Positions 1 through 64,000 of a stretch of DNA of 64,000 nt are shown in pieces (position 1 is the first letter of the stretch; each line of letters opens with the position of its first letter). Origin of the DNA: Truepera sp. (GTDB lineage: Bacteria > Deinococcota > Deinococci > Deinococcales > Trueperaceae); contig CBDCKW010000009.1 of NCBI GenBank assembly GCA_965218435.1, positions 2,336,001 through 2,400,000 on the forward strand. Reading direction: 5' to 3'. The notes under the pieces are model-generated. The model was not told where the DNA came from. It saw only the letters and a program-made list of their open reading frames with translations, and ran no database searches. A program made the position numbers and the translations under genes.

Positions 1-615
1 CGGGAGCAAGTCGTCGGTGAGCTGACCTTTATCAATGTGGCGCATTCGTTTGCAGCAGAAGATCAGGGTAATATCCGCTGGTCGAGCGGGCTCGGGGGTG
101 GAGCACTCTTTGACGTGGGGTGTTACTGCATCAATCTCAGCCGGACGCTGGCCGGGGCAGAGCCGCTCGAACTTTCCGCGTTTGCCAACTACGTGGACGC
201 GAACGACGGCGGCCGAGTAGACTCGAGTTTTGCCGGAATGCTGCGTTTTCCAGCGGGCGTCACCGCGCGCTTTGATTGTGGGATGAACCTCGAGCGGCGC
301 AACTATTTAGAGCTTGTCGGAACCCAGGGGCGGCTCTATCTGGAAAATCCGTTTAGCTTGCTGGAAGAAGATTCAGTCATCGAAGAGCGTCACTTCGGTC
401 AAGACAGCATAAAGCACGAAATTGAGGGCACAAACCATTTTACGCGGATGGGTGAGGCGTTTGCCGAGGCTGTTTTGAACGGGACGCCGTTACGTTACGG
501 GCTGGATGATGCGGTGGGGAACGCCCAAACTTTAGAGGCGCTCGCTGAAGCTGCCAGACGCGCAGATGCACAAGAACTGGACGTACAATTAGGCTCACAG
601 GAGTTGGGCCTTTGA
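1..615 (+). CDS. Gfo/Idh/MocA family oxidoreductase, C-terminal part (5' truncated by window edge)
   Basis: Frame open from base 1; GGGALFDVGCY motif and LELVGTQGRL typical of the family. Confidence 0.85.
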   Translation, partial: REQVVGELTFINVAHSFAAEDQGNIRWSSGLGGGALFDVGCYCINLSRTLAGAEPLELSAFANYVDANDGGRVDSSFAGMLRFPAGVTARFDCGMNLERRNYLELVGTQGRLYLENPFSLLEEDSVIEERHFGQDSIKHEIEGTNHFTRMGEAFAEAVLNGTPLRYGLDDAVGNAQTLEALAEAARRADAQELDVQLGSQELGL

Positions 616-1721
616 CCGGCGCGAAACCGGTAGCGGTGGCAAAAGAGCTGTCCCGAGGGTTTAGCTCGAGAGCCGCCGACGCCGACCGTACCGGCACGTT
701 GCCCCCCGAAGATATCGCGGCGTTTCAGGCGTCGGGTCTAGCGGCGCTGAGCGTTCCGCAAAGTCAAGGCGGGTTAGGCGCTGATTTAGGTTTAGCCACC
801 GAGGTTTTGCTCACCCTCGCCCAGGGCAGCACCTCGACCGCGCTCGTAGCGACGATGCAGGTCAACTTGTTCGGTCACAGCGCCGAGACGCAGGCGTGGG
901 GCGAGCACACCGAAACCTTTTGCAACCTCGCAGTCAAGGGCGAACTCTTTAACGCCGCCGCGAGCGAACCCCAGCTCGGTTCACCGTCGCGGGGCGGTCT
1001 GCCGGAGACCTACGCCGAGCGGCGCGGTGACACGCTCGTTCTGAACGGTCATAAAACTTGGGTGACGGGCGGGGAGCAGTTAGATCATCTGCTCGTCCGG
1101 GCCAGGATCGGCGACGAAGCCAAAACGGTCTGGTGCCCCAACCATCTGCCGGGTGTCCGCTGGGAGAACACCTGGGGCGGCGGTCTCAGCCTCCGGGCGA
1201 GCGGCTCGAACGATGTTTTTTTTGAAGGAGTCGAACTGCCTGCGTCTCATTTGCTGGACGACGGCCCCAAAGCCGTCAACGTGTGGTTTCCGCTGCTGAT
1301 CGGGGCGACCTATTTGGGCACAGCTTTGGCAGCTAGGGACACTGCTATCCACTACGCCCAAAACCGTGTCCCAACGGCGCTTGGCAAACCCATTGCCACC
1401 TTGCCGACGATTCAGCGGCAGTTGGGTGACATGGAGGTCAAACTGCTGGCAGCACAAACTCTGTTGTTAGACACGGCCCGTGCTTGGGACGGACGCGGCG
1501 ACCGGGACGCGTTCTATCCGCGTGTCGTCACCGCCAAATATGTTGCCGTCGAAACCGCGCTGAGCGTGACTGAAGCGGCTTTGCGGCTGGCAGGAGGCCC
1601 CAGCCTCTCTTCTGAGCTCCCCTTAGAACGCTTTTTCCGCGACGTGCGGGCCGGACTGATGCACCCCCCTTCGGGCGACGCCGCGTTAGAACTCGTCGGA
1701 CGGCACACGCTAGGGTCATAA
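612..1721 (+). CDS. Acyl-CoA dehydrogenase-fold flavoprotein (possibly monooxygenase type)
   Basis: LNGHKTWVTG, GLSLRASGS, LERFFRDVRAGLMHPP; start overlaps upstream stop (TTGA). Confidence 0.85.
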   Translation: MTGAKPVAVAKELSRGFSSRAADADRTGTLPPEDIAAFQASGLAALSVPQSQGGLGADLGLATEVLLTLAQGSTSTALVATMQVNLFGHSAETQAWGEHTETFCNLAVKGELFNAAASEPQLGSPSRGGLPETYAERRGDTLVLNGHKTWVTGGEQLDHLLVRARIGDEAKTVWCPNHLPGVRWENTWGGGLSLRASGSNDVFFEGVELPASHLLDDGPKAVNVWFPLLIGATYLGTALAARDTAIHYAQNRVPTALGKPIATLPTIQRQLGDMEVKLLAAQTLLLDTARAWDGRGDRDAFYPRVVTAKYVAVETALSVTEAALRLAGGPSLSSELPLERFFRDVRAGLMHPPSGDAALELVGRHTLGS

Positions 1722-1747
1722 ACCTTCTCAGGGGTAAACTGCCCCTT

Positions 1748-2833
1748 ATGCTCAGAAACCCCCTTAACTGGCTGCTCGTCTTCGTCCCCGTGACGTTCTG
1801 GCTTACGTTTACCCACGCGTCCGAAACCCTGATTTTCGGCGGCGCGTGTCTAGCCATTTTGCCCCTCGCCGGACTGATGGGCACCGCCACCGAGCAGCTT
1901 GCCTTCCGCACCGGCTCGACCATCGGCGGGTTGTTAAACGCCACCTTCGGCAACGCTACGGAGCTGATTATCGCGTTTTTTGCCCTCTCTGCCGGTAAGT
2001 TCAGCGTCGTCAAAGCGTCGTTGACCGGCTCGATTATCGGCAACTTGCTGCTGGTTTTGGGGCTCTCTATCTTTTTGGGCGGGCTCCGCTACACCAAGCA
2101 GACCTTTAACCGGCAAGCGGCGCAGGTCACGGCCAGCTTACTGCTGATTTCGGTGATCGCCTTTTTGGTCCCGGCGCTGTTTGACCTGACCGAACGCTCG
2201 CTCGGCGTCGGGGCGGCGACCGTTCGGATTGACGATACGCACCTCGCTTTAGGGGTGTCGCTCGTGCTGATCGGGCTTTACGTCGCTAACTTGGTCTTTA
2301 GTCTGGTCACGCACCGGGATATGCTTTCGGAATCGGATGACAGCCACGACGAAGAGGATAGCAGCTGGAGTCCACTGCTAGCCGTGGGCGTTTTGCTCGC
2401 GGCCACGGTACTCGTCGGCTTTATGTCCGAATATTTGGTGAACTCTTTAGAAGGTTTTACTACTGACCTCGGCCTATCCGAGTTTTTCGTCGGTCTGATC
2501 ATCATCCCCATCGTTGGGAACGCCGCCGAACACGCCGCCGCCGTGATGTTCGCCCTCAAAAACAAGATGGGACTGGCCGTGACAATTGCGCTCGGGTCAA
2601 CCACGCAGATTGCGCTTTTTGTCGCGCCACTCTTGGTCGTCTTGTCGTTTGTGATTGGGAAGCCGATGAACCTGATTTTGAACAATTCGCTCGAGCTCAT
2701 CGCCCTTATCGGCGCGGTGTTTATCGCCAACTCCGTGGCCCGTGACGGGGAGACGAACTGGCTCGAGGGGTTGATGCTTTTAGGCGTCTACCTGATTTTG
2801 GGGATTGCGTTTTTCTTTTTGCCGAGTGCATAA
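1748..2833 (+). CDS. chaA: Ca2+/H+ antiporter (CaCA/CAX family)
   Basis: Alpha repeats LNATFGNATE and PIVGNAAEH, acidic central loop, about 11 TM segments. Confidence 0.93.
   Translation: MLRNPLNWLLVFVPVTFWLTFTHASETLIFGGACLAILPLAGLMGTATEQLAFRTGSTIGGLLNATFGNATELIIAFFALSAGKFSVVKASLTGSIIGNLLLVLGLSIFLGGLRYTKQTFNRQAAQVTASLLLISVIAFLVPALFDLTERSLGVGAATVRIDDTHLALGVSLVLIGLYVANLVFSLVTHRDMLSESDDSHDEEDSSWSPLLAVGVLLAATVLVGFMSEYLVNSLEGFTTDLGLSEFFVGLIIIPIVGNAAEHAAAVMFALKNKMGLAVTIALGSTTQIALFVAPLLVVLSFVIGKPMNLILNNSLELIALIGAVFIANSVARDGETNWLEGLMLLGVYLILGIAFFFLPSA
2761..2833 (+). repeat. Direct repeat copy 1: last 73 bp of the CAX gene
   Basis: About 90% identical to 3433-3503 by manual alignment. Confidence 0.95.
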
Positions 2834-2901
2834 GAAACCGTTACTTTTCTCAAAGTGCTCGGTTGCGGTTTCCCATAATATCTTAGAAAGCAACAAAAGC
2901 T

Positions 2902-3099
2902 TTAGTGTTTGGCCTGCTCTTTTGCGATCAAGGCTCGGACATCCCCTAAAAGTTCAACGGGAACCTGCATCAGCGTCTCTTCTACCGAGAGAGCCGCTTC
3001 GTCTTCTGCTGTAGCATCATCTTCGCTCTGCGTTTCGTAGTAGTCGACGACCCGCTTGACTTTATCTTCGTTCCAACCGGCGGGAAATTTGTTCTTCAT
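2902..3099 (-). CDS. Small putative antitoxin partner of the upstream gene
   Basis: 65 aa acidic protein, start overlaps upstream stop (ATGA), RBS GGAGG. Confidence 0.7.
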   Translation of the reverse strand: MKNKFPAGWNEDKVKRVVDYYETQSEDDATAEDEAALSVEETLMQVPVELLGDVRALIAKEQAKH

Positions 3100-3383
3100 A
3101 GCTTGCCTCCTTTCTTGTGGCGGCGTTTGTACGCAGCTAAGACTTTGCCTTTAAGTTCGTACGCAGTAACGACGAAAACGCGGTCGGGCTCTGGATCAGG
3201 CACATAGATGACGCGCAAGTAACGACCTCCCGACGTTTGACCTATAGCGATCCGCGAACCTTCACGACCCTGCCGGTCTTCGCCGGTATTGTAGAGAACA
3301 TCTTCGACTTCCCCTTCGTCAACGTTGTGCTTGTAGAGGTGCGGCAACTCGGTTTTAGGGTCGATATAGAAGCGGATGTCCAT
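3096..3383 (-). CDS. BrnT/DUF4258-like putative toxin
   Basis: KHNVDEGEVEDVL...IAIGQTSGGRYLRVIY...FVVTAY pattern; two-gene operon. Confidence 0.7.
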   Translation of the reverse strand: MDIRFYIDPKTELPHLYKHNVDEGEVEDVLYNTGEDRQGREGSRIAIGQTSGGRYLRVIYVPDPEPDRVFVVTAYELKGKVLAAYKRRHKKGGKL

Positions 3384-3432
3384 AGGGTCCCTGCTGAGTC
3401 TACCGCAAACTCCGGTAAACGCTGCTTGACTT

Positions 3433-3503
3433 GCTCGAGGGCCTGATGCTTTTAGGGTCTATCTGATTTTGGGGATTGCGTTTTTCTTTTTGCGAGTGCT
3501 TAG
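3433..3503 (+). repeat. Direct repeat copy 2: decayed duplicate of the CAX 3' end
   Basis: GCTCGAGGGCCTGATGCTTTTAGGGTCTATCTGATTTTGGGGATTGCG...; two 1-bp deletions relative to copy 1. Confidence 0.95.
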
Positions 3504-3687
3504 AGGTCGGCTCGAGCGTTTTGGACCGCACACCTTTTGAAAAGATTCAACAGTCCTCTCGAACTTGGGCTCGTCGGTACAGCCATCTCTTAAAAGCAGA
3601 TAGTCTTTTATAAGTTGGGAGGCAGCCTCGAACAAAACTTCAGGTGATTGACTCTGCTAGAAGGCTGTACAAAGTCGTCTTCTTCGC

Positions 3688-3918
3688 CTAGCTTGCCGTA
3701 GCGTTCTTGGATTGCCATAAGTTTCTTTTAGCACCGGGCTCGAGCTCTGGCAGCCTCGGCTTCTTTGCGCAGAAACTCGAGTTTTCCTGACGCTGCGTCT
3801 TTTCCAGCTGTTCATCCCAAAGCCCCCAGTCTTTTTCGGCTAGCCATTCACGGAGCTGAGTAAAGTCTTCGGGTGACAAGGCTTCTATTTCAGCTTTGAT
3901 TTGCTCAACTTGGGCCAT
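3688..3918 (-). pseudogene. Frameshifted addiction-module-type small protein
   Basis: MAQVEQIKAEIEALSPEDF...DWGLWDEQLEK continues in another frame as DAASGKLEFLRKEA; TACAAT-N6-ATG at 3918; 3' end approximate. Confidence 0.6.
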
Positions 3919-3956
3919 ATGCGAATTGTACGCGAAACTATAAGGGAGCAGACTTA

Positions 3957-5231
3957 TCACTCTCGCTCAACCAAACCCAAAGCTTTTTCCCACTCTTTTT
4001 TGAGTCTGTTGTTCCACAAATTGTTCACATCGGCATTTTCGTCTCGAGTAGATTCGTTCAAATGATTAGGTGCGTCAGCTAAAAGCTTAGCTAACATACG
4101 CTTCAACAGCAAAACCTTTGTTGCCTTATTACCAGGTTCAAAATTGTCATTCCAATCTTGAAAGGTATCTTCTCCAGAATGAACAAAAGAATTACGCCAG
4201 CGATAAGCACTTTCGATGGCTTGTCCACAATCAACAAGAGAGCGTCCTTTTAGATTCGCTAATCTAGGCAAAAGAACTGTTAATCTAAGTCGTTTTTCGT
4301 TGTCATTGTCAAGAAGTATTGCTTCAGCGGTAGTAGTTAAATACAAAACGGAAATCCCCATACCCTCAAAAGCTCCCGAGTTTCTTTCGGAGTCAATAGC
4401 TTTTGCAAAGAGTCGTAGTGCTTTGAAAAAACGGAATCTGAGCTTATTTTTATCTCTTTCAAGGACAATTTGCTGAAACAAGTCCCTAAATTTCTTTTGA
4501 TTGACTCTCTTAGCTATCCAACTGATGTCGAAGTTGCAGTCCCCCGTAAAATTCAAAGGTTTGTGCCTAAAGGCCTCATCGCTTTTAGCCCAGATAGCTA
4601 AGTGATTGACTTTTTTGCCTTGTGTTTCAGCTGAGAGAAAGCGGTGTTTTTGCTTGTCCTCATACTCGTATCCCCAATATATAACTTGCAATATAGCTAT
4701 AGACCAAAGAGCATAAAGCCTTGCCTGTCGGTAAACAAAATCTGTTTGATGATCTACTCTAATCGCCACCAAAGGATGGTCGAAAAAACCATCAGAACGA
4801 GATGCTTCGGTATGGCTGGCACGGGATTTTGCCTTTGCTATAGATACTTTACCCAAGCGTGCCAGCATGCTTATCTTGTCTTCTCTTGTTCCTGCCAGAA
4901 AGACAAAATCGCGCATTCTGACAGTAGATTTAAGGGTTGCATTTTGTAAAGGAACGATTACCCAATGCTCAGTCACCATTTTTTGCAGTAAGTCTTGTAG
5001 GTCACTGAGGAACTTGATGAAATCCCCTTCGTTGTAGTTGGGTTTTGTTTGTAATATATGGTCACGCAATAAAATCCCTATCGCATCTCCATAGGCTTCA
5101 TATGTCAAAATATCCTTGAAGTCAGAGGCTTTGGAAAGACCGTCAAGCAGATTTAGGGCAGGTTTGTTTTCCTCTAGGTCTAACTGCCACGACTTTTGAG
5201 ACTTACAGTTATATAAAAGGGACTCCACCAT
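3957..5231 (-). CDS. HEPN-domain protein (putative RNase, defence/toxin-like), AT-rich
   Basis: C-terminal helical region with RNSFVH (RxxxxH) motif; lower GC than flanks. Confidence 0.65.
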   Translation of the reverse strand: MVESLLYNCKSQKSWQLDLEENKPALNLLDGLSKASDFKDILTYEAYGDAIGILLRDHILQTKPNYNEGDFIKFLSDLQDLLQKMVTEHWVIVPLQNATLKSTVRMRDFVFLAGTREDKISMLARLGKVSIAKAKSRASHTEASRSDGFFDHPLVAIRVDHQTDFVYRQARLYALWSIAILQVIYWGYEYEDKQKHRFLSAETQGKKVNHLAIWAKSDEAFRHKPLNFTGDCNFDISWIAKRVNQKKFRDLFQQIVLERDKNKLRFRFFKALRLFAKAIDSERNSGAFEGMGISVLYLTTTAEAILLDNDNEKRLRLTVLLPRLANLKGRSLVDCGQAIESAYRWRNSFVHSGEDTFQDWNDNFEPGNKATKVLLLKRMLAKLLADAPNHLNESTRDENADVNNLWNNRLKKEWEKALGLVERE

Positions 5232-5279
5232 TCTACTAAGGCTGTCTATGGGCTGCCTCCTTTGGTTAGAACAACATCT

Positions 5280-7709
5280 CTATTCCCCATAAGGTACCCA
5301 AATATTCTTCACCTGCACCGCCCGCCGCAAATACTCTCTTCCCTGCCCCTGCTCCGCGTCAAACCAGTCGCGGCGTTTGCCGTAATTCACCCACGTCCGC
5401 TTGAGGTTCCCCACACTCTCACGCTCGACCATAGCGCTCCCCGCTGCACTCCCGACATACCACAGCCCATCTACATCGTCGTGCTGCGCCAGCGTTTTGG
5501 CGAGGCCCTCACGCGGCCCGGTCACGATGTTGACGACGCCACCGGGAACGTCCGAAGTGTCTAAAACTTGATAGAGGTCAGTCGCAACGAGCGGATAACG
5601 TTCACTCGGCAAGACAATCACGCGGTTGCCCATTGCGACGCACGGCGCAACGAGCGACACGAAGCTCAGCAGCGGCGCGTCGTCCGGGCAGACGACGCCC
5701 ATCACGCCCAAAGGTTCATTCATCGCGAGCGTGACGTTGCGGGCCGGGACGCCGTGAACCTGACCGTCGTATTTATCGGCGTAAGCGGCGTAGTAGAAGA
5801 AGCGTTCGACGGACGCCAGTACCTCGGTTTCGGCTTTGCGGCGGGTGATGCCGGTCAGCTGCACGAGCCGCGCCTCAAATTCGGGTGCCCTCGCCGAGAG
5901 GTTTTCCGCCAGGTAGTACAGCACCTGAGCGCGAGCGTGCGCCGTCAGCTTCGTCCAGCCGGACGCTTTGCGCGCCGCTTCGACGGCGTTACGAACGTCT
6001 TTACGGTTGCCCTCACCGACTTCACCTACGAGTTTGCCTTTAGCGTCTACGACCCGGACGCTGTACCCGGAATCGGGGCGAGCTTGTTTACCGCCGATGT
6101 AGAGCTTAGGGGTGCGGTCAACCGCAGGCAGGGTAGCGTCAGTAGAGGGTAGCGCGTCATCAGGCAATGCAGCTACGTCTAAGTCGGCGTCGCCGTAGAG
6201 CGGCAGGCTTTTCTCCCAACTTGGTTTGACGTATTCGTAGAGCCCTTCACGGCCCCCTTCACGCCCAAAGCCCGACTCGCGGTAGCCGCCGAAGCCTGCC
6301 GCCGCGTCGAACTGATTCGTACAGTTGACCCACACGACCCCAGCTTTGATTTTGGGGGCAATGTCGAGCGCCAGGTTGACGTTTTCCGTCCAGACCGACG
6401 CCGCGAGGCCGTAGCGGGTGTTGTTGGCGAGTTCTACGGCTTCAGCGGGCGTGCGAAACGTCGAACCGACCAAAACCGGGCCGAAGATTTCAACTTGAGC
6501 AATGGTTGAGGCTGGTTCCGCGTCCATAAAGAGGGTCGGCGGAAAAAAGAATCCGGTTTGCGGGACGCTCCACGAGGGTTGGTAACACGTTGCGCCCTCC
6601 CTTCTCCCCTGTTCGACCAGGTGGGTGATTTTGTCTAATTGCACCTCAGCCACCACCGCGCCCATATCTATGGACTTGTCGAGCGGGTCGCCGACGCGCA
6701 GGGTTTCCATCCGAGCTCGTAGTTTAGCCGTAAGCGTGTCGGCAATGCCTTCTTGAACGAGCAAACGTGAACCCGCGCAGCAGACCTGCCCTTGGTTAAA
6801 CCAGATGGCGTCTACCACGCCCTCGACTACACTGTCCAAATCAGCATCTTCAAAGACGACGAAGGGCGACTTACCACCGAGTTCTAACGACAGCTTTTTT
6901 CCGCTCCCGGCACTCTGTTCTCGGATGAGCTTACCCACTTCGGTTGAGCCGGTAAACGCGAGCTTATCTACGCCGTCGTGATTGACCAGCAGTTCACCCG
7001 TGCGCCCGTCGCCCGTCACAATGTTGACAACCCCCGGCGGCAGCCCAATCTCTTGCGTGATTTCGGCGAACAGCAGCGCCGTCAGTGGGGTGAACTCGGC
7101 AGGTTTTAAGACGACGGTGTTGCCCATCGCTAAAGCCGGAGCAAGTTTCCACGAAAGCATCAGCACCGGGAAGTTCCAGGGGATAATCTGGCCGCAGACG
7201 CCGACGCTCTCATAACCGGGCAGCTCGGCGCTCATGAGTTGCGCCCAACCTGCGTGGTGGTAAAAATGGCGGACGGCGAGCGGAATGTCCAAATCCCTGG
7301 TCTCACGAATCGGTTTGCCGTTGTCTAAAGTTTCTAAAACGGCGAAAAGCCTCGAGTGCTTCTGTAACTGCCGCGCCAGCGCGTAAAGGTAACGTGCCCG
7401 CGCATGACCCGGGAGCCCCGACCACGCCGGAAACGCCTTACGCGCCGCAGCTACCGCAGCGTCTACATCTTTTTCGCCTGCCTGCGCGACGCTCGCCAGC
7501 ACCTCTTTAGTGGCCGGGTTAAGCGTCTCAAAACGCTCGCCGGATTTGGCCTTGACGAATTTGCCGCCGATGAACAGCTCGAGGCGACCCTTGTGACGTG
7601 CCAGCCAAGCGCACGCAGCGTCGGCGCTTTCAGGCGCGGGGCCGTAGTCCATCGTCTCGAAAATCTCCTTAACCGTCACACTATTTCTTACAGTATCTTT
7701 TACCGTCAT
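5280..7709 (-). CDS. Two-domain aldehyde dehydrogenase (ALDH16-like)
   Basis: IIPWNFP, FTGSTEVG, LELGGKSP, GQVCCAGS, EIFGPV, followed by a second partial ALDH domain. Confidence 0.93.
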   Translation of the reverse strand: MTVKDTVRNSVTVKEIFETMDYGPAPESADAACAWLARHKGRLELFIGGKFVKAKSGERFETLNPATKEVLASVAQAGEKDVDAAVAAARKAFPAWSGLPGHARARYLYALARQLQKHSRLFAVLETLDNGKPIRETRDLDIPLAVRHFYHHAGWAQLMSAELPGYESVGVCGQIIPWNFPVLMLSWKLAPALAMGNTVVLKPAEFTPLTALLFAEITQEIGLPPGVVNIVTGDGRTGELLVNHDGVDKLAFTGSTEVGKLIREQSAGSGKKLSLELGGKSPFVVFEDADLDSVVEGVVDAIWFNQGQVCCAGSRLLVQEGIADTLTAKLRARMETLRVGDPLDKSIDMGAVVAEVQLDKITHLVEQGRREGATCYQPSWSVPQTGFFFPPTLFMDAEPASTIAQVEIFGPVLVGSTFRTPAEAVELANNTRYGLAASVWTENVNLALDIAPKIKAGVVWVNCTNQFDAAAGFGGYRESGFGREGGREGLYEYVKPSWEKSLPLYGDADLDVAALPDDALPSTDATLPAVDRTPKLYIGGKQARPDSGYSVRVVDAKGKLVGEVGEGNRKDVRNAVEAARKASGWTKLTAHARAQVLYYLAENLSARAPEFEARLVQLTGITRRKAETEVLASVERFFYYAAYADKYDGQVHGVPARNVTLAMNEPLGVMGVVCPDDAPLLSFVSLVAPCVAMGNRVIVLPSERYPLVATDLYQVLDTSDVPGGVVNIVTGPREGLAKTLAQHDDVDGLWYVGSAAGSAMVERESVGNLKRTWVNYGKRRDWFDAEQGQGREYLRRAVQVKNIWVPYGE

Positions 7710-8146
7710 AAGGCTCCTATCCCTGCGTCACTTGCCGGAACGCCGAGGGCTTCGGCGGCGCGGAGGAGGGGTTTATCGAGGGTATAGAGGATGAGCCCAC
7801 GGCGTTTGACGATAGCCAGGTGAAGCGCGTCGGGACCACGTAAGCCCAAGTTTGTTTGGGGTAGCAAAAGTCTCGTTGCTTCCTGAAAATCTTCACTTGC
7901 GGGCGTCAGCAGCCGATAAAACTTCGCGTCCTGCGAGAAACGGTTGAGCACCGACTTAGCTGTCTCTACTTGCATGTTGCCCATACGCACGTCCCGCGCC
8001 AAGAGACTAGCAAATTCAACCTCTGTCCAACCACTCACCGTGAGTGTTCCTGACGACGCGCGACCCAGAAAAGCTTCGACAGAGGGACTCGAGGATTCCG
8101 GAATATAATAAGGAGCCACGAAGCTCATATCGAGATAGCCTATCAG
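7706..8146 (-). CDS. vapC: VapC/PIN toxin
   Basis: In-frame YLD(M)SF...EVEFAS...GPDALHLA...TLDKPL; the first Asp lies upstream of ATG 8128, so start extended to CTG 8146. Confidence 0.8.
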   Translation of the reverse strand: MIGYLDMSFVAPYYIPESSSPSVEAFLGRASSGTLTVSGWTEVEFASLLARDVRMGNMQVETAKSVLNRFSQDAKFYRLLTPASEDFQEATRLLLPQTNLGLRGPDALHLAIVKRRGLILYTLDKPLLRAAEALGVPASDAGIGAL

Positions 8147-8376
8147 TAGCGGGCCTCGTCACGCATTCGGCGCAACTCTTCGACGATACTCCCGCCAGTA
8201 CGACCTACGCTTTCTCTAAATTCAGACCTTGAAGGAAACGGCTTGTAAACCTTTTCCGTGGGCGACAACACCGCCACCGGCTTACCGCGCCGCGTAATCG
8301 TCACCTTTTCGCCCGCTTCAACCTGTTTGAGCAGCTCACTTAGTTTTGCCTTGGCCTCTGCCACGCTAACTTCCAC
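8143..8376 (-). CDS. Phd/YefM antitoxin
   Basis: VSVAEAKAKLSELLKQVEAGEKVTITRRGKPVA; GGAGG RBS before GTG 8376. Confidence 0.9.
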   Translation of the reverse strand: MEVSVAEAKAKLSELLKQVEAGEKVTITRRGKPVAVLSPTEKVYKPFPSRSEFRESVGRTGGSIVEELRRMRDEARY

Positions 8377-8400
8377 CCTGCACCTCCGAATCTTCATTGA

Positions 8401-8424
8401 TGGTCATGTTTGTAGTCATTTTAG
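8401..8424 (-). promoter_or_regulatory. Putative TA promoter/operator (TAAAAT overlapping ATGACTA-N5-ATGACCA repeats)
   Basis: Repeat pair directly upstream of the antitoxin RBS. Confidence 0.4.
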
Positions 8425-8567
8425 CACGGGGGTCAGCGGACGCTTGCAAGCGTAACCGAACCCTGCGCCGCACCGCATAAACCCAAGCTTGCCGATGATG
8501 CCGGGGACGGGCCTCGAGCCTCCTCAAGCCCTGCACCGGCGAAGCGTGGCAGAGCTGCAACCTCTGC

Positions 8568-9782
8568 TCAGCGAACCCGTTCGCGCCCCAGCTTCTTGGG
8601 GTTGAGACGTCCAGCAAACACCTCCGCCAGCCGCGCAATCCCTGTGTCTATCTCTTCGGGCGTCGCCACCGAATAGCTGAGCCGTAAGGTGTTGAGTCCG
8701 CTGCCGTCGGTGTGAAAGGTCTCGCCGGGAACATACGCGACGTCCTCTTTAACGGCCTCGTAAGCAATTTCGGTGGCGTTGAGACCCTCGGGCAGCGTAC
8801 ACCAGAGAAACATTCCGCCCGCAGGCCGCGTCCAGCGGACACCCTCGGGCATGTACTTGTCCAGTGCTCTCAGCATCAGGTCGCGCTGGCTTTTGTAGTA
8901 GGCACGCACCTTGTCTACCTGCGCGTCCATAAAGCCGTCTTGGGTCACGTCAAAGGCGATCATCTGGGTAAAGGTGGCGGTGTGCAAGTCGGCGGCTTGT
9001 TTAGCTCGGGTCAATAAGGTCAGCACCTCGGGCGACGCGACCACCCACGCCAACCGAAACCCCGGTACCATAATTTTAGAAAACGTCCCGCAGTAGACGA
9101 CGCCCTCGGGCGCGAGCGCGTGGAGGTTCGGGAGTGCGTCCCCTTCAAAACGGAGTTCGCCGTAGGGGTTGTCTTCCAAAATCGGTACGCCGTAACGCGC
9201 GGCCAGCTCGAGCAAAAGCTTACGGCGCTCGAGCGACATGGTGACGCCCGTTGGGTTATCGAAGTTGGGGATGACGTAGAGCAGTTTGGGGCGCGTTTTT
9301 AGGGCGGCCCCCAACGCGTCCGGGAGCATCCCCTCGTCATCGGTCGGGACGCTGAGATAGTTTGGCTCATAAGCGTCGAAGGCGCGCAGTGCGCCCATAT
9401 AGGTCGGCGCAGCGACGACAACGGTGTCGCCGGGATCGAGAAAAAGCTTACCCAGCAGATCGAGCCCCTGCTGCGACCCGGAGACGATCTGCACGTTTTG
9501 CGCCGTTACGCCCTCAGCGCCGCCCGCCCCCAGCTGCGCCGCGACCCAGGTGCGGAGCGGCAGATACCCTTCGGTGGTCCCGTACTGCAAGGCTTCAGCG
9601 CCGCGCTCGGCTAACACCGCATCGGCGGCGCTGCGCAAACGCTCGGTCGGAAACAGGTGCGGAGCCGGAAGGCCCCCGGCAAACGAGATGACGGTGGAAC
9701 GCTGCGTCAGCTTCAAAATCTCGCGGATCGCCGAGGGTTTCATGTTACGCGTGCGGGTAGCAAAACTCTCCGACCAGTTCAC
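8568..9782 (-). CDS. PLP-dependent class I/II aminotransferase (LysN/2-aminoadipate transaminase-like)
   Basis: ISFAGGLPAP, PNFDNPTG, EDNPYGEL, GTFSK, PGFRLAW. Confidence 0.9.
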   Translation of the reverse strand: MNWSESFATRTRNMKPSAIREILKLTQRSTVISFAGGLPAPHLFPTERLRSAADAVLAERGAEALQYGTTEGYLPLRTWVAAQLGAGGAEGVTAQNVQIVSGSQQGLDLLGKLFLDPGDTVVVAAPTYMGALRAFDAYEPNYLSVPTDDEGMLPDALGAALKTRPKLLYVIPNFDNPTGVTMSLERRKLLLELAARYGVPILEDNPYGELRFEGDALPNLHALAPEGVVYCGTFSKIMVPGFRLAWVVASPEVLTLLTRAKQAADLHTATFTQMIAFDVTQDGFMDAQVDKVRAYYKSQRDLMLRALDKYMPEGVRWTRPAGGMFLWCTLPEGLNATEIAYEAVKEDVAYVPGETFHTDGSGLNTLRLSYSVATPEEIDTGIARLAEVFAGRLNPKKLGRERVR

Positions 9783-9815
9783 CTTACACCTCCAAAGGTA
9801 CTTACTAAAATAGCA

Positions 9816-10357
9816 TCAGCCCTGCCATTCACTTTTGAGCAGGCTGTAAACGAGGTAGTCCACCAAGCCCTCTCGAGTGTAGCCCAGCTGCCGCAGCTTG
9901 CCCTCGAGCGTAAAACCCAGCCGTTCAGGAATTTTACGGCTTCGACGTTCGTTTCAGCGCGGCGTATCTCGACGCGGTTGAGGCTTAGTTCTGCAAGAAG
10001 ATAGCCGCATAGGTGGTGACAAGCCCTCGTCATCACGCCGCGCCCCTCAAATTTCGCGCCGAGCCAGTAGCCGATTTCGGTACAGCGAAACTCTCTAAAA
10101 ATGTAATTGAGCCCGATAACGCCGACTAGCTCACCGTCCGCCCAGATGCCCAGTTGAAACCCGTTGCCTTTGGCGAACTTCTCGAGCCCGCTGTGGATAT
10201 AGGCTTCGATATCTTTGACGGTTTTTGTTCTGTCAACAAACGACATCCAAGCGCCAAGAGAGTCACGGTTTTAATCAACCAGGCTAAATAACGCTTCGGC
10301 GTGGCGCGGCTCAAAAATACGAAGGACTAAACCTTCTTCAACAACTGCCTCAAACAT
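9816..10357 (-). pseudogene. RimL-type GNAT acetyltransferase pseudogene
   Basis: MFEAVVEEGLVLRIFEPRHAEALFSLVD* then two frameshifts; last part reads RKIPERLGFTLEGKLRQ...YSLLKSEWQG*. Confidence 0.85.
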
Positions 10358-10903
10358 CTAGCGCCCTTTCCACTCCTCTTTCAGCAGCCCGTACACCACC
10401 CAATCGCTCCAGCCAGACTCGAGCCTGTCCATCCGCCGGAGCACCCCTTCTTGCTTGAAGCCGAGGCGTTCAGGAACAGCGCGGCTCCGCAGGTTTTGCG
10501 GGGCGCAGCGAATCTCGGCGCGGCCTAAACCGAGTTCACCGAAACAGTAGTCGCACAGTCCTTTTACGGTGCGTGTCGCAAGCCCCTGACCCTGCGCGTC
10601 TTCTGCCAGCCAGTAGCCGAATTCGGTACGTTCGGTGTCCCAGCGGATATAGTGCAAGCCGGTCATCCCGACGAGTTCACCGCGCACGAAGATACCAGCC
10701 TGAAAGCCGTCGTGACGGGTGAACTGCTCGAGCCCCAGTTTGATAAAAGCCTCGGTTTGCGACACCGCGTGCAGTTTGGCGACCCACGGCATAAAAGGGC
10801 GCAGATGCTCACGGTTTGCCACCGTCAGGTCAAAGAGCAGCTGCGCGTGGTGGTGTTCTAAGAGGCGCAGCTCGAGGTCGTCGTCAAGCGTCAGGGCGAA
10901 CAT
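10358..10903 (-). CDS. RimJ/RimL GNAT N-acetyltransferase
   Basis: EFGYWLAEDAQGQGLA, NLRSRAVPERLGFKQEG; start at ATG 10903. Confidence 0.9.
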   Translation of the reverse strand: MFALTLDDDLELRLLEHHHAQLLFDLTVANREHLRPFMPWVAKLHAVSQTEAFIKLGLEQFTRHDGFQAGIFVRGELVGMTGLHYIRWDTERTEFGYWLAEDAQGQGLATRTVKGLCDYCFGELGLGRAEIRCAPQNLRSRAVPERLGFKQEGVLRRMDRLESGWSDWVVYGLLKEEWKGR

Positions 10904-11303
10904 CTTGCTCCCAGGTCTCGAGGCGCAAGCCTTCGATACGTTCAAAGTGTCTGAGGTTGCGGGTTACTAAAACTGCGTCGTTGGCGGTAGCAATGGCAGC
11001 CATAAAAATATCGGCGTCTTCAAGAAATGCACCATCAGCACGGAGGGTTTGGTAAGTACTGACAGCTATGTCTAAAACTTCTGTGTCCATCGGTAGCGAC
11101 TTATAACGAGTTAAAAACGCCTCAAACTGTCGTAGCCGCCGCGCGAAACGTGGCAGCACAAGACCTCTTTTCAACTCATAGTAGCTAACAGCGTTTAAGG
11201 TTAGTGTGTGCCTTTCAGAGAGTGCCTTTTCAAACCGTTCGCCGACTCCTCCGCGTCCCAAGAACAGAGCAGTGAGGGCGTTTATATCAAGAGTGTAGGT
11301 CAC
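10884..11303 (-). CDS. vapC: VapC/PIN toxin
   Basis: LDINAL...SYYELKRG...DADIFMAA...LVTRNLRHF. Confidence 0.9.
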   Translation of the reverse strand: MTYTLDINALTALFLGRGGVGERFEKALSERHTLTLNAVSYYELKRGLVLPRFARRLRQFEAFLTRYKSLPMDTEVLDIAVSTYQTLRADGAFLEDADIFMAAIATANDAVLVTRNLRHFERIEGLRLETWEQDVRPDA

Positions 11304-11533
11304 GGCTCTAGGTCAAGCTCACGTGCTCCAAAAAAAGGCCGCCGCTTGGTCGCCTCCTCAAACGCAGCCACGTCCTCGGGTTCAGTGATAACACCGACAA
11401 TTCCGCGCAAAGCCTCGAGCTGCCGCTTGATTCGCGCCTGAGTTGCACGACTTTGAAGGTCTTTTTCGATTTCTAGAAGCTCAGCTTCGTCAAGCTCTCC
11501 CAACTGTTCAATCACACGTTCTTTTACAGTCAT
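11300..11533 (-). CDS. Putative antitoxin of the adjacent PIN toxin
   Basis: 77 aa, stop overlaps PIN start (GTGA). Confidence 0.7.
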   Translation of the reverse strand: MTVKERVIEQLGELDEAELLEIEKDLQSRATQARIKRQLEALRGIVGVITEPEDVAAFEEATKRRPFFGARELDLEP

Positions 11534-11546
11534 TTACCGCACTCCT

Positions 11547-12536
11547 CTAAGCCAAAGGTTGCCGGTACAAAGCCGCGTAACGCCCGGTGACGTAGTGCTC
11601 CAACTGCCGCTCAATATCCCCCAGCAAACTGCTCGCCCCAAACCTGAAAAGTTCGGGCTCCAACCACGGTCGCCCCAGCTCTTCTTTCATGAGCGTAAGC
11701 CACAGAAGCGCCTCTTTTGCCGTTTTGATCCCGCCCGCAGGCTTAAAGCCGATGTAAAACCCGGTGCGCTCAACATACTCGCGCAGCGCCCGCACCATGA
11801 CCAAACTGACCGTCGGCGTCGCATTTTCGGCTTCTTTCCCGGTTGAGGTTTTGATAAAGTCGGCTCCGGCCATCATCGCCACTAAAGAGGCTTTGTAGAC
11901 GTTTCTGAGTGTGCCAAGTTCGCCGGTCGCCAAAATCGCTTTAAGGTGCGCGTCGCCGCAGGTGTCACGAAAGAGTCTTACTTCGTCGTAAAGGGCTGCC
12001 CAATTGCTGGTCAAGACGTGCTCGCGGGTAATCACGATGTCAATCTCGGCGGCACCTTCAGAGACGGCGTAGCGGATTTCATCTAAGCGTTGCGGCAAGG
12101 GCGTCAGGCCCGCCGGGAAACCGGTCGCCACCGACGCGACCGGGATATTTGAACCCTCCAAGGCCCGCACCGCGTAGGGCACCATCGTCGGATAGACGCA
12201 GACCGCGCCGACAGTTAGCCCAGCGTCTGCCATGCCCAGAGCTGCCAAAATGTCTTGCCGCACGGGTTGTTTGGCCTTCGCACAGAGCCGCTCCACGCGG
12301 CCACGAGTGTCGTCTCCGGCGAGGGTGGTGAGGTCAATACAGCTTACGGCTTTTAAGAGCCACGCGGCCTGAAACGCCTTTTTAACCGTCCGCCGCCCCG
12401 GAAGGGTACTTGCACGGCGCTCGGCGGCGCTGCGGTTGACCTGTACGCTTTCCAACCAGCCCAGCTCGAGCCCCATCCCTAAGTTGCGCGGGTGCTGAAC
12501 AGTTTCAGCTTCTCTAATGTCTAATTGAACCGCCAC
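11547..12536 (-). CDS. deoC: Deoxyribose-phosphate aldolase (long type)
   Basis: IDLTTL, VATGFPAG, GADFIKTSTGK, GFKPAGGI, RFGASSLL. Confidence 0.95.
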   Translation of the reverse strand: MAVQLDIREAETVQHPRNLGMGLELGWLESVQVNRSAAERRASTLPGRRTVKKAFQAAWLLKAVSCIDLTTLAGDDTRGRVERLCAKAKQPVRQDILAALGMADAGLTVGAVCVYPTMVPYAVRALEGSNIPVASVATGFPAGLTPLPQRLDEIRYAVSEGAAEIDIVITREHVLTSNWAALYDEVRLFRDTCGDAHLKAILATGELGTLRNVYKASLVAMMAGADFIKTSTGKEAENATPTVSLVMVRALREYVERTGFYIGFKPAGGIKTAKEALLWLTLMKEELGRPWLEPELFRFGASSLLGDIERQLEHYVTGRYAALYRQPLA

Positions 12537-12632
12537 GATGGTCTCCTCTATGTCTCTTCGAGTGCTCGAAAGCCTTAACGCTCCTGATTTGACCTACAGT
12601 CTAGCGCAGCCGGGGCGCGCTAATCTAAGGGG

Positions 12633-12938
12633 ATGCGTCACCTCGTCCGCACCCCGCACGGCGTCTGCGTCGTCAACTTAGACCGTGAAAGTCTGGACTT
12701 GGGGGAGCGCGGCGGCTTCGAGGCGCACTGGGCTGAAGCTAAAGAGCTAGAAGCCGACGAAGTTCTGGGGGAAGACGCGTACCGCAAAGTTGTCAAAGCT
12801 TATCTTGCAAAAATCTACCTCGAGCAGCACGGTAAGGACCCGGGTAACGTCACGCTCAACCTGGCGAGCCATCAGCTGCTCGACGACCTGAACGGCTGGA
12901 CGAAACTCAACTGGCGTCCAAACCGCCAGCCGTTTTAG
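12633..12938 (+). CDS. Hypothetical protein
   Basis: 101 aa ORF with typical codon use; TAATCT-N6-ATG leaderless promoter. Confidence 0.65.
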   Translation: MRHLVRTPHGVCVVNLDRESLDLGERGGFEAHWAEAKELEADEVLGEDAYRKVVKAYLAKIYLEQHGKDPGNVTLNLASHQLLDDLNGWTKLNWRPNRQPF

Positions 12939-13468
12939 CTGCCTGTGGTTCCGCTATTTGTTAGGGGCACGACCTTTTAACTTTAGACCTTTTAAGACGC
13001 GGTGTCCAGCGGTTAAAAGCTGTGTCTCTTGGCCTAAAAACCCTCGCGGCAAGACTCCCGGCTCCGGTCTACACTGCTTAAGTGAAGGAGGTGGAGGTAT
13101 CCAAAAGTCCACACTTCAAGGCTGCGGCTTCTAGCGCCACTCTAGGCTCGAGCGTGTATCCTTTACCCATATAGGTAGCTTCAGAGGGGAACCGACAGAG
13201 CAACATAAGGCCGAAGAAGCGCGCAGCTTATCTTATGCACGCGTGGTGACCTGAGCTGGTAGAAGATATTGACCCACCTGACAGCGTAGGTATAGCTAAA
13301 AAACAGCCGAGCTGTCTCGAGCTTTATGGTGTCTTAGACAAACGAGACGCTGTTTGCTGAGTTTTCTAACCAACGAGAGACACGTCTATATTTTTTGTAA
13401 GCCGACGCTTTCTGGATTATTCCTTACAAGTAGAACACTGTGACTTTCCTGGCTGGTTCTAAAACCGG

Positions 13469-14371
13469 TCATGAGCGGGACGCCCCCGGCGACGCCCGAA
13501 CGACGATAGCCCGCTCCTGTGTATCACGAACGGCGCGGCAGAGCGCCGCACCGAAAAAAAAGAGCTGCGCCGAATAGTAGACCCACAGCAAAAAAACGAC
13601 TAAAGAACCTGCCGCGCCGTAGGCGCTACTTAACGCACTTTCGGCGATATAAGTCCCTAGAAGCCAGCGGCCCACCGTAAATAAAAAGGCCGTAAAGAGC
13701 GCGCCGAACCAGGTGTCGCGCCAGCGCACGCGGGTCGCGGGCAGATATTTGTAGAGCAGCACCAAAAAAAGAAACAGCAGGATAAAACCGGAGAGCGTCT
13801 CGAGCCACCCCAGCAGCACGACCGGGACCTGATGGTCTTGCAGGTACGCGCGGCTCGCGGCGATATAGGTGCGCAGGCTCAGACTACCGACGACGAGGAC
13901 ACCGCTACCCAGTACCAGACCGACCGAAATAAGCCGATTTTTAAGAAATGTCAGGATGCCTTCACGCCTGCTTGCGGGCGCTCTGACGCCCCAGATGATG
14001 TTCATCGCCGCGCGCAGCTCAACTAGGACCAGCGACGCACCGAACAGTAAGACACCTAGCCCCACCGCCGAGGTGATAATCCCGGTACTCGTTTGATAGG
14101 CCCGAAACGCATTTTTGAAAAGGCTCCGCAACACGCCGACGACCTGGTCACTCTCCGGCCCGAGCGCCCGCGTGACCTGTTCTAAAATACCCTGCTGCAC
14201 CTCGGCGCGGCTTAAAAACAGGCTCGTGACCCCGACCGCGACGATTAAGAGAGGTGCCAAGGACAAGACCGTGTAAAACGCCAACGCCGCACCTAACCGA
14301 GGGGCGCTGTGAAGTTGCCAGAGCAGCCCCGCCTTGCCAAAAATCCGAACGATTCGCCTGCGCCTCGCCAC
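13469..14371 (-). CDS. YihY/BrkB family membrane protein
   Basis: AALAFYTVLSLAPLL, LYKYLP, YGAAGSLVVFLLWVYYSAQLFFFGA. Confidence 0.92.
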   Translation of the reverse strand: MARRRRIVRIFGKAGLLWQLHSAPRLGAALAFYTVLSLAPLLIVAVGVTSLFLSRAEVQQGILEQVTRALGPESDQVVGVLRSLFKNAFRAYQTSTGIITSAVGLGVLLFGASLVLVELRAAMNIIWGVRAPASRREGILTFLKNRLISVGLVLGSGVLVVGSLSLRTYIAASRAYLQDHQVPVVLLGWLETLSGFILLFLFLVLLYKYLPATRVRWRDTWFGALFTAFLFTVGRWLLGTYIAESALSSAYGAAGSLVVFLLWVYYSAQLFFFGAALCRAVRDTQERAIVVRASPGASRS

Positions 14372-14592
14372 GTCGCTATTTTATCGCCCTCGGAGAACCC
14401 CTACACCGTGTTAGGCACAGGTTATTTAGTCTGGGTTCTGTTGACGTTCTAACTTTAGCTAGCAGCGTTTCAGCGTGGACGGCAGGCGAAGTGAGAAGTC
14501 AGCATAAAGAATTTAGAAGTTGCTGGCTCAGTCAAAGAAGTAGCGTCTCTCACGCATTGAAGTGACCCTAAGGCACCGATAGCAACACGGCT

Positions 14593-15336
14593 TTAATAAA
14601 CCCCTTTGGTCAGGCCACCGTCAACGAGGAGTGTCTGCCCGGTGATATACGCGGCTCCTGCCGACGCTAGAAACACCGCGGCGGCGGCAACTTCTTCCGG
14701 CGTCGCAAAACGGCCTAGCGGGATGTCTGCCTCGAGCCCCCGCCGCGCTTCGCCGCCGAACAGCTCCTCTGTTCTCGCCGTCGCGGTGTAGCCGGGGGCC
14801 ACATTGTTGACCGTCACGCCGTCCTTACCGACCTCGCCCGCGAGCGTTTTAGCGTAACCGGTCACAGCGGCGCGAAACGCGTTCGAGAGCGTGAGGGTCG
14901 GAACCGGTTCACGGACCGACAAGCTCGTCACGTTGATGATGCGGCCCCAACCCTGTTCGCGCATCGCCGGGAGCGCGTGCTGCACGAGCCGCACGACCGA
15001 CATCAGGGTCAGGTTGTACGCGTCGTCCCAACCGGACAACCCGAGCTGCGTCGGCGTGCCGGACGGTGGCCCCCCGGCGTTCGTAATGAGAATATCAGGT
15101 GCGCCCACCGCCGCGCGCACCTCACCAAAGAGGCGCTCGAGGTCACTCTCAGACGAGACATCAGCGACGAACCCGGTGCCGCCGACCGCAGCCGCGGCCT
15201 CTTTAACCTCTACTGCGGTGCGGGCACAGAGCGCCACCTTGACCCCTTCCGCAGCGAGACCCTCGGCGATAGCGAAGCCGATACCCTTTGAGCCAGCCGT
15301 GACCAGGGCCACCTTACCGTCTAATTGGAGATCCAT
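14593..15336 (-). CDS. SDR family oxidoreductase
   Basis: TAGSKGIG, NAGGPP, YITGQTLLVDGG. Confidence 0.92.
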   Translation of the reverse strand: MDLQLDGKVALVTAGSKGIGFAIAEGLAAEGVKVALCARTAVEVKEAAAAVGGTGFVADVSSESDLERLFGEVRAAVGAPDILITNAGGPPSGTPTQLGLSGWDDAYNLTLMSVVRLVQHALPAMREQGWGRIINVTSLSVREPVPTLTLSNAFRAAVTGYAKTLAGEVGKDGVTVNNVAPGYTATARTEELFGGEARRGLEADIPLGRFATPEEVAAAAVFLASAGAAYITGQTLLVDGGLTKGVY

Positions 15337-15353
15337 CTGCCGAGTATACCCAC

Positions 15354-16409
<1,056 letters not shown>

Positions 16410-16827
16410 TTAGCTCAGCATACCGGCAAGGCGTTGCGAAGATGTACGCTGAGACGCGGCTTTCCCAGCAGGCTAGGCGCAAGCCTCGAGGCAACCTCAG
16501 AGACGAATGACCGCGTTGTTCCAGACCCGTTTCACGCTGTTCAAGCTCTATAACTGTCAAGCGCTGACACGGTTTGCTAGGCCAGAGTCGGTTGTAAAAG
16601 TGCACGGCTTGTAGCGTAGCTATTTTCACTTTTCCCACTTGCGAGCGGGGTGCTAAAGCTGCCACCGCGAGCTAAAGACTGGCGGCGTAGCACGTCAGAG
16701 ACGGCATTTATTACAACGAGTGAACCAGCGTACACAGCGTTTGACCCTCGTCACGCGTTGCTGGTCAGCGCAGCTAAGAATGGTGTTCATCACATCATCT
16801 TCATAGGCCGCCGCTAGACTAAGGACG

Positions 16828-18333
16828 ATGAAGCTCAAGTGCTGTTTTTTGTTCGTCTTGCTGCCCGCGCTGAGCGCCTGCGGCATCCTGGGGGGCGGGG
16901 CCGCTACGCTCTCAGAAAAGTGCTACACCGACCCTCAGCCCACGCCGTCAGCGCAACTCGCCTTGGGCGGTCTGCAAGCGGGTGCAGAGACAAGTTATGT
17001 GCCCGGCAGACTGCTGGTCTCATACCGTGGAGCAGCCGAACTGCACAGTACTAAACAGAGCAGCGCCGAGCAGCAAGGGGATAAGGCGAGCTTGTCCGTT
17101 CAAGAGCTCAAGGTGACGGCCCACAAGGTTCGTCAAAGCTATGACCTGCGCCTTTTGGGGTCGTTAGGGTCTGATGAGGCGGGCAGGAGGGTCGCTGAAC
17201 TCGTCCGCACACCCGCTGGTACCGACCTACAAAAACTCGCTGCAGAGCTTCGCCGCGACCCGCGCGTCGCCTACGCCGAACCCGACTATTACCTCTACCC
17301 GCTCGGTTTGCCCTCGAGCTTGCCAACCATAGCAGCTGCTGGCATCTTACCCAACGACCCGCTCGTGCCAGAACAGTGGCATCTCACGAAATTCGGTTTA
17401 CCCGAAGCGTGGCGGCTCGAGACCGGCCAGAGCAGCGTCGTCTTAGCCGTGCTCGACAGCGGCGTTGACCTCAACCACGAGGACCTTCAAGGGCGTGCGC
17501 TCCCCGGTTGTGACGTCTATAACGAGGATAATGACCCGAACCCCGGCGTACCCTCGCAAATCAGCACCAATCAGCAGCACGGAACTCACGTTGCAGGTAT
17601 CGCGCTAGCAGACGGCAATAACGGTAAGGGCGTCGCGGGCGTCGCCTATACCGGCGTCAGACTTTTGCCGGTTAAGGTGTTTGACGATAACGGCGGCGAC
17701 TCGCAGAAAACTTCGGTGAGCGTCGTCGTTAAGGCGATTCGCTGGGCTGCCGGACTGAACGTCGAAGGGATGAACCGCAATACCAACAAGGCCAACATTA
17801 TCAACTTGAGCCTTGGTGTCAAGGGGCAGATTGACAGCCTCAACCAAGCGGTGCAAGACGCACGTAACGCCGGGGTGCTCGTCGTGGCGGCAGCGGGAAA
17901 TAGCTACAGTACCGACTCTATCTTTACGCCTGCAAACGCGCCGGGTGCGCTCGCCGTCGGTTCCGTTGACGAGAACTACGAACGTTCGGACTATTCGGCC
18001 TATAGCAAGTCGGGCCGCACTGTAGACCTGATGGCCCCCGGCGGCGTGGGTCAAAGCTACTGCGGAGGTGTTTTGAGCACGCTTTCACCCCCCTATGCAG
18101 GCGCGCCTGAAAACAACTACGGTTGCGAAGAGGGAACTTCGATGGCGTCACCTTTTGTCGCGGGCGTCGCCGCCCTTATCTGGAGCCAAAACTCCGGTTT
18201 GAGCGCCGACGAGGTCAAGGCAAAACTTTTGGCCTCAACCGAGTACACGGCTGCAATGAATCCGGCTGAGTACGGCGCGGGCGTCGTCTGCGCGGATAGA
18301 GCCTTAGGTGCGGCGACGCTCTGCGGCAAGTAG
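16828..18333 (+). CDS. S8 subtilisin-family serine protease, lipoprotein
   Basis: LSAC lipobox; triad motifs VLDSG, HGTHVAG, GTSMASP. Confidence 0.95.
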   Translation: MKLKCCFLFVLLPALSACGILGGGAATLSEKCYTDPQPTPSAQLALGGLQAGAETSYVPGRLLVSYRGAAELHSTKQSSAEQQGDKASLSVQELKVTAHKVRQSYDLRLLGSLGSDEAGRRVAELVRTPAGTDLQKLAAELRRDPRVAYAEPDYYLYPLGLPSSLPTIAAAGILPNDPLVPEQWHLTKFGLPEAWRLETGQSSVVLAVLDSGVDLNHEDLQGRALPGCDVYNEDNDPNPGVPSQISTNQQHGTHVAGIALADGNNGKGVAGVAYTGVRLLPVKVFDDNGGDSQKTSVSVVVKAIRWAAGLNVEGMNRNTNKANIINLSLGVKGQIDSLNQAVQDARNAGVLVVAAAGNSYSTDSIFTPANAPGALAVGSVDENYERSDYSAYSKSGRTVDLMAPGGVGQSYCGGVLSTLSPPYAGAPENNYGCEEGTSMASPFVAGVAALIWSQNSGLSADEVKAKLLASTEYTAAMNPAEYGAGVVCADRALGAATLCGK

Positions 18334-18341
18334 GTCAGACG

Positions 18342-18764
18342 TTATTTGAGCAAATGCAAGTAGTCGCCCATATGTCCGACTACGCTCTGCGCTTCTTTAA
18401 CGCTCAACCAGCGGTAAGCGAAGACCGTTCCCTTGTCGAGTTCCCCATCAGTGACGGTGTGGTTCCAAACGTCCGGGACTGCGCCGTCTACGCAGAGCTG
18501 ATAAAAGTAACGGTCGAAGTTGACCTTACCGAAGTGGCCGCGCCAAGTGTCTCGAGCCAAAAAGCGCACTTCAGAAAAAGCCGTAAATCCCGATTCCTCA
18601 ACCGCCTCGCATAAAGGTCCAACCTCGGGCGTCTCATCCGGTTCTATGGTTCCGCCAGCAACCTGAGTCCCGAGCGTCATGGTCTCATCAGGATGACGGA
18701 ATACAGCGACTTGTAGCTGAGCGTCCTTTACGCGGGTGAGGTAGAGATAAGCGCGGCGGTGCAA
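18342..18764 (-). CDS. NUDIX hydrolase (degenerate box)
   Basis: GGTIEPDETPEVGPLCEAVEESG. Confidence 0.75.
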   Translation of the reverse strand: MHRRAYLYLTRVKDAQLQVAVFRHPDETMTLGTQVAGGTIEPDETPEVGPLCEAVEESGFTAFSEVRFLARDTWRGHFGKVNFDRYFYQLCVDGAVPDVWNHTVTDGELDKGTVFAYRWLSVKEAQSVVGHMGDYLHLLK

Positions 18765-18767
18765 AGG

Positions 18768-19610
18768 TTACTTACTGCTCTCGTCCCCAGTCGCCACCGG
18801 ATTTTCGTCATGACTGCTCCAGTCGCTCCACGACCCGACGTAAAGCCTTGCCCCTTTAAGCTGCGCCTCTTCTAACGCGAGCGCGTTGTGCGCCGCCGAT
18901 ACCCCTGAACCACAGTACAAAATAATTTCGTCAGCGTCTTCAGCTTCAGCAAAACGCGCTTTTAGCGCCTCCGGAGATTTGAAACAGCCGTGCTCGAGGT
19001 TATCCGTAAACGGTTTGTTGATCGCGCCGGGGATGTGTCCGGCTTTCTTGTCGAGCGGCTCACTTTCGCCGCGATAACGTTCGGGCGCACGGGCGTCAAA
19101 GAGCTTGACGCGGCTGTCGCCCAGTTTGGCTAAAACTTCGTTCATGGTCGCGGTCAGGTGCGGGCGCAGATGCAGGGTCAAAGGGCGCGGTTCGGCGCTG
19201 GGCAACGCTTGCGTAACGGGTAGCCCCGCCGCCGTCCACGCCGAGTAGCCGCCGTCTAACACCCGTGCGTCGTCAAACCCGGCGTAGCGGAGAAGCCACC
19301 AGAGCCGCGCAGCGAACATCCCGCTCGAGTCGTCGTACACCACGACCTTGGCACCGTCGCCGACGCCGTGCATTTGTAAGGTGCTGGCAAAGGCGAACAT
19401 ATCGGGTAGGGGGTGCCGCCCCCCCTTGGCCCCTTTAGGCCCCGAGAGGTCGTCCTCGAGACTCAAAAAAACTGCGCCGGGTAGATGGTTCTCGTCATAA
19501 AGCTTGCGTCCGGCGTCGTGGTCACTTAAGGATGCCCGCACATCAACGGTGCAGAGGTCAGGGTCACCCAAACGCGAATGGAGTTCGGAGGCTGAGATCA
19601 GGTTAGACAT
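18768..19610 (-). CDS. sseA: Two-domain rhodanese / 3-mercaptopyruvate sulfurtransferase
   Basis: GRHPLP, GHIPGA, YCGSGVSA, YVGSWSDW. Confidence 0.92.
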   Translation of the reverse strand: MSNLISASELHSRLGDPDLCTVDVRASLSDHDAGRKLYDENHLPGAVFLSLEDDLSGPKGAKGGRHPLPDMFAFASTLQMHGVGDGAKVVVYDDSSGMFAARLWWLLRYAGFDDARVLDGGYSAWTAAGLPVTQALPSAEPRPLTLHLRPHLTATMNEVLAKLGDSRVKLFDARAPERYRGESEPLDKKAGHIPGAINKPFTDNLEHGCFKSPEALKARFAEAEDADEIILYCGSGVSAAHNALALEEAQLKGARLYVGSWSDWSSHDENPVATGDESSK

Positions 19611-19687
19611 AGGTTCTCCTTTTGAGCTTTCTCCTTTTGACTAGGACCCGCCCCGTAGTCCGTTTAGTTTAGACGCCCAGACCCCAG

Positions 19688-20923
19688 CTACTCAGTTGCC
19701 GGGATACGCTTAAAAAGCCGCGCCGTCACAATAAGTCCAGCTAAAAAGAGCACACTGCCTAGAAAAAAGGGCGCACCCGGCAGCTCAAAGGGGGCTAGCT
19801 CAGAGGTAAAAAAGCTAAATAATCCGGTCGTAAAAATGAGCGGCGCGGCGATGCTGCTCAGTGAAATCAGCGAGGTCAAAGCCCCCTGTACCTTCCCCTG
19901 TTCGTCAGGCGCAACTGAGCCCGCGACCAGCCCCTGCACCGCCGGACCCGCGACGCCGCCGAGCGACCCGGCGACAATCACCGCAATCATCATCCAGCCC
20001 TGCGACGCGAGCCCATAAAACAAAAACGTCAGCGTGGAAAAGGTCAACCCGACCAGAATCGTACGGCGCTCTCCGAGCCAGTTGATCGTTGGCCGAATAA
20101 GGACACCTTGAACAAGCACCGCCATCACCCCGACGAGTCCGAGGGTCAGACCGTTCGCCTGTTCGCCCCAACCGAAGCGGTAGCCCGTATAGAGTACCCA
20201 GACGGTCTCGAGTCCGCGCTGCGCCAGCGAGATAAAGACAAACGCTGCCGCCAACCCCGCCACCAGCGGATACGCGCCGAGCTGACCGAAACTGCCGACC
20301 GGGTTCGCCTTCCGCCAGCTAAACCCGCTCCGGTGCTCCTCGGGCAGCGATTCGGGCAACACGAAAAAGCCGTAAAGCCAGTTTAAGAGCACCAGCACCG
20401 CCGACGCGACGAACGGCAAGCGGATATTGATTCCGCCCAAAACCCCACCCAGCGCCGGGCCGAAGATAAACCCGAGCCCGAAAGCGACCCCGACGAGGCC
20501 GAAGTTCTGCGCTCTCGTCTCTGGCCTCGAGATGTCGGCGATATAGGCGTTGGCAGTGGTGATGCTCGCCCCGGCAACCCCAGCAACGACGCGCCCAACG
20601 ACCAACCAGCCTAGGTTCGGCGCAACGCTCAGAATCAGGTAATCCACACCCAAACCGAAAAGTGAGATGAGCAAAATCGGGCGGCGACCGAACCGGTCAG
20701 ACAGCGCCCCTAAAAGCGGCGCAAAGAAAAACTGCATGAGCGCGTACACGGCAGCGATCAGGCCGAAATAGCGGGCCGCTAAGACGCTGCTGCCGCCTAC
20801 AAATGTTTTGATCAGCTCGGGCAAAATCGGGATGACGATGCCGAGCCCTAAAATGTCCAAGAATAGCGTAATCAGGATAAATACGATCCCAGCCTGACGT
20901 GGTTTTACGGGCGGCTTCACCAA
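19688..20923 (-). CDS. TetA-like MFS (DHA1) transporter
   Basis: LGALSDRFGRRP, AYIADIS, GFIFGPALGG; 12 TM segments. Confidence 0.92.
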   Translation of the reverse strand: MVKPPVKPRQAGIVFILITLFLDILGLGIVIPILPELIKTFVGGSSVLAARYFGLIAAVYALMQFFFAPLLGALSDRFGRRPILLISLFGLGVDYLILSVAPNLGWLVVGRVVAGVAGASITTANAYIADISRPETRAQNFGLVGVAFGLGFIFGPALGGVLGGINIRLPFVASAVLVLLNWLYGFFVLPESLPEEHRSGFSWRKANPVGSFGQLGAYPLVAGLAAAFVFISLAQRGLETVWVLYTGYRFGWGEQANGLTLGLVGVMAVLVQGVLIRPTINWLGERRTILVGLTFSTLTFLFYGLASQGWMMIAVIVAGSLGGVAGPAVQGLVAGSVAPDEQGKVQGALTSLISLSSIAAPLIFTTGLFSFFTSELAPFELPGAPFFLGSVLFLAGLIVTARLFKRIPATE

Positions 20924-21001
20924 ATTCTCCCTCGCTGCAACCGTCTAACTCTAAGCGCCGGACGGTCTTTTCCGCAAGCTGACGCGCGGTATGGTGGGCG
21001 G

Positions 21002-21796
21002 GTGAAACAGATCAGCTCAGCGCAAAATCCTGAAGTCCGGGCAGCGGCCAAACTCAAGCTGCGGCGCTCGAGAGAACGGGAACGTCGTTTTTTAGTTGAA
21101 GGGGTACGAGAGGTCACGCGGGCGCTCGAGGCTGGGGTGAGGCTTGAGACGCTTTATGTCTGTCCAGACTTTTTGGGAGACGATGGGCGCAGCATTCTTA
21201 AATCAGCTGAAGCTCGAGACGTTAGTATCACCGAACTTTCCGGCGCAGCCTTTAAGCTGCTCAGCTACCGGGAGAACCCGGACGGCATTGTGGCCGTAAC
21301 CGAGCGGCAAAAAAAAAGCCTGACCGACCTGAAACTGCCGGACGACGCACTCGTAGTGGTCGTAGAGGGGCTCGAGAAACCCGGCAACTTGGGCGCACTG
21401 CTGCGAACAGCCGACGGCGTGGGCGCACACGCGCTTTTTGTCACGGGGGGAGGGACCGACCTAGAAAACCCAAATGTGGTGCGCTCGAGTATGGGTAGCG
21501 TCTTTTCGTTGCCGACGCTCGCTGTCAGTAGTGACGAGCTTTTAGCATATCTGAACCATGAGCATTTTTCGCTCATTGCTACCACACCGCATACCGAGAC
21601 CCTCTACTGGGAGGCTGACCTTACGGGCCGCGCCGCGATTTTGCTAGGCGCAGAGCACAGCGGCTTGTCACCGGCGTGGTTGGCGGCGGGCGTACCGGTG
21701 CGGATTCCTATGCAGGGACAGGCAGATAGTTTGAACGTGGCGACGGCTGGGGCGCTGCTTCTTTACGAAGCGTTGCGGCAGCGGCGCACTCACTGA
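21002..21796 (+). CDS. TrmH/SpoU family RNA methyltransferase
   Basis: EKPGNLGALLRTAD, GAEHSGL, IPMQGQADSLNVA. Confidence 0.93.
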   Translation: MKQISSAQNPEVRAAAKLKLRRSRERERRFLVEGVREVTRALEAGVRLETLYVCPDFLGDDGRSILKSAEARDVSITELSGAAFKLLSYRENPDGIVAVTERQKKSLTDLKLPDDALVVVVEGLEKPGNLGALLRTADGVGAHALFVTGGGTDLENPNVVRSSMGSVFSLPTLAVSSDELLAYLNHEHFSLIATTPHTETLYWEADLTGRAAILLGAEHSGLSPAWLAAGVPVRIPMQGQADSLNVATAGALLLYEALRQRRTH

Positions 21797-22154
21797 GGAG
21801 CAGTTCGGCAACCTGCGAAAACGCTTCAGCTTGGGGCGTTCCTAAAACTGCCGCATATGCGCCGGTCGCCCGGGCAACCCACGTCGTCAGCGGTTCGTCT
21901 AATTCGCTGACGAGCAGCAGCGTCGCGCCACTCTGAGCAGCAGCTTTTTTAAGCGCCGACAAGACGCCGAGGCCGCTCTTAAAGAGCACGTCCGCACTTA
22001 ACACGATAAGTTCAGGCGCGACCTGTGCAGCTTGCAAACTTGTCAGTGCAAAAGCGGGCGACGCGTCGCTGAGGAGCTGGGTATAGTGACCCGGCACGCT
22101 TAAGAGAGGATAGCTGCTAGGGATGGCGAGGAGGATGGAAGGGATAGGTGCCAT
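21708..22154 (-). CDS. Hypothetical protein, possibly a degenerate receiver-like domain
   Basis: TAGGCT-N6-ATG; PELIVL...SGLGVL..LK pattern; 3' end overlaps the TrmH gene by 89 nt. Confidence 0.45.
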   Translation of the reverse strand: MAPIPSILLAIPSSYPLLSVPGHYTQLLSDASPAFALTSLQAAQVAPELIVLSADVLFKSGLGVLSALKKAAAQSGATLLLVSELDEPLTTWVARATGAYAAVLGTPQAEAFSQVAELLLSECAAAATLRKEAAPQPSPRSNYLPVPA

Positions 22155-22461
22155 AGCGTTAGCCTAAAAGCTAGCGGGTCAGAGATAAGGCAAAAAGGCC
22201 ACAGCGCGGCCCTTTTGGGGGCTTGAAGTAAGAAACTTCACGGCTATGGTTTGACGCTCTAAGTTTCAACGTGGCGACGCACTATATTCTCTAAAAAAGT
22301 TGAGCTTGTTGCTATACTAGGCTTATGTTCTTCTCCTAGTACATATTGAAAGCAAGCCCGGTCTGTTAGGTATCTACTTGTCCTTCACGGTACTGATGGG
22401 TGTCGTTGAGACTGGGCTGACTCGTTCCTTCAAAACCAAAAATGATTTAGGAGAAAACTTC

Positions 22462-23304
22462 ATGGTTCCCACCGAACACCATATTGATATTGCAGGTCGT
22501 TCCCTTTTTGCGCTCGAGGCCAGTTCAGGACACCCTACCGTTATTTTTGAAGCAGGTATGGGAGACTTCTCGAGAGCGTGGCACACCGTACAAGCTGAAA
22601 TTGCCAAGGTCACTAGAACCATCAGCTACGACAGAGCAGGGCGGGGTCAAAGTCAGTTTGCTGGTAAGAATCGAACCTGTGATGACTACTTAGCTGACCT
22701 CTCAGCGATGCTTGAAGCTCTGAACGTGGACAAGCCCTTTGTCTTCGTAGGGCATTCTTTCGGTGGCTATATCGCCCGTCTTTTTGCCTATAGGTTTCCA
22801 GAGAAATTAGCAGGTATTGTGCTGGTTGATTCGGCTCAAGAGGACACCATTTTCAAAATTCGGACGATACTCAGAAACGTATCTTTTCCTCCGAGGCAAT
22901 TCGATGAATCTAAATGGCTTACTTGGCTGAGATTTCATCAGTCTCAACATCTCGACCCTGCGTTTCCTGAAAACCTACTTAATGACGAAGGTCTTGATGT
23001 AACCTCTTGTGAGCGGCAGGTGCGAGAGATTACATCTTTGGGCGATTTACCTCTAGTTGTTATCTCTTCAACGAAGCGTACTGATGACCGGGACGCTGGC
23101 GCTACGGGTATTCCCGCAGAAACAGAGGCAGCTGCCGAGAAAGCGTTGACTGAGTGTCAAACGAAACTCTTGGAGTTATCAACAAACGCAACTCAAATCT
23201 TGGCAACCGAGAGCGGACATTATATTCAAGATGACCAGCCTGAGCTAATCGTCTCGGCTATAGTTCAAATGGTCGAGCGGGTTCGTCGTGAGCCTATGCT
23301 TTAA
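22462..23304 (+). CDS. Alpha/beta hydrolase
   Basis: SYDRAGRGQS, GHSFGG, SGHYIQ; AGGAG RBS before ATG 22462; lower GC. Confidence 0.9.
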   Translation: MVPTEHHIDIAGRSLFALEASSGHPTVIFEAGMGDFSRAWHTVQAEIAKVTRTISYDRAGRGQSQFAGKNRTCDDYLADLSAMLEALNVDKPFVFVGHSFGGYIARLFAYRFPEKLAGIVLVDSAQEDTIFKIRTILRNVSFPPRQFDESKWLTWLRFHQSQHLDPAFPENLLNDEGLDVTSCERQVREITSLGDLPLVVISSTKRTDDRDAGATGIPAETEAAAEKALTECQTKLLELSTNATQILATESGHYIQDDQPELIVSAIVQMVERVRREPML

Positions 23305-23392
23305 CTGCTGAGATAGAACGTCCGAGGTCGTCGGCTGAAGTGCAGATATTAGCCCACACGCTATCACCGAAGTGTCTTAACAGCAACGGTCT

Positions 23393-23422
23393 AAAGCTCG
23401 AGCCTTGCGGCTCGAGCTTTTT
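23393..23422. terminator. Perfect 12-bp hairpin between convergent genes
   Basis: AAAGCTCGAGCC-TTGC-GGCTCGAGCTTT followed by a T run. Confidence 0.75.
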
Positions 23423-23433
23423 ACGGCGCTGAG

Positions 23434-24342
23434 TTAGGCTGCAGATAAAGCGTTAAAAGCCTCAGACAAACACCCGACGATTCGCTCAGCAATTTCACCT
23501 GAGACGTCCAAGTCAGGGTCATAAATGGTCACTTCCATGCCCATACAGTTGGGTGATGCCAACAGAGGCTCGAGCACTTTCCGGAGCACTTCAAACGATA
23601 AGCCGTCAGGTTCGGGGCAGTCTACTGCAGGCATTTCACTTTTATCTACAACGTCACAGTCTAGGTGCAGCCAAAATCCATCGGTTGATTGCGTCACAGT
23701 TTCAAGCGCAGCTTGAGCAACACGATAAGGATCGTCGCTTTGAACCGTACTGCTGTCGCTAATACCCATTCTGAAGCTTCGCAGTTCCTCAAGATGCTCG
23801 TCATTAGCTCTTACGCCGATGAGATGAACATCTTCGTCTTTTACATAAGGCCGAAACGATTCTAGGTTAGTGAGCCTTACGTCCCCCCGGCCTGTCACGA
23901 TGGCTAGGTCTTCACCTGCTGCCTCACCAACGGCAGGTGTGTTGTCAAGATGTCTAAAGTCGCTGTGGGCGTCGAGAAAGATGAGTCCGTAGCGTCCGCG
24001 TCGCCTGAGGGCAAGCGTATTACCTATCAAAATGCTACAGTCACCGCCGAGGACAACTGGAAAGAGATGCTCGTCCAGTAAAAGCTCGAGTCGGTCAGCC
24101 AAGGTGACTGAATAGGTAGCTATAGCGTCCGCATTTCTGTCACCTTCTCCTGCTTGCCACCGTGACCTATATCTAGGCGGCACAAGACTACCTGCGTCCT
24201 CCGCACCTATTTCTTCGAGTAATTGTCTGTTCCGCAATGCCCAAGGAAGTTTGTAACAGCCCGGTATGACGCCCTCTTCGGGTGGTCTAAGTCCGAGATT
24301 AGAGGGAGCGTCAAGAACAGCAATTTTTCTATGTGTGGTCAT
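23434..24342 (-). CDS. Arginase/ureohydrolase family protein (GGDCS variant)
   Basis: LGGDCS, DAHSD, HLDCDV, YDPDLD. Confidence 0.88.
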   Translation of the reverse strand: MTTHRKIAVLDAPSNLGLRPPEEGVIPGCYKLPWALRNRQLLEEIGAEDAGSLVPPRYRSRWQAGEGDRNADAIATYSVTLADRLELLLDEHLFPVVLGGDCSILIGNTLALRRRGRYGLIFLDAHSDFRHLDNTPAVGEAAGEDLAIVTGRGDVRLTNLESFRPYVKDEDVHLIGVRANDEHLEELRSFRMGISDSSTVQSDDPYRVAQAALETVTQSTDGFWLHLDCDVVDKSEMPAVDCPEPDGLSFEVLRKVLEPLLASPNCMGMEVTIYDPDLDVSGEIAERIVGCLSEAFNALSAA

Positions 24343-24444
24343 AGTTGGGTCAGTGTAGCAACATCACTACAGTTACCTCATCAAGGTTGTGTCACCGCAA
24401 CTTGGGACGGCCCCCCGCTCAGGCTGGGCTGATAGCATAAAGCG

Positions 24445-25308
24445 ATGATACGTCACGCACTCGTGCAGTTTAAGCCGCACAAATCGCAGCTGAGCAAGAA
24501 CTTGGCGCGGCTTTCAGACATTGTTCGGCAGCTGGAAGACGAGCAGATTGACGTTTTGACGCTGCCTGAAACCGCGCTGACCGGTTACTTTTTACAGGCG
24601 GGTGTGCGTGAGCAGGCGCTGACCGCAAGCGTACTTTTTGAACTTCTGCAAGATGCTGTGCGGGAGGCCGGACGCACCGACCCGCTAGACATCTGCCTCG
24701 GGTTTTACGAGCGCGAGGGCGGCGCGTTTTTTAACAGCGCGATGTACGCCGAATTTAATACCCCGAACGCGGGCATTCGGCACGTGCACCGGAAGATGTT
24801 TTTGCCGACCTACGGCGTTTTTGACGAAGAACGGTATGTATCTCGCGGTTGGGAACTGGGCGTCTTCGAGACCCGCTTCGGCCGCGCTGGGGTGCTCATC
24901 TGCGAAGACGCGTGGCACGCTTCGACAGCGGCGGTCTTGGCGCTGAAAGGAGCCGACATCTTGTACATTCCGACGGCGAGCCCGGTACGCGATCTGACCG
25001 GCGCAGAGCCCGTCAACGCACGGCGCTGGGAAGATACCGCGAAGGGCATCGCCGCCGAGCACGGCGTCTATGTGCTGACGACTTGCCTCACCGGGTTTGA
25101 GGGGGGCAAAGGATTTTCAGGAATGTCACACGTGATGGACCCTTACGGCGTCGTGGTGGCCAAAGGGGAGCTGTTTGACGAGCAGATGATTGTGACCGAC
25201 GTGCATTTAGAGAGTATCCAAACAGCACGTTACGAAAACCCACTGCTGGCTGACCTGCGCACGAACCTGCCCGAGTTGGTCCGCGCCTTTCAAGAGGTAG
25301 GAGAATGA
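24445..25308 (+). CDS. Nitrilase-family glutaminase, likely ammonia-donor subunit for NadE
   Basis: E-K-C triad: PETALTGY, HRKMFLPTYGVFDE, ICEDAWH; stop overlaps nadE start. Confidence 0.85.
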   Translation: MIRHALVQFKPHKSQLSKNLARLSDIVRQLEDEQIDVLTLPETALTGYFLQAGVREQALTASVLFELLQDAVREAGRTDPLDICLGFYEREGGAFFNSAMYAEFNTPNAGIRHVHRKMFLPTYGVFDEERYVSRGWELGVFETRFGRAGVLICEDAWHASTAAVLALKGADILYIPTASPVRDLTGAEPVNARRWEDTAKGIAAEHGVYVLTTCLTGFEGGKGFSGMSHVMDPYGVVVAKGELFDEQMIVTDVHLESIQTARYENPLLADLRTNLPELVRAFQEVGE

Positions 25309-26183
25309 GTCAAACCCTCAGCCGTACCGAAGCGGTGCCCGTTCTGAGAGCTGAAGGCCGTCCGCGCAAATCACTGACGCTTAACCTACCGGTCACAACC
25401 GACTTTTTGGTTGCTTTTTTACGCGATGAGGTCACGCGGCGTAAAGGGTTTGGGCGCGTCGTGGTGCCGCTGTCGGGCGGGATTGACAGCGCCGTCACCA
25501 TCTACTTGGCAGTAAGGGCGTTCGGCCCGGAAAATGTTCACGCGCTAAGGCTGCCTTACCAAACCTCGCATTCGGACTCGCTGGCACACGCGCAGCTTGT
25601 CATTGACGACTTGGGCGTTCCGGCCCAGACGGTGGACATCACCGGGATGGTTGACGGCTACACCAAGCTAGTCCCAAACATGACGCCGCTGCGTAAAGGC
25701 AATGTGATGGCGCGGGCACGGATGGTCATCGCCTTTGACAAGTCCGCTGAGCTGAACGCGGTCCATCTGGGGACGGGCAACAAGACCGAAAGGTTGTTCG
25801 GCTACTACACCTGGCACGACGTCGCCGACGCCGCGCCGGTCAACCCGCTCGGTGATTTGTTCAAAACGCAGGTGAGAGCTTTAGCTGACTATCTGGGCGT
25901 CCCAAAGGAAATCTCGCAAAAACCGCCCTCAGCTGACCTAGTAGTCGGGCAATCTGACGAGGCTGATTTAGGCATCTCTTACGAGCGGGCGGATACGATT
26001 TTGATTCATCATCTGGCCGGGTTTGAAGACAGCTATATTGAGGGCTTAGGCTTTGCCGAAGCGGAGATTGCGCTAGTCAAAGGACTGGTCGCCAAAACGC
26101 ACTGGAAACGCGAACTGCCGATTTCAGCGGTGACCTCGAGCACCGCCATAGGCGAGTTTTATCTGCGGCCGGTGGACTATTAG
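25305..26183 (+). CDS. nadE: NAD+ synthetase
   Basis: LSGGIDSA, NVMARARM, GTGNKTE, DLFKTQV, KPPSADL. Confidence 0.95.
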   Translation: MSQTLSRTEAVPVLRAEGRPRKSLTLNLPVTTDFLVAFLRDEVTRRKGFGRVVVPLSGGIDSAVTIYLAVRAFGPENVHALRLPYQTSHSDSLAHAQLVIDDLGVPAQTVDITGMVDGYTKLVPNMTPLRKGNVMARARMVIAFDKSAELNAVHLGTGNKTERLFGYYTWHDVADAAPVNPLGDLFKTQVRALADYLGVPKEISQKPPSADLVVGQSDEADLGISYERADTILIHHLAGFEDSYIEGLGFAEAEIALVKGLVAKTHWKRELPISAVTSSTAIGEFYLRPVDY

Positions 26184-26191
26184 CCTGCAAG

Positions 26192-26536
26192 CAGAAATCT
26201 ATCGGTTTTTATCCGTGTCATAAGCTAAAGCGAACAACCCGGTTTTATCAGGCTTTGGGTTTGGCAGTCGCCAGACAAGGCAGTTATGTCAAGGTAACAA
26301 CGGGCGGGTTTGTAGGCTTTTGTCAGCATACTCAGCCGCTTCCCAACCATTCGGGACTTATCTTGACCTTAATCTTAGACGATATAGACGGCGTGTACCA
26401 AAACCTTACCGAGCTAGGCGTCGAGACCGAAGCGCCCCCTAAACTTAATGAACGTTTCGGTATCTACCACTTTTTTGTTCGCGACCCGGACGGCTACCGG
26501 CTCGAGCTACAACGCTTCGCCGACCCGCTAAGCTGA
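26192..26536 (+). CDS. VOC/glyoxalase family protein, N-terminus eroded (possible pseudogene)
   Basis: RFYQALGL...FFVRDPDGYRLELQ; homology extends upstream of TTG 26255 with no start codon. Confidence 0.6.
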   Translation, partial: QKSIGFYPCHKLKRTTRFYQALGLAVARQGSYVKVTTGGFVGFCQHTQPLPNHSGLILTLILDDIDGVYQNLTELGVETEAPPKLNERFGIYHFFVRDPDGYRLELQRFADPLS

Positions 26537-26575
26537 ACCGGTATATTAGGCGCGGGGCAATTTCAGGAGGCTCGT

Positions 26576-26995
26576 ATGCACGGATTTTTTCGGGATTTTC
26601 AGCTTTTTATTGCCCGCGGTAACGTGTTAGATTTGGCTGTTGCGGTCGTGCTCGGGGCGGCGTTTGGATCGATCACCACGTCGCTGGTAGACGATGTGAT
26701 CATGCCGCCCATCGGTTACCTGATCGGCGGCGTAGATTTTCAAAATCTGGTCTTGCGCCTGAACAGCGAGGTTGTGATTCGTTATGGTGCATTCTTAAAC
26801 ACCGTCATCAACTTTTTAATCGTCGCCCTGGCGATGTTTGTAGTGGTGCGGGTTGCGACTGCGGTACAGAATTTTCGGCGTCAAGAGGCCGCGAGCGAAG
26901 AGGCTGAAGAACTGCCGCTCGAGGTCGCCCTCTTACAAGAAATCCGTGATCTGCTCGCCTCTAAAACAACTGCTGGGGAGACGCCCAAGTCCTAA
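26576..26995 (+). CDS. mscL: Large-conductance mechanosensitive channel
   Basis: FIARGNVLDLAVAVVLGAAF, YGAFLNTVINF, LLQEIRDLL. Confidence 0.96.
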   Translation: MHGFFRDFQLFIARGNVLDLAVAVVLGAAFGSITTSLVDDVIMPPIGYLIGGVDFQNLVLRLNSEVVIRYGAFLNTVINFLIVALAMFVVVRVATAVQNFRRQEAASEEAEELPLEVALLQEIRDLLASKTTAGETPKS

Positions 26996-27003
26996 ACTAA
27001 GGT

Positions 27004-27156
27004 GTGGCAAAGACGCGTAAAAAGTCCGAGTTGCCGAGTAAAGTGTGCGCACACTGTGGCCTGCCGTTTAGTTGGCGTAAAAAGTGGGAACGCGATTGGG
27101 ATAGTGTGCGCTACTGCTCGGAGCGGTGCCGCCGGGAAGCGAAGCGGAGTACCTAG
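27004..27156 (+). CDS. DUF2256-like small Cys4 zinc-finger protein (50 aa, absent from ORF track)
   Basis: [57 protein letters not shown]5-GTG. Confidence 0.88.
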
Positions 27157-27176
27157 CACGCACCTATAGCCCACAC

Positions 27177-28016
27177 CTAGTGATGGAGCAGCACCGGTAC
27201 GTCAGCTTCTAGCACCACGTCCCTGGTCGTCGAACCACGAAAAAATTCGGCCAAGCGCCCGGTTTCAAATGCGCCGATGGCGATAATGTCGCCCGCTTGC
27301 GCCGCACCGACAATGGCTTCGGTGGGGTCACCTGTAAGAATGTCGGCGGCGAGGTCTACACCGTCTCTTTGAGCGTGCTCAAGCGCCCGCTCGAGGGGAG
27401 CCCTGGCCGTTTTCTCGTCGTCTTGCACGTTGAGGGCCAAAACCGGCAGCTGCGTAGGTTTGGCGAGCGCGAGCGTATAGGTGAGCGCCCCTTCAGCACC
27501 GTCCGAGCCGTCGTAGCCGAGGACGAGCCGCCGGGGTTCGGTAAAGTGACTCGTGACCAGCAGCACCGCTCCCTCAGCGCGGCGCACGAGGCGTTCAGCG
27601 ACGCTGCCGAGCCGAGCTGAGCGTTCTAGCTCAGCACTCTCCCCTTCTTTACCGATCACGATCAGGGTCTCCCCTTCGGCGCGGTCTAAAATCTCGTTTT
27701 CGATAGGGCCGGTCGGCAATTCGAGCTCAGCCGAGACGCCCAGCTCGTTGAGGAGTGCCTGCGTCTTGGCGCGAACCTCCTCGGCGCGTTTTTCCATCAC
27801 TTCTTGCAGTTCGGTATCAAAAGAAGGCGTTGACAACACCGGGTCCCCCATACCGACCTCGAGTTCACTCGGCGCGGTGACGGCGCGAAGGTCAATGACG
27901 TGGACAGCCCGGAGCGGCACCCTCAGGCGCTCACTGAGCAGCACCGCGTAACGCGTGGCTACCTCGGCGTAAGGAGAAGCGTCTACCGCTAGGAGGAGAG
28001 AAGAAAACTGAGTCAT
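27177..28016 (-). CDS. Tandem-domain universal stress protein
   Basis: LLAVDAS, LGSVAERLVR, LGYDGS, GSTTRDVV; TATACT-N6-ATG at 28016. Confidence 0.9.
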   Translation of the reverse strand: MTQFSSLLLAVDASPYAEVATRYAVLLSERLRVPLRAVHVIDLRAVTAPSELEVGMGDPVLSTPSFDTELQEVMEKRAEEVRAKTQALLNELGVSAELELPTGPIENEILDRAEGETLIVIGKEGESAELERSARLGSVAERLVRRAEGAVLLVTSHFTEPRRLVLGYDGSDGAEGALTYTLALAKPTQLPVLALNVQDDEKTARAPLERALEHAQRDGVDLAADILTGDPTEAIVGAAQAGDIIAIGAFETGRLAEFFRGSTTRDVVLEADVPVLLHH

Positions 28017-28198
28017 AGCGACAGTATAAAGGGCGCAACTATACTTGGCTGGGTGAACGGCTTTGTAACGTCGTAAGCGGATGGCGCAAGTTTCTTTTGT
28101 AGGCCAGCACCTTCTGCATTCTTGATTCCGAGTTCTTACTTCTGCAGGACACACTGCCCACGCTACCAACTCGTTCAGGCAAAACGTTCAGGTAGAAC

Positions 28199-29467
28199 CT
28201 AGTACAAGATAATAAAGTCGAGGTCGGCAGGTCCGGCGACAAAGATGTTTTCGCGTGCCACTGCGCCGACCGTCACCGGGCCGGAAAGCCGTGCGAGCGA
28301 CGCGACAAACGCGTCTATATCGGCTTCGGTCGGGGCAGGACGAATCTGCTCGAACAGCCCGATACGCTGCAGGCGGTTGACGCTCGCTTGGGTCAGGCGG
28401 GCGACCTCGGCGCGGAGGCTCGAGCGGCTGACCGGTGCGCCGCTGCCCCCGGCGTAAAGCTGACGGCTGGCGATGAGCTGACCGCGCTCTAAAAGCTTAC
28501 GGTTGACGTACGCTTCGACTTTAACCATAACTTTAGCCCCACCGACAAAATTGTCTGCCGCTAGCAGCACGACCAAATCTTCGCCAGGCGTTGCAGCAAT
28601 CGCGCCGATCAAACTGTTGAGCTGATCGGTGTTGAGTTCAACGTCGCTGGCCCCGCGCTGGATAGCAGCACTTTGTGCGCCTGCGACAAACTGTTGCAGC
28701 GCAGCTGAAATCGCCGTGATGTTTTGGGCGCTGATCAGGTCACTGTAGACGATTTCGTTTTGGCGGTAGGTGAGTTCACTGCCGCTCGCCGCCTCAAACT
28801 GTGCGAGCGTATCGCGGAGGTTTTGCGCTTCGCGTTCACTTCTGACGCGGAGCGCCTGCAGCTCTTCGTTAAGCGTGACGACCTGCGTTTGCAGGTCGTT
28901 AAAGGTTCCTTGGATGGCGGCATTTTGGGCGCTGAGCCGGGTGTTCTGGGCGCCGAGCGACTCGTTGGCGAGTGCGAGTTCAGCATTGTTTTCTTCTAAC
29001 GCTGCGCTGTCTCTTTTTAGACGTTCTTGCTGGTCACTTAAAGCTTTAAGCTCAGCTAAGGTGCGCTCGCGGATACGGAGCGCCGCGTCCCGTGCGGCCC
29101 TAGCCCGATCTTTGGCCACTTCAGCGTCGTCAATGGTCGCTCTCGCCCGCACCAATTCTTCTTGGGTCGTGGTGACCTGCTGCTCGAGCCTCTCCTGCTG
29201 TACCCTTAAGTCGCCGAGTTCGCGGGCCGTTTGCTGTGACCTTAACAGCACCCCGGTCGCGCCGCGAAACGCCAAACTCAGGACGCCCATCGTACTGAGC
29301 ATAATCAGGACGCCCGCAACGATGCCGACGGCTTGCCCGGTACGCCGAGGTCGCCAACCAAAGACGCTGAGCCGCCGCCGCCCGACCCACGCCCCAAGCC
29401 GGTCGCCCGCATAGGCAATCACGCCTGCAAGCGCCAACAAGACGAAGAGCAAGAAGAGGGAAAACAC
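28199..29467 (-). CDS. DUF3084 domain coiled-coil protein
   Basis: IAYAGDRLGAWVGRRRLSVFGWRPRRTG; downstream of lptB. Confidence 0.85.
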   Translation of the reverse strand: MFSLFLLFVLLALAGVIAYAGDRLGAWVGRRRLSVFGWRPRRTGQAVGIVAGVLIMLSTMGVLSLAFRGATGVLLRSQQTARELGDLRVQQERLEQQVTTTQEELVRARATIDDAEVAKDRARAARDAALRIRERTLAELKALSDQQERLKRDSAALEENNAELALANESLGAQNTRLSAQNAAIQGTFNDLQTQVVTLNEELQALRVRSEREAQNLRDTLAQFEAASGSELTYRQNEIVYSDLISAQNITAISAALQQFVAGAQSAAIQRGASDVELNTDQLNSLIGAIAATPGEDLVVLLAADNFVGGAKVMVKVEAYVNRKLLERGQLIASRQLYAGGSGAPVSRSSLRAEVARLTQASVNRLQRIGLFEQIRPAPTEADIDAFVASLARLSGPVTVGAVARENIFVAGPADLDFIILY

Positions 29468-29481
29468 CGCCCCGCCCGCGC

Positions 29482-30258
29482 TTAAAGTTGAAAGTCGGTG
29501 CCTAGATAATGCGTCCGGACGCTCTCATCTGCTGCAAACGCGTCGGGTGTCCCCTCGAACAAGACCTTCCCGTCAAACATCAGGTAGACCCGGTCGGCAA
29601 TTGAAAGCGTCTCACGGACGCTGTGGTCGGTTAGCAAAACGCCCAAGCCGCGCCGTTCGCGCAGGTCGGCGATTAAAAGCTGAATCTCGCGGATATTTTT
29701 GGGGTCCACGCCGGTAAACGGTTCGTCGAGCAAGATAAAATCCGGGTTGGTGGTCAGGCTGCGGGCAATCTCGAGCCGCCGCCTCTCACCCCCCGAAAGC
29801 GTATCGGCCCGGTGCTGCGCGAGCCGGGACAACCCGAACTCTTCTAACAGCCCATCCGCCCGCCGGTCTTGCTCGGCTTTAGAAAGCTTTTGAAACTCTA
29901 AAATCGCCATCAGGTTATCGCGCACTGAAAGTTTACGAAACGCGCTCGGCTCTTGCGCCAAGTAGCCCAGCCCGCGCCGCGCCCGTTTGTACATCGGCCA
30001 ACCCGTAATCGTCTCACCGCCCAGCGTGATACGCCCCGAGTTGGGCCGGACAAACCCCACCATCATATAAAACGAGGTCGTTTTACCCGCTCCGTTGGGG
30101 CCTAAGAGCGCGACGATTTCGCCGCGCTCGAGGTTAAAACTCACGCCGCCCACGACCGTTCGGCCGCCGTAGCGTTTAACGAGCGAGTCGGCCTCGAGTC
30201 TCAGGATTTCACGTTTGGGGGGCGGAACACTTACAACAGACGGAACTGTTACAGACAT
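29482..30258 (-). CDS. lptB: LPS export-type ABC ATPase
   Basis: [54 protein letters not shown]. Confidence 0.93.
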
Positions 30259-30309
30259 AGGCTGATGCTATCACGCGGGCTGTGAGAAACTTTCCCCAGC
30301 TGCCTTTTA

Positions 30310-31080
30310 CTAGAGATGGCTAGCCAAGAAGCTATCCCACGAAGCAGCTTCGGATGCTGGGATCTCAAGATGCCCCCCAGGATTGATGTGCATTGACTTT
30401 TCTCGGCTGCCAAGAGCATTAAAGAGCGCCAACCCATAGTCTCGCTCACGGATGGCATCATCCCATTGAAAAGTAAATCGTAATGGGATCGTAATTTTTT
30501 GGGCAGCCAACCTCAACTTAGTATGTTTGGGGTGCAGTTGCGCGAGACCTAAGACAGCACATTTGAAACGTTTGTCTGCTGCGAGTAAGGGAATACCAAT
30601 GCTACTACCTTGAGAAACGCCCCAATAAGCCATCGGGATGTGGATAGCAATAGTGTTTGAATCAAGTACAGCGTCTAACACAGCTTGCCACTCCGGGACC
30701 ACTTGCGCCGCAAGGTCGTCTAAATACTTAATCTTTTCCTCTACACTCATCGGTGGTGCAATAGGCTCTCCTTTGACTCGAGCCAAAGTTCTGGCTTGTG
30801 CTAACGCTGCCTCTTCCGAGCTTATACGGTCACCGTGTTTCGGCGCGTCAACCGCAAGGGTAGCCCAACCAAAATCCTTGGCGTAACGTACCGCACGTGT
30901 ACGAATAGTTTCACTTTTCCTGTTTTGAGAGCCCCCATGCCCCATCGCAATGAGCGCACACGGTGTGATACTTGGTAAGGGAGTCCAAAGAACACTTGGG
31001 ACTGTTTCACCTGCTACAGCAACGTCGAAGTCATGTTGAACAACACCGCCGTTTATAGCTTTGACTCTCTTGAATTCCAT
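30310..31080 (-). CDS. Alpha/beta (dienelactone-hydrolase-like) hydrolase, AT-rich
   Basis: MGHGGSQ, DAPKHGDR, WGVSQG, NPGGH. Confidence 0.8.
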   Translation of the reverse strand: MEFKRVKAINGGVVQHDFDVAVAGETVPSVLWTPLPSITPCALIAMGHGGSQNRKSETIRTRAVRYAKDFGWATLAVDAPKHGDRISSEEAALAQARTLARVKGEPIAPPMSVEEKIKYLDDLAAQVVPEWQAVLDAVLDSNTIAIHIPMAYWGVSQGSSIGIPLLAADKRFKCAVLGLAQLHPKHTKLRLAAQKITIPLRFTFQWDDAIRERDYGLALFNALGSREKSMHINPGGHLEIPASEAASWDSFLASHL

Positions 31081-31153
31081 CTCCCTCAACCCATCCACTT
31101 ATCCGCTAAGTAACCGGCAAATAGGGCAAATAGATAGAGCGACTCAAAAAGAC

Positions 31154-33424
<2,271 letters not shown>

Positions 33425-33426
33425 TC

Positions 33427-34860
33427 ATGGCACCTCTATGCACGTTCGTGATCTTCGGTATTACCGGCGACCTCGCCGCCCGCAAACTCATGCCTGCGAT
33501 TTTCGAGCTGCATAAACGCGGGGCGCTTCATCCGGAAACGAAGCTGGTGGGGTACTCGAGGCGTGACTGGGACGACGCCAAGCTTCAAGACGAAATTGAA
33601 AAAGCGTTAAAAAAGTTTGCGCCCAAAGCGTTTGACAAAGAGAAGTGGGGCACGCTCGCCCCGCGCTTTTCGTTCGTCTCAGGCGGCTACGACGATGACG
33701 CCGGGTTTGATAAACTGTCTGCTCATCTGAACGAACTCGGCCTCCCTGACCGCATTTTTTACACTTCAACCCCGCCGAGCACCTACGGCGGCATCGTTGA
33801 ACATTTAGGGCGCGCGGGCCTTAACCGCAGTCAGGACCAGGGCGGCGGCTGGGTGCGCTTGGTGATTGAGAAACCGTTCGGTGACGACCTCGAGAGCGCC
33901 CAAGAGCTTAACAAAACCGTGTTGGAAAACTTCGATGAGTCACAGGTTTACCGGATTGACCACTACCTTGCCAAAGAGACGGCACAAAATATCGCAGCGT
34001 TGCGCTTTGCCAACTCGATCTTTGAACCTACCTGGAATTCGCAGTTTGTAGACCACGTACAGATCACGATGGCCGAACCGATGGGCATCGAAGGGCGCGG
34101 CTCGTTTTACGACGAAACCGGCGTGATCCGCGACGTGATACAAAACCACCTGTTGCAGCTCGTGGCGCTCACCGCCACCGAACCCCCGAGCCGTTACGAC
34201 GCGGTGAGCGTCCGCGACGAAAAGGTCAAGGTCTTTCAGGCGATGACGTGCGCCGACCCCGCGTCCGCCGTAATCGGGCAGTACCGGGGCTACAGGGACG
34301 AACCCGACGTCAGCAAGAGTTCACATCAAGGAACCTACGCGGCTTTAGAGCTGAGTATCTCGAACTGGCGTTGGGCCGGAGTGCCGTTTTTTATCCGCAG
34401 CGGCAAAGCCCTCAAGTCCAAATCGAGTGAGATCGTGGTGGTCTATAAACGCCCGCCGCACATTCCTTTTGAACTGCGCAGCCCGGTTAAACCCGACCGC
34501 ATCATCTTACGGCTGCAACCCAATGAAGGCATTAGCCTCCGTTTCGTCGCCAAACGGCCGGGGCAGGGTGTAAGTCTGAGCCGCGCGAGCATGGACTTTT
34601 ATTACGACGAAGAGTTCGACACCAACGGGCGCGACGCCTACGAGACGCTTTTAGAAGACGTGATGCTGGGCGACGCGACGCTCTTTATGCGCGCGGACGA
34701 GGTTGAAGCGCAGTGGCGCATCGTCGAACCCGTCATCAGTAACTGGGAGCACACCTTTGACGACCCCGCCATGTACGAGCGGGGCAGCTGGGGTCCCGAA
34801 GAGGCCGACGCACTGCTGGCCAAAAGTGGCCGTATCTGGAACATCCCCGAAACCGACTAG
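33427..34860 (+). CDS. zwf: Glucose-6-phosphate dehydrogenase
   Basis: [28 protein letters not shown]. Confidence 0.96.
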
Positions 34861-34884
34861 GTTAGGGCACATTAGGAGAACCTG

Positions 34885-35106
34885 ATGGACAGACCCAAAC
34901 GCGATTACGACTCACCCGAACAACCCGACCACGAAAACCCCGGTGAGAGCACCGGCGAGTCGTTTGACCGCTCACAACCCGAGATGACCGAAGAAACCCT
35001 GCTAGTTGAAGAACTTAGCGAAACCACAGACCCCGAAGAGCGAGACGAACTCGAGGACGACCTAGAAGAGGTTTCAGACGACGTAGCGGACGAGAACAGC
35101 AAGTAG
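34885..35106 (+). CDS. Small highly acidic hypothetical protein
   Basis: AGGAG RBS, 73 aa D/E-rich. Confidence 0.65.
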   Translation: MDRPKRDYDSPEQPDHENPGESTGESFDRSQPEMTEETLLVEELSETTDPEERDELEDDLEEVSDDVADENSK

Positions 35107-35139
35107 TGAAAACAGAGAGTAGTTAGGCACAGCGACTAG

Positions 35140-35168
35140 GAACGTGGGCGCAACTTCGGCCTACGTTC
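35140..35168 (+). terminator. Hairpin after the zwf operon
   Basis: GAACGTGGGC...GCCTACGTTC; no strong U tract. Confidence 0.4.
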
Positions 35169-35312
35169 TGCGTTAGAGTCGTCTTCTCACATATAGCTTT
35201 AACTCACTAAACAGCTTTGTTGAGTGCGCCCGTGCCTTGATGTATATCTAATTGCATCTTTGCAAAAACTTCCAAATTCGCGTCCCTGACGTGCTTTGTG
35301 CTAGCTTAAGGC

Positions 35313-36197
35313 ATGGCAGATATCAGTGTGTTGGGAATTCCTCTTGACTTAGGCGCAGGACGACGCGGCGTTGACATGGGACCGAGCGCACTCCGGCTCG
35401 CTGGTTTAGCAACGAGCCTAAAAACCTTGGGACACACCGTTTTTGATCACGGCAACGTGCAGATGCCGGTCGCTGAGGCGCTGATGAGCAGCAACGGCCT
35501 GCACTACGCCGAGACGATTGCCGAAACGTGCCATCAGGCGTTTTTAGAGCTGACCCGTGTCCCAAAAGACAGTTTTCCTATCGCGTTGGGCGGCGACCAT
35601 TCGGTCTCACTGGGGAGCGTCGCAGGTGTCGCGCAAGCTGGGCACACCGGCGTGATCTGGATTGACGCGCACGCCGACCTCAATACGCCCCGGAGCAGTC
35701 CGAGCGGCAACATCCACGGAATGCCGCTCTCGCACCTGCTAGGACAGGGCGACTCGAGACTCCTTAATATCTGGGGCAGCGGCGCGGTGCTGCGTCCGCA
35801 AGACCTCGTGTTTATCGGCCTGCGGAGCCTCGACCCGTTCGAGCGGGCCTTCATCCGCGAGCACGAGATTCGCGCTTACACCATGAAAGAGATTGACAAA
35901 CGCGGGTTGGCTGTCGTCGCTGAAGAGGCCGTGGAATATCTCTCAGACGTGCCGAGACTGCACGTCTCGTTTGACGCCGACGCGCTCGACCCGACGATTG
36001 CGCCGGGCGTCGGCACCCCCGTACCGGGCGGCCTCAGCTACCGCGAAGCGCACCTCTTGATGGAACTTTTAGCCGATTCGGAAAAGGTGACGAGTTTGGA
36101 TTTGGTTGAGGTCAACCCTGTGCTAGACGTGAAAAATACGACGGGCCGAATTATGGTCGAGATGGCCGCGTCGCTGCTGGGGAAGGCGATTTTGTAA
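35313..36197 (+). CDS. rocF: Arginase
   Basis: GVDMGP, GGDHS, DAHADLN, SGNIHGMP, SFDADALDP, EVNP. Confidence 0.95.
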   Translation: MADISVLGIPLDLGAGRRGVDMGPSALRLAGLATSLKTLGHTVFDHGNVQMPVAEALMSSNGLHYAETIAETCHQAFLELTRVPKDSFPIALGGDHSVSLGSVAGVAQAGHTGVIWIDAHADLNTPRSSPSGNIHGMPLSHLLGQGDSRLLNIWGSGAVLRPQDLVFIGLRSLDPFERAFIREHEIRAYTMKEIDKRGLAVVAEEAVEYLSDVPRLHVSFDADALDPTIAPGVGTPVPGGLSYREAHLLMELLADSEKVTSLDLVEVNPVLDVKNTTGRIMVEMAASLLGKAIL

Positions 36198-36245
36198 AGA
36201 GTCTTGTCTTGTACACACGTTTTTAGGGTGATAGAGTGGCCTCTA

Positions 36246-37106
36246 GTGTTTGAAGGTTTCAAGCTCGAGATGGTTGAGCTACCCGGCGCTACCTTACGGG
36301 TGCGGCATGGCGGTTCGGGCTCACCTGTTCTACTCCTCCATGGGCATCCGCGAACGCACACGACCTGGCACTGTGTCGCCCCCATCCTCGCACAAAACCA
36401 TACCGTCGTGTGCCCTGACCTGCGCGGTTTCGGCGGCTCGTCAAAGCCTGCCGATTCTCCCTATCATGAGGGTTCTTCAAAACGTGCCAAGGCAAACGAT
36501 GGGATCGCCCTGATGCGGCAGTTGGGTTATGAACGCTTTGCAGTTGTTGGTCATGACCGGGGTGCTTACACTGCGTTTCGCATGGCCTTAGACCACCCGA
36601 GACAGGTCAGCCAACTTGTCATCTTAGACGCTGTACCTATCCTCGAGGCGCTCGAGCGTTGTGACGCGAAGTTCGCTACTTTGTGGTGGCACTGGTTTTT
36701 CTTCGGTCAAGCCGAAAAACCTGAGCAGGCAATCCTTGCCGACCCCGACAGATGGTACGGCGCAGATGCAGCAAAAGCGTCTATGGCACAAGACGCCTTC
36801 GACGACTTTTACAAAGCCATCAACGACCCTGCGACCGTTCACACCATGATTGAGGACTACCGTGCCGGACTTAGCATTGACCGGTTTCACGATGAAGCAG
36901 ACCGCGCAGCAGGGCGACAGGTTACTTGTCCGACGCTCGTCGGCTGGTCACTCAAAGATGATCTCGAGGAACTGTACGGAGATGTGCTAGACGTATGGAA
37001 ACCCTGGGCAAGCAACTTACAAGGCTTTTCGATGAACTGCGGTCATCACATGGCTGAAGAAGCGCCGGAGGAACTGGCTGAACACCTCACGTCATTTCTT
37101 GACTAG
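36246..37106 (+). CDS. Fluoroacetate-dehalogenase-like alpha/beta hydrolase
   Basis: LLHGHP, GHDRG, WWHWFF, EDYRAG, CGHHMAEE; start GTG 36246. Confidence 0.88.
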   Translation: MFEGFKLEMVELPGATLRVRHGGSGSPVLLLHGHPRTHTTWHCVAPILAQNHTVVCPDLRGFGGSSKPADSPYHEGSSKRAKANDGIALMRQLGYERFAVVGHDRGAYTAFRMALDHPRQVSQLVILDAVPILEALERCDAKFATLWWHWFFFGQAEKPEQAILADPDRWYGADAAKASMAQDAFDDFYKAINDPATVHTMIEDYRAGLSIDRFHDEADRAAGRQVTCPTLVGWSLKDDLEELYGDVLDVWKPWASNLQGFSMNCGHHMAEEAPEELAEHLTSFLD

Positions 37107-37124
37107 CAACGTTTCATCTTGTCT

Positions 37125-37544
37125 TTACGCATCCCGAGCCAAAGGATGCTTAGGTGTAAACTCTAATAAATCCCAAAGGTTGCCGTAGAGGTCTTTGAAG
37201 ACTGCCACCGTACCGTACTCCGCCTGTTTGGGTTCACGGATAAACTCGATACCTTGCGAAACCATCTCATGATAGTCGCGCCAAAAGTCATCGGTGCGGA
37301 GAAATAAAAAGACTCGGCCGCCGGACTGGTTACCGACAAACGCCTCTTGTTCCGGAGTGGAGGCTCGAGCTAGCAGCAGATTCGTGCCAGCTGAACCGGG
37401 CGGCGACACGACAACCCAGCGTTTATCTTGCTCAGCTTGGTAGGTGTCTTCTAATAGCGTGAAGTGGAGCTTTCGGGTATAAAACTCGAGTGCCTCGTCG
37501 TAATCTCGGACGACCAGCGCGACGTGGACGATAGCCTGTTCCAT
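37125..37544 (-). CDS. VOC/glyoxalase family protein
   Basis: VRDYDEALEFY, YGTVAVFKDLYGNLWDL. Confidence 0.92.
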   Translation of the reverse strand: MEQAIVHVALVVRDYDEALEFYTRKLHFTLLEDTYQAEQDKRWVVVSPPGSAGTNLLLARASTPEQEAFVGNQSGGRVFLFLRTDDFWRDYHEMVSQGIEFIREPKQAEYGTVAVFKDLYGNLWDLLEFTPKHPLARDA

Positions 37545-37548
37545 CCAG

Positions 37549-38445
37549 CTAGTCTGTACTCAGCCCGTAACTCGACAAGTCGTACGCGTTCAACACCTGT
37601 TTAAGCCGGGGGATGTAACGCTCTAAAGCTGCGTCTCCGGCGGTCATCGCCACTTCCGCGCCGCGAAAGTTAAACCAGCTGATGGGCGGCTGCGTGTGGA
37701 CGTAGAGCGCCTCATCGGATAAGATTTGCGGCGTCTGCCACGCAGTCATGGTGTGTGCGAGCGAGCGCCCGAGTTGCCGCATCGGATGTGCGCCGGGGTG
37801 GTCACGCAGAGTTTTGTGAACACGTTGCCCCATTCGGGTCGTGAGCCACCGCTGTGCAAAACGGATCGCGCCTGAGTCGGCCTCTTCTAACCCGGCCCCA
37901 ATCCCGAGCGCCACGTCGAGGTCAAACCCCTCGAGCGTCGCTAACGGTAGCGGTGACCCGAGGCCGCCATCCACCAAAAACTTACCGTCCAGCTCAACGG
38001 GTGAAAAAACGCCCGGCATCGAGGCGCTGGCACGGAGGGCGCGGGCTAGTGGCCCGGTGGTAAGGTCAACGCGTTCGCCCGTCGCTAGGTCGGTGGCTAC
38101 CACCACGAGCGTACGCTCGAGGTCGCTAAAGCTGCGCCCTTCGACGAGTTCGTCCAGGTAGGTCTCGAGCTTATCTCCCGAAAAAAGGGCCGCTTTGTGC
38201 AGCCCGAAGTCGAGCACTCTGGAAAGGTCGCGCCAACGCATACTGTTGGCTGTTTGCGCGATCTCTTGCGGCGTCAGACCCGACGCGTAAAGCGCACCGA
38301 CGATGGCCCCAAAACTCGTCCCGACGACTAGGCTAGGCGCGAAGCCGTGACGCTCTAAAGCCGAGAGCGCACCGATGTGGGCAAAGCCTCGAGCACTCCC
38401 GCCACCTAACGCCACGCCGATTTTTGGGGGAGCTGAGACCGTCAT
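37549..38445 (-). CDS. Patatin-like phospholipase
   Basis: GGGSARG, GTSFG, VDGG. Confidence 0.92.
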   Translation of the reverse strand: MTVSAPPKIGVALGGGSARGFAHIGALSALERHGFAPSLVVGTSFGAIVGALYASGLTPQEIAQTANSMRWRDLSRVLDFGLHKAALFSGDKLETYLDELVEGRSFSDLERTLVVVATDLATGERVDLTTGPLARALRASASMPGVFSPVELDGKFLVDGGLGSPLPLATLEGFDLDVALGIGAGLEEADSGAIRFAQRWLTTRMGQRVHKTLRDHPGAHPMRQLGRSLAHTMTAWQTPQILSDEALYVHTQPPISWFNFRGAEVAMTAGDAALERYIPRLKQVLNAYDLSSYGLSTD

Positions 38446-38522
38446 GTTCAGCTAGTATAGCCCCCGTTCCTTATAATCGCCTGTGTAGTACTCGGCTTCT
38501 GCCGTAAAGTACCTAACCCTTT

Positions 38523-39389
38523 ATGACTGACGACACCCTGACCCTCCTCGTCATGCACTACCGTACCCCGGACGTGCTAAGGGCGTGCCTAGAAAAACTC
38601 GCTGCTTTTGCCCCTAACGCACGCGTGATCGTGCTCGACAGCAGTCCGCCGGACGAAACGCCCTGCACTGCGACCGAGCTCTTAAAAGTTCCCAATCACA
38701 GTTTCGCTTACATGGTCAACTACGGCCTCAAACTTGTAACGACACCCTACGCCGCACATCTGAACGCGGACGTATTTACCGAGCCGGAGACGTTGCCGCA
38801 ACTTTTAGCGGCGGTGCAGCAACCGGGCGTCGGGATGGTCGGGCCGACGGTTAGAACCCCGGACGGTAAGCTGCAAAACCAAGGATTTCCTTACCGCCGA
38901 CATTACCGGAGGCTAAACCGCAGCACCCAAGCTGTCTCGGTGCCGTGGCTTTCAGGCTGTTTGCAACTCGTGCGTATGGAGGCTGTTGCCGCTGTGGGCG
39001 GGATGGACGCCTCGCTGCGGTTCTACAACGAAGACATGGAGTGGTGTTTCCGGTTTCAGCGCACAGGCTGGGCGTGTCATTTGGTCAAGACCGAAGTCTT
39101 ACACCTTGGCGGCAGCTCTACGCCCAAAGACCTGCGGTTTACCCTCGAGGGCTACCGGGGCGGGTACAAACTCTCGCAGCGGTATCACGGCGCGGTTTAT
39201 CAGGGTTTACACCGGGGCGTGGTGAGGGCGCAGAGTGCTTGGGACAAGCGGTTTAGCCGTGACCCGGTGCAGCAGCAAGCAGCAGCGCAAATCAGTGAGA
39301 TGTTTCGGTCAGGTGAGTTCGATGAAAGTCCGTTCGGAGAAATACTGACGGATAGTAACCCTCGGTTTTTAACGAGCCCGATAAGATAA
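38523..39389 (+). CDS. Family 2 glycosyltransferase
   Basis: LNADV, WLSGCL, FYNEDMEWC, HLGGSS. Confidence 0.88.
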   Translation: MTDDTLTLLVMHYRTPDVLRACLEKLAAFAPNARVIVLDSSPPDETPCTATELLKVPNHSFAYMVNYGLKLVTTPYAAHLNADVFTEPETLPQLLAAVQQPGVGMVGPTVRTPDGKLQNQGFPYRRHYRRLNRSTQAVSVPWLSGCLQLVRMEAVAAVGGMDASLRFYNEDMEWCFRFQRTGWACHLVKTEVLHLGGSSTPKDLRFTLEGYRGGYKLSQRYHGAVYQGLHRGVVRAQSAWDKRFSRDPVQQQAAAQISEMFRSGEFDESPFGEILTDSNPRFLTSPIR

Positions 39390-39468
39390 ACAAAGTCTCT
39401 CCCACTACATAAACATAGAAGAGACACGGACAATTTAGCAATTTATAGACCTATAGGGAAGCTCAAGG

Positions 39469-39996
39469 TTATTGAAATGAAATGCTAACCGAATCACCCG
39501 AATCAGTATTGGGAGCTAATTCTCTTTCGGGCTCGTAGTATACAAAAGGGTAAAGGACTACATTATCAGCTTCATCCAGCGTAAAGGAAAAAGAATGCTC
39601 AAATGTTCGTTTTTCCCCACGTCTTAACACTATATCGGGGAACTTCTCAAAGTAGGTTGAGCCGTTCAGTAAGCGGTACTTAGCAGACAAGGCGTTATTG
39701 ATAGGCTTGCAAAAGCCTTCTGGGTTAATAAAACTTCTATCCGCACCCATACCCTCGGTGAAACACGCTCCGATGCTGACTGAGAGAGGTACCTCCGCAA
39801 ATGTGCTTCTTGCGTCTACCTCGAGCGTTGCTCCTAGGGTAACAACTACCTCGTCACCAATTTTGGCCTGTTTAGGTTGCGACGTTATAGTTACGGGATT
39901 AACATCAATTCGGTCGTTAATCGCAGCTAACTCGTTAGTACAGGCACTGAGCAGCGGCACAAACGCCAAGAGCAGTGGTAATAATTTCGCTTTCAT
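39469..39996 (-). CDS. Hypothetical lipoprotein, AT-rich
   Basis: MKAK...LLSAC lipobox. Confidence 0.75.
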   Translation of the reverse strand: MKAKLLPLLLAFVPLLSACTNELAAINDRIDVNPVTITSQPKQAKIGDEVVVTLGATLEVDARSTFAEVPLSVSIGACFTEGMGADRSFINPEGFCKPINNALSAKYRLLNGSTYFEKFPDIVLRRGEKRTFEHSFSFTLDEADNVVLYPFVYYEPERELAPNTDSGDSVSISFQ

Positions 39997-40070
39997 AGCA
40001 GTAGCCTTTCTAAAGCTAGATTTTATTAAGCTAGGTTGTCATAAAGCTCTACCGTCTGGCAAACGATTCC

Positions 40071-40991
40071 TTAACGCAGCGGCACACTAAAGCCAAACTC
40101 ATTGCCAGCCTCGAGCGGCCTGCCCCACGCTTCCCCGCCCCAACGGTTGGCTATCGAGCGGACGATGTAGAGCCCTAGCCCCGTCCCCTTGACCTTGACG
40201 CCGCGCCCCCTCGAGTGCGGTTCAAAAAGCCCTTCAATGGTCTTTTCCGGGAGCGGCTGCCCTTCATCCCGGACTGAGACGCGGACCCACGCGCCCTGCA
40301 TGTCAGCGCGTAAAAAGATCGTTTTGTCGTCGGGACCGTGAACGGCGGCGTTCTCGAGCAGGTTGATTAAAACTTGCAAAAGTTTGTCCGCGTCGGCTAA
40401 GACAGTAAAGGGCGGGACGTCGCACTCGAGCTTCACTTTATGCTCTAAAAAGGTGTCGTGCAAAAGTGCGAGTGCCCGTGAGACAACCTCACGGAGCGCC
40501 AACGAGCGGAGTTTGGGTGGCCGCACGTCTACCGTCAGGTCGTTTAAGAGCCGGACCAACCGCTCGGTTTCGGCTTCAGCGCGACCTAAAAAGCGTTCGC
40601 GCTGCGTTTCCTCGAGCGGATAACGCAGCGCCTCCAAGGTTGAGCGAATGGTCGTCGTGGGCGTTCTAAGCTCGTGCGACAACACCGCCAAAAGTTCGCG
40701 GGCACTCTCCTGGGCGCGGCGCGTCTCGCTCAGGTCATGAAGAATCAAGCACTCGGGTGTGGCCGAAGCGCGTAAGATGCGGCCTCGAGTCTCTATTTCG
40801 CTACTCTGACCGGTTAAAAAGACGGCCTCGAGCCGGTGGTCACGCAAGACGCTGATCAGCGGCGCACCCCTTACGCCTTCGGGTTCTACTTCTAAAAACC
40901 GCCCCGCTGCCGCGTTGAGCCGCACCACCCGGTCGCCCTGTACAATGAGGATACCTTCAGCTAACTCGTCAAAGTAAGGCGGGACGGACAC
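40071..40991 (-). CDS. phoR: Soluble PhoR-like sensor histidine kinase
   Basis: SHELRTP, NLLENA, GTGLGLYIV; follows phoB; start GTG 40991. Confidence 0.8.
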   Translation of the reverse strand: MSVPPYFDELAEGILIVQGDRVVRLNAAAGRFLEVEPEGVRGAPLISVLRDHRLEAVFLTGQSSEIETRGRILRASATPECLILHDLSETRRAQESARELLAVLSHELRTPTTTIRSTLEALRYPLEETQRERFLGRAEAETERLVRLLNDLTVDVRPPKLRSLALREVVSRALALLHDTFLEHKVKLECDVPPFTVLADADKLLQVLINLLENAAVHGPDDKTIFLRADMQGAWVRVSVRDEGQPLPEKTIEGLFEPHSRGRGVKVKGTGLGLYIVRSIANRWGGEAWGRPLEAGNEFGFSVPLR

Positions 40992-40992
40992 C

Positions 40993-41655
40993 TTACTCCG
41001 GCCCTTTGAGGCGGTAACCCCGGCCCCGTACGGTTTCAATCAGGTCGGCTGATAGCAGTGCCCGGAGCTGCGCGACGTGCTGGTCAACGGTGCGCTCAGT
41101 CCCCAAAAAGTCTTCACCCCATACCCGGTCTAAAAGTTCGGTACGCGAAAACACGCGCCCCGGCGACGCACATAAAAAAGCCAACAGCTCAAACTCGCGC
41201 CGCGTTAGGGTCAAAGGACGGCCCTTATAGCTGGCACTTCCCTGACGTTCGTCTAACGTAAGTGCTCCCACCTTATGCACGCGGGCGGGCTCGGTGCGCC
41301 GCAAAAGTGCCCGGAGCCGCGCCACGAGTTCGGCTACCGAAAACGGTTTGACGAGGTAATCGTCCGCACCTGAGTTGAGACCCTGCACCTTGTCGGTCTC
41401 ACTGGCGCGGGCAGTGAGCATCAACACGGGTTGGCCTTCACCCTTCGTGGTTTGCCGCAAACGTTGCAACCAGTCCACGCCGGAGCCGTCCGGGAGCATC
41501 CAGTCGAGCACCACGGCGTCGGCTTCAGAGACGTGCTTCCAAGCCTCCTCGAGCGTTTCGGCCTCAGTGACCCGAAAGCCTGCCTGCGTCAGGTGAAACG
41601 AGAGCAGTTCACGCACCGCCAGTTCGTCTTCAATGACTAGGATGTGTGCGCTCAC
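40993..41655 (-). CDS. phoB: PhoB-like OmpR family response regulator
   Basis: LDWMLP, MLTAR, GADDYLVKPF, RTVDQHV, ETVRGRGY; near phoU. Confidence 0.85.
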   Translation of the reverse strand: MSAHILVIEDELAVRELLSFHLTQAGFRVTEAETLEEAWKHVSEADAVVLDWMLPDGSGVDWLQRLRQTTKGEGQPVLMLTARASETDKVQGLNSGADDYLVKPFSVAELVARLRALLRRTEPARVHKVGALTLDERQGSASYKGRPLTLTRREFELLAFLCASPGRVFSRTELLDRVWGEDFLGTERTVDQHVAQLRALLSADLIETVRGRGYRLKGPE

Positions 41656-41708
41656 GACATCTGCACTTCGGTAAGACTCGCCACGATACGCCGGTACTTC
41701 ACAAGCTG

Positions 41709-41741
41709 ATTCTAGCTACCTGTTTGTCAGAGTGCCGTCAG
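41709..41741 (-). promoter_or_regulatory. Putative Pho box plus -10 for phoBR
   Basis: Minus strand CTGACG-N5-CTGACA-N10-TAGAAT. Confidence 0.65.
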
Positions 41742-41760
41742 CTGGGTCTATACTCGGTGC

Positions 41761-42263
41761 ATGTCTTTGGGTCGCAATCTAAGTAGCGAGCCGCTTCCCG
41801 GTTACCTAGAGGTTATCGGCCTCGAGTTGTGGCGGTTAGCAGATGCTCGTGACCGCACCCTCAACGCTGTTGGGAATTGACGCAAGCTCAGCTCGAGACC
41901 TAAACACCCAGCGGCAACACCATCAGCACGCTGTACCATCTCGCCGCCACCGAAACCGATTGGTTCTGCGCCGAATTACAAGAGGATTTTTCGGAAGATA
42001 TTTCGGCGTATTTCCAGCCGATGTCCGGGATGAAGACACCTCAGCTGGGTTACGGGAGAGAGCCTCGAGACCCATTTGGCACGGCTCGAGTTCGTCCGAG
42101 CACAGTTGCCGGAACGCTTTACGGGCATAGACGAAACCGAATACCGGCGGCTCGGGCACCTGCGGATTACGACGTTTCACCGCAGTAGGTGGTGCATCAC
42201 CTCGCGCAGCACGAAGCCCTGCACCGGGGGCAGCTTTTAGCTGCCCTTAACGCTGACAGCTGA
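41761..42263 (+). pseudogene. DinB/YfiT family pseudogene
   Basis: Fragments GNTISTLYHLAATETDW and SPQ*VVHHLAQHEALHRGQL across several frameshifts and stops; TATACT-N6-ATG. Confidence 0.8.
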
Positions 42264-42291
42264 CGCTCTCCTGACAGCCTCCTCTCATAGT
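42260..42291 (+). promoter_or_regulatory. Putative Pho box plus -10 for phoU
   Basis: CTGACG-N5-CTGACA-N9-CATAGT, 6 nt before ATG 42298. Confidence 0.65.
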
Positions 42292-42297
42292 TGAGAA

Positions 42298-42966
42298 ATG
42301 TTACGCTCTGAGCCTATGACTGCGCTTGACCACAACTTGCAAGAGATCACCGCGTCGGTGGTGCGGATGCTTTCTCTCGTCCGCGAATCGGTCGGCCTCG
42401 CCAAACGCGCCCTGATCGACGCCGAACCGGGAGCCGCCGAGCTGTGCGCCGAAAATGACCTCAAGATAGACGCGCTCGAGGCTGACATTGACCAGACTAT
42501 CCTGACCGTGATCGCCCGCCGCCAACCTGCCGCGTCGGACTTACGCCAGTTAGGGGCGCTGCACCGCACCTTAGCCGAAATCGAACGCGCCGGGGACAAC
42601 GCCCGCCACGTCGCCCGCGTCGGCGCAGAACTCGCTGAAAAACCACCGATCAAAAAATATGTGGACACCGAACGCATCTTTGAAATCCTCAACGTGATGA
42701 TTGAAACGACTATTCGGGCGATTGCTGAGGGAGACGTTAAAGCGGCTCAGCTCGCCCTCAGCATGGACGACGAGATTGACGACTTGTACGAGCAGATTCA
42801 GCGCGAGTTACTCACCTATATGATGGAGAATCCCAAGATCATCTCGCAGGCGACCAAACTTCTCAGCATGGCGCGGTACTTAGAACGCGTCGGCGACCAC
42901 TTTGAAAACGTCAATGAACACGCGATTTACTGGCTGACCGGCGAGCGGGTTATCAAGGTGGGCTGA
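42298..42966 (+). CDS. phoU: Phosphate signalling protein PhoU
   Basis: RRQPAASDLR, IERAGD, DDEIDDLY, YLERVGDH. Confidence 0.95.
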   Translation: MLRSEPMTALDHNLQEITASVVRMLSLVRESVGLAKRALIDAEPGAAELCAENDLKIDALEADIDQTILTVIARRQPAASDLRQLGALHRTLAEIERAGDNARHVARVGAELAEKPPIKKYVDTERIFEILNVMIETTIRAIAEGDVKAAQLALSMDDEIDDLYEQIQRELLTYMMENPKIISQATKLLSMARYLERVGDHFENVNEHAIYWLTGERVIKVG

Positions 42967-42982
42967 GCCCCCATAAAATTCA

Positions 42983-43001
42983 CCCGTAAGACTTTTACGG
43001 G
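42983..43001 (+). terminator. Hairpin after phoU
   Basis: CCCGTAAG-ACT-TTTACGGG. Confidence 0.4.
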
Positions 43002-43061
43002 GGCGTAAAACCCTTGTGCAGAACTCGGCCACCGTAAACATGAGCGTGCTAGGCTGTTCGG

Positions 43062-43865
43062 GTGAGAGTTGGGCGAAAGACCGAACGCTTTAGCGACTTC
43101 GGCGAACGGCCTTACTACTTGGAGGCGCTGCGCTTCGCGGCGCTACAGTTTTCTTTATTTTCGCTATGTCTAGTCCTGAGCTTCTCGAGCACCCTGCTGC
43201 TAGCTCAGATTGACGTTGCCGGACAAGCTCGAGCAGCCCTGAGAAACGGGAGTCGCCAAGTTTTGCTGCTGGCGCTTGGGCCGCCCCGCGTCGGCATTCA
43301 GATCGGGCATGACGGCGCTGCCGAGCAGCCCAGTGAACTCGCACATTTGCGCTTTAATACCGGTGGGTTTGCGGGCGGACTCAGTGAACTTGCGGTTAAC
43401 CGCAGCGTGGCTAAAGCGTTAAAGGGGGTGTTGGAGGCCGAGGGCGTTACCGTTGACCTGCTCCGGGCAACGCCGCCGGTAAGTTATCACGCCGACCTGC
43501 TCTTGGCCGTTCACGCCGACAGCGTGTCAGACCCTGCACGAACCGGCTACAAATCGGCCTATTTCGACCCACCCCGGAGCGGGCTCGAGCCTGAACTTAA
43601 AGCCCTGGTAGATGCCAACTATCTGCAGGCAACCGGCCTCCCGGATGACGCTGCAAACACCACTGACGCGATGCGCCACTACTACGCCTTTAATTTTCGG
43701 GGCTACCACCACACCGTTCACCCGGCGACGCCCGCACTGATTGTCGAACTCGGGTATCTGAGTAACCCGGTAGACGCCACCTTGTTACGTGAACCGGACG
43801 TTTTGGCGGACGCGCTTGCAGAGGGCGTTATAAACTTTTTGGAACAGCGGAATCGGTTGCCCTAA
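43062..43865 (+). CDS. N-acetylmuramoyl-L-alanine amidase (Amidase_3)
   Basis: IQIGH, ELAVN, AVHAD, ALIVELGYLSN; TAGGCT-N6-GTG. Confidence 0.85.
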   Translation: MRVGRKTERFSDFGERPYYLEALRFAALQFSLFSLCLVLSFSSTLLLAQIDVAGQARAALRNGSRQVLLLALGPPRVGIQIGHDGAAEQPSELAHLRFNTGGFAGGLSELAVNRSVAKALKGVLEAEGVTVDLLRATPPVSYHADLLLAVHADSVSDPARTGYKSAYFDPPRSGLEPELKALVDANYLQATGLPDDAANTTDAMRHYYAFNFRGYHHTVHPATPALIVELGYLSNPVDATLLREPDVLADALAEGVINFLEQRNRLP

Positions 43866-43887
43866 ACCGAGTTATCTAATTTTGCAG

Positions 43888-44613
43888 CTAGGTTCGCAGC
43901 AAGTCTCGAGCGGCGCGCACAAGGTCGGCGTTGTCAGCGGCAAGCCGTCCATCCGGCAGAACCGGCGTATCTTCTAAACCGGTTCGAATCCCGTGACCAC
44001 GAGATAGCGCCCGCTTACAAACTGCCTAACTAGCGATGAGGTCGCCGTGATGAACCTGCTCAAGCAAAATGTTAGCCCCGATAAGCACGTTTTCTATCGC
44101 GGCAGCGTGCGCGGTGGCCTCATCCGGGTCGGCCTCGAGCGGTTCGATGAGTACACGTACACACTGTTTAGAGAGACCCGAGCGCACGAACGCCTCTGCA
44201 TCTCCTACACTGAGCAACCCAGCTTCAATCCCGGCACCCCGCCGGAGGAGGAGATCGCACAGTTCCAGAATGCCTTCCTCTCCCTGATTAGCCGTTACCA
44301 AATCCGGTAGTTCTGTCCAAGCCTCTACGAGTGCAAAACGGCGCGACGGGTCAGGCTCGAGACCGGCCGAGGTTGTAAACGAGACAGGCACGCCAGGGCA
44401 AGCGTGACGCACGGCGCGCAGAGCAGCGGCACACGCTTCGGCTGCCAACGACTCCACATCTGAAGAATCGTAAGCGTGCAGGTGAATCACCCGCGCACCC
44501 ACAGCTACTGCTGCACGCGCCTCTTTAGCGAGTGCTTCCGGCATTCTTGGGACTCCTGGGTGTTCATCAACCGAACGCGAACCGTTAAGGGCGACTTGCA
44601 AAAGCAGTGACAT
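43888..44613 (-). pseudogene. Kce/BKACE (DUF849) family gene with an internal amber stop
   Basis: ALNGSR, IHLH; TAG at 44026-44028 is followed in frame by RGHGIRTGLEDTPVLPDGRLAADNADLV. Confidence 0.85.
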
Positions 44614-44702
44614 ATCAAAAGTTTACAATGGTGTTCGAAAACAAGACTTTTTAGGTTAGACTGCGGGACATCTGTCAGAAACTTAGGGCGTAAAGTAAAA
44701 TC

Positions 44703-45104
44703 ATGCGCTACGTCATCCTTCTGCTTTTATGTTCGTCTCTAGCTGCCTGCCGCCCGCCGGAGCCTTCAAGTGAAAGTGCGGGGAGTGCTGCGGGCGAAGC
44801 GGGCGTTAAGGTCAGCCTCGAGCTCCCCAAAAAACCTGCGATTGGTCCGGCTCCGGTACGCGTTTACCTGTTAGGTGTAGATAATAAAGCTGTGACCGGC
44901 GCAACCGTTACGGTAACCGGCCTCATGACCCACGCCGGAATGGAACCTGTGATTGCCAAAGCGCCCCCAACTGAAAACGGCCTCTACCAGACCAAAACCT
45001 TTGACTTTGACATGGCGGGCGACTGGATTTTGCAAGCCGACGTGACGCTCCCAGACGGCAACGAAGTGCGTAAAGAGCTGAGCGTGACGGTTCCGGGGGG
45101 CTGA
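44703..45104 (+). CDS. YtkA/FixH-like Ig-fold lipoprotein, putative Cu chaperone
   Basis: LAAC lipobox; MTHAGMEP, GLY and FDMAGDW motifs; TAAAGT-N6-ATG. Confidence 0.8.
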   Translation: MRYVILLLLCSSLAACRPPEPSSESAGSAAGEAGVKVSLELPKKPAIGPAPVRVYLLGVDNKAVTGATVTVTGLMTHAGMEPVIAKAPPTENGLYQTKTFDFDMAGDWILQADVTLPDGNEVRKELSVTVPGG

Positions 45105-45106
45105 GC

Positions 45107-45418
45107 GTGAGTCGGTGGGCGAGGGCTTTAAGAGCGGGCGGTACGACGCTGCTGTTGGGCCTGCTCTGCACCGCCGCACTCGCTGCCCCTGCGCTTAGCA
45201 CGGTTCAAAATTTCGCGCATACGCATTCAGGTAGTACGCCGCACCATGTTCACCCGTTGTGCCTTTTACTCGGCGGGACCCCACCGGCTTCGCCCATTGT
45301 TGCAGCTGGGTCTATAAAACGTGACGACGCTCTCCCGTTTTACGTCATTTCTTTCGTCGCAGCCGAAGTCTTTACGGGTTCACGCAGCCGTGCGCCTCCT
45401 CCAAACGTCGAACCGTAG
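45107..45418 (+). CDS. Putative exported His-rich regulatory peptide with C-terminal RAPP ribosome-arrest motif
   Basis: Signal-like N-terminus, HTH-x5-HHVHPLC, SRSRAPPP four residues before the stop. Confidence 0.75.
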   Translation: MSRWARALRAGGTTLLLGLLCTAALAAPALSTVQNFAHTHSGSTPHHVHPLCLLLGGTPPASPIVAAGSIKRDDALPFYVISFVAAEVFTGSRSRAPPPNVEP

Positions 45419-45465
45419 CCACTAGACGTTTTTTGCGCCTTGATTTACGGGGCAGAGTTGGAGGA
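45397..45465 (+). promoter_or_regulatory. Anti-SD/SD sequestering structure
   Basis: TCCTCCAA (45397-45404) is complementary to TTGGAGGA (45458-45465); nested ACGTC/GACGT stem. Confidence 0.6.
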
Positions 45466-47038
45466 CATCATCACGACTAAGCAAGCTTATCCAGACACAG
45501 CGCCGGACAAAGTAGAGCTGCCGCTGCACCGCCCCAACCGCCCGGTTTGGCCCGCGCAACCTAAGGGTTTTGACCTCTTCCGGCTCCCCGGTCTGCGGCG
45601 GTTTTTTCGCTGGCGTTACGCCCGTTTCGTGTTTCAGTTACCGCTTTTGCTGCTGGCCGTGTTCGCCGTGGTAGACGGCCTCACCGGAGACCAATTAGCG
45701 CCGCGCAACATCGCCACGACGACGCTCTGGTTGCACTACCGGGGCCTGGTCGTGGTCGCACTCGCCGTTTTCGGTAACGCCTTTTGTTCCGCCTGTCCAC
45801 TCATGCTGACGCGGGGGTTGACGAGACAGTTGGAGCGCGTTTTGCCCCATAAGCTCAGCTGGCCCAGGGGCTTAAAAAATAAATATCTGGTTACGGCGCT
45901 GCTGCTCGCTTTCTTTTTATCGTATGAAGTGTTCGACTTTTGGGCCAGCCCGTTTTTAACCGCGTGGCTGGTGATCGGCTACTTTATGGGCGCGCTCGTC
46001 GTTGACACACTTTTTCCCGCCGGGACGTTTTGCCGTTACGTGTGCCCCCTCGGAAACTTCAACTTTACCTTTGCTACGGCCTCACCCACACAAATTGTAG
46101 CCGTCAACCCGGACGTGTGCAGCAGCTGTCACGATAAGCCGTGTTTGCACGGGCGTGAAAGCTACGCAGACGCGTCTCAAACCAAAGGACAAGCAGCGTT
46201 TATTCCGCTGTCACAGATTGAGCACGCGAACGGCTCCGGCTACTTTCCGGGCTGCGAAACCGACCTGATGGTGCCGACGATCACCTCGAACATGGACTGC
46301 ACCTTTTGTCTAAACTGTGTGCGGGCATGCCCGTATGACAACGTGGCGCTTACCACCCGGACGCCGGGGCTCGAGTGGACCCGTAACCCGTGGGCCAAAC
46401 GCGGCGGCTTCGCCGTTATCTTACTGAGCATTCTCCTAACCTTTTGGGGTCTCCTCAACGCCCTTGCGATGATCGGCCCGTTTTACAAGGGTGCAGAAAC
46501 CCTCTCAGCAGCTCTGGGAACGCGGAGTGAGGCGCTGCTACTCGCCGTCATCTTCGGCAGTGTCACCCTGCTCGGGTTCGGTCTGACTACGGCGATGAGT
46601 TTACTCGCTGACCGGTTAGGCGGCACAAAGAGCACGCTCCGACCGGCGCTCATGCGCTGGGGTTATGTCCTCTTGCCCCTCGGCTTCGGCTTTTGGGCGG
46701 CGCACTATCTGTTTCACTTCTCAACCGGGGCGCTCAGCATCGTGCCGGTATTTCAGCACTTTTTTGAGACCTGGGGCTTCGCCGTTGACCCGAATTGGCG
46801 ACTCTCGAGGCTCGTCCCAACCCACTGGCTCTTCCCTATCGAGGCAGGATTTGTCAGTGTCTACTCGCTTTTGGCGGTATGGACAGCGTTTCGGATTGCG
46901 CTCCGCGATTTCGGTCGGCGCGGCGTGCTCGCGCTCTGGCCGCCGCTCCTATTCGTTCTCCTGTTTGCGGCACTGTCACTATGGATACTCGCGCAGCCGA
47001 TGGAGATGCGCGGCACCATTTTCGGCCCGACGTTTTAG
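45440..47038 (+). CDS. Polytopic membrane 4Fe-4S protein (CcoG/FixG/NapH/NosR-like); true start may be ATC 45470
   Basis: FCSACP, FCRYVCP, CSSCHDKPC, CTFCLNCVRACP; about 9-10 TM segments. Confidence 0.85.
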   Translation: MIYGAELEDIITTKQAYPDTAPDKVELPLHRPNRPVWPAQPKGFDLFRLPGLRRFFRWRYARFVFQLPLLLLAVFAVVDGLTGDQLAPRNIATTTLWLHYRGLVVVALAVFGNAFCSACPLMLTRGLTRQLERVLPHKLSWPRGLKNKYLVTALLLAFFLSYEVFDFWASPFLTAWLVIGYFMGALVVDTLFPAGTFCRYVCPLGNFNFTFATASPTQIVAVNPDVCSSCHDKPCLHGRESYADASQTKGQAAFIPLSQIEHANGSGYFPGCETDLMVPTITSNMDCTFCLNCVRACPYDNVALTTRTPGLEWTRNPWAKRGGFAVILLSILLTFWGLLNALAMIGPFYKGAETLSAALGTRSEALLLAVIFGSVTLLGFGLTTAMSLLADRLGGTKSTLRPALMRWGYVLLPLGFGFWAAHYLFHFSTGALSIVPVFQHFFETWGFAVDPNWRLSRLVPTHWLFPIEAGFVSVYSLLAVWTAFRIALRDFGRRGVLALWPPLLFVLLFAALSLWILAQPMEMRGTIFGPTF

Positions 47039-47074
47039 CACTCTCGACTTGCAAAAGCTGTTACGATGCCTGAC

Positions 47075-47764
47075 ATGTTGCGTTTAGGTCTGCTTGCTCT
47101 TCTACTCACTATGTCTCTGCAACTCGTACTGGCACAAACTGAACCGCTCCCCGAATGCGGCTACGAAGACCGTCCTGCTACGCTGACGAGCTACGACGAC
47201 TGGCCGTATACAGTGCTCGACACGCTCTACGCGCTGCCTGAAGATTACGCGCCGAGTGATTTGGAGCCCGTCACCTCGTTGGGCGTCGGCACCGACGCGC
47301 TGCAGCTACGCAGCTTGGTTATGCCCGATTTGAAGGCGCTGTTAGCAGCGGCTGAGGCTGATGGGATGGGGCTCGAGGTTCAGTCTGCGTACCGCTCATA
47401 TGGGTATCAGAAGCAGACGTTTGACTATTGGACAGCACAAGACGGCTACGCCGCCGCCCTAAAGAGCAGCGCCCGCCCCGGTCACTCGGAACATCAGCTC
47501 GGCACCGCGCTTGACTTCCGCAGTGCGGACGGCGACCCCGCATGGGATTTGGATGACTGGGCGACGACACCTGAAGGGGCTTGGCTTCAAGAACACGCCG
47601 CCGAGTTCGGTTTTGTGATGAGTTATCCGAAGGGTAAAGAGGCGCTGACCTGCTACATTTATGAGCCGTGGCATTACCGTTATGTCGGGCGTGAAGAGGC
47701 CGCTGCGGTGGCGGCGAGCGGTCTCACACTGCGCGAATGGTTGTGGGAGCACCAAACACCATGA
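47075..47764 (+). CDS. M15B (VanY-like) D-Ala-D-Ala/LD-carboxypeptidase, secreted
   Basis: SAYRSY, PGHSEHQLGTALD, YEPWHYRYVG; TACGAT-N7-ATG 47075. Confidence 0.92.
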   Translation: MLRLGLLALLLTMSLQLVLAQTEPLPECGYEDRPATLTSYDDWPYTVLDTLYALPEDYAPSDLEPVTSLGVGTDALQLRSLVMPDLKALLAAAEADGMGLEVQSAYRSYGYQKQTFDYWTAQDGYAAALKSSARPGHSEHQLGTALDFRSADGDPAWDLDDWATTPEGAWLQEHAAEFGFVMSYPKGKEALTCYIYEPWHYRYVGREEAAAVAASGLTLREWLWEHQTP

Positions 47765-47885
47765 TAGTCGTCGTTAGAAGCAACTACAGCTCAGGGGCTT
47801 GGATGTTCCGATCCGCAAATTTTGGCATATCTGCTGACTTACCAGAGATTTAACGGAACGTCTCCGAACCCCTTGCAGCACTTGG

Positions 47886-48248
47886 TTATACCTCAGAGTT
47901 ACAGCCCACTTCGACAAGGATACCCCCAGGCGCATAGACGTAGAAAAGTGTACCTCCGCGCATATGTTTCACTTCAGAGATATCGCTGAGATAGTCTGCT
48001 CGGAGCCTGTTATTTACCTCCTGCACGGCCTCCTCTGAGGGAAGCAAGAACCCAATGTGAAAGGTTTTAGGATAGATAGGTTTTTGCCGCACTCGAGTAA
48101 GCACAAGCGTAAAGCTACCGTCACCCTTGAGAATGGCTAGGGTATCATCGCCTTTCGTCATCATGAGCGTAAAGTCAAAGAAAGTCTCGAAAAAAGACGC
48201 TGTTGCTACTACGTCAATTACGGAAAGGTTGAGATGGTTGAGTTGCAC
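47886..48248 (-). CDS. VOC/glyoxalase family protein, AT-rich
   Basis: LNHLNLSV, FHIGF, APGGILVEV; GAGGAG RBS before GTG 48248. Confidence 0.88.
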   Translation of the reverse strand: MQLNHLNLSVIDVVATASFFETFFDFTLMMTKGDDTLAILKGDGSFTLVLTRVRQKPIYPKTFHIGFLLPSEEAVQEVNNRLRADYLSDISEVKHMRGGTLFYVYAPGGILVEVGCNSEV

Positions 48249-48553
48249 TGCATTCTCCTCAAATTTCTGGACTCGGTAGGATAATTGCAACGCAATAACA
48301 AAGCCCTGAACGAGCCCAAACGCCATAGGGCGCAGGATTCGTCGCGGGTTCTCATGTTGAACATGGAGCAGAGCTTCCGGCATTGGGAAGGGGTCGGGCT
48401 TACCAAAAACGACCCTGCCTTTTTCGACAGATTGGAGAATAGCATCCAACTTGAAAGATTGTCAATCTCCAAATTGGATGCCCATCGAAATGCAACTAGA
48501 ACGCGGAACCGAAGGAGACGCCAATGGCTCGATCTCGAGTTAACCTTTACGCT

Positions 48554-50536
48554 TTACGCCGTCTCGAGGTGCGTTAGCGGCACAACCTCGAGCGCCCTTC
48601 CCTCAACATGCACCTTGAGGTGCTGCATAAAGACCGCCGCTGCAATCCCCTTCTGCTCCGGCTCTTTCCGGCTTCTAAAAGACACCTCTCCGGCTTCCAT
48701 CTCTTTGTCGCCCACGATGACGGTATAAGGCACCTTGTAGAGTTCGGCGTCGCGGACTTTGGCGTTCATCCGCTCGCTGCGGAGGTCGGTCTCAGCGCGG
48801 AGGCCCGCGTCAAAAAGTTGCTCGCGGAGTTTTACGGCGTAGTCGTTATGACGGTCGGCGATGGGCACGATGCGCACTTGTTCAGGGGCAAGCCAGAGCG
48901 GAAAATCTCCGGCGAAGTGTTCAATCATCACGCCCATAAACCGTTCAGTCGAGCCGGTAACGGCACGGTGCAAAACAACCGGGGTTTTACGGGAACCGTC
49001 TTCAGCGACATACTCGCAACCCAAACGCTCAGGTTGAATAAAATCAACTTGAATCGTTGAAAGTTGCCATTCACGGCCTAGCACATCTTTCGCCATAAAA
49101 TCGGCTTTGGGGCCGTAAAAAGCAGCTTCGCCCACCGCTTCAAGATAGGGAACGTTTTCCGCCTCGAGCGCCCGCCGCAGCGCAGCTGTAGCTTTTTCCC
49201 ACTTCTCCTCGTCCTCGACATACTTGCCTTCGTGACCACGCAAACTCAGCTGCACCATATAGTCCCTAAAGTTGTACGTATCTAAAACTTCGCGGATAAG
49301 CTGAAGTGCGCGCGCAAACTCTTCTTGAATTTGCTCTTCGGTACAGAAGATGTGACAGTCGTCTTGAGTTAGTGAACGCACACGAGTGAGACCGTTAAGC
49401 TCGCCAGACTTTTCATAGCGGTAGAGCGTCGCAAACTCAGCGTAACGCAGGGGCAGTTCGCGGTAGGAGTGCTGACGAGCGTTAAAGAGCGTCATATGAC
49501 TTGGACAGTTCATCGGCTTAAGCCGCATCAAAATACCGTCATCATCCATCGGCGGAAACATGGACTCGGCGTAGTTGGCAAGGTGCCCGGACTTTGCGTA
49601 AAGACTCTCTTTAACGAGGTGCCCTGTCCAGACGTGCTGATAACCGTAACTGGTCTGCACTTCGCGGACAAAACGCTCCATCTCGTGACGGATAATCTCA
49701 CCTCGAGGTAAAAATAGCGGAATCCCCGAACCTATGTCTTCTGAAAAAGCAAACAGGTCGAGTTCACGGCCCAACTTACGGTGGTCGCGTTTTTTAGCCT
49801 CCTCGAGCTGCCAGAGGTGATGCTCGAGCTCATCTTTGGACTTAAACGCCGCGCCGTAAATCCGCTGGAGCATCGGGCGCGTTTCGTCGCCGCGCCAGTA
49901 CGCTCCGGCCACCGACATCAGCTTGAAGTGCGGCGGAATGTCGCCGGTATTCGGCACGTGCGGCCCCCGGCAGAGGTCGGTAAAGCCCTCACTACCGCCC
50001 TGTTCATAAAAGGTCAACGGCACGTCTTTGGGCAGATCGGCGATCAGCTCGAGCTTGTACGGGTCGCGCTCAGAGAAGCGGTCCAGGGCTTCGGCGCGGG
50101 GGAGTTCAAATTTGCGCAGGGGCAGTTTAGCGGCGACGATTTCACGCATCCGAGCTTCAATGACACCTAAATCTTCGGGGGTCAGGTTGCGCGGCAGATC
50201 GAAGTCGTAGTAAAAGCCGTTTTCAATCACCGGGCCGATGCCCATTTTTACGGCTTCACGAGGGAATCCTTCGGCAGCAAATACGTCGGTCACGGCTTGC
50301 GCCATGACGTGCGCTAGGGTGTGACGCATCAGGCGAATCATGGCGTCGTCTTTTTTAGTGAGAATCGAAATTTCCGCGCCGTCGGGAAGTTCGGTCAGGA
50401 GGTCGTTGAGTTGCCCGTTGACGGTTGCGCCCAGCGCAGCTTTGGCAAGACCGGGGCCGATGGCTTCGGCGGCATTTTTGGCGGTCGCGTGGTCGGGCAA
50501 ATCCAGGCGTTTTCCGTCGGGTAGAGTCACGTACAT
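48554..50536 (-). CDS. thrS: Threonine--tRNA ligase
   Basis: TGS domain, RHTLAH, DLCRGPH, KPMNCPSH, QDDCH, AFYGPK. Confidence 0.97.
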   Translation of the reverse strand: MYVTLPDGKRLDLPDHATAKNAAEAIGPGLAKAALGATVNGQLNDLLTELPDGAEISILTKKDDAMIRLMRHTLAHVMAQAVTDVFAAEGFPREAVKMGIGPVIENGFYYDFDLPRNLTPEDLGVIEARMREIVAAKLPLRKFELPRAEALDRFSERDPYKLELIADLPKDVPLTFYEQGGSEGFTDLCRGPHVPNTGDIPPHFKLMSVAGAYWRGDETRPMLQRIYGAAFKSKDELEHHLWQLEEAKKRDHRKLGRELDLFAFSEDIGSGIPLFLPRGEIIRHEMERFVREVQTSYGYQHVWTGHLVKESLYAKSGHLANYAESMFPPMDDDGILMRLKPMNCPSHMTLFNARQHSYRELPLRYAEFATLYRYEKSGELNGLTRVRSLTQDDCHIFCTEEQIQEEFARALQLIREVLDTYNFRDYMVQLSLRGHEGKYVEDEEKWEKATAALRRALEAENVPYLEAVGEAAFYGPKADFMAKDVLGREWQLSTIQVDFIQPERLGCEYVAEDGSRKTPVVLHRAVTGSTERFMGVMIEHFAGDFPLWLAPEQVRIVPIADRHNDYAVKLREQLFDAGLRAETDLRSERMNAKVRDAELYKVPYTVIVGDKEMEAGEVSFRSRKEPEQKGIAAAVFMQHLKVHVEGRALEVVPLTHLETA

Positions 50537-50816
50537 AGTCACCTCAGAGGTATGGAGGATTACGGCGCAGGTATCCGTCGCCGCAGAGTTTCAAAACTGT
50601 ATCAGGCTGGGTTCAGGTGTGCAGAGACGTTCGTTTTGAGCGGCCACAGACGTGTCTATACCTTAGGGCAGGACACGAAACGTAGAATGGTGCGGCGTAC
50701 ATAGGTTTAATCTAGCATAGACGCACAGGCTAGAGGCACGTTTAGACGTCTCGAGCGCACCCGGTCAAAAGTTTGGGGCTCGAGCAACCCATTTCTAGCT
50801 ACCTTTTGAAGGATAG

Positions 50817-51445
50817 ATGACCCGGAGCGCAGCTTTTCAAGCCCTTTCACCCTGCACACTCGCCGACGTCCTTACCCGCGAGCAAGTAATGGACATCGGT
50901 ATCCGACCTCTGTGGCAGGGGCCGCGCGTCGCCGGTCCTGCCTATACGGTGGAGTGTGCAGCCGGGGACAACCTCATGCTGCACGCGGCGATCTACCGCG
51001 CCGAACCCGGGGCCGTTATCGTCGTCAGGCAGGTGACGTAGACTATGCTGTCGCTGGTGGAAACGTCTGCGCCGTAGCACAGGCGCGTGGTATCGCCGCG
51101 TTCGTTATTGACGGCGTGATTCGTGATCTCGCCGAAATACGCGCACTTGGGTTTCCGGTCTTCGCCCGTGGGGTCATCCCGATTCCCGGCAAAAAGGAAA
51201 AACTCGGCGTTTTAGGCGGCGCGGTGCGTTGCGGCGGTGTCAACGTCGAGGCGGGCGACATCGTTGTAGGGGATGAAGAGGGTATCGTCGTCGTACCGGC
51301 TTTGCAGGCTGACACTGTGCTGGAGAAAGCTAAGGCTCGAGCTGCCGCTGAGGAAACCGATTTGAAAAAATGGGAGGCTGACCACAGAGCGCGTATTGAG
51401 GGCATCCTGCGGAATAGAGGTTTTTCCGGCGAGGCAGACGCCTGA
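50817..51445 (+). pseudogene. RraA/HMG-aldolase family gene with a 1-bp deletion frameshift
   Basis: AGPAYTV..GDNLMLH..VIVV then shifts near 51026 to AGDVDYAVAGG...DGVIRD...GDEEG; could be a sequencing error. Confidence 0.8.
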
Positions 51446-52401
51446 TGACCCTTCAGTGTGCCGTGCTCGACGATTATCAGCAGGTCGCCCTAAAGATGGC
51501 GGACTGGTTATCACTCTCAAACGTTGAGGTCAAGTCGTTCGCCGAGCACTTCCAGACTGAAAGTGACCTTGTAGCCGCAATCAAAGATGCTGAAGTAGTG
51601 GTGATGATGCGCGAGCGCACACCCTTTCAGGCGTCACTCTTTGCAAAGCTCCCCCGCTTACAGCTCTTGGTTACAACCGGGATGCGTAACGCTGCGGTTG
51701 ATCTCACGGCAGCTGCCGCGCACGGCGTAACGGTTTGCGGTACCACGAGCAGCTCTAGGCCGCCAGCGGAGCTGACTTGGGCGCTGCTTTTGGGTCTCGC
51801 ACGAAATTTGGTCCGGGAGAATAACGCGTTGCGAAAAGGCGGCCCTTGGCAACGTTCAGTCGGCGTAGACTTGTACGGCAAACAGCTCGGACTCTTAGGA
51901 CTCGGCAAGATAGGGAGTCAAGTGGCGCGCGTGGGGCTCGCTTTTGGGATGGAGGTCGCCGCGTGGAGTCAAAACCTTACCGAGGCTCGAGCGGAAGCCG
52001 TAGGTGTGCGGTTAGCCGCTTCTAAAGAAGCTTTACTCGAGCGCAGCGACTTCGTCTCTCTTCATCTGGTGCTCAGCGAGCGGACGGCGGGAATCGTTGG
52101 AAGAGCAGAGCTTGCCCGGATGCGCACCTCGGCGTTTCTGATCAATACCTCGAGGGCGGGGCTCGTTGACCAACACGCACTCGCCGAGGCGCTGGAAAAA
52201 GGCCAAATTGCTGGCGCTGGCCTAGACGTTTTTGAGACTGAGCCACTCCCTGCTGACAACGTTTTTCGGACGCTCCCAAACGTCTTGGCTACGCCTCACT
52301 TGGGTTATGTGACAGAAACAAATTACGCGACTTACTACCGTGAAGCCGTAGAGGACATTCAGGCTTTTTTAGCCGGAGCACCTGTTCGGACGCTGGGGTA
52401 A
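51445..52401 (+). CDS. D-2-hydroxyacid dehydrogenase family
   Basis: MRERTPF, GLGKIG, INTSRAG, LDVFETEP, TPHLGY. Confidence 0.92.
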   Translation: MTLQCAVLDDYQQVALKMADWLSLSNVEVKSFAEHFQTESDLVAAIKDAEVVVMMRERTPFQASLFAKLPRLQLLVTTGMRNAAVDLTAAAAHGVTVCGTTSSSRPPAELTWALLLGLARNLVRENNALRKGGPWQRSVGVDLYGKQLGLLGLGKIGSQVARVGLAFGMEVAAWSQNLTEARAEAVGVRLAASKEALLERSDFVSLHLVLSERTAGIVGRAELARMRTSAFLINTSRAGLVDQHALAEALEKGQIAGAGLDVFETEPLPADNVFRTLPNVLATPHLGYVTETNYATYYREAVEDIQAFLAGAPVRTLG

Positions 52402-52479
52402 ACAGCTGAGGTCAGCTCAGACAGAATGAAAGCGTTTGCAACTAGACGCTAAAGACCAAACTTCTATACACTTGGGCCC

Positions 52480-53292
52480 ATGCGAATCGCTATTTTGGCT
52501 GACATCCACGGAAACTTAGGAGCACTCGAGGCCGTCTTAGCTCACATCGAAACCCAAAACGTTGACCAAATCATCGTCGCGGGCGATGTGGTCAACGTCA
52601 TGCCCCATTCAAAAGCCTGTTGGGACACCGTCACGGCGCTCGGTTGCCCCGTCCTCAAAGGAAACCACGAGCACTATCTGACGAGTTACGGCACCGCAGC
52701 AGCGCATCCTGACTGGTCAACGGAGCGGTTTCAAGGTTTGGCGTGGGCGCAAGGTCAGTTTAGCGCGGCAGACTTAGATGCAATGCGGGAGCTGCCGCTC
52801 ACCTATCAGCTACCGGGTCTGCTCGTCACCCACGCCGCGCCGCACGATGTTTTTGCCGGTGTTCACGCAGATACGCCAGTTGAAACCTTGCGTGAGCTTT
52901 TTCGCGGTACATCAGAAGCGATGATCGTTCGAGGACATAACCACCGCTGGCTCAAGCGCCGCTGGGATGACCGCACCCTACTGACGATTCAGTCTTGTGG
53001 TTTGCCGCTAGGCGGAAGTTTAGACGCACAGTACGTGATCTTGACCCGTCAAGCTGGGGGCTGGCGGTATGAAAAACAGTTCGTTCCTTACGACCGTGAA
53101 GCGACGTTAGCTGCGATGGATGAGAGGTATCTCGAGGTCATGGGACCCACAGGGCAGCTATTTAAGCGTGAACTGGCAACGGGCAAAAACCACATCATGC
53201 CCTTTTTAAGGGAGTATCTCGCCGTGGTAGACGGGCAGTTGCCGCTCAGCGAAGCTGTTACGACATTCTTGGCCCGTGAAGCTGGCGACTGA
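52480..53292 (+). CDS. Calcineurin-like metallophosphoesterase
   Basis: DIHGN, GDVV, GNHE, THA, GHNH. Confidence 0.92.
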   Translation: MRIAILADIHGNLGALEAVLAHIETQNVDQIIVAGDVVNVMPHSKACWDTVTALGCPVLKGNHEHYLTSYGTAAAHPDWSTERFQGLAWAQGQFSAADLDAMRELPLTYQLPGLLVTHAAPHDVFAGVHADTPVETLRELFRGTSEAMIVRGHNHRWLKRRWDDRTLLTIQSCGLPLGGSLDAQYVILTRQAGGWRYEKQFVPYDREATLAAMDERYLEVMGPTGQLFKRELATGKNHIMPFLREYLAVVDGQLPLSEAVTTFLAREAGD

Positions 53293-53348
53293 ACCCCAAA
53301 CCAAATGTGACCTTTCAGCCTTTGCAGGCAGAAGGTATACTGCGCTGC

Positions 53349-54131
53349 GTGCAACTCGTGGCCCTTATCACCCCCGACCAAGCCCTCCGGCAAGCCTTAG
53401 CGCAGTTTCGCAAACCGGCGCTCGGCGTGCTTTTACACCCTGTAACGCCGACTGAGTTCAGCGCCGTAGCCGGAAGTTTGGCCCCGCTCGAGTTTCGCGG
53501 CGCACTCGTCTTGGACGAGCACTTTCACGAAGCCGCCTTCCGCGTCGCGCAGCGGTCGTCTTTGATGGCGCAAGAGACCGGCACCGCCGACGCGCTGACC
53601 GTTTCGTATGGTGGCCTCATCGCCGAATACACGCTCGGGCGGGCGGTCGTCATGGCCTTGCAACAAAAAGGGTGGGACGCGCGCGCGGCGCGGGCGGTCG
53701 TCGTCGGCTCGGGGCCACTCGCACGGGCGGTGTGCCGCGAGGTTTCATCTTTGGGTGCGGCGCATATCACGCTGTTAGCGAGTGACAGCCCCACGGCCGA
53801 ACGCACCCTCGGGTCACTCGCGGCAAGTACCGAATGTACGGCCCGCTCGTACCGCGACCCGCTGATCCCCAGCTATCTCCTCCGCGCCGACCTCTTGGTA
53901 CGGATTGACCCGGTGTTTGAGGTTAACGCGGCCCAAGTCGGTCCTCACCTAAGCGTGGTAGACCTCGCTGCCGAACCCTTAAGTCAGCTCAGGCAGCAAG
54001 CAGTCAGCGTCGGCGCAACCGCCGTCGGGCGGCGCGACGTGCAAGCGTATCAGCTGGCGCTCGGGTTAGAAAATATCCTCGGGGCGCGGGTTCAAGCGAG
54101 CGATTTTCTCGGGGTGTTACATTCGCTCTAA
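53349..54131 (+). CDS. Shikimate-dehydrogenase-like protein, divergent
   Basis: FRGALV, TADAL, VVGSGPLARAV; TATACT-N7-GTG 53349. Confidence 0.65.
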   Translation: MQLVALITPDQALRQALAQFRKPALGVLLHPVTPTEFSAVAGSLAPLEFRGALVLDEHFHEAAFRVAQRSSLMAQETGTADALTVSYGGLIAEYTLGRAVVMALQQKGWDARAARAVVVGSGPLARAVCREVSSLGAAHITLLASDSPTAERTLGSLAASTECTARSYRDPLIPSYLLRADLLVRIDPVFEVNAAQVGPHLSVVDLAAEPLSQLRQQAVSVGATAVGRRDVQAYQLALGLENILGARVQASDFLGVLHSL

Positions 54132-54165
54132 TTCTAACTCAAACAGGTATGAGAGCAAAAACGCG

Positions 54166-55830
54166 TTGTTATATGCGTTTATGAGCTGCTTAGCTCTGTT
54201 GGCTGCCTCTTCGTTTGCGGCGTCTCCCCTCGCAGAATCTAATGTTGTTGGCTCGAGTCCCTATTACGCACTACCGGAAGCCGTCGTTGTCCCGAGCAGC
54301 GAACCGACCTTTAGTTACGGCGGCCAGCGTTACAGCTACGCGGCTGGGTTGGGCTGGCTGGACCTCGAATCCAGTTTAAGTGCGCCTCGGCTCGAGGCGG
54401 GGCAGGTTTACCTGCAAGGTGACGTGCTAGACGCGCTCGGCGTGACGCTGCCCCGGTTGACGGGGGTGCGCTCGAGCGGTGGCGGAACGGTGCGCGTGGT
54501 GTTCGATGTTGCCAATCTAGGCGCAGCTGAGTTGGATTCCCTCAGACAAACCGGGACGACGCGCGGCCCGCTGAACTTGCGGTTTCCGCCGCTGCTCTTG
54601 CCCGCTGATCTACCGGGAAGGCTCGAGAACCTCACCCTTAGCATCGGCGCACCTGGGGCTGAAGGCACGGTACTAAGCCTCACCGGGCCGGAGGCTGTCG
54701 GGCCGCTGCGTTTTGACGTCTTTCCGCTGGCGAACCCGACCCGCCTGGTCGTTGACCTGAACGTCGAGCCGATACCTGAACCGCCTATAGAAGCCACAAA
54801 CGAAGCAGACGATGCTGCGCTCGATTTGCGGGAGCGGTTGCTGGACAGACTTTTAGGGACTAGAACCGGTAAGCGTGACCTCGGCGGCGGCGCGACGCTG
54901 CGCTCGTTCAGCACGGTAACGCTTGCAGGGCGCAGTCAGGTTGACCTCGTAGAAATTGTGCCCAACCGGGGCCGGTTTGCGGTGCAAGGGGGTTCGGCGG
55001 TGCTGCGCACGACTTCTGAACTAACCGGGCGGGCGCTCGTCGGACTTAACGCTTCGTATTTTGACCCGGCGAGCGGGCGGAGCATCGGACTGTTAAAAGA
55101 GCGCGGGGTGCTCGAGTCCCTGCCCAGCCGCAACCGGGCGGTGGTGGGCTTTGGCTTCGGGCAACCGGTCGTCGGGCGGCCCCAAAGCGAGCTGCTCGTC
55201 ACGGTGGCCGGGACGCTGCGCACCATGATAAGCCTCGAGGATGAACGTGTAACGCTCTCTACCGCTTTAGGCGTCGGCGCAGGGGGGCAGGTCGGGAGTC
55301 CGCGCCGGGGGGCAATTGTCGTCTCGGCGACCGGACGGGTGTTAGAAAACAAAGTCGGGCCGCGCCGTGTCCCGACAGGCGGCTTTGTGCTCTCGTATTT
55401 GCCCGAGGTGCGTGCGCTGGCGCTGGTCAACGCCGGGGAGACCTTGAGTTATCGGCTCGAGACCCGTCCCAGCATCTGGCGCTTTGTGCCCGAAGCGGTC
55501 GAGGCGGGGCCGCTCCTCGTTGACGGCGGCCGGAGCGCCTTTAGCCCGGCTCTGGAAGCGTTTGATACCGAGGACCCGGAGAGTAACATCAACCGCCGCA
55601 CGACCCGCGCCGCGCTGGGCGTCCGGGCCGACGGCACGGTTTTGCTGCTCGTCGCCACCAACATGACTGCCGGAGAACTCGCGCCGCTCCTTTTAGACCT
55701 CCGCGCCGAGAGTGCCCTGCAACTCGATTCAGGCGGGAGCAGCACGCTCGTAGTAAACGGTGAAGTGCTCAACCGTCCGGCGGGTTTACAGCGTAAAGTT
55801 GCCACCGTCATTACCTATACGCCGTACTAA
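54166..55830 (+). CDS. Secreted phosphodiester glycosidase (NAGPA/DUF2233) family protein
   Basis: LNASYF, AGPLLV, RAALG, LQLDSGGSS; signal peptide; start uncertain. Confidence 0.82.
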   Translation: MLYAFMSCLALLAASSFAASPLAESNVVGSSPYYALPEAVVVPSSEPTFSYGGQRYSYAAGLGWLDLESSLSAPRLEAGQVYLQGDVLDALGVTLPRLTGVRSSGGGTVRVVFDVANLGAAELDSLRQTGTTRGPLNLRFPPLLLPADLPGRLENLTLSIGAPGAEGTVLSLTGPEAVGPLRFDVFPLANPTRLVVDLNVEPIPEPPIEATNEADDAALDLRERLLDRLLGTRTGKRDLGGGATLRSFSTVTLAGRSQVDLVEIVPNRGRFAVQGGSAVLRTTSELTGRALVGLNASYFDPASGRSIGLLKERGVLESLPSRNRAVVGFGFGQPVVGRPQSELLVTVAGTLRTMISLEDERVTLSTALGVGAGGQVGSPRRGAIVVSATGRVLENKVGPRRVPTGGFVLSYLPEVRALALVNAGETLSYRLETRPSIWRFVPEAVEAGPLLVDGGRSAFSPALEAFDTEDPESNINRRTTRAALGVRADGTVLLLVATNMTAGELAPLLLDLRAESALQLDSGGSSTLVVNGEVLNRPAGLQRKVATVITYTPY

Positions 55831-55845
55831 ACCAAGCTGACAGAG

Positions 55846-55877
55846 CTTACGCCGGTGATAAGGTTTCACCGGCGAAG
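55846..55877 (+). terminator. Hairpin after the NAGPA gene
   Basis: CGCCGGTGA-TAAGGTT-TCACCGGCG. Confidence 0.55.
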
Positions 55878-56257
55878 GTAACGTGCTGCTTTCGGTGGCC
55901 TTGCCAACCTCGGCGCAGCTTTTGCATGTTCAGCGTCGGAGACGTTCACAACAAAACCCATAAGGTGGTTGATCTCCGATAAGGCGGTGACTGAGGCGTA
56001 AGAACTTCGCGGTAATCCATAGGCGTAAGCCCTGATTAACTGACGCCTTTACTACAATGTCCAGACCGGTGCGTTACACTTAAAAAGGTGGAGACAGCAA
56101 AAGGTGAAAATAACCAAGTGCGGGGTCGTTAGACACTCTTTAGGCTGCTCGGCTATCGGTAGTCGGATAAGCAGAGTAGGGCACGGTGAGGGGTGGGAGC
56201 CCAAGTGCAGCACTGCGCGGCGCACACATGTTACCGAACCCAGGGCTGCTAGTAAGC

Positions 56258-56306
56258 GTGCCGTAATCAAGGGTGCCGTAAACCAACGGGCCGTAATCAA
56301 GGGTGC
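56258..56306 (+). repeat. Imperfect 15-bp tandem repeat, about 3 copies
   Basis: GTGCCGTAATCAAGG GTGCCGTAAACCAAC GGGCCGTAATCAAGG GTGC. Confidence 0.85.
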
Positions 56307-56312
56307 GGCGCG

Positions 56313-56900
56313 GTGACCCTGTTTACAGCGGTTACGCAGAAGTTAAGGGAAGCTGAGCTGTTCCAGAGCCTGCTCGTCGTGTTCATCGTTCTCGTACTGG
56401 CGCTGGTATTTTCTTGGCCGGAGACCGGCGTCGCCAACCATTCATGGATGAACGTCGCTCAGGTGCGGAGTGTGTTGTTTATGCTCTTTGCGGTCGGGTT
56501 TGGCGCAGCAGCAGCCAGGGCGCGGGTGGGACAGCTCGAGACCCTTTTGGCGTGGTGGCTGCTCGCCGCTCTCAGCTTGCCGATTGAAGCGTTTGCCTAC
56601 GCCGCTTCGTATCCGGACGCGCCAGTATGGTGGTTTGCCGCGCAACCCCTGTTAGACGTCGGGGCGTATTTTGGCATCGGCCTACTGTTCGGGCAACTCA
56701 TCCGGCGGTTGCCGGTGCTTTTGCCGCTGCTCCCCTTTGTCGTCTTGGCGGCTCTGATCGGCCTCAGTTCGGCGCTCGAGGCTCCGGCTCTCAATCCACT
56801 GGCCGCCGCGCAGCTCTCGTGGCCACACCTATTTATCACGGCGCTCCTCACTCTGGCGACGCTGATTTTTTGTATTCGCAGCCAGATAGCAGTAGAGTAG
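56313..56900 (+). CDS. Hypothetical integral membrane protein
   Basis: About 6 hydrophobic segments. Confidence 0.7.
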   Translation: MTLFTAVTQKLREAELFQSLLVVFIVLVLALVFSWPETGVANHSWMNVAQVRSVLFMLFAVGFGAAAARARVGQLETLLAWWLLAALSLPIEAFAYAASYPDAPVWWFAAQPLLDVGAYFGIGLLFGQLIRRLPVLLPLLPFVVLAALIGLSSALEAPALNPLAAAQLSWPHLFITALLTLATLIFCIRSQIAVE

Positions 56901-56903
56901 GGA

Positions 56904-58571
56904 ATGCAAATTAGAGCGTCTCGGCGGCAGACTTCGGCGCAGACGGGGCGACGCCCGCACAAGGTTTTGGCGCGGCACTGGGCGTTGCAGCGGCGGCTCG
57001 TGACAGGCGGCGTGCTGGCGCTAGCCGTATCGGTGTTAGCGTGGCTTTTCGGCGCACCTTTACCCATGCATCTTGGACTTACCCTAGTAGGGTTTGGCGC
57101 GGGCTTTTTTTGGCGGTTTACCGCGGTGGGTCGCCGCGCGGAACGTTGGGCCTTCTCCTGGATCGAGGATCGCGCGGGCCTGTCGTATCTGACCGCCTAT
57201 GAACTCCCCCAAGCCGACGCCGAAGTCAACTCCGAAACCGACCCTGCGACTGGGTTTGGCGAGGCAGTGCGGGCGCGGGCGGCGCAAGTCGGGCGGCTCG
57301 AGACTCCTTCGTTGCAACCGTGGGCGCTGCCACTGATCGTGTTGGCCTTGGCGCTCGCCGCCCTGCCCCACCTCGTTTTACCGACCTGGCGGGCTCCGCT
57401 TGCCCCCCTGACCGAACGGCTGCCTTTTCCCACGCCGCAAACCGACCTACCGGCACCCGAAGATGCGCTGGCAGCGGCCCCTAAACCTAGAACGGGGACA
57501 ACACCCAGTGCGCCCGAAACCGGGACGGAAACCGGTCAAGAGAGTACCGACACCCCCGGCGACTCCGGTACCGACAGCTCGGACACCGGCGCGAGTTTCA
57601 ACGACGCTGCGGCTCCCTCTGAAGGTGGCGCTGCTACAGGCGAGCGGGCGGCGCTCGAGAATTTTCTCGAGCAGAGCGGTGCCGCGCAAACCGGCGCGTC
57701 TCAGGCGAACCAAGAAGGTGTACCGCAGCGCGGTTTGCCGCAGGCCAACCCACCGCAAACTGCCGCGTCCCCAATAGAGACGGCCCAGACAGATGCTTCA
57801 CAAACAGACACTTCGCAAGCAGGTACTTCACAGTCTGCGCCGCCAGGTGGCGGAGGAGATCAGGCTCAGAGCGGGCAGCGTCCGGCTGAAACCGGCTCAG
57901 CCCAGCCGAGCGCGAGCAACACCTCAGGCGATACACCAAACAACCGGGGCGGCGCAACCGCCCCCGGTGAGGGAAGTTCGGTCGGACGCGAGGCAAAAGC
58001 AAAGTCTGACGTGGGACAGAACCCAGAACAGAACTCGGGTCAAAACGCCGGTCAAGAGGGGGCAGCGCAAGCTGAAACGCCGGGCAGCGCCGACGAAAGT
58101 GCGCAAGAGAGCTCGAGCCAGAGCGCCCAACCGCCTCAGGCGCAAGCTGACAGCCCTCAATCAGGCTTACAGCAGGCGTCTCAAGCCGGGGTGGACGCCG
58201 CTCAGAACAGCTCGGCGTCAAGTCAAGGTTCAAACGCTCAGCGCAGCGCCGCACCCGACGCAGGCAACCAGGCGTCCGGGGACGCTACCGACGGGGCCAG
58301 CAGCAACCGCGCCGGTACTCGTGCGGGGGGCGACATCGCCAGCAGCCGCGAACGGCTCGGCAACACGTCTCCCCAAACACCCGAGCGGGTCACCGGTTCG
58401 CGTCAAGACGGGCCGCTGAGCTTTGCCGGTGAGACGCTCCGGCAGGGCGACGCGCCGGACGCGTTGCCGCAAAACGGCAGCGCCGCCTACCGCAGGGCCG
58501 CTGAAGAGGTCATCCGTGAGGGCCGGATTCCGCTCGAGTATCAAGAGATTGTCCGCGACTACTTCCGCTGA
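56904..58571 (+). CDS. Membrane-anchored protein with a long Q/S/G/A disordered region
   Basis: N-terminal TM segments, low-complexity stalk, C-terminal AEEVIREGRIPLEYQEIVRDYF. Confidence 0.75.
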   Translation: MQIRASRRQTSAQTGRRPHKVLARHWALQRRLVTGGVLALAVSVLAWLFGAPLPMHLGLTLVGFGAGFFWRFTAVGRRAERWAFSWIEDRAGLSYLTAYELPQADAEVNSETDPATGFGEAVRARAAQVGRLETPSLQPWALPLIVLALALAALPHLVLPTWRAPLAPLTERLPFPTPQTDLPAPEDALAAAPKPRTGTTPSAPETGTETGQESTDTPGDSGTDSSDTGASFNDAAAPSEGGAATGERAALENFLEQSGAAQTGASQANQEGVPQRGLPQANPPQTAASPIETAQTDASQTDTSQAGTSQSAPPGGGGDQAQSGQRPAETGSAQPSASNTSGDTPNNRGGATAPGEGSSVGREAKAKSDVGQNPEQNSGQNAGQEGAAQAETPGSADESAQESSSQSAQPPQAQADSPQSGLQQASQAGVDAAQNSSASSQGSNAQRSAAPDAGNQASGDATDGASSNRAGTRAGGDIASSRERLGNTSPQTPERVTGSRQDGPLSFAGETLRQGDAPDALPQNGSAAYRRAAEEVIREGRIPLEYQEIVRDYFR

Positions 58572-58973
58572 TCGGCCGGGGCTCAGTTAGGGCGTTCGTA
58601 GCAAGCCGTATCAAAGAAGTGAGCATAGAGAAGTCAGTATCCAGTGGTTACCGGTTTAGTCAAGACGATGACCGAGACACCAGCGTCTTTCACGTACTCA
58701 AATCACCGTAAAAGGACAGATTGGTACGGTCAAAGTTGAGCTCGAGCTTAGTCATGATTTTTCAGTGAAGTGACGCAGCAATCTTCAGACATCTAAGTCG
58801 TAAACGTCTAAATCGCAAGGTGACGTGCCCCAACCGACCGCATCAATGAGCAGCTTGGGCAAGTAAGTCGGGGCCGGCAGAATTTACGGCGATTTACGGC
58901 GATTGCCAATTGTACGGTGCGCCGTTTCACAGCTTCTAAAATGTCCGTTACGCTGTGCTGGGAGGCAACATAG

Positions 58974-59546
58974 ATGAAACGCATATTTTTACTTACGGCG
59001 CTCAGTTTAACCGGCTTAACCCTTGCGCAGTCCAACACCCAGTCGGGTGGCGCTGGGGCCGACGCGGTTCCGGCGCAGCTCGGCGCGTCCGCCGTGCTTA
59101 AAAACGTTCAGGGCAAGGTTGTCGGCAACGTGAACTTTACCAGCCCAACGAACAGCGACAGCTACGTCACCGTGCAGGTCGGTATCCGGCCGGACGCTAA
59201 CCTCCAACCCGGCGAGTACGGCTTTCATATCCATCAAGTCGGCAAGTGTACGCCGACGTTTGATGCGGCGGGCGACCACCTCAACCCTGAAGGCAAAGAG
59301 CACGGCCTGCTTAACCCCAAAGGTCCGCACGCGGGCGACCTGCCCAACGTCGTGATCCGCCAAGACGGAACGACGACCTACGCGGTCAATACAAAGCTTT
59401 TTACCCTCGAGCCCGGTGGCGCGGTTTTTGATCAGGACGGCAGCGCGGTAATCCTTCACGCCCAAGCCGACGACTACGTGACCGACCCGTCGGGCAACAG
59501 CGGCAGCCGGATTGCGTGCGGCGTTATCGAGCAAGAAAACCCGTAG
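58974..59546 (+). CDS. sodC: Cu/Zn superoxide dismutase, exported
   Basis: GFHIH, GDHLNP, HG, HAGDLPN, ILHA, GSRIACG. Confidence 0.95.
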   Translation: MKRIFLLTALSLTGLTLAQSNTQSGGAGADAVPAQLGASAVLKNVQGKVVGNVNFTSPTNSDSYVTVQVGIRPDANLQPGEYGFHIHQVGKCTPTFDAAGDHLNPEGKEHGLLNPKGPHAGDLPNVVIRQDGTTTYAVNTKLFTLEPGGAVFDQDGSAVILHAQADDYVTDPSGNSGSRIACGVIEQENP

Positions 59547-59568
59547 TTTCAGCTGAAAGAACTCTCGG

Positions 59569-61698
59569 TCAGCTCGAGAGTCCCTCTAAGACCTCGAGCC
59601 GCCCCAGTTCTCTTAAAGACCCGCTTACCTCATCTAACAGCGCCAGCCGGTTACGGCGCAGCGCGTTGTCGTCAACCATCACCAGCACATTGTCTAAAAA
59701 GGCGTCGAGCGGCGCTTTGAGCGCCAGAATCTCGGGCAGCCCGGGCAGGTTTTTAAGCTCGTGTGTCGGCCCACCCCCGAGGTCCCACGGCGTCAGCTCT
59801 TGTTGCACCGCCCCGAGCAGTTCCTCTAAGGCCCCCTTCGCTTCTGGAATGGCGTCGTAAAGTGGCTGCTCATAGGGGCTCGAGAACTTTTTAGGGTTGA
59901 TTTCGGTTTCCGCGCCCAACTGTTTGGCGAGGTTGGCGGCGCGTTTGTAAAGTTGCAGCAGCGGTTCAAACTCTGCCTCTCGGCTGAGCGCCTTGAGGAG
60001 ATGCGCACGTCTGCTCGCGGTAATAACCGGCGGCGCGTCGGCGGTGACCGCCCGGACGAGGGTTGCTGGGACGTGCTCGAGCTCGAGCAACCCTGCTGCC
60101 CTATCCCAGACAAAGGCAACGACACTATTGAGCGTTTCAGCGGTCACCGCAGGCGTGCCTCCTTCATAAGCCTCCGCCGCAGCGCGTACCAACTCAGCCA
60201 AGCTGACGCGCCAGCCCTGCGCGTTCAAAATGCGGGCGACGGCCACTGCGTCACGCCGTAAACCAAAGGGGTCGGCTGAACCCGAAGGCCGCTGACCGAG
60301 CGCAAAAAAGCCCAGCAGTTTATCTAACCGGTCGGCGAGCGAGAGCACTGCGCCCACTTTAGAAGCTGGCAAAGGGCCGCCGGAAGTAACGGGCCGGACA
60401 CCGGACTCGAGCGCCTCGGCGACCTCCGCGCTCTGCCCCTCAGCGAGGGCGTAGGCGCGGCCGATCACGCCCTCTAACTCAGGGAGTTCGTCAACCATCT
60501 GCGTCGCCAAATCCGCTTTATAGATGGGCAAGGCCCCGCTGAGCGTTTCTTTTTCGGTAGGGCTCAGGTGGATCAGCTCAGCGAGCGCGAGGGCGGCGGT
60601 GTGCGTCCGCGCCACCTTGTCGGCCATCGTCCCGAGGCCCTTGTGAAAGCCGACGCCCGAGAGCGCCCACGCGTGTTGCGACAACGAGCGGCTGCGGTCG
60701 GCGTCCCAAAAAAACTGCGCGTCGTAGAGGCGCGGATTGAGCGCCCCTTCATAGCCGCGCCGGACGAGCGCCGGGTCGGGCACGTTATTATTTGAGACTC
60801 CGACGAAAAAAGGGGCTAGAGTTCCGTTCGTGCGGCGAGTCGGAAAAAACCGCTGATGGTGAATCATCGTCGTCGCCAAGACCTCTTCGGGCAGTGACAG
60901 GTAGCGTTCATCAAAGTGTCCCAAAATGGCGTAGGGAGCCTCGAGCAAATCTGCTACCTCCTCCAGCAAGCCCGGTGCTTGACACAGCGTTAGATCTTTT
61001 TGTGCAGCAGCGTCTTGGGCAGCATTTAGGGTCGCGGCGCGGCGCTCGTCTTGGTCAGCGATTACGGCAGCTCGGCCCAACACCGTGTCGTAGTCTGCGG
61101 CGTGGGCAAGCTCGAGCACTCCTTCACCCAAAAAACGGTGGCCGCGCGTCGTCCGCCCGGACGTCACCCCGGCACTAGAAAGGGGGAGCACCACGTCATC
61201 TAAAAGTGCTACGAGCCACGCCACCGGCCGCAAAAAAGGCGTGTCAACCTCGCCCCAACGCATCTTGCGCGGCGCGGGCAGGTCGCGTACCAGGTCGCTG
61301 AGGAGCGGCGGGAGCAACTCGGATACAGGTTCGCCGCCCAGCATTCTACGGACGAAGACGTAGGCTCCTTTCTCGGTTTGTTGGACAAAAAGTTCAGACG
61401 GCTCGACGCCGTTCGCTTTGGCGAAGCCTGCCGCCGCTTTGGTCGGGGTGCCGTCTTCAGCGAACGCCGCGCTGACCGCCGGACCCCGTTTAAGTTCTTC
61501 ACGCAGTGCGCTCTGCTCAGCTAAACCTTCAACCAGCACCGCCAAGCGGCGCGGCGTTCCGAAGCTGCGAACGCGTTCAAACGTTACGCCCGCTGCGGTG
61601 AGGCGTTCACCCGCGAGCCGCGCCAAGCCTACGCGCCCCTGCGACACATACCAGCTCGGCAGCTCTTCGGTCCCGATTTCAAACAGTAAGGTCGCCAC
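59569..61698 (-). CDS. glyS: Glycine--tRNA ligase beta subunit
   Basis: LFEIGTEELP, TPRRLA, GSADPFGLRR, RRNRLALL. Confidence 0.96.
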   Translation of the reverse strand: MATLLFEIGTEELPSWYVSQGRVGLARLAGERLTAAGVTFERVRSFGTPRRLAVLVEGLAEQSALREELKRGPAVSAAFAEDGTPTKAAAGFAKANGVEPSELFVQQTEKGAYVFVRRMLGGEPVSELLPPLLSDLVRDLPAPRKMRWGEVDTPFLRPVAWLVALLDDVVLPLSSAGVTSGRTTRGHRFLGEGVLELAHAADYDTVLGRAAVIADQDERRAATLNAAQDAAAQKDLTLCQAPGLLEEVADLLEAPYAILGHFDERYLSLPEEVLATTMIHHQRFFPTRRTNGTLAPFFVGVSNNNVPDPALVRRGYEGALNPRLYDAQFFWDADRSRSLSQHAWALSGVGFHKGLGTMADKVARTHTAALALAELIHLSPTEKETLSGALPIYKADLATQMVDELPELEGVIGRAYALAEGQSAEVAEALESGVRPVTSGGPLPASKVGAVLSLADRLDKLLGFFALGQRPSGSADPFGLRRDAVAVARILNAQGWRVSLAELVRAAAEAYEGGTPAVTAETLNSVVAFVWDRAAGLLELEHVPATLVRAVTADAPPVITASRRAHLLKALSREAEFEPLLQLYKRAANLAKQLGAETEINPKKFSSPYEQPLYDAIPEAKGALEELLGAVQQELTPWDLGGGPTHELKNLPGLPEILALKAPLDAFLDNVLVMVDDNALRRNRLALLDEVSGSLRELGRLEVLEGLSS

Positions 61699-62570
61699 TA
61701 CGCGGCCTCCGCTTCGGCGCTACCAGAGAGAAAACTGAGATAGCGTTGGGCCGTCCCTTCCGAAAGTCGCCGGAGCCGCTGCACGTAGTTTTGGCGCTCC
61801 ATATGTGAGAGCACGCCGCGCGCGTCGAGTAAGTTAAAGGCGTGCGAGGCTTTCATGACAAACTCGTAACCAGGATAGATGAGGTCAAGCTCTAAAAGCC
61901 GCTGCGCCTCCCCTTCAAACGACCCGAACAGCTCACGCTGCAACCCCGCGTTCACCTGCGTAAAGTTGTAGGTGCTGCTCTGGATTTCAAAGTCGCGGCG
62001 CAGATCACCGATGGTGACACCGGGCGCGTACTCGACGTCAAAGCCGTGCGCGGCCCCCTGCAGGTACATGGCGAGGCGCTCTAAACCATACGTCAGCTCA
62101 ACTGAGACAGGTTTAAGGTCAACCCCGCCGACCTGCTGAAAATAGGTAAACTGCGTCACTTCCATCCCGTCCATCTGCACTTCCCAGCCGAGGCCCCACG
62201 CACCTAAACTGGGTTGTTCCCAATTGTCTTCGACAAAGCGGATGTCGTGCTCGTGCGGGTCAATGCCGAGCGTGTAGAGGGAATCTAAATACTGCTGCTG
62301 CACATCAGCTGGTGAAGGCTTTAGCAGAACTTGATACTGAAAGAAATACTGAAAGCGGTAGGGGTTTTCGCCGTAACGCCCGTCGGCGGGGCGACGTGAG
62401 GGTGCGACGTAAGCGGCTCGCCACGGTTCCGGCCCGAGTGCCTTAAGAAACGTTGACGGGTAAAACGTCCCCGCGCCGACCTCGGTATCGTAGGGCTGAA
62501 CGATCACACAGCCGCGCTCAGCCCAGTAGTTTGTAAGCTTTAAGATCATCTCTTGAAAAACCATCGTCAC
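61698..62570 (-). CDS. glyQ: Glycine--tRNA ligase alpha subunit
   Basis: [34 protein letters not shown]. Confidence 0.97.
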
Positions 62571-62614
62571 CTTTCAAACCGGCGTCCAGCCGGACCGTAC
62601 CTACGTACGCCCTA

Positions 62615-62643
62615 CACCTGTATGTTCTGCACCTGTATGTTCT
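62615..62643. repeat. 15-bp-period tandem duplication upstream of glyQ
   Basis: CACCTGTATGTTCT-G-CACCTGTATGTTCT. Confidence 0.9.
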
Positions 62644-62930
62644 ATACCTAAGTTTGACCGGGTATGAACCTCTCATGAAGGTCTGCTTAACCCAGTTCCG
62701 GCAGTTTGTAAGAAACATGCAAGAGCTGCGAGGTTAAGATGACAGAGAGGGTCGCCGTACATAAGGGTTATTCTATCCCTGAAGGTTCTAGCCAACTAGA
62801 ACGTAATGGACGACCTTCCCGGTTCCCTGTTGACCGCGTAGTATACCATCATGGATAACACGTTCTCGCTGCGTTTTCGGAGCATAGGTAGGACGCAGAA
62901 GCCCACGCAGACGTTGGAAAGGGGCGACCT

Positions 62931-64000
62931 TTGAACCGCTATGATGACCGCGCCCGCCTGGTGTTCCACTTTGCCAGAGAAGAAGGTTCGAAACTCGGCC
63001 ACGCGATGATTGGTCCTGAACATCTGCTCTTAGGACTGATGCGCGAAGGTGGCAACGCCAGCCGCGTTTTAGCCGATTTCGGCGCGACCCTAGAGGGCCT
63101 GCGCCGCCAAGTTGAAGAGATGGTCGGCCGGGGTGACGGCTTGCCCCGTAATGAAACGGCCGCCATCACGCCGCGTGCGCGGCGCGTGATGGAGTTGGCC
63201 GGGAGTGAAGCCCGTAGTCTGGGCTCAAATGTGATCGCCACCGAACACATCTTGCTCGGTATTATCCGCGAGGGTGACGGGGTGGCGTACCGCATCTTGC
63301 AGCAACTGACCCGCGACGTAGACACGGTACGTTGGCGCATCTTGGCTGCCGCCGACCCCAAAGCGCAAAACGAAGTTGTCAACACCCCGTTTTTAGACGA
63401 GTACGCCCGCGACCTCACCAAAGAGGCGCGTGAAGGCAAACTCGACCCGGTCATCGGCCGCACCGAAGAGATTCGCCGCGTGATTCAAATCTTGTCACGC
63501 CGGAACAAAAACAACCCGGTTTTAATCGGGGAGCCGGGGGTCGGTAAAACCGCTATCGTCGAGGGGCTCGCGCAGTCCATCACCGAGGGGCGCGTCCCAC
63601 CGAACCTACGCAATATCCGCGTCTTATCTATAGATTTATCGAATATCGTTGCCGGAACCAAATACCGGGGCGAGTTTGAGGAGCGCCTCCGGCAGGTCAT
63701 CGAAGAGTTACGCAGTGCCCGCGTGGTCGCCTTTATCGACGAGCTGCACACGCTCGTCGGGGCAGGTGGCGCAGAAGGTACGCTCGACGCGGCCAATATC
63801 TTAAAACCGCCGCTTTCACGCGGTGAGGTTCAGGTCATTGGCGCAACGACGACCGGTGAATACCACCGCTACATCGAAAAAGATGCTGCGTTAGAACGCC
63901 GGTTTCAACCGGTGATCGTGCTCGAGCCCTCCCCTGAAGAAACTTTGGAGATCATGCACGGCCTCCGCGAACGTTACGAAACCCACCACGGCGTCCTCAT
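62931..64000 (+). CDS. clpC: ATP-dependent Clp protease ATP-binding subunit (3' truncated by window edge; absent from ORF track)
   Basis: TTG start, [49 protein letters not shown]. Confidence 0.95.

Follow-up and report, generated by a model that had tools for sequence, protein, structure and literature searches.

A candidate copper-responsive ribosome-arrest leader with four histidines between ytkA and a membrane ferredoxin gene in Truepera

On the forward strand of the 64,000-nucleotide stretch of Truepera sp. DNA analysed here (the window), three co-oriented genes follow one another at 44703-45104, 45107-45418 and 45440-47038, the first two separated by 2 nt as the first-pass annotation had described. 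The middle ORF of 103 aa very probably encodes a regulatory arrest leader; if so, copper is likely to be its main signal, and given copper as the main signal, it is probable that the metal releases the stall rather than prolonging it. On balance, we lean towards a cis-acting copper-responsive ribosome-arrest leader of the CruR/CutF kind carrying four His residues, in which the stall frees the Shine-Dalgarno (SD) sequence of the ferredoxin gene at low copper and copper releases the stall. The annotation had proposed a RAPP arrest leader of Deinococcota that senses metal in a copper-supply setting. This core idea is supported by the conserved motifs, the constant spacing, the copper genes nearby and a helix predicted between the arrest site and the SD.

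The first gene (44703..45104, + strand, 133 aa) encodes a YtkA/CtaK-like lipoprotein, as originally annotated. Its product matched PF13115 with an E value of 6.8e-14 and 52.7 bits (cut-off 25.9), and an alignment of 22 sequences demonstrated invariance of the lipobox Cys16 as well as of M75, H77, M80, M104 and W108, the latter five representing a candidate Cu(I) site judged from the sequence. The leader ORF (45107..45418, +) starts with GTG 2 nt after the ytkA stop. A basic start is followed by a hydrophobic helix at residues 3-31 (AlphaFold2 and the family hydropathy profile), and residues 1-31 (45107..45199, +) are predicted to form a Sec export signal or a TM anchor. The motif HxH-x6-HxH (H38, H40, H47 and H49; 45218..45253, +) constitutes a candidate metal site, and the RAPP arrest motif R95-P98 is located at 45389..45400 (+), with 45 residues separating H49 from R95. 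In 91 aligned leader sequences with a mean column identity of 26%, H38, H40 and H47 are invariant and H49 is conserved to 99%; R95, P97 and P98 are likewise invariant in the family alignment. The hydrophobic N-terminus, the His cluster and RAPP(P) of the annotation were thus recovered, but RAPP does not directly precede the stop, as the five residues PNVEP follow it. A scan of the six-frame translation of the organism's own genome (9.6 million residues) for HxH-x6-HxH-x(43-48)-RxPP retrieved only this leader and one paralogue, which places the pattern beyond chance.

The conservation of the leader was evaluated with a search profile comprising solely the N-terminal half and not including RAPP. 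The family was found at 67 places, spread over 58 of the 364 Deinococcota genomes, each of the 58 belonging to Trueperaceae, and RxPP was present downstream of the profile match in all 65 readable places, two more being cut by contig ends. The conservation that the annotation had suggested looking for in Deinococcota and Chloroflexota consequently holds within Trueperaceae, but no leader was detected in any of 52 ferredoxin loci of Chloroflexota, Planctomycetota and Acidobacteriota. Weak matches outside Trueperaceae obtained in a first search (L146 and L147 with stops and without the motif, L148 without the motif) did not recur with the N-terminal-half profile. Among 110 representatives (clusters at 50% identity), HxH..HxH was present in 108, followed by RxPP in 104, and none contained CxxC after residue 25. 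The distance from the last His to the Arg is 46-48 positions, corresponding to 45-47 intervening residues, in 98 of the 104. RAPP was found in 83 of these leaders, RGPP in 11, RDPP and RLPP in 3 each, RSPP in 2 and other variants in 2; RAPP, RGPP, RDPP and RSPP are arrest-competent or partly permissive variants (PMC12992588), which argues for the arrest-leader reading. In a leader tree based on 97 columns, 23 of the 25 ytkA-linked copies fell into one supported group of 35 rows; the order of events is not given by the tree.

The leader represents a Trueperaceae family without existing annotation. Literature searches retrieved no paper on it, and a search of all but one of the supplementary files of PMC12992588 gave no match. 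The CruR supplementary tables contain five occurrences of 'deinococc' (first row D. alpinitundrae) and no Truepera. The supplement text of PMC9973294 (8,054 characters, which do not comprise the CutF-like protein list) gave no match for Truepera, Deinococc, Fer4_5 or YtkA; members of the family may be among the entries of that list, and the leader itself fits its rule (<150 aa, PP among the 15 C-terminal residues, next gene on the same strand within 1000 nt).

The closest known systems are compared as follows. CruR (Bp2923) of Bordetella pertussis is the prototype of DUF2946/PF11162 (PMC9426467), and its arrest has been shown (PMC12992588). In CruR, 45 residues lie between CxxC and RAPP, and regulation is lost when five residues are added (PMC9426467). 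The leader resembles CruR in being small and, by prediction, exported, with a C-terminal RAPP that a candidate metal motif precedes by 45 residues, and in heading copper-acquisition genes (CopC, MbnPH-like, PepSY_TM). In contrast to CruR, it carries HxH-x6-HxH instead of CxxC, its match to DUF2946 (20.5 bits) stays below the gathering cut-off of 23.7 with only 2 of 91 family members matching at E<=0.1, and it is preceded by ytkA and is therefore the second gene of the run rather than the first as in CruR-type operons. CutF of Rhodobacter capsulatus shares a Sec signal (predicted for the leader), a metal motif (candidate in the leader) separated from a Pro-rich tail by about 45 residues, and a stem-loop over the next SD (predicted for the leader) that is opened by the stalled ribosome (PMC9973294; bioRxiv 10.1101/2025.02.05.636593); its 45-residue spacer has been read as setting the site in the SecY vestibule (PMC9973294). 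CutF, however, uses CxxxC and controls a detoxifying oxidase, whereas the leader is His-only with copper-supply targets. The use of His instead of CxxC, which the annotation did not recognise from described systems, has been published, as the His-only CutF-like SSN clusters 14 and 17 lie beside HupE/UreJ (Ni/Co) genes (PMC9973294). The C-terminal RAPP in a small, predictedly exported protein is also shared, compared at the motif level only, with ApdA/ApdP and with Streptomyces RAPP/RGPP peptides (PMC10951233, PMC12992588). Seven out of seven small C-terminal RAPP/RGPP proteins assayed showed arrest (PMC12992588), and among the Streptomyces peptides there are examples with conserved His/Cys that lie upstream of copper genes (PMC10951233, PMC12992588). 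ApdA/ApdP are located before sec genes and lack a metal motif, unlike the leader with its candidate metal motif and with no sec gene among the downstream proteins scanned.

The genes next to the leaders point to copper. Of 63 leader loci, 36 have CopC, CopD, MbnP or NosL downstream, 13 have the ferredoxin but none of these four, 3 have CCP_MauG and 3 PepSY_TM, and the paralogue in the same genome heads copC-copD-mbnP-CCP_MauG. Several targets are His-rich proteins without a Pfam family, and a Cys/His leader variant (L141) precedes a Peripla_BP_2/FecCD ABC importer. These two observations, together with the HupE/UreJ genes that follow the His-only CutF-like clusters, might indicate that the four-His site senses Ni, Zn or Co and that the leader controls genes accordingly; His ligands alone indeed do not indicate copper, given the His-only leaders beside Ni/Co genes. 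Nevertheless, HupE/UreJ, NikM and ZnuA were not matched by any of the 36+18 proteins scanned downstream of leaders, which sets the family apart from clusters 14 and 17, and the named targets belong to copper families, so we consider another metal improbable. The targets bear on polarity as well. As in CutF, copper at the SecY exit could prolong the stall, the ferredoxin and CopC/CopD then being induced by copper for tolerance or buffering; the predicted SD-shielding helix, the short intergenic distance and the export signal are indeed closer to CutF than to CruR, and over-production of CcoG raises copper tolerance (review PMC7558416). This polarity appears unlikely to us, since most leader targets serve acquisition or delivery, MbnPH and PepSY_TM are characteristic of operons headed by CruR, and neither an efflux pump nor a multicopper oxidase was found among the scanned downstream proteins. 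In copper-starved B. subtilis, CopC/CopD moreover support oxidases (PMC13344008).

The RNA of the locus offers a possible route from stall to target. The Pro-Pro-Pro-Asn codons contain a predicted anti-Shine-Dalgarno strand (45397..45404, +) that forms an 8-bp helix with the SD region of the ferredoxin gene (45458..45465, +, including GGAGG at 45460-45464), thereby putatively sequestering it; the predicted helix is present in both the MFE and the centroid fold, with 8.5 expected pairs. The anti-SD strand is thus predicted to be the arrest codons themselves, unlike in CutF. Forcing the footprint of a stalled ribosome to be unpaired lowered the predicted cost of opening the SD from 10.6 to 6.0 kcal/mol. 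At least four expected pairs between arrest site and SD were obtained in 12 of 18 ytkA-linked loci compared to 41 of 175 (23%) CCNCC-matched control windows, with a Fisher p of 3e-4 that is overstated because kin are not independent; the downstream start codons in these counts were picked by script, and some are doubtful. Among 43 loci, the footprint saved more than 2 kcal/mol of opening cost in 15, compared to 5.5% of 220 control genes, and when the folded segment was recoded synonymously the mean gain was 0.65 instead of 1.5. In 5 of 7 loci, the nucleotide that follows CCUCC can moreover pair with the one that precedes GGAGG; all four Watson-Crick combinations are represented, this covariation resting on seven loci. 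The helix was absent in 6 of the 18 ytkA-linked loci, including the close relative L086 as judged from its local fold, leader loci without ytkA were near the control (8/25, p 0.24), and the fold of the segment as a whole showed no excess stability over shuffles (z -0.35). At the first Pro, avoidance of CCC (5/63) mostly reflects general Pro-Pro usage (CCC 17% in control PP pairs). CCA/CCT remained enriched at this position (39/63 compared to 64/219), a kin-inflated excess.

The arrest leader might also act mainly via Rho-dependent termination, the mechanism of CruR, with the SD helix being incidental. The rho gene is present in the source genome, the distance from RAPP to the next start is 150-330 nt in many family members, and loci without ytkA lack the excess of SD pairing. 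At this locus, however, only 51 nt separate the leader stop from the probable ferredoxin start, in contrast to the 162-nt Rho-controlled spacer of CruR. The C>G skew at the stall site (61/62 loci) is equalled in the 5' part of the leader (59/63) and is therefore not the mark of a rut site. We regard a predominantly Rho-dependent mode as quite improbable. A promoter and terminator scan gave no signal exceeding shuffles.

The third gene encodes a polytopic membrane ferredoxin (45440..47038, +; 532 aa if started at TTG). TTG 45440 is probably not the start, as the only GGAGG lies 5 nt before a non-canonical ATC at 45470..45472 (+), the probable start, where the close relative L088 has GTG; this ATC suggests weak translation. 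TTG 45440 and TTG 45458 are the alternative starts noted. A deep contig of sequencing run X1, which may be the source sample, spans 45409-45639 and differs solely at 45448 and 45568. In 55 sequences, 11 Cys are invariant (CxxCP, CxxxCP, CxxCxxxxC, a lone C and CxxCxxCxxxCP), as are M334, H412, H416, M511 and M513 in its C-terminal membrane domain (residue numbers counted from ATC 45470). The designation CcoG/NapH-like of the annotation was not upheld: no TIGR02745 match was found in the organism's own genome at E<=0.001 or among the NCBIfam hits of the protein, and TIGR02163 scored 41.8 bits with a cut-off of 213.05. Of the profile families it had pointed to, YtkA was accordingly confirmed, whereas DUF2946 and CcoG were not. 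The protein shares with CcoG (review PMC7558416) and NapH/YccM-type proteins the polytopic architecture, ferredoxin Cys clusters, CxxxCP-type motifs as candidate copper ligands and linkage to oxidase assembly. Its long C-terminal membrane domain with invariant Met/His, helical in the structural model (pLDDT 82), appears to differ from the Ig-like domain of CcoG, and its partners are YtkA, CtaG, SCO and PCuAC as opposed to ccoHIS. Solved structures gave three weak matches by sequence and none in Foldseek at E<=0.001, and the best hits of a wide structural search (Z 6.7) were generic helical bundles; no new fold is claimed.

YtkA, CtaG, SCO or PCuAC occurred in the fetched flanks of 75 of 80 ferredoxin loci, and Caa3_CtaG was fused to the ferredoxin in 30 of 52 loci outside Deinococcota (confirmed by Pfam in 8/8), an association suggestive of a role in providing heme-copper oxidases with copper. 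The source genome contains three CtaG and three COX1 matches. [quoted passage not shown] The locus resembles B. subtilis CtaK (YtkA)/CtaG in its leading PF13115 lipoprotein and in the Caa3_CtaG fusions of ferredoxin homologues; in the passages of PMC13344008 consulted, neither CtaK nor CtaG was connected with a ferredoxin of this type or with an arrest leader, and searches covering part of the literature retrieved no paper on the fusion. Prediction of a YtkA-ferredoxin complex (median 0.31, mark 0.32) gives no answer either way.

The three genes do not form the module that the annotation had assumed. In 20 of 28 Deinococcota ferredoxin loci the ferredoxin directly follows ytkA with no leader in between; ytkA directly precedes the leader in 25 of 63 loci and is absent before the other 38, and the ferredoxin is the direct target in only 7 of 63. 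The leaderless pair is the common state and the leader is restricted to Trueperaceae; ytkA and the ferredoxin appear to be an older pair, with the leader sitting between its two genes. The ferredoxin occurs in 117 of 128 genomes of the family and does not need leader control, as the leaderless loci also indicate. In 19 of the 26 genomes with the leader upstream of the ferredoxin other genes intervene, and the direct junction may therefore stem from cargo loss. The leader could then be a constitutive vestigial spacer after loss of CopC/CopD, or else a secretion monitor of the SecM/ApdA type, without metal sensing at this locus. We give this little credence: direct loci of several species have kept all four His together with the spacing, RAPP and the SD helix, and no sec or yidC gene was seen downstream of the leaders scanned.

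In the preferred copper-release mechanism, ribosomes ending ytkA would restart on the leader, and its hydrophobic N-terminus would draw the nascent chain into SecY. The fixed spacer of 45-47 residues would bring the His motif to the outer opening of the translocon, while the ribosome stalled at RAPP is predicted in silico to cover 45397-45404, leaving the SD unpaired so that the ferredoxin is translated. Judging from the type of targets, available copper would bind the His motif and release the stall, whereupon the helix would re-form and the copper-supply gene downstream would be translated less. Rho may contribute transcription polarity, and ytkA, being upstream of the leader, would escape control.

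To our knowledge, CruR and CutF are the only metal-sensing arrest leaders worked out so far, both Cys-based, proteobacterial and of opposite polarity. The CruR/CutF-type switch and His-only CutF-like leaders are already known; what sets the present family apart is a His-only leader with copper-supply targets. Only tentatively do we go further and envisage a transferable four-His copper-sensing arrest cassette, whose stall codons double as the anti-SD strand so that it can sit mid-operon and control whichever gene follows. In Truepera it might control a membrane cupric reductase of a class that is widespread but undescribed, a CcoG counterpart that would serve caa3/aa3-type oxidases alongside YtkA and CtaG across Deinococcota, Chloroflexota, Planctomycetota and Acidobacteriota, and the Cys/His variant might be retuned to another metal. 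The family combines the spacing of CruR and CutF with more than 100 divergent members, targets that belong to copper handling and a predicted RNA switch of short length, and thereby offers a compact system for asking whether metal choice and polarity depend on the type of ligand. Together, the leader and the CtaG fusions also single out the uncharacterised membrane ferredoxins as candidates for the copper reductase that assists oxidase assembly where CcoG is lacking.

The three ORFs all lie on the plus strand, at 44703-45104, 45107-45418 and 45440-47038. The first matches the YtkA family (PF13115, E 6.8e-14), and the co-oriented arrangement headed by a YtkA-like lipoprotein proposed in the first-pass annotation was confirmed. 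The second, the leader, comprises a hydrophobic helix (residues 3-31), the histidine motif H38xH40-x6-H47xH49 (His4), a 45-residue spacer, R95APP, five further residues and the stop. The reported His cluster, spacer and RAPP are present, though RAPP does not directly precede the stop. The third ORF shows only weak similarity to Fer4 and NapH. A six-frame search of the 4.8-Mb genome gives two instances of the whole leader pattern, one in the window and one in a paralogue at G000:C9:3058784-3059080 (loci L082, L150). The paralogue heads copC-copD-mbnP-CCP_MauG (MbnH-like), and in the leader tree it and the window's copy sit on different branches. RAPP is uncommon in the long ORFs of this genome (7 versus 40 for AAPP), in line with avoidance of an arrest motif.

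A four-sequence profile including RAPP collected a leader family of 110 clusters at 50% identity. HxH-x(4-8)-HxH was detected in 108 and RxPP C-terminal to it in 104 (RAPP 83, RGPP 11, RDPP 3, RLPP 3, RSPP 2, other 2), with the Arg 46-48 residues after the last His in 98 of these 104; CxxC after residue 25 was found in none of the 110. Mean column identity of a 91-row alignment (90 family proteins and that of the window; short, over-long and partial rows excluded) was 26%, the only invariant columns being H38, H40, H47, R95, P97 and P98. Since the first profile contained RAPP, the search was repeated over 364 Deinococcota genomes using the N-terminal 58 positions only, yielding 67 places in 58 genomes. 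All are Trueperaceae: the leader was found in 57 of the 127 other genomes of that family, and five further families, with 236 genomes, gave none. Two places are interrupted by contig ends and the remaining 65 all carry RxPP, 63 by the strict pattern as well as L141 and L185 with altered His spacing. Conservation of the His cluster and RAPP, which was to be checked among Deinococcota homologues, holds within Trueperaceae, with no leader found in the five other families. The leader is real and probably functional; a rival reading is that of a vestigial leader. The divergent leader at L141:1421-1768 (genome G357) combines a Cys/His motif, C..HPH...HHLC, with RAPP and precedes two Peripla_BP_2 genes, FecCD and an ABC ATPase; it may have been adapted to the uptake of iron, heme or cobalamin.

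The family has no entry in Pfam. DUF2946, with which the leader was to be compared, matches only 2 of the 91 rows, weakly, and the window's leader (20.5 bits, cut-off 23.7) falls outside it, also lacking CxxC. In a protein-language-model atlas unnamed clusters came first, the nearest named being DUF2607 and DUF2946, which serves as a lead only. The leader resembles CruR and CutF in its supposed mode of action, and it conforms to the length, proline and neighbour rules that define "CutF-like" proteins. The literature describes His-only CutF-like members beside HupE/UreJ (PMC9973294), so that His in place of CxxC has a precedent, small RAPP proteins ahead of copper genes across phyla (PMC12992588) and a few CruR homologues in Deinococcus (PMC9426467). 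No description of the present family was found, the published list of CutF-like proteins lying outside the scope of this search.

Downstream neighbours of 63 leader loci were read over 1.5-4 kb and classified with local tblastn and with Pfam scans run on representative proteins. CopC, CopD, MbnP or NosL was encoded in 36 loci, the ferredoxin without any of these in 13, CCP_MauG in three and PepSY_TM in another three; in one further locus (L108) the ferredoxin is reached in the longer locus L004, three stop at a contig edge and four show no recognised gene. HupE/UreJ, sec and efflux genes were not among the downstream proteins scanned. The targets of the leader family, judged by gene content, are copper genes, which bears out the proposed copper-supply setting. 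An unannotated secreted Ig-like protein with His just after the signal peptide is a candidate copper chaperone; its gene, present at L119:3526-3957, L109:1873-2328, L090:911-1441 and in 13 further loci, often comes straight after the leader, beside copC. His-rich secreted proteins of ~280-330 aa without Pfam family directly follow the leader in L096, L097, L100, L101, L106, L112, L113 and L140, and ORFs that look transposase-like separate leader and cargo at L092:1967-3010.

The three genes proposed as a module do not form a fixed one. Among 80 ferredoxin loci compared (28 Deinococcota, 52 other phyla), the leader lies 5′ of the ferredoxin in 4 and 0, respectively, and ytkA directly 5′ without leader in 20 and 18. 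The ferredoxin occurs in 117 of 128 Trueperaceae genomes (one of the 117, G325, unpublished) and the leader in 58. In 26 of these 58 the leader lies 5′ of the ferredoxin at a distance of up to 8 kb, directly in 7 and separated from it by other genes in 19; ytkA immediately precedes the leader in 25 of 63 loci. On the simplest reading, a leader-headed copper cassette would have joined an older ytkA-ferredoxin pair in Trueperaceae, Truepera being left without cargo; the leader tree gives no order for these steps. Locus L005 lacks ytkA and has ORFs of transposase-like appearance 5′ of the ferredoxin. The flanking Amidase_3 gene (43062-43865, in front of ytkA in many Trueperaceae loci) and the VanY-like D,D-carboxypeptidase gene behind the ferredoxin (47066-47764, also in L004) are conserved, without a clear copper link. 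A minus-strand ORF between amidase and ytkA (44026-44613; positions 3-111 of 274 of the beta-keto acid cleavage enzyme family) looks like an inserted remnant; in the closely related loci L003 and L006 the two genes are direct neighbours.

The nearest named ferredoxin loci are from Truepera sp. (82% and 77%). Across 55 sequences, 11 Cys are kept (CxxCP, CxxxCP, CxxCxxxxC, a lone Cys and CxxCxxCxxxCP), as are, within a helical C-terminal membrane domain, M334, H412, H416, M511 and M513. CcoG also has CxxxCP motifs, and Cu(I) is bound by Met/His/Trp sets. The label "CcoG/NapH-like" did not survive profile searches, by which the ferredoxin is neither CcoG nor, with only weak similarity, NapH. Outside Deinococcota, the ferredoxin is fused to an N-terminal Caa3_CtaG in 30 of 52 loci (among L037-L079; Pfam confirmed 8 of 8 tested), mostly Planctomycetota and Acidobacteriota as assigned by record title, and follows SCO-PCuAC-YtkA in 8; literature searches brought up no description of the fusion. 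At least one of YtkA, CtaG, SCO and PCuAC accompanies 75 of the 80 loci, and there are three matches each to CtaG and COX1 in the Truepera genome itself. Assembly of the caa3 oxidase of B. subtilis involves CtaK (YtkA), CtaG and Sco, and a local cupric reductase is discussed as needed where CcoG is absent (PMC13344008). From these links and that work, a CcoG-like reductase role of the ferredoxin is therefore a reasonable inference.

What the sequence shows directly is the conservation of signal, His4, spacing and RAPP, with copper genes as neighbours. In small exported proteins, RAPP/RGPP close to the C-terminus arrested ribosomes in 7 of 7 cases tested (PMC12992588), spacing matters in CruR (PMC9426467) and 45 residues in CutF are argued to place the metal site at the SecY vestibule (PMC9973294). 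The leader would likewise arrest ribosomes via RAPP, with His4 as candidate metal site. Most targets serve acquisition or delivery and should be on at copper scarcity; for this reason we infer that copper is the ligand of His4 and that its binding would free the stalled ribosome. Rival readings are the CutF polarity instead of copper release, or a metal other than copper.

Arrest would be coupled to ferredoxin translation by a predicted RNA switch hiding the ferredoxin SD behind the arrest codons. In the fold of 45370-45520, 45397-45404 (codons P97-N100) pairs with 45458-45465, containing the sole GGAGG before the ferredoxin. Over 54 of 63 loci with script-picked downstream starts, some uncertain, cognate arrest-site/SD pairing reached -10.8 versus -10.0 kcal/mol for permuted pairs within GC classes (p 0.002). 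In 43 loci with a start within 210 nt, a stalled-ribosome footprint made the SD cheaper to open by more than 2 kcal/mol in 15 cases; the share was 5.5% among 220 control genes. The mean gain was 1.5 kcal/mol for the native sequences and 0.65 kcal/mol after synonymous recoding (p 0.017). The signal is concentrated in the ytkA-linked group: at least 4 expected pairs were found in 12 of 18 ytkA-linked and 8 of 25 other loci, which are kin rather than independent, versus 46 of 400 random windows and 41 of 175 also containing CCNCC. In seven loci with CCUCC and GGAGG, a flanking position pairs in five (A-U twice, U-A, G-C, C-G). The helix is absent from the local fold of L086, and the window's fold is no more stable than shuffled sequence (z -0.35); Rho-based control is the rival to be set against the RNA switch.

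Behind the window's SD neither ATG nor GTG is present (45467-45472). ATC 45470, aligned with GTG in L088, is the likely ferredoxin start, and a deep contig of sequencing run X1, possibly the source sample, has identical bases at SD and ATC. In L085, L086 and L089 the strong SD opens mini-ORFs of 14, 6 and 12 codons, respectively, whose stop overlaps the ferredoxin ATG or lies right beside it and which may represent frameshifts rescued by translational coupling.

To the known leaders, the Truepera locus adds a mid-operon placement, a predicted helix between arrest codons and SD, and a CtaG-linked ferredoxin as probable target.
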